Part shown: piece by piece, positions 1 to 64,000 of the stretch | Layout: each line of letters begins with the position of its first letter | Position numbering within the stretch: the first letter of the stretch is position 1 | Source of the DNA: Anolis carolinensis | Taxonomy: Eukaryota | Direction: 5' to 3' | DNA: 64,000 bases | Assembly: GCF_035594765.1 (NCBI RefSeq) | Contig: NC_085841.1 | Coordinates: 91,683,574 to 91,747,573, forward strand | Made by a program: the position numbers and the translations under genes | The notes under the pieces: generated by a model | The model's input: only the letters and a program-made list of their open reading frames with translations | Database searches by the model: none | Told to the model about the DNA's origin: nothing

Positions 1-14193: not shown

Positions 14194-15665
14194 TACCAAA
14201 TGGACATTAAATTGAGGTTCATACCATTAATATTCGGACAGATTGCTATGCCCAATTAGATTGCAAGGGGATTTATATAGGATTTCCTACAAGGAGCGAT
14301 TTCAGCTCTCTGCCTTCTTTCAGAACCTATTCCAATATAGATGGTTAAAAAAGCTGAACAAACACACAAAAAACCCATGGTTTGGTTGATACAATTAGCA
14401 TCTTCCTCAGGGAAAAAGAGACATAAAGGTTATCCCCATTCTAGCAGAGCCTACATATAGCTATCTCTGAGGTCAGATGCCACTTAGCTATTCTTCATAA
14501 CAATAAAGCAGAGGCAGGTAACTTTTGGCTGCTTGGCTAAGGAGAGTAGTAATTGCAACTCAATAGCATCTGGAAGGGCATCCTACGAAGCTCATTGAGA
14601 CCCCTCTCCTCTAATTTACAAGGCTTTCCATAAATAAGAGGACATATTTGTTTCATCTTTTTCTTTACCTGAACATTTTTAAATAAGAGTTGTTGTGCAC
14701 CATGAAGACCCTCACTGTTTACCCTAGTTAAATCCTTTTTAGTTAGAAGGATTCATATTTTATGTACAGTTTCTGGGCGGTCAGTTAAGACAGCCTTTTT
14801 GCATTTGAAGACTCTGTCGCTCTGCCCCTTTAAGAATCCCCTCTGTGGCGAAGCCTCAGGCAAGGCACTTCTGGTTCTTGGAGGAGTCAGCCTTTTCATG
14901 ACTGGAAGATGAAGAGAGAGGAAGGCCAGAAGGTCTACAAATAGCACATCCAGTCAGAGCTGGCCCATCTTAGAGGCAGCTGAACACCATACAAGAAAGA
15001 GACAATTAGAAGAAGAAACTTCCCCCCACTGCACAGCTGGGGGAGGGAAGGGGATTTGCCCCCTCCCAACGAAGGAGAGACTTCTGGAAGGGGGCGGGGC
15101 TTCTAGGAAGCTGCCCGCCTCTTAGATCACTCACTTTTGGAGCTTCGACGTGAGAGGATCCAAGAGTGGGAGCTCCTGTCCCTTGGTGCCGAGGTCCAGG
15201 AGGAGAACGTCGAGGGAGATTTATCCCCTTTTTTCATCTGTTTATACTACTGCTTTGAGGTCTGTATAGGAAGGGAGAGAGGCTGAGGCAGTGGAGCCAG
15301 GGTTGGCCTTGGCTGCTGCTTGGCTTCTCCCTCGACGTCATTGTGCCTGGTAATGTTAAGAATTTGTTTGGAAATTAATTTGCTTCCCCAGTTCTAAGGG
15401 GTTTTGGGCGGAGGAGGGTGCGTGCGGGGCCCGCGCGCCTCTTCTCCGTTCCTCCCTTCTTCCTTTGCATGGTCCTGAGCCTTATTAGTGTGAAGGTGTA
15501 GGCGGGGGCTTTACTTTTGGGAGATATGGGGATGATGTACCTTTTTTCCATGTTTAAGTTGGCTTTATTTATTGTGTAATTTTATTTGGATGGTATGAAT
15601 GATGAATTGGTTGTTTGGGTTGCTTTTTGATTTGACGTTTGGGAATGGAAGCTATGTGGTAGGGT

Positions 15666-16200
15666 CGCCATTTTTATTACCAGTCTTATGTAGAGGTGTT
15701 GCTGGGCAGATTGGCTGTGTTTGTGGCGCGAATTCCCTGTTGCTGGACAGATTGCCATAGCCGTTAGTGTCGGTTCTGTGAATTTCGCGCTCTTTTTGCT
15801 TGTAGTTTGCCGCGGTTTTTTCCTTGGGCAGCCATGTTGGTTGCCAGGTTGGGTGAGGGCTGGTCAGCCATTTTACTTGTGGGCATGGGCAAGTGTTTGC
15901 GGCGGCCATATTTGTTAAGGGAATTAGGCTGGAAAGGACGGGCGCCATGTTGAGTGAGGGCTGGTCAGCCATTTTACTTGTGGGCATGGGCAAGTGTTTG
16001 CGGCGGCCATATTTGTTAAGGGAATTAGGCTGGAAAGGACGGGCGGCCATTTTTGTAGCTGGCATATTAAATAGTACAATGGTGGCCATTTTGTTGATCG
16101 GTCGGCCATCTTTGTTAAGGGAAGGGCAGCCATTTTAGGTGCTTCATGGCAGCCATTTTACGGAACGTTTTTAAGGGATTCTAATGGCGGTGGCCATTTT
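15666..16200 (+). promoter_or_regulatory. Unidirectional array of YY1-like GCCATNTT motifs with a 101-bp tandem duplication
   Basis: About 13 GCCATNTT sites, all on the + strand; duplicated unit starts at 15853 and 15954. Confidence 0.6.
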
Positions 16201-16756
16201 TAATTTGGGCATACTCACATTGCATTGGTTTAATGCTATAACAATTGATGGTATTGACTGATTGGTTTTTAAAAATACAAATGGATTATTAGTAATTGAT
16301 TAGATGGTTCAAGTTAAGTCATTGATAATGTATGGAGATTAATTAATTCATATGTATTTATGGTGGCTGATTAATTAATGAATTGATATTGGGGTTAATT
16401 GATTAATATATTTAATTAATTTCATGGGGTAATTTATTTAATATGCTATTGAGGACAATAAATTAATGAGATTCTCTATATAAATTGGGGTATTAACTTA
16501 TTGAATTAATTTTAATATCATGTTTATATAGTAGGTGCATATCAGTGTGTGGTATTGTATGCTTTAATTAAATGGATGCTTGGTTGCTTTTGATTTAAGA
16601 AATGTTAGTCGCTTCGGGTCCCTTGGCTTGGATAGGGTAGGGAGTTGGCTCATTCTAGTTTCTGCCAGCCCCCCCCCCCCCCCCACTTATTTGCTACTGA
16701 ACTTTCTTCCTCAATATTAACTTTTCGTGGTCTTACTGAACTTCTTATTTTGCAGT

Positions 16757-18109
16757 ATGCCACCGAAGAAGAATGTTGGGGGGCCTAAGGGCAAGGGACC
16801 TGCGAAGAAGATTCCAGCAAAGCGCCCGCCTCCACCAAGTGGTCCTTCAACCGAGGATGAAGATTCTGCACAGTTGTTGGGAGTGTTGGTCGCCCGGATC
16901 GAGGCACTGGAAAGAGAGAAAGCAGCGGCTGCTGCTGCGGAGGCGCAGAAGGCTGGTGGGGGCAGTAACACCGGGTTAATTAGGTCCTTATTTTCCCGTA
17001 TTTCTGCCTTAGAAGGGGAAAGGAGTGCTGCAGTGCCTGTCGCTGATGCGGGCCTGGTTACATCTACGCCGGTGACCGCTGAAGCTGTTCCATCTACTTC
17101 GGCGGCAGCAGCTGAGATGAGAAGTGCCGTATCCGCTTTAGGTAAAGGGGACACACACACTTTCCCTTGGGGAGTGGCAGACTCTCAAGATCTTATCACA
17201 ACCCAAGCACGTGACGAGCCTGTTCCATCAACCAGCGGCACGCAATTAGCTATCGTGGCTCCGGTGGTTGAGACACCAAGCGTGGTGGTAGCCTCTTTGG
17301 ATTCAACACCTACTATTGAGAATTCTTTGTGTTTTTGGGGCACGGCTGATTGGCCTTTGCCGGCCTCCGATAGCCTTAGTGCTACAGCTTTAGGCTCGCA
17401 TTTGGCTCAAAAGACAATTGATAAAATTTTAAGGAATGAATACATCGACATTTTTACCCTGTATTTCAGGGAACTTGATAAGAAAGAAAAAGATGATTTA
17501 GATGATGAAAGAAAGGAAATTATGAAAAAACGCAAAGTGGACCAGAATTGGGGCAATTGGTTCTCTTGCTTTTTAATTTACGGAGGGGTTCTAGTGAAGG
17601 CTTACCCTTCCAGAGCCCATTCTCTTTTTCAGTACATGAACATTATCAATTCGGCTTATGTAAATTTTACAGGTAGCGCTTGGCTCTTGTATGACAAGCG
17701 CTTTAGGCTTCGTGCGGCTCACTCTCCAACTTTGCGCTGGGATTTGATTGACCATCAGCTGTGGTTGGAGGTTCTAACTCCGGCACGTCCCGTTGCGGGC
17801 GAGAAGGCCGACAGTGGGCACACAATTCAAAATTCTCGAGCTGGGCAGTCCTTTCGTCAGCATCCATATTCCCAGTATCAGCAACCACAGCAATCTCAAC
17901 AACGCTTGCTATGCTGGGAATATTCTTCGCAGGGAGTTTGTTCCCGAAGAGGTTGCAAGTTCCAGCACGTTTGTGCCATCTGTTCAGGGCAACATTCTTC
18001 CAAATTTTGCAGTAAGGGAAAACCTGGTAAGGGTGGGGGAAAGAGTAACCACGATCCCAGGAGAGGTTTCGGCTCAGGTGGGTTTTCCAAAGGGGCCCAG
18101 CCCAATTAA
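16757..18109 (+). CDS. Ngaro ORF1 Gag-like protein
   Basis: ATG at 16757 (MPPKK...); basic N-terminus; putative coiled coils (LVARIEALERE, LFSRISALEGE); WLLYDKRFR...W block; C-terminal Cys/His knuckle CWEYSSQGVCSRRGCKFQHVCAICSGQHSSKFC. Confidence 0.85.
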   Translation: MPPKKNVGGPKGKGPAKKIPAKRPPPPSGPSTEDEDSAQLLGVLVARIEALEREKAAAAAAEAQKAGGGSNTGLIRSLFSRISALEGERSAAVPVADAGLVTSTPVTAEAVPSTSAAAAEMRSAVSALGKGDTHTFPWGVADSQDLITTQARDEPVPSTSGTQLAIVAPVVETPSVVVASLDSTPTIENSLCFWGTADWPLPASDSLSATALGSHLAQKTIDKILRNEYIDIFTLYFRELDKKEKDDLDDERKEIMKKRKVDQNWGNWFSCFLIYGGVLVKAYPSRAHSLFQYMNIINSAYVNFTGSAWLLYDKRFRLRAAHSPTLRWDLIDHQLWLEVLTPARPVAGEKADSGHTIQNSRAGQSFRQHPYSQYQQPQQSQQRLLCWEYSSQGVCSRRGCKFQHVCAICSGQHSSKFCSKGKPGKGGGKSNHDPRRGFGSGGFSKGAQPN

Positions 18110-18478
18110 TCTAGTTCAGTTAGATTTGTGGTTATCCAGTTATCCCAATTTAGGCGCAGCTAGTTATCTGCGTGCTGGGTTTTTTGAGGGTTTTAGGATT
18201 CCTGCAATGGGACATAGAGCTCCTTTCAGGGCACCGAATCTGAAATCCGTTATTGGCATGGAAGACGTTGTCCTTGCTAAAATCAATAAGGAAGTTGCAG
18301 AGGGTAGGGTTCTTGGCCCATTTAGGTCTCCTCCCACTCCTAGGTTAAGGGTTTCACCATTAGGGATTGTTCCAAAGAAGGCACCAGGGGAGTTTCGACT
18401 CATTCACCACCTTTCCTATCCCAGGGGAAGGTCAGTGAATGACGCGATTCCTGATGATTTTTGTACAGTCCACTATAC
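18090..18478 (+). CDS. Ngaro ORF2 reverse transcriptase, N-terminal part (interrupted by a solo LTR)
   Basis: DIRS-type RT motifs KINKEVAEGRVLGPF, VSPLGIVPKK, FRLIHHLSYP, SVNDAI. Frame is +1 relative to gag and open from 17793; the true start is unknown. Confidence 0.9.
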
Positions 18479-19454
18479 TGTGATGAGTCATGGGCCATGT
18501 AGTCCCGTTCATGGCACTGTAGTCCCAGATGAAGAGGAGAACTTGGGTTTTTCACCGTCTCAGTCAGAATTGGAACCTTCCCAGCCAGATTTGGGAACCT
18601 TGCACCTGCAAGAGATTTGTCTTCCAGAAATCTGTCAAACAAGCCCTGAGTCTAAATCTCCTGTGTTTTCTCGCCACGAGTTTTGTAAACATCAGAGAGC
18701 AGTTCAAGCGGCCTCTCGTAGGAGTGCTAGGATAGCTGCTAAGAATTCAGCTGATTAAGCCTGCTTTCCATGGGAAACCTTAAGGAGTCATGCATCTGGA
18801 CTCAGAGATTAGCTTTCGTTTCTAGTTCCCCAGAGAACTGCTCTTTGGTGGGAAAACTAGACCCTATTTAGGTGTTTTACCCACAAAGGCATCTTGCGGA
18901 GTCAATTCGTCAGCTACTGGAGTGAGTTGTGTGTGGACAGCGCGCTCCGTTTCCAAGCCTCGTTCCTGTTTCAAGCCTTGTTCCTGATTCCAAGCCTTCG
19001 CTCCGTTTCCAAGCCTTCGTTCCCGTTTCCAGCCTTGTTTACCTCCACGGACCTTGCCTTGTTTTCCAGGACTCAGCCTTGCCTTGTCTTCCGGATTTTG
19101 CCAAGTAATTCCACGGATCTTGTTCTCGCTCCTCGTTCCTTGTTGCCTTGTATCAAGCCTTGTTTCAAGTTATTTCCTAGCCTTGCTCAAGTTCATGGAC
19201 TAAAGGACCTTGTCATCTCCCCTCACTTTGCCTGGCAAAGTGAGTGTTTCGGTTATTGGATTACAACTTTGGACCTTAATACTTCATATTGGACATTGTT
19301 TCTTTGGACTAATTTTGACCTTTCCTGAAAGGTCTAATTCTGGACTATTTTCTACACTTGTTTTTATTAACTTTATATACTCCTTCAATAAAGATATTAG
19401 ATAGATTCTGGCCTCTGTGTATGGTTATTGGTGCCCTGCAGCCGGGTCGTGACA
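18479..19454 (+). mobile_element. Solo LTR, family A copy 1 (probably Gypsy-type), 976 bp
   Basis: TGTGATGA...TCGTGACA termini; perfect 5-bp TSD TATAC (18474-18478, 19455-19459); AATAAA near 19387; homologous to 35293-36198. Confidence 0.92.
18483..18758 (+). CDS. Putative 91-aa LTR U3-encoded protein ending in RRSARIAAK (copy 1)
   Basis: ATG at LTR position 5; same length and same stop as copy 2; only synonymous changes across the C-terminal motif. Confidence 0.55.
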   Translation: MSHGPCSPVHGTVVPDEEENLGFSPSQSELEPSQPDLGTLHLQEICLPEICQTSPESKSPVFSRHEFCKHQRAVQAASRRSARIAAKNSAD

Positions 19455-19459
19455 TATAC

Positions 19460-20663
19460 TTCTTTTGATTCGGCGGTTAGGAAAGTTAGATCTAGGGGGC
19501 CGGCGGCAGAATTGGCAAAGTGTGACATCAAGTCTGCTTTCCGGCTACTGCCTGTACATCCGCTGGACTTCGAGCTGTTGGGTTTTCAGTTCAACGGGTT
19601 GTACTATATGGACAGGGCTCTTCCCATGGGCTGTTCAGTTTCCTGTGCTGCTTTTGAGTCCTTTAGCACCTTTTTGGAGTGGGCCCTTAAATCAAAATCG
19701 GGTTTATCGGGGGTTGTGCACTACCTGGATGATTTTTTATTTATAGGGATGTCTGGTTCTGGAGAATGCGAATTTCTTCTGCATTCTTTTCAGGAACTGG
19801 CCGATCAGTTAGGGGTTCCCTTAGCCCCCGATAAAACAGAGGGCCCGGCTACTAAATTGACCTTTTTGGGGATTGAGCTTGATACAGTGCAGCAAGCCTC
19901 CAGTTTACCTAGGGAGAAAGTTTTTAATCTAGTATATAGGATTCGAGCTTTTGTTACCCGTAACAAGGCCACATTGCGGGAGTTTCAGGAGCTTATTGGG
20001 CATTTAAATTTTGCATGCAGAGTCATAGCTCCTGGGCGTCCTTTGTTGCGCAGACTCTGCGATGCTATTTCTGGGGTTAGACTTCCGCACTATCATGTGC
20101 GGATTACACGTGGGATCAAAGCTGATTTGGACATTTGGTTACAATTTTTAAATCAATATAATGGGATTTCCTTTTGGAGACAGGATCTTTTGTTGAAGGA
20201 TGCTCTTCAGATAGCTTCTGATGCTTCTGGAGCCATCGGCTTTGGTGTATTTTTTAATGGGCATTGGTGTGCCGAGCTTTGGCCCAGGGAGTGGCATACC
20301 AAGGGTATAACGTCCGATTTAACATTTTTGGAGTTTTTTCCAATTTTGGTGGCTGTCACGCTGTGGGCTGATCAAATGACAAATTCCACCGTTCATTTTT
20401 GGTGTGATAACCAGGCTACGGTGCAGGTTATCAATTCTTTAACATCTAAGTCAGTCAGACTGATGAAGGCTTTGAGGTTTTTTACACTCCACTGTCTAAA
20501 GTATAATATGTTTAAAGCTTTTCATATTGCAGGGACAGATAATTCTCTCGCTGATGCTCTGTCCCGTATGCAGATGGATCGCTTCAGGCAGCTTGCCCCC
20601 AGCGCAGATTTGCACCCCCAGAACATGCCGGTCCATCTTTGGAAAATTGGGAACAGTCCATAG
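19460..20663 (+). CDS. Ngaro ORF2 RT core and RNase H
   Basis: RT motifs KCDIKSAF, LPMGCSVS, HYLDDF, FLGIELD; RNase H motifs SDASG, FLEFFPI, WCDN, NSLADALSR. Removing the LTR and one TSD gives in-frame ...DDFCTVHYTSFDSAV... Confidence 0.95.
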
Positions 20664-21553
20664 TCCGGGGAATGAAGTTGGCTTTGGCCACGACTTCCAG
20701 AAAATCTTACGTCAGAGCGGTGCAGGAGTTTCATGAGTTTAAAAAGTTGTATGCCATAAGTTCTGTTTCACCGATTCCATATGAGCACGTCGCACAGTTT
20801 GGTGTTTTTCTGGAAAGGAAGGGGTTGGCCCCTCAAACTATTCGTGCGAAATTATCTGCCCTGGCTTATTGGCTTAAGGCTCAGGGCTTTCCAGATGTTA
20901 CAGCCGATTTTAGGCTTCGCAAATGGCTGGAAGGTTTGTCGCGGGAGCAGGTTAGGCCACGTGACTGCCGTCAGCCATTGACACCTGAAATTCTCAAAGG
21001 CTTAAAGCAAATTTGGCCCAAAATTTGTGAATCTCATTACGAAGCTTTGCTATTGCAGGCAGCGGCTCTCACCGCTTTCTTTGGGGCTCTTCGTATTAGT
21101 GAGCTGGTCGCCTCTTCAAAGGCTGATCAATCTAGAAGGGCCTTGCAATTTTCGGACCTGCGGCTCCAGCAGGACAAATTGGAATTGTTTATCAGGACTT
21201 CTAAAACGGATCAAAAAGGGAAGGGTTCCATTATCAAATTGGGATGCTGTAGTGATTTGGAATTATGCCCAGTTGCAGCTTTGTCATCTTTTGTGTCCTG
21301 CAGAGGAACGTCAGCTGGTTTTCTTTTTTGTCATTGGGATGGAGCACCGTTGACAAAATACCAGTTCTGGGCCTTGACTTCTAAGGCCTTAGGAATGTTG
21401 GGTATCAAAGATCAGAAATTTGGTACTCATTCCTTTAGAATTGGGGCTGCTTCCACTGCTGCTGTTATGGGCTACTCTATAGACAAAATTAAGATGTTGG
21501 GAAGATGGAAATCTGGTGCCTACCATGCGTATGTGCGTCATATATCGGATTAG
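20639..21553 (+). CDS. Ngaro ORF3 tyrosine recombinase
   Basis: Catalytic set present: FFGALRISEL (R), SKTDQ (K), THSFRIG (HxxR), GRWKS..YHAY (W, Y). First ATG at 20672. Confidence 0.95.
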   Translation: MENWEQSIVRGMKLALATTSRKSYVRAVQEFHEFKKLYAISSVSPIPYEHVAQFGVFLERKGLAPQTIRAKLSALAYWLKAQGFPDVTADFRLRKWLEGLSREQVRPRDCRQPLTPEILKGLKQIWPKICESHYEALLLQAAALTAFFGALRISELVASSKADQSRRALQFSDLRLQQDKLELFIRTSKTDQKGKGSIIKLGCCSDLELCPVAALSSFVSCRGTSAGFLFCHWDGAPLTKYQFWALTSKALGMLGIKDQKFGTHSFRIGAASTAAVMGYSIDKIKMLGRWKSGAYHAYVRHISD

Positions 21554-21557
21554 TTAT

Positions 21558-22175
21558 ATGGCTTTTTGTTTTTCAGAACCCACCCTGTTGGCAAGTAGAC
21601 GACGCGTCCTGATTTGCGGGCACAGTTATGTGCACTGGGCAGAGCGACAGGCGCGCAGAGGTCCCTACGGCCAGCATCTCGGCCTCGCTTCCTTGGCTTT
21701 TGTTGAATGGAGGGGAAGAAGAGGTCTGCGGTGGGAGGGTTTGCTCCCTTTGTTGTTTGGGTCAGGGGTCCGTTTTCCACCTGACCTTATTGTTATGCAT
21801 TTGGGAGGCAATGATTTGGGGCTGCTTAAAGGCAGGGCCCTTTTTCTCCAGGTTTTAAATGACATGCACAAGATCCAGGAGGTGTGGCCTCATACCGGAT
21901 TGGCATGGTCAGCAATTATTCCTAGGCCACGTTGGCCCTATGGGGACGGTAAAAAATTGGACAAAGCAAGGAAACGGGTCAATAGGGCCCTGCGGAAGGT
22001 TTTGGAAAATGGCATGGGTTACTATATCCCTCATGACACCATTAGATTCAATGATTCGACGATGTATCGGACTGATGGGATCCATCTGTCCGAACTGGGC
22101 AACCAAATTTTCTTAGCGGATCTGCAGAAAGGAATTAGGGAAATTCTTTCGAATTTGGTGGGGGTCAGGAGCTAA
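21558..22175 (+). CDS. Ngaro ORF4 SGNH/GDSL-type hydrolase
   Basis: Block I ICGHSY, block II GRRG, block III HLGGNDL, block V DGIH. ATG at 21558; splice-acceptor-like TTTTTGTTTTTCAG ends at 21576. Confidence 0.9.
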   Translation: MAFCFSEPTLLASRRRVLICGHSYVHWAERQARRGPYGQHLGLASLAFVEWRGRRGLRWEGLLPLLFGSGVRFPPDLIVMHLGGNDLGLLKGRALFLQVLNDMHKIQEVWPHTGLAWSAIIPRPRWPYGDGKKLDKARKRVNRALRKVLENGMGYYIPHDTIRFNDSTMYRTDGIHLSELGNQIFLADLQKGIREILSNLVGVRS

Positions 22176-23139
22176 ATAGACATTTGCTCCTGAACTGTGG
22201 CGGAATGCTTAGGGGAATCTCTTATTTTGGTGTGCACCACAAGGCACCTCTGTTTTGGTGTTGGCCAGAGGCGTGAATCCTCGCTTAGGGTTTTTACAGC
22301 CCCAGCGAGGGTGAACGATTATGGCCTTGGAATGGGAGACTTTGACCTCATTTGTTTCGGAGGCAAAACTCTCCAACACATTCCCCTTTAGGTCATCCAG
22401 GTTTAGATAGACTGGGGACCTGGTGTTTCGCCCTAAATTCAGTCTTAATGGATGGTCGGGTATGACCACTAATATCGGCTTATGCCTTACCAAATTCTTA
22501 GATGGCTAAGGATTTTTGGCCCTAGTTCCAAATTAAAGTTAAATAGGTAACTATCAATAAAGTTGCCCAGTTTTAAACCCAAGCTTACTTGTCTTGTCTC
22601 GTTATTTCGGAGGGTTGGAGGGCAAATAAAGATTCAAGAGCCTCAGTTCAGCCAGAACTGTGTCTATCTCTCAAATACTACCTCATAAAGACTTTGTAGT
22701 GAGACTCAGAAGGAAAAGTCTAAAAGTCTAAAATTCTTGTCAGTTAATACATTCTTGTTTGAGTCAACTATATAGTCTCCGATCTTTTCCCTGAGCAGCC
22801 AGATTACCTTCCAAGTAAGATAATGTGCAATAGTTAAGATAATGTGGGGCAGAAAAAAAGTGGTAAATTTCGTCTAGATTGACCTATTGCCCTTTTTCTC
22901 AGTTCATAGTTTATTCTCATGCCAAATACCAATTAACTATAACGTTCATGTGATTTATGATACATGAGTGTGATCTGGTAATGCAATGTTTAAAATATAT
23001 GAGATAATTATTGCCCAATAATGATGAAACAAAATAGAAATTTACATCATTAATTGATGCATAATAAAGTGAATTATTATTAAAGTAAGCAAGTAAGGTA
23101 TAATGAAAATAGACGGAGAAGTTATTAATAAAGCTCAAA

Positions 23140-23182
23140 AAGTCCCCTTTTGGGTGAGAAGGGTGGGATATAAATGTTGTAA

Positions 23183-23221
<39 letters not shown>

Positions 23222-23223
23222 AT
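23140..23223 (+). mobile_element. L2-type 3' tail with (TAAA)n
   Basis: AGTCCCCTTTTGGGTGAGAAGGGTGGGATATAAAT followed by TAAA repeats. Confidence 0.7.
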
Positions 23224-23279
23224 GATAACAAAACTCACCTTACGTTGTTCACTTTGAAGTAAATTGCACTAATCCCAGT

Positions 23280-23829
23280 TTGAAGAGACCATGCAGATTC
23301 ATAGGGGGAAATGTGATCACGAAGGTAGGCGGGTCCCATACTATTAAGGGCTTTGTAGGTGATAACCTGCACCTTGAATTGGGACCGGAAAGTGATCGCC
23401 AGCCAATGGAGTTCCTTGAACAGGAGGGTTGACCTCTATCTGTAATTCGCTCTAGTTAGTAATCTGGCTGCGGATCGGTGGAACAGTTGTAGTGTCCAGG
23501 CCGTCTTCAAACACAGCCCCACATAGAGCATGTTGCAATAGTCCAATCTAGACGTAACTAAGGCATGGACCACCATTGTCAAGTCAGACTTCATGAGGTA
23601 CGGTTGTAGCCAGCACATAGGTTTTAACTGTGCAAAAGCCCTCCTGGCCACCGCCGACACCTGAGCATCAATCATCAGGACTGAGTCCAGGAGGACCCCC
23701 AGACTGCGGACCTGTGTCTTCAGGGGGAGTACAACCCTGTCAAGCACAGGTTGCCACCCTATACCCCGATCCGACATGTAACTGACCTGGAGGACCTCTG
23801 TCTTGTCAGGATTAAGCTTCAGCTTCCTT
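23280..23829 (-). mobile_element. L2-clade LINE RT C-terminal fragment
   Basis: Translation VRSLGVLLDS...VVHALVTSRLDYCNMLYVGL, typical of L2 ORF2. Confidence 0.85.
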
Positions 23830-25539
23830 GGAATTTGGTGGAAAATAGTAGAGGTACATAGATGTACCTCTACTGCTGCTACCTCCTGCTACAATGCTAT
23901 AACCATGTCATGTTCACTCCATATCCACAACTGTAAAAAATACAATTGACACTCCTACTGAGATGCTTAAACAACCAGCAACTGTACAGTATGATCTCTG
24001 TATCCATGGAACAGACATAAAAGGTTTCATTTATTCACTGTTTCACTCTTTGAATTGTTCTCAATACCTCCATCATCTGCCCCATTAAAAATAATAAGAT
24101 TTCCTATTGTCCACAGTTTCAAGTATCCACACAAATTTCAGAAAGTCTCCCACAGATATTGGGGTTATACTGAACTTTTAATCTCACAATACAACTTCCT
24201 TCTTTCAAGAATATAAGAGAGAAAATTTGGATCAACAGACTTAATGCCACATCAACAAAATCTACAATCTCTTGATCCTTCTCATACCTAACATCCTGCT
24301 TTGATAAGCATCACTGGCTATGAACCCAAAGGACATCATGATAATGGTCACAATAACTGTGCAAGGTATGCATCATGGCCTTAAACATGCAGTCCATTCC
24401 CAGAATGTATATTACATAATTCTGGCCTCTGTATTTCACATACATTTTCTGGCCAAACAAGATACCCACAAGCATATGCCTGCTGGGCCATGAAGGAGGG
24501 CAGGAAATCCCAGACTAGAGGTCAGGACCTAATATTCTCTTCCTACATAGCTGAGTAAAACTTGAAACAGTACTTAACTTGAGGTTTGGAAATGAAAAAG
24601 AGATTTGGGATTAATTTATAGTAATAGCAAGTTTTCCATGAGGAGAAATGAGGAAGGGTTGGCTGTCGGGAGGAAAGTAGGGCCAACTTCCTTTAGACAC
24701 CCAGCACAACTTTTTCAAAAATCTATGGTATAACTAGTTTCATTTTCATAGAAGAATATCTTCATTATCGCTCAGACTCAATATAACTGTTAGTCTATTT
24801 GGAATATAGTTGCAGAATTTCAGAAAAGAAGTCTTGGCATATGTGGTTTTTATGTATATTAAGACCTTGAAAAGATATTGGTCAACTAAAAGACTTTACC
24901 TCCCATATTTGATAGAACAATCAAGCTCAAATGAAGTTTGACTCTGTCACCTAATTTGACATATACTGGTCATGTTCTCTATTCATCAAGTTGTTATTCT
25001 TTTAAGGCAGGTCTTTTCATATTGCTTCAGTACAGCTCATCAATTACCCCCCTTATATCTTTCAGATTTAACCCCTACCTGACTTTCAGTTTGGTTTTGT
25101 GCTTGCCACTATTACACAATTGGACTGTTGAAATGCAATGCAATGTCCCTGGAAATAAACCCCCATTAAACTCTGTGATACTTCATAAGGATTATGCTGT
25201 GGACATAATTTCTCTGCATGATCTGTGTCAGACTGACCTGCAAGATGTACTAACATCTTCAAGACTGTTCAGGTTTGCAGTTTTTATTTTTAATCTTTCT
25301 TTTCAAAGCCACAGCAGCAAATCAAACTGTGTTCCTGCTTTTTGATACCTAAAAATATCACAAATACGTTTCTGGATAGAGCTTTAGGATACAGTTCAAA
25401 TATTTATGTACGTCACAAGGTAATTTCTTCCACAGCTTTTATAAAAGAACTACTTAAAACAATTTCTAATTTTCTAAAGCATATCTGAAAACATGGCATA
25501 TATGTCAGATCCCAAAATAAAACTGTTATACACTCATCA

Positions 25540-25758
<219 letters not shown>

Positions 25759-25975
25759 CTAGGATAAAAAAGCAACAATGATTTGATTAGAATAATTCAA
25801 GAGAGAGAAAGAAGGAGAGTGTCAGCCTGGAAGAGCAATTCACCAGTTAGTCTTATTTCTTCTATCTTTGGTTTTCTCCTCTTTAATACCATCACTTGAA
25901 ATTCGTTAATGAAGAAAAAAGGGATAAGAGAATGTCTTTGCAAGTTTTAGTCTTTCTGTTTTCTTGAAAATCATA

Positions 25976-26300
25976 GGTAAAGGCTTTCCCCTGACATTAA
26001 GTCTAATCATATCTGACTCTGGGGGTTGGTGCTCATCTCCATTTCTAAGCCGAAGAGCCAGCGTTGTCCGTAGACACCTCCAAGGTCATATGGCCGGCAT
26101 GACTGCTTGGAGCATTGTTAACTTCCTGCCACAGTGGTACCTATTGATCTACTCACATTTGCATGTTTTCAAACTGCTAGGTTGGCAGAAGCTGAGGCTA
26201 ACAGCGGGAGCTTACCCTGCTCCTTGATTCGAACCACTGACTTTTCAGTCAGCAAGTTCAGCAGCTCAGCAGTTTAACCCACTGCACCACTGGGGGCTCT
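25976..26300 (+). mobile_element. Sauria SINE, near full length
   Basis: AGGTAAAGG...GACTCTGGGGGTTGGTGCTCATCTCCATTTCTAAGCCGAAGAGCC...; matches the copy at 61068. Strand is given as read and the consensus orientation may be opposite. Confidence 0.9.
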
Positions 26301-29300
26301 CATAAAAATCATACATGTTTTATAATGATAATCCAATAAGTTGCCCTTATTTAAAACATTTGCATGGAAAATGTTGTGAAGGAATTAATTTAGGAGATAC
26401 TGTATTGTAAATAAAGCAACCATACAATTAACAGCTTTGTCATTTCACTTCACTAATAAGGAATTTTACATTGGGATACCTGCCTAGTTTAGACATTCAA
26501 AGCAGAATATAGTCATTCCTCTCTATTTTCCTTCAAATACAAGTTTTGTTCATCCTGTCTTCTCCTTTCTATTCCAGGGCTTCTGATGCTATGAAATGTA
26601 GCAGGTAGCAGCAAGTGGTGTAATAATTATCAATTACATACATATAAACAGGAAATATTCATGCAATTAGCAGGATGATGAATTGTTTGTAAAACACATA
26701 AATTATAGTACATTTCGCATATCTGGAGGAAACGTTCCCAAACTTCTTGTAGAAATAGAAAACCATGGATAATTGTGAACTCCATTGAAATGAATGACTT
26801 CTGTAAGAGTTACCATAGAAAATTTGTCTCTAGGAATTTTTGAGGTCCTCCAGGATGGCTCTATAGTAACATTCAGCCTACCATGGAACCACTGAAAATT
26901 TCTGTAGAAAACGTATTTTGCCAGGTGTAAGTAGGTGAACCATAGATGAAATCTGATTCACGGCTGTAAGAATTGTATTGTATTGACACAAAATGACCCC
27001 ACATAGTGACTTTAGTATGGGATGATACAAAGTTGCAACCATTTGGCTCTGGCTGCTTTCTTAATCTGGATCAGGCTTCCAGGTCTATAATTTGTATTGA
27101 GAAAATGCTTCAATTGGAGCCAAAGAGATCTAATGTTTGGTCACATGTGTCACAGTGTTTATCTATGAAATGTTGGAGAGTATGCTAGAAAATGTATACC
27201 CCTCCTCCCTTCATTGACTTCTCCATGGTTGACAGTGAATGTCTGAAAAGGAGCTGCATCCACATTTACATGAATGCAGTCACAAAGTTCCATGCGTCTG
27301 TAAATCTCGCCTTATCAAAGCTCACATGAATCTTGTAATTGCATTCATGTTAATGTAATTACAGCTACTTTATAGATGTACTCCAGCAAAATGGGTAGTT
27401 TGGGAAAATAGGAGTGATGTTGGACCTTGCATATACAGCTTCCTCTATGCAACTGCAAAAACGGATGCCTGAACTAAGCTTCAGGTTGAATTTCAACAAG
27501 CATTCCCACTATTCTCAACACCGCAAGCCACTTAATTTCAATTGTATTTTAACCTGGATTTTCAATAGCCTTTCCAAAGGTTCTTAATGAAGATGAATAA
27601 CTATAGTAAAGAATAGAAAGCTGGGGCAATATTGTTTTAGTGATTGTCATATTAAGACACAGGAGAAAGATTACAATAGAATCAGTCTCATTGACTGCAA
27701 TGTTATTTACATTACATTTCAATATGAAAAGTACGCTGGGGTGCACTTGGGAGTGTGGTGAATATTTTTGGGAATGGCATCTATGGAATACAGATGGATC
27801 ATCTCATCCAAATAACATAATGATTCATGTGCAACTCATTTACAAGGACTTAAATTTCAGTTCTGACACTCCATATTGCCATTAACAGTAAACTCTATAA
27901 AGCACCTCATCAAATAATGGGTGAGAGTAGATTGGGAAGCAACCCTATAAAGTATATAACATATAATGGCACAGATAACTGCACTACAGCAGACAATAGT
28001 GAGTAGGTTTTGTAAAACACGTGGCTAATTGCAGTATGGAAGGACTATGCAAATCTAGTAAAACAAGGCTCAGCAGACACTTTCATTTACAACCGTTTGG
28101 AAATGTTTGTATTAAGAAATGCAGTATACAGTTTGGCTTATTTCAGCCTATTCTGATATAAGAATCCAAGAAGCATTACTGATTTAGGGAAATTGAATAT
28201 TTCAACAGGAGGTGCCAAGATTCTCATTAAAGGATTAAAGGTCAGTCGGGGATTTTCAATATGAAACTGCAGATATATGGTGTGTATTTTAGGATTCACT
28301 TCTGTAATTACACCTCCATACATCCTAGTTAGAAATGTCATCCAAACCTAGCCATCACTTTTACAAAAATGAAGGGATTTGGGTTTTGCATGCAAACTTA
28401 GTATAATGGCCCTATTTAAATTATTCACATGAATGGTTGGTTACTCATTGTCAATTTTGTGAGCTGACCAGATCTAGTTCTTGAGGAATAAAACTCTAAT
28501 CTTGAGGAAACATAGAAAAGGAAGCATTTCCCCTTTTTTCTCTAAGGACTTTTTCACACAAGGCTGATAGTGGTATTAGTTGCCATGGGATAATGTCAAC
28601 TTTGGCCACTACTCACTACATGAAGATGGTTTGCATCCCACCCATTCCTGGAGTGCCCCTTTTAATTTGTGACAAAAACTATCAATACATATCAACTGTG
28701 CTGTTTTTCTACAATGGATGTACATGCAAAAAGTTCCTCCCACTGCAGTTCCGCTTCTCAGCTAGTAACACAATGTGAGTGGGCATGATTTTAGAGTACC
28801 AAGACCCAGCCCTCCCTCCCTCCCTTCATACCTTCCTTCTGCTGAAATTGCAAAATTATGGCAAATAAAAACTTAGAAAAGTACACATGTGCAGGGTAGG
28901 GCATGCAGAAGTCAGAAGGTGTCATTATGGTAGTGGTACAGAAAAAAATGCAACCATGGATTACCAAAGCATCCCTACAGCACTAATGAAGAATTGGTTT
29001 GATAAAGATACAAAGCCAGCAATCTTCCATAATTAAAATAGTGTAATTATAGTGGGACAGAAGGCTTGTATGATAAAATCCAGTGCTACCCCTGCTTCTG
29101 AGTAAGCAGAGTATCAAGGGGCTCTTTTTCGATCTTGGACCCAGTCCGTATAATGTGCATCCAAGTTAAATTTGAAAGGCACAACATGGGAACACATTAC
29201 AGCTTTTGAAGGCTACTTATATTTGACCAGTAATTCGATAAGGACTAAGTCCCCTCAAATGGGTTTTATTCATTGTGTCCTTTAAATCCTTTTTAAATTA

Positions 29301-32300
29301 AAATAAAACTAGTAAACAAAATTAATTATTGTAGAGATACTTAATCTCAGGCACTGATATTAATTTTTAAATATATGCATGACATATATACCTAATTCAA
29401 CTAATCCTTTGTCTCTTATGAACAGAGTAAACATTAACAGAATATTTATGGGCAGTTTTCCATTTAAGCACAAACAACATTCTGTTTTCTTCCAGTCACT
29501 GATTTTTCTCTCAACATTGAACTTATAACTAAGCGATATAGATATAATTTCCACTTGATGTATGTTGGTCATATTTGCCATGTTAGATTCTATGGGTACT
29601 ATCAAATGGTTAGAGAATTCTACATACAATATACATAGCATATTCAGAGCATATTTTTGGAATATACATAGAATACTTTTGTATATACTAATTTAAATAT
29701 CTGTAAACATACACAGTACATGTTTTTCTATATATCACAATTAATATTATCTGTATTCATAACACATTACTCATATATGTGAAAACTTTTAACTTTTAAC
29801 TTTTCATTTGCAGTCTGAAGTCATGTTACTTTGGCCCGTCATAAGTGATTTGTCATGTGTGCTACCCAATTGTGTTTTAGACCTTAAAGAAATGGCTGCA
29901 TAATAAAGTATGATGGACCACTGATCAAACTGTTTCCGTTCCTTCTCCTCAAACAAGATTTTAGTGAAGCAGTCATTAAGGAACTTATAATGAAGATTTT
30001 TTTAAGAATTGCTTTCTTTATTTAAATGCTATTATATGGCATGACACAGAGAGAAGCCTACTGCAAGTGGTGTGTTGAAGATTTCTAGACAGCAGCACCT
30101 TATTGACCTTTGACATGCTAGCTATCTACTTTCCTGCCCTTTTGTTTTGTAGAATAACTCTCCTTTCAAGCTACTACATTAGAATTTCCTTTTGAGAAAC
30201 AGTTTTTATAGCAATTAGATGAAGAGTTTAGCTGTATCTGTGTAGAATAAATACAACTAAGTCTGTGGGAATTGTGAACACATGTTTACTTTAGGTGTAC
30301 ATAATGGAGAAAGCAAGAGCTAAAGAGAGAAACTTGGGCATTTTAAAATCAACTGAAACTGTAGAGGATTACTGGGAATTGGGACTGTCCCTGAAATCAG
30401 GATAGCTGGAAGACAGGTTGTTCAATGAGGTGTGTGAATAATAGCTGCTCCTCTGTGTGTGTGAGACAGAGACAGAGATAGAGTCTTCCAGAGGTACAGG
30501 GCAGTGGGCTACTTTTGGTAACTCTATGGTGTTTCTCAGAATAACACTATACAAGCATCTGCACGTTTAATCTTGTTCACTTTGCATTTATATTTTATAT
30601 GTGTGTATATTTTTATAGATTGGTAATGCATACAGTTTATTACTAAGGTTGTGGAGTGGAAATCTGACTGGGACAAAATGAGATAGCTAATAAATACCAC
30701 ATTAGAGTACTATATATGAATGGTTTCCATTGTGTTTACTTTACAAAGGTGAGCTGGTAAAATGACAACTCGATACTAAAGCAACAACCTATCACTTTAA
30801 AAAAGCACTCTGTGATGCAATGTTAATGCCAATACTAAAGGATAATAATAGAATAAATGCAAATAAATATACCGTTTGGAAAGTAAAATTTCTTCAATAT
30901 TTTCATACATCAATATTAGTGGAAGAAGCATGACCTGCTGAGTTTGTGAATGTTGTGCATTGTCCTCATTTCTGACATCCCAGTTTATCCTGTATAATTG
31001 GAAGGGCTATTGTACTCTTCTTTACAAACATTTTGCTGATTTAAACCATAATGCCGAATCACTTCGGGTCTTAATTTAAGAGGTAGCGACACCTCCCTCA
31101 AACTTGGATGTATGCACCAAACTACAACAATGTAAATCCTTTTGGATTTTTACTCTTCAAACAGTTTACCCAAAGGGTCTAAATGATTCGATCTCGTTCT
31201 AATGCTTCTTGTAAGCCCTGATGTATGACCCCTTTAAATATTCTAAACACTTTTTTTACCTGGGATATCTGCTTTAGACAACTCTGTTAGAGTCACATTA
31301 ACAACTTCATTTGGCCCCTTTAAATGATTTACTTTATATAGTAGTTTCTACCTCCTAACCTTTGTGCTTGCTAAGGAATCAAACGATTGTAGAGCACCTC
31401 TGTAGGATAACTTGATGTATTTACATTAATATATCTTATGTCTCATGTGCTTTTTTAATTGGAAATATTTATCATTTGAAATGTTTTCTAGCCACTTATG
31501 TATTTTCCCTGTAGGTCCACTTCATCATTGTATTTTCATACCTTTCCATCTGAGGAATATTTAATTTTGGAGAAGTTGATGTCCATTGCATTCTGTGAAT
31601 TTCATATTTTTCGACTTGAGGAAGACAATATAGTCAAAACTGGTCTAGAAATTGGAAATCCTCTATGTGGAAATCCTCCTTCATGAAGCGGAAGCTCCAT
31701 ATATCAGTATCAGCCGAGAATTATCTGTTTATAGATTTGGGGATTTACAAACTTCTTACAAGAGAGTAAGGACTCTATGCCCTCAAAGAGAAGCCTTCTT
31801 GCAAAGTATATATGGTTACTTATTTGGGATTCTTATTGAATGATTCTCTTTCCAGAAGGCAATCATTGTTATAACACTTTGTGTATACAACGGATTTATG
31901 TCCACTACATATATCTATTACTATTGTGTTGTGAAAAACCATTACTACTGTAATTGATATATTACTGTTTGTAGTGGTCTTGTGTCTTTGTACTTCAGGG
32001 ATTTAGCTATTGTACTCTTCACCAGAAAGATGGGAGCAATATAGGAAAAAATACTTTCAGATCAGAAATGGAGAATAGCAAACTAGTCCTCCACTCTTGG
32101 CTATTTTTCCCCAATTGCACATCTGAGATAAGACCAATTTGTTTTAGAATATGATGGCATCTATGAGGCACCTGACAAATCATAATGTTTGTCAATTTCC
32201 AAAGGGTATGATGAGCTATGAAACCTATGGAAAGGAATTTTTTTAAAAGGAATCATATCATGAATAGAAACTGAACTACATCCAAACGAATAGAAGTTTG

Positions 32301-32585
32301 CCACTGATTTCATCATAAGATGGACAGGACCCCTTGTCAAAACATAAAGATATAATACCAATAAACCAACTAGCAACCAAACAACACATTGCTTGAAGCC
32401 AAACCATTTGTTATATTTAGAAAACTGTTTGAAGACTTGTGACCATTTTAAAAATACAGCTATTTGATTGCAGCAAAGAAACTGGGGGAAATGTGGTACA
32501 ATGGTAATTCAGGAAAGAGCTGTTTCTGGAAGAAGCCATGCCACAACTGAGAAGATTTGAGACTAAAGCAGAATTCATTATATGA

Positions 32586-33191
32586 AACGGCTTCTTAAAC
32601 CTTTTTCACTAGTGATCCCTTTTCTCCCAAGAAATTTGTACATGATACCAGCTATATAGGAATATAAAATAGGTATACAAATCAAAAAGTTGACAATAAA
32701 TCATAAAGAAATTTATTTTAAAAGAATTCCTTGGTATACATATACTATTACCATTTATTAACAATTAAATAAAATTTGCACACTAATGAGATGAAGGTGC
32801 TGATTTATAAAGAATTAAATCTTAACTCAAGAGTTGATCGATATTTTGATTTTATAATCATCAATGCTGAGAACACCACTTTGCATAAATACACAGTACA
32901 AAATGGTAAAAGTATGTTTTGGGGCATTTCAGGAATTTTTGGAAATTCTGTCTGACTCTCAAGCCAAAATTCATTTGACAATTTTTGAGGAAACTCAAAT
33001 TTTAAACCTGTGTCTCTTGATAACTTGGAAATTTTTTCTTGAATTTGTAATGGCAGACAATCAATGTTTTCGATTTCAATTGTGTATGTTTTATGAACCC
33101 AACTTAGTTTTTTCAAATTCTGAAACTCTGTGTCCAGGCACATTTGCAACCCCCACATACAGTTCTACAATCCACAGTTTAAGAAGCTTTG
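32586..33191 (-). mobile_element. hAT (Charlie/Buster-like) internal-deletion derivative retaining the transposase C-terminal dimerisation domain
   Basis: Minus-strand EFWLESQTEFP..ILLPFCTVYLCKVVFSALMIIKSKYRSTL; inverted ends GCTTCTTAAAC / GTTTAAGAAGC; TSD not recognisable. Confidence 0.8.
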
Positions 33192-35292
33192 ACCTGGTAT
33201 TTAGATGCTAGTGTGATCACTTCGCACATAGAAAGGGGGGGGGGGGATATTCATCAAGACCTAGAAAGTAGATACATTACTAATAACCTTCCCTTATTTT
33301 ATTACATGAGCAATGGAGAAGTTTAGCACCATAACTCTAAATACAGAACAGGTTGCTCAGAAACAGGTGCTAAGCAAATGTAATCAACACATCCACAATT
33401 GGCTCCACAGAGCTTCCAACAAAACCATTTGCCATTGTGCCAGGAGCAAAAAAGTCTTTGAACTTGGCAAGTAAGAATGGTCAGAAGCCAGCTATCTGGA
33501 GAAAGACTATATTAGAGTAGTTAAATCGGACTGCCAAAAAATGAAACAAAAAGAAAATCCTGGAATGGGTTTTTGGGAGAGTCTGTTTTATGTAGCTCTT
33601 TCTGAAAGGCAGCAATGACTGGCACAATGTTCAGTAGCATTGTTTCCAAGGGCATTATGTCCTGGAAACATGGTTGAATAGCCAAAACATCCCTTGAAGC
33701 TGCAACAAGTCTTGAAACATAAAACAGAACAACATATAGTGAAATCCTCTAATCTATCACATATATCAAGGTAAGACCATCCCTTCTGAAATGCTTAAAA
33801 ATTCACATACTCCTATGTTGACTGTACTTTTTCTTTTGTTTGATGGCTTGCTTGGGCATGGATTCTAGAGCTAGCAATCTACCTGTTTCAGATGCTTAGT
33901 TACCTGGAAAGTTACCCCTGCAGATGCACAAATAGCATTCTAATGGATGACTTAGTGATTTCCTCTAAAATATGATATGAGCTTGATATGATATGATATC
34001 AGCTTGAGTAAATATCCTATGAAATACTTGTTGATCTTGTGTGTCTTCAAGTCATATCATATAGATAACAAAATGCGTGCAACAGTTATTTCTATAACCA
34101 TAAGTTAAGAGATTTAACCAAACAAGTACAAAAGACTCTCAATTAACTGGGGGATTGGTAGATGCCAGAAAAATGGTTTCTTCTATACCTTAAACCTGGG
34201 ATACTGAGGTACTCTGGAGGGTGGCTACCCAAGCCAGCCAGAACCTGACTGGTGAATGTCACCCAGAAGTAATTTCAGAATTCTTCAAAAACAAGAGAAG
34301 TCCCAGCAGACTTGTAGAGGGCAAAAGGTTATCCCTATCTTCAAGAAGGAGGGGGAAAGGACCCAATTATCATCTACCCAGCCTGACATCAATATCAGGA
34401 AATTTTCTGGAGTACATCATCAAGGAGGCAGTCTGCAATCACTTAGAAAGGAATGCTGTGATTATAAAAAGTCAACATGGATTTCTCAAAAACAAGTCGT
34501 GCCAGACTAATCTTATATCTTTTTCGATAGAGTTACAAGCTTGGTAGATGCAGGAAATGATGTGGATGTAGCGTATCTTGATTTCAGTTAGGCCTTCGAC
34601 AAAGTCCCCCATGACCTTCTTGCAAACAAACTAGACAAATGTGGGATAGGTAATGCTACAATTAAGTGGATCTGTAATTGGTTAAGTGACCAAACCCTAA
34701 GGGTGCTCACCAGTGGTTCCACTTCATCCTGGAAAGAAGTACCGTATACACTTGAGTATAATCTGACATAAATATTAGCCGAGGCACTAATTTTACCATA
34801 AAAACTGGGAAAACTTATTGACTGTTGCACCCCTAGGCTGGGTAGGCACCTCAAAACCACACTGAAGTCGCAGAATATAAGTAAGCAAGCTGTTTATTGA
34901 AGATTATATGCAAGCAACAGAATATTAAAGTTCAGATTTAATAAAAAGGATTTAAATCCACAAGAACAAAGTACTTGATAAATGTGAATCACGAATCTAT
35001 AAAAGTCATTCAAAGAACATAGTCCAAAATGGATATCAAAGTAAGTCCCATGAAAGGTATCACTAATAGTCCAAACAAGAGTTTCAAGGATTAATCCAAG
35101 GCATGAACCAAACTGGAAACACAGGAAAATACACTGGAATGCAGGAACAAGACTCCAAATTTCGTGCAAGGTACAGAGTCCAAGATGGATCACACAACAA
35201 GGGTCTTGATTGGAACACAAGGCAAAGGTCTTGGCTGGAACACAAATCCAAACTAGAAAAACCAACTGGAAACACAGGAAAAAGCAAGGCTG

Positions 35293-36198
35293 TGTGATGA
35301 CTCATGGGCCATGTAGTCCCGTTCCTAGCGCTGTTATGACAGATGAAGAGGAAAACTTAGGTTTTCCACTGTTTCAGCCAGAATTGGAACTTTCCCAGCC
35401 AGAACTGGAGCCCTTGCACCTGCAGGAGATTTGTCTTCCAGAAATCTGCCAAACAAGCCCTGAGTCAAAATCTCCCCCATTTTCGCGCCGTGATTATTAT
35501 AAACAACAGAAAAGCGCTCAGGAGGCTTCTCGCAGGAGCGCTAGGATTGCTGCCAAGCATTCAGCTGATTAAGCCTGTTTCCCATGGGAAACTTTAGGGA
35601 GTCATGCATCTGGACTCAGAGAATGGTTTTCGGTTCTGGTTCCCCAGTGAATTGTTCCTTGGCGGGAAAACGAGACCCTACTTAGGTGTTTTGCCCTCGT
35701 AGGAATCTTGCGGAGTCAATTTGTCAACTACGGGAGTAAGTTGTGTGTGGACTACGCTCCCGTTTCCAGCCTCGCCTTGCTTCCCAGGACCTCGCCTTGT
35801 TTCCCAGGACTTTGCCTTACTCCCCGGACCTCGCCACGAATTTACCACGGATCCTGTTTTTGCTCCTTGTTCTTTGTTGCCTTGAATCAAGCCTTGTGTC
35901 CAAGAATCAAGTTATTTCCTTGCCTTGCCTAAGTTTCATGGACTAAAGGACCTTGTCATCTCCCCTCACTTTGCTTGGCAAAGTGAGTGTTTCGGTTACT
36001 GGATTACAACTTTGGACCTTAATATTTCATATTGGACATTGTTTCTCTGGACTAATTTTGACCTTTCCTGAAAGGTCTACTTCTGAACTATTTCCTACAC
36101 TTGCTTTTATTAACTTTATATATTTCCTCAATAAAGATATTAGATAGATTCTGGCCTCTGTGTATGGTTATTGGTGCTCTGCAGCCTGGGTCGTGACA
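35293..36198 (+). mobile_element. Solo LTR, family A copy 2, 906 bp
   Basis: TGTGATGA...TCGTGACA; perfect TSD GGCTG (35288-35292, 36199-36203). Confidence 0.92.
35297..35572 (+). CDS. Putative 91-aa LTR U3-encoded protein ending in RRSARIAAK (copy 2)
   Basis: Colinear with 18483-18758, no indels, 66 of 91 residues identical by hand count. Confidence 0.55.
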   Translation: MTHGPCSPVPSAVMTDEEENLGFPLFQPELELSQPELEPLHLQEICLPEICQTSPESKSPPFSRRDYYKQQKSAQEASRRSARIAAKHSAD

Positions 36199-37819
36199 GG
36201 CTGGAACTTTAAACAAGATACAAGGCTGCAGAGATACACACAAAGCAAAGATCTTCCTTCTTGAATTAGCAATGTTACCACCTCTGGCTGTGTCAGAGAA
36301 AGCAAGGCTTCTTATGGGAAACTCAAGGTCCCATACCGTGAGAAGGTTGCTCATTAATTTGTTTCAAAAGCAGATGCCTACTCCTCCTAATACACTCCTT
36401 TTCTTTTCTCAACTGAGTTATTGCTCTCCTCCTGTCCCGCTCATTATCCCTCCCCGCTTTATCAGTTCCTACATCCAAACTAGAATGTCCATCTGACACC
36501 TGGAGATCCGACCTCGACTGCTGTGAGGAATGCAATTCAAACTGCCTGCTTGCAACCATTTTGTCTCTGGTCCCAGAATCCACTGGGACAAACTCTGGCT
36601 GCATCTCAGGCCCAAACCCAGAGTCCTCTGGAAAGGCAGGTGGGGGAACAAACTCTGGCTGACAAGGCAGGTGCAGGGACAATCACAGGCTGAAAGGGGC
36701 CAACCTCAGGCTTGCCTGACAGCTCAGATGGAGGCTGGGCTACAACACTGACTCAAGTATAAGCCGGGGATGGGATATGCAGCAGCTACTGGTAAATTTC
36801 AAAAATAAAAATAAAAAAGATAGCAATAAAATTACATTAATTGAAACATCAGTAGGTTAAATGTTTTTGAATATTTACATAAAACTGTAATTTAAGATAA
36901 GACTGTCAAACTCTGATTACCTATATACTTGAGTATAAGCCAACCCGAATATAAGCTGGCCAGGACCCTCACTCGAGTATAAGCCAAGGGGGGCTTTTTC
37001 AGTCCTAAAAAGGACTGAAAAACTCTGCTTATACTTGAGTATATATGGTAATTAATGGAAAGCCACAGGGTTCAGTCCAGGGCCCAGTGCTGTTCACTAT
37101 CTCCATTAATGACTTGGATGAAGGCTTAGACGGTATTCTCATCAAGTGTGTAGATGACACCAAAATAGGAGGGATAGTTAAAACTCCAGATGACAGGATC
37201 AGAATTCAATAATGACCGTAGCAAATTAGAGAGCTGGGCCAAAATTAACAAAATGATTTTCAACAAGGACAAATGTAAGATACTACATTTAGGTAGAAAA
37301 ATGAAATGAAAAATACAGAATTGGTGAATAGTCCATGTGAAAAAGATCTTGAAGTCTTTGTGGACAACAAGTTGAACATGAGCCAACAGTCTGGTGCAGC
37401 AGCTAAAAAAGTCAATGAGATTTCAGGCTGCATCCCTAGATCGAGAGAAGTCATGATGGCTCTCCATTCAGATTTGGTTAGTCCTCACCTGGAATACTGT
37501 GTCCAATTCTGGGCACCACAGTTTAAAAATATATTGACAAGCTGGAAGTTGTGACCCACCTCAAACCCTGAGGAAAGGTGGGTAAGAAATATATTAATAA
37601 TCATAAAGGCAGGTAAGAAATAAAATAAGATATAACAACAACAACAACAACAGTGGTTGCTTTTTTAAAGGAGCTAATACTATACCCCATACTATACCAT
37701 TCCGCAAACTTTGTATTGGCTTAATATTAATATTGAAATACAGTTTTTAAAAGCAAATGAAGATAAATATAAACATAAGTGTATGTAACAGTTTTACAAA
37801 CATAGCTTTCTTGAATATA

Positions 37820-38729
37820 CAGTAATACCTTGACATACAAGTTCTGTGACCAAGGTCGTGAAGAAGGTCATAACTTATTTTGTAACTGAAATGAATTTGA
37901 ATGCTATTAATCTGTTCCAGCCCCCCCCCCCAAACCACACCAATTTTATGTGTTTTTAAATAATAAGCTGAGGGCAGAAAGAAAGGCCTCCTCCTCCATT
38001 TCCTTCCTTCTCCTTCTCCTCAGATACCACTGCCTCCCTCCCTCCTCCTCTTCCTTGTCTTCCTCCCCCCCCTCAGAGGCAGTTGATGAAGGGGATGCTT
38101 GTGCTGCCTTCTCTCACACATGCTCCTGCCCCACTTGCAGCTGCGTATACACTCCACCATCCCCTCCCTGCCACCCCCCAAATGCCGCTGCCTCTTTTAT
38201 GCTCAAGGGAGTCACCCAAAGGACCCCTCTCTTCCTCTTCTTCCTCCTCCTCTCTGTCCTGGTTTTGGCTTAAGCCCATCGCTGCCACCACCATCACCGC
38301 TCTGTAGCAGTAGGAGACATTGACAGTGCCAGAGAGGAGGGGGGAAAAGAGACAGCTCTCCACACAGAGAATGTGTGCCTCATTCTCTCATGATGAGAGT
38401 CTGGTCATTCAGTCTCAGCTTCTGTTCTGGAAGGGATGAGATCCTTGACCAATGACACTGAGACTTGCATTATAGGCTGTCCAAAGGGCGGTTGCGTCAT
38501 GAAGAGGTGGAGAAGAACATGAAGGGAGGGGAAGAGAGAAAAAAGAGTGGTAGGAGTGTTTGAGAGGGACTTATAGGAGGGGAGATGATGGAGGAGGAGG
38601 AGGCCGCAAAAAGGGATATTAACTAGTAACTTGGACCTCTGCATTTATCTCGAAGCAAAAAATGAGCTGAACAATGGCTTGCATCTCAAAAAACTCACAA
38701 TCTGGGTTGCTTAAGTCAAGGTATCACCG
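37820..38729. mobile_element. Tigger/pogo-like non-autonomous element with a low-complexity interior
   Basis: TA|CAGTAATACCTTGAC ... GTCAAGGTATCACCG|TA inverted ends. Confidence 0.7.
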
Positions 38730-41700
38730 TAATAGTTACCTTTACTCCGGATGTTTTGGTTAACTGAGAGTCTACTGTATAGATGTAAGATGGATACAAA
38801 AAACAGGAGGTCTATTAGATACTTTATCTTTTAAACTGGAGATGTCACATCCCAGTATCTTGGAAAAGCCAGCCATGTGGAAGCCATTCTGTATGCTAGA
38901 TCTTCAGCATTGTTTATTTGCAATTTCCAGTCTATGAGGTTTGCAGTGTACAATATCATCTTTGAGGTTCAGGGAATCAGAAGTTTCTGTACCATATTTG
39001 ATTTCCTGTTGTTTAACAACTGCAATAACAAGCCAAGCACAAATTTAATGAGACATGGTTGTAGTCTATATTTACATCTAAACTAAAGATTAGATCTGTA
39101 AAGCTACTGTAACACAAATAAACTTCTACCAAGATATCTGAATACTTTGTAATGTGAGACTTTTTGCAGTCTCCCAATATAGAATTGTATTTGAGATCTT
39201 TGTTATACTCTTAATACACAATTCTGGTGAACCCTTATTTTGTTTGAATAGAAATTTGAAACTAAAGGGGAAGAGTGCATCAAATTAGCAGATTGATTTG
39301 CTGTTTATGTTATTAATATTTATGTGTAGAGTATACAGAAAAGGATATGACTTAAAATATTATTTTATTGCCTGTAAAAATTTTCTACTGAAATAGAATG
39401 GTGTTAATATCTGGCAGAGAGCACAGTACATTATTAAATATATTCTATTGAAATTAATGGAAAACATTTCTTCATATTTATTTCAACACCTTTTTTCCTA
39501 CTTAATTTCTCCATTCTTAAAGTGATCTCCACTCCAAGTTTTTTTTTTTTAAAAAAAACTAAACATACTTCTCCAAGTAAAAAACCCTAAACATACTAAC
39601 TGCACTTGATGATTTTAAATAATGTGCTCAATTACCTATATTACGTACAGGTATAGTATGTGTTTTTCAGACTTCATATTACTTCACCACAGTTTTTGAA
39701 AATTGTTATTATTTTGTTAAATTCATATGATAACTGAATGGGGAGGTGAGTTTCAAGAGATCCCCACCAGTCATTTTACTATCTTAATCTACAAATAGGA
39801 AGAAAAATAAGTTATATAAATTGGCCAAATCTGACAATCAGGTATGGGATAAATGTAGGAAAGAAGTAACAAAGAAAGGAAAGAAAACAGAGGAGAAAGG
39901 GCAGAAGAAGTCATCACAATAGAGTAGCAGTGACATATCAGGTATGTTAAAGTTCAAAATGTATGAAATGCCACACAGTTCAAAAGTGTCAGGCTTTATA
40001 TGCTGTTGAAACTGACCAAGCTTCCCTCCCTTAATAGAAGGGCCAAATATCAGTGACCCATTTGACCTAAAGAAGGGGAAACAAGTAACTTTCAATATTT
40101 TCAAGGAACTGATCAGGGTTGCCATAAGTCAAAAGATTATTTGAAGGCACATACACACACAACGCAGCTTCACCAGAGGCAATGTACATAGTTACATGGA
40201 GGTCACAAAGTAATGAGACCATGAGTGATTGCTTATAAGGTGATACAGATACTTGTGCCATTCTTTCCTTCACACAAATATAGACCCCCCTCCCTAAAAA
40301 CCTCTCCTATGATGTTATCAACTATATGAATGCACTTGTATTTTACTTTTTAAAAGTATACTTATTTTTCATTATATCACGGTATCACAGAAGAGAAAGT
40401 AATGATTGTATAGTATGCTCAAGTATTCTTTTGGAATAATTTCACACTAAGAGCTAAATATTATTCTCATTCTGTGGTGGAAATTGTAACATTGTTGTGT
40501 AAGAAGAGCCATATAACAGTAAATAAATTTTAAGGTATTTTAATGAGAAGACTATACAGACCATCCCAATCATTATAAGGAGCTGAACAAAATTTCTGAT
40601 TCTTATTCCCTTGGCACTAAGTCTGAACACCCGATGTGGTATTGCTTAATAGATGCCTACTCATAAAAAACTTTCTTAATAGCTGTCTATCAAAATATTA
40701 ATTACAGTCCTATCCGTATATATTAGGATTAAAGTCTTGGCTGTCTGCATTTCAACTTCAATTATTCTTTTGCTAGTGTAGAAAAATATTCATCATGTTA
40801 GAAATTTGCATTTATAGTTTTTTTTTCTTTTTTCACCCTCAGGCTTTTTGTGTACCTACATGCTAGCTAACATACAAAAATGCCTTTCATTAATAAAATA
40901 GAATTCATTAATAATACATTATAACATAGCAGCATTAGATCAGAAATATTAGCATAGACATTTCATTGCTATTTTGTTACTCCTAATAATATTGCTGTAA
41001 TTAGAATAATCAAGAGGTACATGCTACGTCAATAATTTATTTTATTTTCATGCATTTTTAGAAGTTTTCTCTCTATTGGATGGTATCACAAGATAGACAG
41101 CTATTAAGCAAAATTTTCTGCATTTCATGAATTTTTACAAACAATATCTGTGCCAACAACAGTTTTTGTAAAGAAAATATATCTTTATACAAAAACGAAT
41201 GCTTTCTTTCTGTAAAAACCGTATTCCTCGTATACATGAATTTTTTACACAAAATCCTGAAATGCAAACAAATCACAACACAACAATGTAATGATCGGTC
41301 ATTTTTGAGATGATGTTTTAATGTCTCAAGACATGGTTCTTGTCAAGACAGAAACTCTATATATTTTCTACATCCTGAACTAGCCATATAGGCAGAATTC
41401 CATTCATGAGAAAAAAATATTGATGCGTATTCTAGACTACTGTAAGGTTCACAATCTTTAGAAGTAGCAGCTTTATGCTTAAGAAAAAGTCATTTGTAAA
41501 TGTAAGGTGGGTTGTTCTGCATTTATTCTTTGCTGGGTATGATCATGAACATGTATGTATATATGTGAAAGGAATTAGAAGAGGTGGGAAAAAAACCTTG
41601 CCTGCATCCAGTACACATATTTATTTATACATGTCAAAGATTCAATACCTCACATCCATAAAAACATATAAAGACATTACACATCTAAAAAGGATCACAT

Positions 41701-41859
41701 ATGGCAATAAATTAAATCATTAAAAACTATATTTACCATCAGCATAACGATAAAATGTGAAAACAATAAACATTAAGGCATTTAATCATTGCATCGATCC
41801 CATGATTTTCTTTAGCAGCTTGCCCATTGGTGTTATTCATCAAATGCCTGTTTACACAG

Positions 41860-42070
41860 CAAAGTTTTGAGTTGCTTCCTAAATGCCAGGAGGGAGGGAG
41901 CCTATCTAATCTCACTGGGGAGGGAGTTCCACAGCTGAGGGGCCACCGCCGTGAAGGCCCTGTCTCTCATCCCCACCAAGTGAACCTGCAAAGGCAGCAG
42001 GACCGAGAGCATGACCTCCCTGGCTGATCTTTATGCTCTAACTGGTTCATAAAGGGAGATGCATTGATTT
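41860..42070 (-). mobile_element. L2-type LINE fragment
   Basis: GGGAGGGAGTTCCACAGCTGAGGGGCCACC-type L2 3' region in reverse orientation. Confidence 0.55.
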
Positions 42071-44079
42071 GGGCTGCACTGTTGCTGTTAAAAGATACAT
42101 GAGCAACCATATGTCCTGAGGTTAAATCCAGTCCTCCTGGGTTCCAAATTTGGGGTCCTCCATGTAGCCAGACTCCCCCTTTCACCAAACCACACTGTTT
42201 AGTAGCTTTCTGGCTGTTTTATGTGTTCCCATTCTGAAGGGTTGAAATACAGCTCAATTACCAGCAGTACGAACATTACATTAAAACATATTGCTGCTTC
42301 TGGTCACTGCCCATCATTTATAATATAGCCCCATGGAATATGTCTAAGACCGAATCTTGTCCTTAGATGAAACAGATCCCTATGTTTTGTTTTTTTTGCT
42401 AAAATGTGGTCTGTATAGCTAGTTCTGATAACAACAATCAACTGGTTGATGGGTATAGTAGGAACTTATTCAAGCCCCTCCTCTCATAAAACCAGGATCC
42501 CAACAAGTGTCTAGTCTGCACATCACATCCTGCACTTTTAAAAATAAATGTCCATAGGGTTTTTTTCATGTCAGGAGTGACTCAAGAAACTGCATAAAGT
42601 TATAAGAATAGGCTTCCTCACACTGTCAGTCATGATTTCTCCTGCTATGCTTTGAGAGAAATATAAATGATGGTTAAATTTTATAGCTTTTTTGGTTCAA
42701 AATCATAGGAAGGCCAGGAAGAGTAATTTCCAATGGTATCACAAAGCACAGTTTTCCATAAGGTATTTGCTTTTTAATCCTCACTTTCTCTCCCCTTCCC
42801 TTTTCCCCACAATCTGGTTTCTTGGATTCAGTGTGCATAGAAATTCCCCATGGAAGCAAAACTGAAAAACAAACCCACTAACCTAATGCTATTGCAAGCT
42901 ACTCTCCAATAGAGAAGACCTACTGCTAAATGCCATAATTCAAGTAACATTTGCCAAAGTTCTAACACAGAGATTCTTCCACATTCTCTCTTTACATTTC
43001 ACTATACCTCATACCCTTTGGCAGTTCCAAAGGGGTGATCACCTTGCTGGGTTGATGAATTCCAAGAACTGAGCAGTAATTATGATGCTGGTGGAGTGTG
43101 GGATGCAGCCAGCAATTCAATGGCAGGAATTTAAATACTGCTTGGCCAAAATAGCAAAATCTGCTAATTTGTTGCACTGAATATTTTGTTGTATGTCATA
43201 ATCATGAGCCTTGTCATAGGCTGTGAAAGGCAAATTAAATTGCCTCAGCCTGCCTCTTCCACAGTGACTATCAGCGGGTAAGAGATGTTGCAAATTTCAG
43301 GTTAGACGCTTCAATGTGTCCATTTTGAGGACTCCATCTTGTTAGCTAATGACCCTTTTTGACTGGTAAGCAGAAATTATTAATGCAATAATGACCTTTA
43401 AAAAGCTAGGTGTTTACAATTGTTTTTAACCCATTTAGCATGGATTCATCTAGGAGAGAAAACCTATGAGGGAAAGCTAATCTTCAATTTAGGTCCATAA
43501 CCAGCTGAAATTTTCAGCAGTTGACAATGGTATAAAGAACAACAATCCTGAATGTTTTTTGTGGAGGAGAAAGCAGGGTTTCCTTTCTGATGACCTTTTT
43601 AATGACAACTCCAAACTGTCACACGAACCACTTTGAACATAATTTCAATATCTATTCTCCAGGTCAGAACTATTCATTCAGCAAAAAACCTACCAATCAA
43701 ATGATAATTCTTCAGCCTTTGATGATCTACATTATTGCAGTTCAGAGCCTGATTTCATGTGTTCAATATTCCCTTGAAAAACTTCTGACATTCAGATAGA
43801 GATCTAGAACTGAAATGTCCAAATATGAAGGTTCTGCTACAATAGTGGTCAATGGTCTGAGCATAGGATGCAGTGTCACTTACAGGATATGGTGAAACAG
43901 AAGCTGACAGTGTTCAAGAGTTAATAGGAACAGAGAACTATATCTTATTATGAGTTTACCTCCCCCCCCCCCCCCCCGCAAAAAAAAAAAACACAACCCA
44001 TGGAAATGTGAAATTAGCTCCCAGTTCTGGCATTGTTTCATCTTCTCAAGTACCTATAGGCTCCATCAACCTATTCATT

Positions 44080-44520
44080 TAGTTACAGTATTTATATTCC
44101 GCCCTTCTCACCTGAAGGGAACTCAGGGTGGATCACAGAACAGATATACAGCAAACATTCAATGCAGATTATAACAATGACAAGACAGACAACAGATAGA
44201 GATATATGTAGGCTTTCCCATCTTTTGGCATCTTTGGAGGCTTTGCTCGATTCTAGTCACTGGGGGGTGCTGTCACTCTATCTCCCTGCCAAAGAGCTAC
44301 TTTGTTCATAAACTTCCTCTTTTTTCTGATCGAAACACTGAGCATAAATAAATACCTCCCCGCTTTTAATGCAGTTCCTATTTATCTACTCATATTTGTT
44401 TTCAAACTGCTGGCTAAAGGTCAGGAGTTCACCCTGATCCGGGCTTCGAACTCTCAACCTTCTGGTTGGCAAGATTAATTGCAGCTTGGTGATTAACCTG
44501 CTGTGCTAAAGCCTGGCCCT
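44080..44520. mobile_element. Chimeric repeat: minus-strand L2-type tail joined to a Sauria-SINE-related segment
   Basis: ATATTCCGCCCTTCTCACCTGAAGGGAACTCAGGG, then CCTATTTATCTACTCATATTTGTTTTCAAACTGCT, similar to 26140-26180. Confidence 0.55.
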
Positions 44521-45510
44521 AGAAGTAACCATTTACTTTCTACATGTCACTTGGTTGAGCCCATGCGTTTTCGCCTCTACTATTTTAAGTCAGTGAGGTC
44601 TGCATCTCTAGCATTCTACATTATTATTTTTAAAATTATAATACATTTTAATACAACTTATGGTTTTAATTTTATCTACATTTTAATCATGTTTTGAATC
44701 ACCACCTTGTGTCTCAGTATTGAGAGAAAGATTGGGAATCCTTATAAAATGCATACATACATACATTCTTGGATCTTCATGCCTCAACACTGAAAAAGCA
44801 CTCCAGGCCACAATCTAATTTTGAACTCCAGCTATGGAATGCATCATCAATATTCTTATATTTTCTTATTGTCAAGTTGTCCCTCCACCCACCCACCTAA
44901 TACAGTCCAGCTGTATAATGCTGTGGATCAGACTTGTATCAAGATTGAAAGAACTCAGCTTCCTAGCAAGTCTAGTTATCTCTATTGATTTTTAATAGGT
45001 TTTTAGGCTCTGAAGCACTGTGTGTTTGCCATTGACAATCTAACCAAGAATCAATTAAGTTAATTGAGTCAGGTCACACAAGTAACTCAATGGTAGAGCC
45101 TGGGGGGAAACCTGTTTTTGAACTCATCTGCAGAAAAGATGCAATTGTGTTGTTTCCTTTAAAAAAACAACAACACATGGACCTCTGAAATAAAGCTATT
45201 CACCCTTATTTATTTATCATGTCAGAAGCGAACTGAGGATACAAGTTTTAATGTATTTGAAAACATAAAGTTTTAAAAACCTAACAACTTGGCATTATAA
45301 CCCTGTCAGATACAAATAAAAGAAAATGCTTAATCGTGAAAGAAATACGGAGTCAAAAGATTTATTTGTCTTACTTTGGAACATAACTTCCTTGATTGAG
45401 TGATCACAAATCTGTGCAGATGATACCTCAAGGAAGTCTAAGAGACTATGGTATCATATATTATTACAGCCCCACATGCCAAACTACACATAGGGCCAAG
45501 GGCTGATATA

Positions 45511-45833
45511 TAGTAGAGTCTCACTTATCCAACACTTGCTTAGCCAACGTTCTGGATTATCCAACGCATTTTAGTAGTTAATGTTTTCAATACATTGTGA
45601 TATTTTGGTGCTAAATTCATAAATACAGTAATTACTACATAGCATTACTGCGTATTGAACTACTTTTTCTGTCAAATTTGTTGTATAACATGATGTTTTG
45701 GTACTTAATTTGTAAAATCATAATGTAATTTGATGTTTAATAGGCTTTTCCTTAATCCCTCCTTATTATCCAACATATTTGCTTATCCAACGTTTTGCTG
45801 GCCCGTTTATGTTGGATAAGTGACACTCCACTG
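45511..45833. mobile_element. pogo/Tigger-like MITE, 323 bp
   Basis: (T)AGTAGAGTCTCACTTATCCAA ... TTGGATAAGTGACACTCCACTG with TA flanks; same family as 50355-50677. Confidence 0.9.
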
Positions 45834-45965
45834 TATTGATGTTTTTCATTTAACTGTGATGAAAGGACAGAACCAGCCATTCCCTAATCTCCCTCCTGGA
45901 ATTCTGCCTCTAAAAATTAGAGATATTTCTGGTTATGATCTTTATCAGACTTGCTTATTTCATTA

Positions 45966-46720
45966 TTGAATCATAGAGTTGGAAGAGACCATAAGGATCA
46001 TCCAGCCAAACCCTCTGCCATATAGAAATACACAATGAAAGAACTCCTGACAGAAGCCAATCAGCCTCCAGAGGAGGCTCCACAACATGCCAAGGCAACA
46101 TATTCCACTAACAGCTCTTACCTTTGGGAGGTTCTTACTAATGTTTAGGTTGAATTTCCTGTCCTGTAGTATGAATCTACAACTCCATATCCTAATTGCC
46201 AAAGTAACAGAAAACAAGCTGGTTCCCTCTTCAAAATGACAGCATTTCAAATATTCAATATGGTTATCTTGTGACCCCTTAACCTTCCCTTTTCCACACT
46301 AAGTGTACCACCCAGCTTCCTAACCTGCTCCTAACATGGTATAATTTTTACATCTTTTACCATGTTCCTACTTCTCAATATTCCTCTGTGGTACTCAGAA
46401 CTGAATTCAATATTCCAGGTGATACTATACCTCCATTAATTTAGAGACTATATTCCTATTGATGCAGTTTAGAATCACATGAGACTTTTTAAGCTACTAC
46501 TGTTCTCTGAGTATTAGTTATCCCTCCCAATTTGGTGTCATTTGCAAATTTGATAAGCATGCCTTCTATTCTATTGCCCAGGACAAAGCACTTTGACATC
46601 CCTCTAATAGTCACTTCTCTCCAGGACAAAGAGGTGAATAACCTTTGGGTTTGATTGGCCAACTAAATCCCAATCCACCTACCAGTAGCATTGTCTTCAC
46701 CCCAATTTATTACCTTAATT
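45966..46720 (-). mobile_element. CR1 LINE 3' region, decayed
   Basis: GAATCATAGAGTTGGAAGAGACC tail; CCCAATTTGGTGTCATTTGCAAATTTGAT is the reverse of IKFANDTKLG. Confidence 0.8.
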
Positions 46721-48276
46721 GAAAAAAAAATCATTCATAAATCCTTACTTTTTGGCATTAATCTGTGATTAAAGTTTTCTGTAAAGAACAAAAAATAATA
46801 TTTAATTCAATTTAATTATATTTAATTCATATTTTCCCCCAAAGTACTAGTTTTTAAACATTCTTAAATGCATTTTGCTGTTTCTAAATCGAGAAGTGAA
46901 TTTCAAAAGACAGAGGGAGTCAGTGTGTTCTGAACTGTCCAGGAGAGATAAACCAAGTAAATTTGCTTTGAATTGTGGACCTATTGAAATGTTTGACCAT
47001 TGATAGTGCCACTCTTCATCATGTGTAATGTAAATCCAAATGAATAATGAAAAGCTAAAATAATGTTTAATTTTACTGTCAATAGTCCGAGGGGGTAGCC
47101 ACATTAGTGCACTACAGCAAAACCAGCAAATAATCTTTTTTGGGGGCACAGGTTTCATGGACTGCAGTACATTTAATTAGAAGTGACCTGACAAAAAATG
47201 AACAAAAAATAATCCATGGAAGCAAATGCCAAATAATACTTGTTAATCTTAAAGGTACAACTGAACCCCTTCCTGGTGTTTGGAACACTTGAGAGACAAT
47301 GGAGTCATTTGTGCAAGTCCTTCTTAACTGATCATTGCTGGACTATTATGTGAAAAGGATAACATGGATTTTAATATTGTAGGTAACTTGAGAGCCTGGT
47401 TGTATGAGAACACTGCTAATAATAACCATAGGAAAAATGATTTTTGAATTATCTCTACTCCACAGCAGCAAAGTAAGAGGATTTTTATTTTGCATTTTGA
47501 AAAAGATTTTTAGTGTAAGTATAATCTTGGTTTTCTGTTGATGAGCACTAAACACTAAGCTGCATGAAGAGTAAAATACTTAAGAGTTCTGTGTCACTAA
47601 AGAAAACAAATCACTAAAATGTGCTATCACAAAGCCATGGCAGACTGATGAAGCATTGTGGAAGTCAGAGCAGTAGATGAGAAATTCTTTTGGCCTTTTG
47701 AAGTGTACGATCTCCAACTGTATGCTCTGGATAGCAACAAAGTAGAAAAAGCCAGATGGAAAATTCCATGGAGTGCTTTATCAGCCACCTGCCATTTTCT
47801 GAAAGTAGCCAGAAATGAAACCATAATTTATTAACTTTGGGGATGAAAGACTAGTGAGTATGTGGGCTGCTTTAGGGTAATGATGCATATGTAGGTGGTT
47901 TGGTGCCATAAGATATGCAGGTGGCATTTTTAAAAAGATCCTAACATGCCAAATATATTCACTGTCAGAAAAGTCAGCTTTCATGTCAAGCAAACCACAA
48001 TGTAGAATTGCAGCCTAGCAAGTGAGCGCAGCCATATATTAGTAGACAATTTATATAATTTCATTCATAACTCTTTCTAGATTGCAACATAGTTTGAATT
48101 TCTTTCTAGTATGGCAAGAAGACAGCCATGTTCCCCACCAGTAGGAATATCTGAAAAACATTTTGTGTTTATTTTGCTTATCCAGTTAGTATGTTACCAT
48201 TTCCCCAGAGTGAGACACAAAGAATCTTGTAGCACCTTAGAGACTGAGAAAATGAAGGTCATGGTATAGTCAAATT

Positions 48277-49297
48277 TGAAGCTAGGACCGTGGATAATGG
48301 GGTCCATGCCCAGCGAACTCAGGCTAACAGCAAATGGGCTAGGACAGAGAGAAACAACTCATCAGGATAAAGAAAACCACAGAGGTTTATTCAATCAGGC
48401 CAGAAGGATGCAAGTACAAGCAGACATGCTTTCAAAGTACAAGCATAACATGAATACAGAGACCTGAACTTTTATACATTTGACAGCCATTCAAACCTCC
48501 TGCTCCGCTCCTTGACTGGTTAAGAAAGGGGCTGGTTTGGATCCATGCCTTAATTGGCTGAAGCTTTACTGACATTGCTGCTTCTAGGTGAAGATTCCCC
48601 CTCGTGGGAGGAGATGGCTGAGGATTGGTCCCAGGATGGCCAATCAGCTATAGGGACACCCCTCTGGAAAGGGGCAAGCTCTAGAAGATCCAAATTCATA
48701 AAGAAAAAATGGCAGTTTAGTGTGATGGAGATATGATCTCTGTAATCAAGGTTTGAGTTCCAAATAAATGAGCTCTATGAGTGTACAAACTCTGACCTTC
48801 TGTTTCTGCGCCCAGCAGCCTCTCAGCTTCAAATGGGCCATTTACCTGGACAAATTATTTCTCAGGCTTATTGTGGTACAAGAAACAAGAAATAGTTCAT
48901 CTTTGAATACACACAATAGGTGGGGTGGTTGTCCTGGCTGGGAAATGGTCAGGAGGGATTAACCTTCCTGTTTTCCAGGCTTGACACAGCTGGGTCACGG
49001 AGGGGTGATGGTTCCTGGGCTCATTTGAGATATATTTTATATAAAAGTAGGTATAAGCCAAGGAATAAAGGATACAAAGTATATAGAAAGCAATGAAAAA
49101 TAGATACATTTATTAGAGGCTTAGAAACGATGCAGTATTGGGGCGTTTGATACTGCCGCTGATTCATTTCTGGTATCCTTATTCTCCACAATTGTTGAAG
49201 TCCAGAAAAGTTATAAAATGGAATTAAAAAATCATACTTTTATTCCTGTGTCCCAAATCTGTGTGTCGGGGGGGGGGGGGGGGATATTGTGCTCAAC
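48277..49297 (-). mobile_element. ERV-like solo LTR (boundaries approximate)
   Basis: On the minus strand: CCAAT-box cluster (~48550-48650), TATAAAA (~48470), AATAAA (~48385-48390), then a ...CA end. No clean TSD found. Confidence 0.45.
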
Positions 49298-50354
49298 AAC
49301 AATAGCATAAAATGTAATAAACAAACGGTGCATCTACACTGTAGATTCCATGCAGTTTGACACCACTTTAACGGTGTCATCCAAACTTAAATGTCAAAGA
49401 TTGAAAGCGTATCTAAAAAGGTCAAGACCAGATTTTATTTTTTTGCAAGAATTTCACCAGGTGGGTGGTCGTAATGAAATTCATCTGGATTGGATAGAGC
49501 ATTATATAAAGGGATTTGGAAGTTCTAAAGCCAGGGGGGTTGCAGTGTTAATCTCACAAAGAGTGGGTTTTAAGATTGATTTAATTGAGAAGGATGATGA
49601 AGGGCGATTTTTGATAATTAAGGGTACAATAAATAATGAGGATTATCTGTTAGTGAATATCTTAGCCCCAAACTCAGGCCAAAGGGATTTTTTTAGAGGG
49701 GTTGACAAGAGGATTAGAAAAGTACAAACAGACAATATGATTGTGGCAGGGGATTTTAACACAACATTTAACCAAGAATTGGACTCATCATCACATCATG
49801 TATTGAGAATAATGAAAGCTATATACATATTATTCAGCAGTGCACAAGGTATTCACAAGAATTGATTATATATTCATAACACCATCCCTAACAAAATATG
49901 TTAAAGAAGTCAATGTAAATTTAAATTCTATAAGTGACCATCAAGATGTGAATATGGTATTAGAATATCAAATTGACTATGAGCCCCTAAAAAGAATGTG
50001 GATGGACATAAAGATTATTAATAAAAATTTTATAAGGGGAAATATTTTAAGAGAATGGGCAGAAATATCGGAGTTGAATGAAAGGGAACCCCCTTCATAT
50101 GAGGTGCTTTGGGATGCAATGAAAGCAGTTTTAAGAGGATTGTTTAGTAAATATTCAGGTATACTGAAGAAACAGGAAAGGGAACATGAGAACCAACTGA
50201 TAGGTGAAATAAAAAACCTTGAATCAAGGTACTTGTTAACAAAGGATCTGAAGATTATAAATAATATTACCAGATTAAAGAAAGAGTTGCAGGCTAAAGA
50301 TATAGAAAAAGTTAAAAAAGACATGATGTATACAAACAGATATTATTTTGAATA

Positions 50355-50677
50355 CAGTAGAGTCTCACTTATCCAAGCCTCGCTTATCCAAGCCTCTGGA
50401 TAATCCAAGTCATTTTTGTAGTCAATGTTTTAAATATATCGTGATATTTTGGTGCTAAATTCATAAATACAGTAATTACAACATAACATTACTGCGTATT
50501 GAACTACTTTTTCTGTCAAATTTGTTGTATAACATGAAGTTTTGGTGCTTAATTTGTAAAATCATAACCTAATTTGATGTTTAATAGGCTTTTCCTTAAT
50601 CCCTCCTTATTATCCAAGATATTCGCTTATCCAAGCTTCTGCCGGCCCGTTTAGCTTGGATAAGTGAGACTCTACTG
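50355..50677. mobile_element. pogo/Tigger-like MITE, 323 bp, inserted in L1 ORF2
   Basis: Perfect TIR CAGTAGAGTCTCACTTATCCAAG with TA TSD; removal restores L1 YYFEYNNKSSKLLA. Confidence 0.92.
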
Positions 50678-52489
50678 TATAATAATAAAAGCTCAAAACT
50701 GCTGGCAAAAATAGCACAGACAGAAAAGGAAAAAAGGGAGATTGGAAGTATCAAGGATAGTAATGGTAGCTTATGTGCCAGAATGGTAGATAAAATCAAA
50801 GCAATACAGGATTTCTATTCCAATATGTATAGAGGAAAAGAAGTAGATATAGCCGAGCTAGACAAATATCTGGAAAAAATTTAGGCAAGTGAGACACACA
50901 GTAAGGAAATGGAGATGTCTATAACACAAGAGGAAATTAAAGACACAATAAACAAATTAAGGAAGGGTAAGTCACTAGGCGAAGATGGTATGCCAGCTGA
51001 AATCTATACCCAAATTACAGAGATTGTTCAATGAAATATTGAGGGGGAAACCCATTCATGGAAACATACTAGGATAATATTGATACCTAAACCTGGTAAG
51101 GACAAATTAATATTAGACTTGTAGCGCCCTAATTCTCTAATTAACCAAGACACAAAAATTTTCATGGCAATTTTGGCCAATAGATTAAAGAATTTTTTAA
51201 AGAATTATATTAACCCGGACCAATGTGGGTTTGTTAAGGGAAGACAAATGTCTGACTTGGTCCGTAGAGTGATAAATATTATAGAGAATGCCAAAAACGA
51301 GAAAGCTCAGGTAGGCATTTTTGCATTGGATATATATAAAGCCTTTGATACAGTAGGGTGGGTAGTGTTGAAATCTCTAATTAAAAAATATGGTTTTGGA
51401 GAGGGTTTCCAACATATAATAGAACAAATATATTCAGAAAACAGGGCTAAAGTCATAATTAATTATTCGGGTACTGAATCTTTTAGTATTAAACAAGGAG
51501 TAAGGCAGGGTTGTCCTCTTTCCCTGGTATTATTTATTTTAGTTATCGAATTATTAGCTTCTGTGATTAGGGGACAATAAAACCAAAATTAGCTTATTTG
51601 CGGATGATACACTTTTGACAGTAAGGAATCCAGATAGGGCACTAGACCGGATCAATCTACATTTAAAGCAGTTTGGAAAAATAACAGGTTTAATAATTAA
51701 TGGGAAGAAAACGGAGGTAATGACAATAAACCTGGAGGGAAAGGACAAAGAGAAAATAATGGATCAATTTAAGGTTAAGATTAGAAGCAAAATTAAGTAC
51801 TTAGGCGTTACAATACCTGTAAATTATTCAGAGTTAAAAAAATTAAATTTTGATAGACTATTTAGGGAAAGCCAAGAATGAAAACTGGAATATAAAAAAA
51901 AATTAATCTCTCATGGTTTGGTAGAATTGCAATTTTTAAAATGAAACTATTATCTAAATTTAACTTCCTATGTAATATTTTACCTATTAAATTACCAGAG
52001 GTTGATCTTTAAAAATGGCAGAAATTAGTTAATGAATTTTGTAATGGAACTACCAAGAGGCTTATGGTATATTTCACAGAAATTAGGGGGATTAGGAATA
52101 CCAGAATTAAAAACCTATTATGAGACACATATAATAAAAGGAGTGTTTAGGCTGCTCTTAGAACCTAAATTAATCTGGCGGGAACTGGAAGGAAAGTGTT
52201 GGCAAAGAGATTAAGTGGATATGTTTTTCTTGTCAAAAACTGGCAAAGTAATTAAGGGGTGTAAAAACAACCTGTGTAAAGAGGTTATGGAGACATGGGA
52301 TAAGTTAAGAAATAAGATATTTCCAGGAGTTTCTCCTCTAACTCCAATAGTCCTACTGGAAAAATTTCCAGAAGATCTGAGAATTAAACTTAAGAATAAA
52401 AAATTAGTGGAGGTGGAAACTGCTCTTTCTTGGAAGGAATGGATACAAAATTCAAGAGGCAACTTGATCCTGGAATTCAACCCATGATT

Positions 52490-52658
52490 TTATCATTTTA
52501 TCTTTGTATGTGATTTTTTATGATTTTTTAAATCGTTGCTTGATGTTTTATTGTTGATTGATCTGTTTTATTGTTTTGCTTTTATATTGTTGGGGCTTGG
52601 CCCCATGTAAGCCGCCGTGAGTCCCTTCGGGGAGATGGGGCAGGATATAAGAATAAAG

Positions 52659-52737
<79 letters not shown>
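52490..52737 (+). mobile_element. L2-type 3' end with a (GTT)n(ATT)n tail, inside the L1 3' region
   Basis: GTAAGCCGCCGTGAGTCCCTTCGGGGAGATGGGGCAGGATATAAGAATAAA followed by a compound microsatellite. Confidence 0.75.
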
Positions 52738-52738
<1 letters not shown>

Positions 52739-53652
52739 TGTTCAGGCCTTAGTGATGGGGTTATATGTCTGTAAAATGTTCATTGTTTTTGTGATTTGTT
52801 TTACTGTAAGTTGTTAATGTATGTAAATAAAAATTATTATAATGGGGAAAAAAACTGTGATGGCTCAATTCTTTGGAATCCTGGGAGTTGTGCTTGGTGA
52901 GTCATAATCACATTTTAGCAAAGAAGGTTAAAGACCTTGTAAAACTACAACTCCTTTAATTCCATAGCACAGACCCATGGTAGTTAAAATAATGTGAAAT
53001 TGCACAAATTTTACAATGTCTATGCATCCCACAGTCTGCTTCTTTAGATGCATGGAGTGAAATGTCTAGGTACAGACCATTATAGGCATACTGTATGTGA
53101 GAATAGCCACACAGTGCGTATCTTTTAATAGAAAATTTCACATTAATTCTAACACCCTGCAAATGAATTATTGGCATGGTTCAGCCCACTCTTATGTCCT
53201 TTTGTTGTGAAATGTTGATCTGGAAGTCTACCAGTGAAAAGAGAAAGCTCTGCCTTAGAGTTCCTGCATGCAGGCTGCCAATGGAATGCTTTATATATTG
53301 CACTTATACCCATTTCATTTTCTTGTTTACAAGCTCACTGAAGGCCACCCGAGTGTAGAAACCACCAATATTATATTTTATTTAAAAACCCCTTTCTCTG
53401 CACTGCTTTATCAGGCATTCAAATCATGTTGCAATGTATGTGAATAGGAAAAGGCAAATATTCATCTCCCTGCAAGCGGTCTTCATTTATGTGAATGCAT
53501 ACAACAGAATCTGATATTCCACATAGTTCAAATGCTGAGAACATAATTGTTATCCCAAGAGAATATTCTCCATCATACACACTTATGAATGCAATCATGC
53601 TGTATTTGTTAAATGGGATTGTTCGTTGTCATGATGGTGGCATGAAATATTT

Positions 53653-53784
53653 NNNNNNNNNNNNNNNNNNNNNNNNNNNNNNNNNNNNNNNNNNNNNNNN
53701 NNNNNNNNNNNNNNNNNNNNNNNNNNNNNNNNNNNNNNNNNNNNNNNNNNNNNNNNNNNNNNNNNNNNNNNNNNNNNNNNNNNN
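53653..53784. other. Assembly gap
   Basis: Run of N. Confidence 1.
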
Positions 53785-54588
53785 AGGCCAAAATTATGGA
53801 TTTTGATATGATCCATGGATGAGTTAAGGGTCATTCTTTGGAGAGGGAAAACAGTAATGCCAACTCAGGGAGGCATCTGTCATAGCCAGCAGTTTATCTG
53901 GCCTGGCTTGGCTGCTGCTGGGGGCAGATTTCCAGCAGTACTGTAGGAAGCTTGGAAGGGGTTAATCTGATCTTCCCCTTAAGGAAAGCATCACAGGATT
54001 CTGGGATTATCTGTGAAGACTTGCTGAAATGATCAGTAGCTGAGATTTCTTGACAAAAGGGGTCTAGAAAATAATAGCAATTTGGTAGCAGATAATGTTG
54101 TACCTTTGTACTCTTGTCCTGGATCTTGGCTATGCTGCCCCTGGGTTAGAATTTTGGTCTCTGACCTTGTTCCTGTAATTCTGTTCTGGACCCTGTTGTA
54201 CCCTGAATCCTAGACTCTGATGTTGACTCTTATAATCCCTTTCTGGACTCTGTGGTATCCTGAATTTGTGACTCTGATTTCTGGAGTGACTTCCTGCCTT
54301 GATTTAGACTTGGAATTTGGTTTGTATCCTTGTTCTTGTTTTATGAACTCTAATAAGTGAATTTCTGGCATCTGACTATTGAACTGCAACTTTGGCTACT
54401 GTTTGTTCTTGCTCCTGACTTGGTTTATCTGCATTAATTGAACTTTTGACGTTGGCTTGTGTTAATTGTTAGGCCAGCTGTGTGCTGCAATTCTGTTTCG
54501 TTAGCCAGAGCTTGAAAGTCTTTAGTCTTATCTTGTGTTTGTTTAATTAATCTCAGCCCTGATACCAGGAGAGTTCTGGAACACAACA
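53785..54588 (+). mobile_element. Old LTR-like remnant (family C), 5' end lost at or near the gap
   Basis: GACTCTG/GACTT-rich, T-rich U5-like composition as in families A and B; ends ...CACAACA. Confidence 0.4.
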
Positions 54589-56194
54589 GCATCTACTCCT
54601 GGCCACTGCCATTATTTCTTCACCTGGCGTTATATAAAAAGGCCAGAAGCAGTGATATAGCAGAGAGAGTAATGGGAGCCAGTGCTTCTTTTATGATCTC
54701 TTGAGAGTAAACTTTTGCCTTTCATCACTCTACTCAGGGAAGGGACAATTTCTTTTTTGATAAGTGTTAATGATATTCACATTGATCTATGGAGAAGTCC
54801 ACCCAGATTTCTTGACTCATTAATGAATATATAGGATGTGTAGCTAAATAAATAAGTGTACACCAAAATATAAGAAAAACTGCAGAGTTAGATCTAATGG
54901 TCCACTATTGTGTTCATAGAGTGGCCACCCAAATGCTCATGTAAAGCAGAAAAGCACCACATGAGTGCAACAACACCATACTATTTATGCTTCCAGCAAC
55001 TAAAATCCAAGTATATCATCCAGACATGGGAGTTAACAGCTATCAATAGCCTTATCCTCCATGAAATTATCCAATCTCCTCTAAAGCTGTGCAGGTTGTC
55101 AGTTATCACCACATCTTTCAAAGAAATTGCAAATTCCACAGTTTTAACTGCACACTCCCAGAAGGAGTGTTTCCTTTAATCTACCCTAAATCTTCCACTA
55201 TTTAGCTTCAATGGATGACCCTATGGCTTAATCCAAGGCCTGATCCACTTAGGATTCATCAACTATATTTTCAAATAACAGAGTCTGAGGTTGAGAGCAA
55301 TTTTACTGAATGCAATGCTGATTAATGGATGCAGATAATGGACCACAGCAAAGAAAAGCTATCACAATGTCCCTTCTGTTGTGAAGACTGCCAGGTCACG
55401 AAGGAAAAACACTCCTTCTGGCCCCACATTTATCATGCACTTTAGGTCTCTTCATTTTCTTGGGTGGAAACCAAATAAGACCTGCACCATTGGAGCTTTA
55501 AACTTCTCTCCCATGTCTAATCTGCTAGAACAGCTAAACAATGAGAAGCTCATTTCTCCTCTTGTGTCTGAATACTTTGTGTGTATGTGTGCATGTTACA
55601 CACTTTTAACATACCCCCAACTGTTCTAATTTGACAGGGACAGACATTATTTTTCTGTTATCCATTTTTTAAAATTGTTTTTAAAATGGTCATCCCCTTC
55701 TCCCACTTTCCTCCTTTGTTCTTGGCTGCAAATTGAATTCATAGTGCAATCAGTTAACTTAGCAGGGGGGAATGAGAGGATGAAGCATAGTTGTGCCCTT
55801 CCCAGTAGGCTCAGGCAGAAGTAAGTTGCTGCAGTGTCCCATAGTTTATGTATTCTTCATTCCTAATAACTTTTCCCATCAAGATCACACTCTGATCTTG
55901 CGGGCATGACCTCCTTTTCATCTGCAAAATGTTGAAGGGTATTTTCAACACCTGACCCCGGGGGCACTCCACTTTGATGGTTTGCTATCCCAGCTGGTCA
56001 TTACTGGAAGGCCATCCCTGGGCCCCCTAGGAGAGAGGCAAACCCTAAGGGAGATAGTTTGGGGAACCCACTAAGCCATAGAGCCTACAGAGATAACCCA
56101 AAATCCCCCATTCACCCCAGTGTGGAAGGGTGCCAAGGTGTACACCAATCCAAGTTCTCCCCCTCTTCCTGCCACAAAAAGACTCAGGTGTCTG

Positions 56195-57265
56195 CAGAGG
56201 AGGTCCAAGGTAATTTTAAAGTATAAGCGAACAGAGATTTTGGTGCCCCTCCCCCAAAACCAATAATAAACCAAAATAAAAGCATTGGATAAGTGATAAT
56301 GTTGGATAATAAGGAGGGATTAAGGAAAAGCCCAAATAAAGAACAACAGGGGAAATCCAGACAGGAAGCAATCAGGGAGAGCTAACACCTCCCAAAAAAG
56401 ATTCTCCCAGGCAAGAGGAAGCCAGGCCTTGAAGTCACAGGGCCATTAAATGCTAATCAAGTTGATTAATTACAACATCCACACATGCCTCCCAACAGAC
56501 AAGAGCTCTTTCTCCCACCCTGGACATTATTCCACAAACAAATAAACTCCACTTGCCTTGCTTCCAACAGACAGCAGCAGGCTCCGAAGTGCCCGACATG
56601 GGCTCCGGAAGGCCCGCCTGGCCCACTGGAAGGGCTGATGCGGGCTCCAGAAGGCCCAGAGTGGGCTCCGAAAGGTCCGCCCAGCCCACCCAAAGGGCTG
56701 AGGCGGGCTTCAAAAGGGTGGGCTCCGCAGAAAAGCGGGATTTCTCTGCCTGGCAAAGTGGAGATCAGCTCCCTTCCACCCAGAAGGAAGCCCATCTCCA
56801 CCTTGCCATGCAGAAACGCCGTGTTTCTGGGTGGCAAAGTGGAGATCTGCTCCCTTCTGCCCAGAAGGGAGCAGATCTCAACCTCTCCATGCAGAAAGGC
56901 GGCGTTTCTGGGTGGCAAAGTGGAGATCAGCTCCCTTCTGCCCAGAAGGGAGCCCAACTCCACTTTGCCAATCAGAAAAGCCACATTTCTTTGCTTGGCG
57001 AAGTGGGAATCGCCTTCCTTCTGGCCAGAAAGGAAGCGATCCCCACCTCGCCAAGCAGAAAAGCGGGGTTTCTCTGCTTTGCAGACTGGGGATCACCTCC
57101 CTTCTGGCCAGGAAGGCGATCTCCACTCTGCAAAGCAGAAAAGTGGCGTGGGGATAGTTTTTTGGGCTGCCGCCGCCACCGCCGCTCGGGGCGCCTCCAT
57201 GGTGCCCCGGAGAACAATGCGCCACAGGCGACGGCCTAATTGGCCTTGCTGATGGACCGCCTCTG
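56195..57265 (+). mobile_element. Composite non-autonomous hAT element with captured MITE and Penelope fragments and a palindromic minisatellite
   Basis: TIRs CAGAGGAGGTCCA / TGGACCGCCTCTG (12 of 13 match); perfect TSD GGTGTCTG (56187-56194, 57266-57273). Confidence 0.88.
56752..57145. repeat. ~81-83-bp tandem repeat, about 5 units, each self-complementary
   Basis: Units start at 56752, 56833 and 56914 (period 81): GGCAAAGTGGAGATC..CCCTTCTG/CAGAAGGG..ATCTCCAC.TTGCC. Confidence 0.85.
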
Positions 57266-59642
57266 GGTGTCTGCCTATTGTCTTTTCTCCCCCCTCACCT
57301 CCAGAGCGAGCTCCAAACCCCTTTTAAGATCCGCTAAGAATATGTTGTTCCCTTCCACTGATAGATGCACCCTGTCTGGTCTGTAAAGCTCTGGCCTATG
57401 GAAAACGATTTCTGGATGAGGGAGGGACTGGCCTGTTAATTTCTCCACACCCTTACTTAGTTGCCTATTTACCTTTAGTCTTGCCCTCTCTATTGCCCTA
57501 CATTCAGGTGTGTAATGCTTACAAACCCATGGCAGGCTGCTGCCTTTTCACACCACACAATTATAGCACTATTGTTCCACTTTGACTGCTATGATTCCAT
57601 CTTATGGAATCCTGGAGTTTGCAGTATAGTGTGTTACTAGAGGAACTCTCAGGTTGGGAATTCTAAATGCCCTTCCCTAAACCGCTGTTCTCAGGCATCC
57701 ATAGGATGGAACCATGGCAATTTAATTGGAATTATATCACTCAAATTATGGAGTGTGAACAGCTTTAGGTATCTGAAAATAACTTATATGCTCGTGCTAA
57801 TTTTTAGAATTACTGAAAGGGATAATATTTCCTTTATGTACCTTTTCCAAACCATGTATACTTCTATGTCTTCCTTTTTTTCTAAGGTAAAAATGTCATT
57901 ACACCACTTTGAACATTTGGTGTGTTGTTTTTTTAAACGATTTCCAGATTTACAGTACCCATTTCTAGGGAGTTCATGACATGAGGCTGGCAAATTGCAA
58001 CTACAGCAGGACAGGGGTGTCGTAGCTTTGGACATAAACACATGATGTTGTGCTGTTTCCACCATTCTCCCAGTGGCAGACTGCTGGAAGGTGTTTCTTT
58101 ACAAAGGGAGTTTATTAAAAGATTATTTGTATTTGTAAAAGAAAGATTTTCCTGGTTATTTCACACCAGGAGAGTAGCTGGAAAAAAACAGCATCCTAGG
58201 CAAAGACTTTGTTATTCTGCTGCAAATCTGATTGCCCGCCTTATATGATAAAACTCCTAGACAGAATGACCAGAACTACAGACAGCATTTCATGTCTGGG
58301 CACAATATGGATCTGCATTAGGCCAGTATGATATTAGCCATTTTATTTTAAATTCCCGTTTTAAATTATAGCCATCATGGAATTTGTCCCTCTTTATGGT
58401 AGCTGTGTGCTGTGCACGGCATTTTTAAATCAATCTAAAAGTTCACAGTTCATCAACAACAGCTCAGATCCTGCCAATGTATATGAGAAGCTGAAATTTT
58501 ATTGACCCAATATGCATAAGTTTACACTTGTTTACATTAAGCCTAATTTGCCTATTTCTCCAGGTTGGACAGATCCACTGGAGCAATTCCCAATCCATGT
58601 TTGTTCTGAACATCTTAAAATTGATGTTCTTGGTAAATGTGGCTACCTTACCACTTGCCCCAAATCATTTGTGAACACATTGGCGTAAAAAAGGAAAGCC
58701 CTTGGGAAATCCCATATTTCACATCCCTTTATTGGAAGATCTGCCTATTCATGCCAATTCCGTTTTCTATTCTTTAGCCTGTTACTGAGCCATAAGAACA
58801 CGTCTCTCATTTTTCCATATTATTAGGTTTATTCAGAGAAGCTTAACATCATCAAAAGCTTTTTTGGAAATCCATATGCTCATAAACCTTCAAAACGAAA
58901 ATGGGAGTGGGATAGGGATTACCTTTACAGGCACCTACTCATTCCTTTTCTCATGACTTGTTTTTCTAAATTTAAAAAAATATTTCTACCAGTGTACCTG
59001 GAACATACATTAAGCTAATTTCCCTCACTTCCTGTTGTCTCACCCTTGTTCTTAACTAGGAGTCATTTGTAAGTCAGATGTTTGTAACTCGGGGACTGCC
59101 TGTAGTTTCCTGGATCCAGTCTGATTCCACTTTCAAATTCTACTTTTACATTGCCATTTTACATCCTTTTGCACAGATGTCTCATCTACCGGCATAACAG
59201 ATTCCTTAGCCTCTAAGTCCTCGCTCAGGTTACTGCTGGATCCCAAGCTCATGATGCCACCCAGGGCTACGATGCTGGGCTATAAGAAGTATTTGTGATC
59301 AATCAGATCTACTTCCTCCTTTCCTGTTAGGTAAAAGCTAAAGACAAAAGTGCTCTGACTTTGGGCATTATGATTCCTCAAGTTCTAGCAAGATGAATGC
59401 TAAATGTAAATGAGGTAATAGTAGTAAACATAGCACAATTAAGTTGATATAAAAGGTTATTATTTGGGATTTAAAGGCCATATTTGCACCAGCACAACCA
59501 AACCGCACCTTCCTTGTGCATTCAACAGTTGCCCTAGAAGATTCGGACTCCTCCAAAAGAGCATCTGATACCTTTCTGTTTCAGTTTATTGCATTGCAAC
59601 ATAAGCAGAACCCCCATACAGGCAGAAGAACATGCTCTAAAC

Positions 59643-59953
59643 CAGTGGTTCCGCTTCTTTCCTCAGAGCTGACCATTGCATTGGATAGGCCACATCAGCT
59701 CTAGATTATTAAATGTGGTTTTCTGTGGGTGAGCAGATGGAGACTACTAGATGGCATATGTTGTTTCAGAAACTAGAACTGATGTAGTCTATCCAATGCA
59801 ATTCTATGAATCGGCACCCCAAATAACCAAACCGAATCTAAAGTTGACGAAAAACTGATTTGTAACACTTTTGGTACTATTCTTGGAGAGTGGCCCTGGT
59901 CAAAGTGGTTCCTGTCAAGTGGGCCCTGGTCAAAAAAAGGTTGGATACCACTG
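59643..59953. mobile_element. hAT-Charlie-like MITE
   Basis: CAGTGGTTCC ... GGATACCACTG; TSD CTCTAAAC/CTCTAGAC (7 of 8 match). Confidence 0.8.
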
Positions 59954-60769
59954 CTCTAGACATATGCACAGGGCTCCATATGCCACTGACTGAGGACACT
60001 AATTTATTCATTTATATTCATAACTATAAATTAAATATATTAATAATTTCAGCAATGTGCACACACCAAAACATGAAAAAGATTGAAATGCTTGGCATTC
60101 CAGGAATCACATCAAGATGTTAAGGCTTAATAAAATTAGTACCTGACCTATTCTGTGATATCTTCAATTACTGTGACTGAGATTCCTGGTCTTCATGGAA
60201 AACAGAAGGCACAAAAGACAACTAATGCAGCTCCATCTGTTCACTCAAATAAATGCCCTCTGCTGTGAAGAACTGGTGTGCAGGCAACAAAATGGGCCCA
60301 CTTATCAACCTCACACTACAGGCTCCTAAGGAACCAAGCTTTTGATGATAGGACAGAATCACATCTTTTCCTCACAGGTATTGTTTGGATTTGACATTAA
60401 ATTGGTTGATACATCTTTCTTAATTTTTTTTTGCATACTTCACTTGGGATACTTTTTTTAAAAAAAGAAGCAATATTGTTTTTAAAGATCTAAATGAAGA
60501 TTATACAGAGGAAAATAAATTTCTAAATAATAGGTAAATGCAAAGCAACCTTCAATTTGTAATCAGAAAATCTGTAGTGATCACTGTGACTTTTTTTAGT
60601 AGAGTCACTCCATTTTTTCTTGCCAACCTACCCACTCCCAGAAAAGAGAAATAAAGCTAGCTGTTATAGGAAATCTTGAAATGCTCACAGAGCAGATCCA
60701 TAGCTAACTGCATATTTATTCTGGTAAGAGTAGAAAAGATGTTCCGTTATAGATAAAGGCTTATGAATG

Positions 60770-60862
60770 CTTTGAATGCAATTTCCTGCTTCTTGGCAGG
60801 GGGTTGGACTGGATGGCCCATGAGGTCTCTTCCAACTCTACTATTCTATGATTCTATGATTT
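60770..60862 (+). mobile_element. CR1 3' terminus
   Basis: GGGGTTGGACTGGATGGCCCATGAGGTCTCTTCCAACTCT followed by ATTCTATG repeats. Confidence 0.85.
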
Positions 60863-61067
60863 TCAAAAATGCTTTTCCTTAAAAAAATGATCATCTTCCT
60901 TTCTTTATTGTCACACCCATAGGGTGACTTTTAATATTTTGAAATATTATGGTTGTTCCTGGATAAAATCTTTGGCTAAAGCATTTCCACTTGCCAAAAT
61001 GTATAAATGATGACTAGTGCTTTTCACTGGCAAGTCACATGAGATGTTACTAAGTTTTTTAAGAAAG

Positions 61068-61289
61068 TGGTAAAGGTAAAGGTTTCCCCTGACGTTAAGT
61101 CCAATCATATCTGACTCTGGGGGTTGGTGCTCATCTCCATTTCTAAGCCGAAGAGCCGGCGTTGTCCATAGACACTTCCAAGGTCATGTGGCCGGCATGA
61201 CTGCATGGAGCACCGTTACCTTCCCGCCTGAGCGGTACTTATTGATCTACTCGCATTGGCATGTTTTTGAACTACTAGGTTGGCAGGAG
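61068..61289 (+). mobile_element. Sauria SINE, truncated
   Basis: GGTAAAGGTAAAGG start; closely matches 25976-26190. Confidence 0.9.
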
Positions 61290-64000
61290 TATGTACAAAT
61301 AACATTAGCAGCTATGCCATTGTTACTAAACAATAACATGAAGCTGCTGTCTACATTCTGCGACCATGTTTGAATAGGCACCACATCTTCTGATAAGACT
61401 TGGTCAGGCAGAGACCAAGCGGAATTCATGGTGGACTACTGCATCCTCACTGAATGTATGATCCCTCAAAGAAAACAAAATTTGGAAGGTACCTCAAATG
61501 TGATCTAGTTGAAGCTTGTGCTGGCACAGAAAACCCTTTTGTAATGGCATTACTGATAAAGCTATCCAGACTCCTCTCAAAGATTTCTGATGAAAACTGG
61601 CTGGAGCACAAGTGGTACAAGACATCCAAGACTCACTTTGGGGATGGTCAAATATGCATGAGAGCCCAGAGTTGTACATTCTGCATAATACTGAAGTATT
61701 TGTTTTTACAGCCATCATTATCGCCTTGAGTAGCTATTAGACTCGGCTTTTCTGAATGGTTCAGGGGCTGCTTTAATCTACTGCACTGAAGTCAGCATTA
61801 AAATGCTCAAGGGCTTAGATTGAATTTGCTAAATATTTTGAAGACAAAAATGCATGCTTCAGCCTGATGTCACCATGGATGCTAGTATTATTGATTATAA
61901 TGATGACGATTTTGCTTTCTATCCTGCCCTTTCCCCAAGTCAGGACTAAAAGCTCACAACAATAAAAAACCATTTAAAATCCATAAGATACAAACTTAAA
62001 CCAAGAATAAACAAAACAAATAATCTTAAACACATACATGCCAGCACAATAATTAGTATGATACAGCACAGTCTTTTTGGTAGGACTATCTTATCTAGTC
62101 AATGATCAAAGGTCTGACTTAACTGAAAATTGTTTTTTGTTAACTGAAAGTTTTTTGTTGTAATAAACTGACCAAGATTATCACATTGCCAGCCATTACG
62201 GCATTTTGCAAAATGTATGTTATCAAATACATAACCAAAGACAACTTCACTATGAAGAAATCTTATTAAGAAAACAGTGATAGGGTTGCCTTGGATGCAC
62301 TGTAAGTTGGAAACAAATTGAACGTGCACAACCACTGAAAACTCTGAAAGCACACACAACCTTTGTTAGAATGCTCACCAGGGACAAGTTTAAATACTGA
62401 GCCAAATTCTGACAAAAATTGAAATCATGAATGATCCACATATCTGAGTTTCCAAAATTATCTCCCAGCAAGAGTGGGTGGGTTGCTGGTAAGCTAATGG
62501 TTATTAATTTCTGAATACTTGCAGCCTTTGGATTGCAGTAAGCCTGTAAAACCTATAAATGTGATGAACCTTAGTCTTATCTTGAAAGGAATTAATCATA
62601 CCCTTAAGCAGAACTGGTAGAAAGTGCTTTGTCTTAAATACTAAGCGATCCTGGAAACATTTTCTTGCTTTGTAGATATAATAGGTTTAAAAAAAACCCA
62701 GGGTAAGATAAAATTCAGCTCACCTGTGGTCCAGAAAAGCACTTAAAACAGATAGAATCAGGAAGACTCATAATTATCTGTGTCAAAGAGCAGGTTCATC
62801 TCCTACCCCAGTGATACATTCTACTGAGTCCATTTTATTATTTTTCATATTAATGTGTACATGAATTTTACTGAAAAAGTGGAAAGCTGATTTTGCTAAT
62901 AACGGTGCAGAAAAGAAACATTGCCTGTTTCCCATCTTCCACCAACGAGGCATTGTGGGGGATATTGCCAAGGCCATTGCAGCCCATTGAGTTCATTTTC
63001 CCTAGGCTGCTCTTCATCTTTGTTGTGGATTCTTAGAGCTCCCAGAGGCATGTGACAACTTAACATAGCTATTTTTAAAATCTCGTATAATGTCTCTGTA
63101 TTATGAGCTAACGCAGTGTAGTGGTTTCGAGCACTGGATACAAGGAACTTCCACACTCACATATGGTCTCGATTTTGCATCCCAGGTGCAAGATTGAGTT
63201 TGTTTTGTGGCACAATAGAGACTCCCTAAGCCACGTTAGTAGCAGCAGGGAGTCCCCACTGGACAGGGGCCCTGAGAGACACCCCCTTCCTCACATGTTA
63301 GAGTTGTTCCTAGCTGTGATGTGACTACTTACCTTAAGCAAAACTGGCAGCAATCATCCTGATCGCCATCCCATGCTTCCCAAACTCAGATGGCCCAGGG
63401 ACATAGGATGGCTGTCCCCTCCCCTTCCCCTATGTTGTGGCTGTCCCCAGCCATGACATAACAACTTACTTAGAGATCTAGCAGCCTTCTGCTAGGCTCT
63501 GGGCTGGGAGGAGGGATTGGGTGGGGGGATTCTCCAATCATCACTAATAATCATCAGTGGCATTCTCCTTTTCAATTCCCTTTCCTCAGTTTTTCCTATA
63601 ACAGAAGCCCTAACATGCAAAATAATGATTCAGTAGCCTCATAATGTTATCTTCAGACTAAACCATTTCCTTTAATATGAAAACATATATCTACATGGGG
63701 AGGGGTGTTCAAAGACAGAGGGTGGTTTTCCAGAAGTTATAGCCCTAGAGATATCTAGCTTAGCTCTTTCTGGGAAAGTGGAAACAAATGGCACTGCAGT
63801 GGGTCAGAATGAATTATACATCCCAATGATTACCTTGCAGCTAGTGATATCTCTACTGAGAAGACCAACATTAATTCAATACAAAGGCTAAGATACCAAG
63901 TAGTTTTCATCAATCACAAAGTAATGAAAGTTAAAGAATATGGAACCCAGTAAGTGTAACAATGGTACACATATTTATGATATTTTACCTTACTAGAGAG

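Follow-up and report, generated by a model that had tools for sequence, protein, structure and literature searches.

A putative integrase tail with an HMGN-like motif encoded in the long terminal repeats of squamate chromoviruses

Short motifs that bind the H2A/H2B acidic patch have been described for HMGN proteins (RRSARLSA), tardigrade Dsup (RRSSRLTS) and yeast Dot5 (RRSARIAT) (PMC13347269, PMC12480509), with the arginines at positions 1, 2 and 5 of the Dot5 motif being needed for nucleosome binding (PMC13347269). In foamy viruses, the arginine anchor of Gag is reported to shape integration sites (PMC12125541, PMC9040877). A Pol frame that enters the 3′ LTR and encodes a targeting domain there is described for the plant CRM group A and the Beta Bingo/Beetle chromoviruses (PMC3059260, PMC3605345). 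How vertebrate chromoviruses reach and choose chromatin has been little studied. We compared these systems with a solo LTR of Anolis carolinensis and its relatives.

The family B LTR and its reading frame

The window, a stretch of 64,000 nucleotides of the A. carolinensis genome (NC_085841.1, positions 91,683,574 to 91,747,573), harbors a solo LTR of the family termed B here and two of family A (Table 1). An earlier note on this DNA, made from the sequence alone, placed the start of the family B LTR at 36747 on the minus strand; this start holds, and the LTR furthermore continues to 34823, past the nested family A LTR, giving a whole of 36747-34823 (1014 bp with the nested insert subtracted). 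The nested LTR carries a tail frame of its own (35294-35572, with RRSARI at 35531-35548). A first look at the genome returned 1598 candidate copies of family B, the best 39 of the other copies being 88-92% identical, and the TSD matches at four or five of five positions in 48 of the 56 two-ended copies. Family A is represented by at least 12,184 LTR starts in the Anolis genome.

Table 1. Positions of the LTRs and of the frame and motif described in the text
Feature	Position	Strand	Remarks
Family B solo LTR, 5′ piece (starts TGTTG)	36199..36747	-	genome copies compared
Family B solo LTR, 3′ piece (ends CAACA; AATAAA at 34898-34893)	34823..35292	-	
Left 5-bp TSD of family B, GTCAG	36748..36752	-	right copy GTCAA at 34822-34818
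Putative integrase-tail frame, first part (LTR base 2 onward, no start codon)	36661..36746	-	ends at 8-nt deletion private to the window copy
Putative integrase-tail frame, second part (Pro/acidic linker, basic stretch, stop)	36323..36660	-	
HMGN-like motif position, RRSRHL in the window copy	36371..36388	-	position 5 is an Arg codon in many other copies
Nested family A solo LTR, TSD GGCTG	35293..36198	+	orientation opposite to B; splits the B LTR
Second family A solo LTR, TSD TATAC	18479..19454	+	inside DIRS-like element; same tail frame

A family A LTR start also lies within 1.1 kb of the B start in six of 73 other family B copies (L023, L172, L176, L198, L231 and L250), compared with 0.5-1.0 expected from the genome-wide density; a control on the upstream flank gave two, likewise above expectation, and regional clustering may be a partial cause of the excess. 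Other repeats of the window include a DIRS-like element (16721-22175, +) with a gag-like ORF, a reverse transcriptase (RT), a tyrosine recombinase and a further ORF, into whose RT frame a family A solo LTR is inserted. A decayed LINE ORF2 (49311-52487, +; endonuclease and RT recognized by eye) is broken by a 300-bp repeat also found at 45508-45807, and an array of 81-83 bp units at 56727-57147, which also pair as inverted repeats, harbors long open frames on both strands.

The earlier note had reported an ORF at 36682-36323 carrying the basic motif, a neighbouring frame open from the LTR start and, between them, a single frameshift. The translation is as reported, with RRSRHL at 36388-36371, and the frame is real, but the first seven residues of the ORF are out-of-frame sequence. 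Compared with four of four natural copies, the window copy has an 8-nt deletion near 36661, and upstream of it the frame running from LTR base 2 (VVAQPPSELSGKPEVGPFQPVIVPAPAL) is one and the same as that of the ORF; the deletion explains why two neighbouring frames were noticed. Family B typically reads RRS[RK]RLLL, with a fourth residue that is mostly R or K, inside a long basic stretch. Most copies follow the HMGN-like consensus at positions 1-3 and 6, while position 5 is occupied by arginine or by products of CpG decay. The histidine found there in the window copy had been attributed to a decayed arginine codon, and the fifth codon among 74 distinct B-type copies (CGT 23, CAT 16, TGT 13, CGG 5, TGG 4, TGA 3) bears this out, as its spectrum is the symmetric pattern of CpG decay. 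The window copy itself is a fossil, which is unlikely to be translated.

The frame is continuous across the family: no codon column carries a stop in half of the 74 copies, compared with six and 15 such columns in the other sense frames and two to four in the antisense frames, and the frame is uninterrupted between base 2 and the end of the basic motif in 12 of the 74. With one natural B copy as coordinate frame and CpG sites excluded, pN/pS of the tail frame is 1.03 among close pairs (1143 pairs), 0.76 among middle pairs (1186) and 0.59 among distant pairs (372; 95% CI 0.42-0.80, from a bootstrap over codon columns only and optimistic because the pairs are non-independent). The value for close pairs is that of decay after insertion. 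The other two sense frames yield 1.30 and 1.58. The antisense frame sharing third positions gives 0.64, yet all antisense frames contain fixed stops and the tail frame contains none. Between B subfamilies, the tail frame has been under purifying selection as a protein.

U3 regions carry enhancers, and both frame and motif could be by-products of constraint on such an enhancer at the DNA level, without any protein role, a reading to which the neutrality of close copies lends itself. It is, however, largely refuted and scarcely probable: pN/pS is below 1 in a frame-specific manner between subfamilies, four of five indels shared among B copies keep the frame versus 24 of 66 private ones, and the motif codons change between families, alternating between CGN and AGR, while the residues remain constant (in rows picked for carrying the motif). 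The R-R-S-x-R-[LI] core is kept across families, while the linker varies in length and sequence.

The enrichment of RRS.R[LI] over antisense and shuffled controls, which the earlier note had proposed as a check, was found in 58 LTR starts of the Anolis genome, selected solely by a 14-nt LTR-start pattern and including some chance matches. The strict motif occurs eight times in sense and never in antisense (shuffle mean 0.12; 4/28 clusters), and a decay-tolerant form occurs 26 times in sense and once in antisense (shuffle mean 1.44; 12/28 clusters). Many further old LTR families that start with TGTTGTA (L113 and others) also have an acidic frame with a decayed RRSxRL at its end; one TGTTGTA-starting family has an A-like end, RSARIAAR, after just ~50 residues.

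Pol of the tail-bearing clade crosses into the LTR

As the frame is open at LTR base 2 without a start codon, read-through from the element interior was suspected. At the family A loci with a chromodomain, Pol continues past the chromodomain and the polypurine tract (PPT) into the LTR, where it ends RRS[AL]R[IL]AA, and in full-length elements the Pol frames, 1160-1366 aa in length, continue through the LTR as far as the motif. A sister-family element (L268/L383) reads from the chromodomain to RRSARLARK with zero stops. On the family B side, a fourth search pattern recovered two loci (L230 and L238) at which a chromodomain and the same PPT end precede the 3′ LTR of a B-like family, the L238 tail sharing 39% identity with the B tail (pairwise E 1e-15). 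In L370/L379, a chromodomain (PF00385, E 1.7e-11) is in frame with the U3 frame of family B, with a single stop in the spacer. PF00385 is above the cut-off in L379 and also in L391, an in-frame B junction from which the first LTR bases are missing. An off-frame junction is seen in L386, the element with the 5′ LTR most similar to the window copy, and another element interrupts L389/L390. In L415 and L419, a family B 5′ LTR is followed by gag and pol colinear with the family A gag and Pol (tblastn). From this colinearity and the Pfam content of the 86%-identical protein P0002, family B has the order gag then PR-RT-RH-IN, in copies that are decayed and partly deleted. Its LTRs furthermore have the TGTTG..CAACA ends and short TSD of chromovirus LTRs, and its chromodomain lies in front of the PPT, at the C-terminal end of the integrase. 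Family B LTRs are those of elements with gag, pol and a chromodomain, and the Pol of this clade extends past the polypurine tract into the LTR.

The genome searches yielded no intact element of family B. Two PPT patterns and one tRNA-PBS pattern gave solo LTRs or chance matches only in the loci fetched, and for one B search pattern 58 of its 75 genome places were examined. Two candidates for the B interior were rejected, namely the recurring sequence after GGGGTGCAACA, which is the interior of a LINE, and a Gypsy element near L119, which is a separate insertion. A BEL/Pao origin was likewise rejected, with A or B LTRs at none of 20 DUF5641 loci (blastn, both strands). Among 451 candidates, none was a longer protein containing the B tail. 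Against Pfam the B tail had no real match, leaving the LTR-encoded tail of 80-150 residues without a Pfam family; a PDB search gave nothing beyond the chromodomain, and the tail of a Podarcis relative had only weak Atlas matches (best 0.78).

Whether the tail is in frame with the chromodomain was scored at 64 distinct chromodomain-PPT-LTR junctions from all fetched loci, 53 on the family A side and 11 on the B side. Forty-seven are in frame, including only five of the 11 on the B side, and the strict motif is found 52 times in sense and never in antisense. Junctions with G runs of at least seven are off frame in 12/19 cases, compared with 5/45 of the others (Fisher p 5e-5). Pure G runs in the chromodomain-PPT spacer (L292-L310, L370, L386, L090 and L095) differ in length from one similar copy to another and shift the tail in or out of frame, perhaps through replication slippage or assembly error. 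Three elements of different LTR families (L072, L230 and L238) share an off-frame spacer of 58 nt that ends Pol at the LTR start. This common spacer, together with long G runs that vary even among similar family A copies (71-75 nt), could mean that Pol on the B side natively stops at the LTR edge and gains the tail only when the ribosome or the polymerase slips in the G run, so that two forms of integrase would be made. We consider this improbable, since the off-frame spacers of 58, 60, 61 and 64 nt scatter around the in-frame lengths of 59 and 62 nt, the in-frame spacing is kept in Podarcis, and old copies have other frameshifts as well. The off-frame junctions more likely stem from decay or from slippage in the G runs, and assembly error in the runs may contribute. 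From one B junction in frame, one in frame but damaged and one off frame, we infer that intact family B would have made the Pol-tail fusion.

The earlier note had treated the frame as a stand-alone ORF of U3. It is instead, with high probability, the C-terminal part of Pol, an integrase tail reached by reading on past the polypurine tract. An independent small LTR protein translated from its own ATG, comparable to the accessory genes in retroviral U3, would account for in-frame ATG codons at one position in 65/74 and at another in 60/74 B copies, and for the ATG at codon 2 of family A. The ATG positions differ between families, however, the frame is open from base 2 without a start codon, and the tail continues the Pol frame at most junctions. 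The frame furthermore lies within the first 430 nt, a long way ahead of the AATAAA of the 3′ piece, the only one found there, and so probably upstream of the promoter; a separate protein is very improbable. The tail has no match to the HMGN family of Pfam, and its frame is fused to Pol rather than forming a free-standing small protein.

Distribution of the tail and motif among relatives

A tree of 36 rows and 435 RH-IN-chromo columns, with a fungal root and without a non-chromovirus outgroup, unites all tail-bearing families (A, B and the sister families) in a single clade (UFBoot 100), to which an element of Podarcis is sister (UFBoot 99). Family B nests with A and Podarcis among the chromoviruses of frogs, fish and fungi, placing its Pol within the chromoviruses, and two tail-less Gypsy lineages of the Anolis genome fall outside the tail clade. 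A and B are therefore not independent witnesses: with a single tail-bearing clade, the motif is common to both by descent rather than by convergence. The suggestion that the layout is clade-wide and not due to chance stands, but it does not extend to lizard or vertebrate LTRs in general. Pol stops at or before the LTR in two further Gypsy lineages and in two BEL families of the Anolis genome. The Pol of Podarcis muralis has the same in-frame spacer of 19 residues, the acidic linker and RRSARL. Predicted proteins of A. carolinensis and P. muralis that already include the tail are found in UniRef as 'Gypsy retrotransposon integrase-like protein 1', a generic name that makes no mention of it, and the UniRef match to the family A tail protein, from a cluster of 366, is 86% identical over the whole query region.

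The survey of relatives covered the best 120 of 640 Pol relatives, with taxa taken from names and eight proteins dropped that had no chromodomain anchor. Among the 120 listed, the motif follows the chromodomain in three of four squamate and one of 11 amphibian proteins and in none of 52 fish, four fungal and 41 proteins without a taxon name. Among 150 representatives at 50% identity, 136 of which were anchored, it occurs once, in P0182. This chromovirus has a very short tail, with RRSARIAAR directly after the presumed LTR edge, which suggests that the motif also occurs outside the lizard clade. A chromovirus protein of Rhineura has an acidic tail with KRGRP but no RRSxRL, indicating that not every squamate lineage requires the motif.

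In the corresponding position, 44 of the 52 fish proteins among the relatives listed have RGRP, which we take to be AT-hook-like. Its presence at the same site suggests that chromatin-binding motifs may be interchangeable there. The fish chromovirus integrases (P0027, P0033, P0046 and others) read PxPRxRGRPRRR, followed by a short tail ending REPSPE[YF], which also appears to cross into the LTR.

A possible acidic-patch anchor and its known counterparts

Taken together, the frame is a real, selected feature that likely represents a new, functional variant of chromovirus integrase. We favor, with some reserve, the reading that it forms the C-terminal tail of chromovirus Pol/integrase within the U3 of the 3′ LTR, and that its RRSxR[LI] serves to fix the integration complex to the acidic patch of the nucleosome. 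Once the Pol tail is granted, an acidic-patch role for the motif is reasonably probable, to which the arginines essential in Dot5 (positions 1, 2 and 5) contribute, as they are the conserved positions of the lizard tail. The tail would stay attached to the integrase, with the flexible acidic linker letting the arginines reach H2A/H2B while the chromodomain reads a methylated histone tail, so that chromodomain and arginine anchor would together give a two-point binding of the nucleosome. Counting against this reading are the low in-frame share on the B side (5/11), the shared 58-nt spacer, the off-frame L386, the lack of an intact B element among the loci recovered, the KRGRP of Rhineura and the single occurrence of the motif among the 136 anchored representatives. 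A predicted structure of the B tail with Anolis H2A/H2B scored 0.02 (mark 0.34) and carries no weight in either direction.

The main rival also places the basic end on an integrase tail, as a nuclear localization signal or a plain DNA-binding patch whose HMGN likeness is incidental. It is stronger for family B, in which two basic clusters are present (DRRR...RKEKE..RRSRR), residue 4 is usually R or K, and the basic stretch around the motif fits such a signal equally well. A C-terminal nuclear localization signal is also indicated for the Ty1 integrase by titles cited in PMC3605345. In family A and two sister families, however, the motif reads RRSAR[LI] with a neutral fourth residue, lysine rarely takes the place of the motif arginines, and Ser 3, Arg 5 and Leu/Ile 6 persist from family to family and in Podarcis while the basic residues around them change. 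As such, we hold an incidental likeness to be unlikely overall, and continue with the acidic-patch reading.

More broadly, this squamate clade may pair an LTR-encoded, HMGN-type acidic-patch anchor on the integrase with the chromodomain, with fish elements using an AT-hook-like motif in its place; on this view the end of the integrase would be an exchangeable site for chromatin-binding motifs of host type and would determine where the elements land. This joint proposal is about as likely as not. If correct, it would constitute a new mode of chromosome attachment for such elements and would place a transposon beside Dsup and Dot5, the few examples of HMGN-like motifs outside HMGN itself, with a six-residue motif of known biochemistry spread across a clade of thousands of LTRs. 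Because copying places U3 at both ends of the element, each solo LTR retains a fossil tail, which explains the thousands of solo LTRs with a conserved frame: their U3 is both regulatory and coding, which matters for the annotation of ORFs in reptile repeats.

Among the literature matches listed, drawn from sources without Repbase reports and most subscription papers, none connects an HMGN-like motif with the integrase of a retrotransposon, so that a prior mention is possible. In the accessible part of a paper on LTR structure that covers the Sushi clade, the terms 'ORF' and 'open reading frame' are absent (PMC3601003). With HMGN, Dsup and Dot5, the lizard motif shares the R-R-S-x-R-[LI] core within a low-complexity region; the RRSARIAA of family A agrees with Dot5 in seven of eight positions, and a sister family reads RRSARLAR. 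It differs in being located on a retrotransposon integrase, in the RRS[RK]RLLL of family B and in lacking an HMGN domain match. The likeness to foamy virus Gag, KSHV LANA and CMV IE1 is that a short arginine motif would tether an integrating genome to the acidic patch (PMC9040877, PMC12125541), whereas theirs are located on Gag or nuclear antigens and follow other consensus sequences, and the lizard motif would be on an integrase and paired with a chromodomain. With CRM group A the lizard clade shares a Pol that extends into the LTR, in frame at nearly three quarters of its junctions. In CRM the CR motif replaces the chromodomain, whereas the lizard elements keep the chromodomain before the PPT and have the HMGN-like motif inside the LTR; CRM group A is furthermore a plant centromeric clade, from which chromodomain and host set the lizard elements apart. 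The closest likeness of organization is to the vertebrate chromoviruses (Ty3/Gypsy, Sushi-like), with gag-pol, a C-terminal chromodomain, TG..CA LTRs and a 5-bp TSD in common, from which the lizard elements differ in that the named fish relatives have a shorter tail with RGRP.
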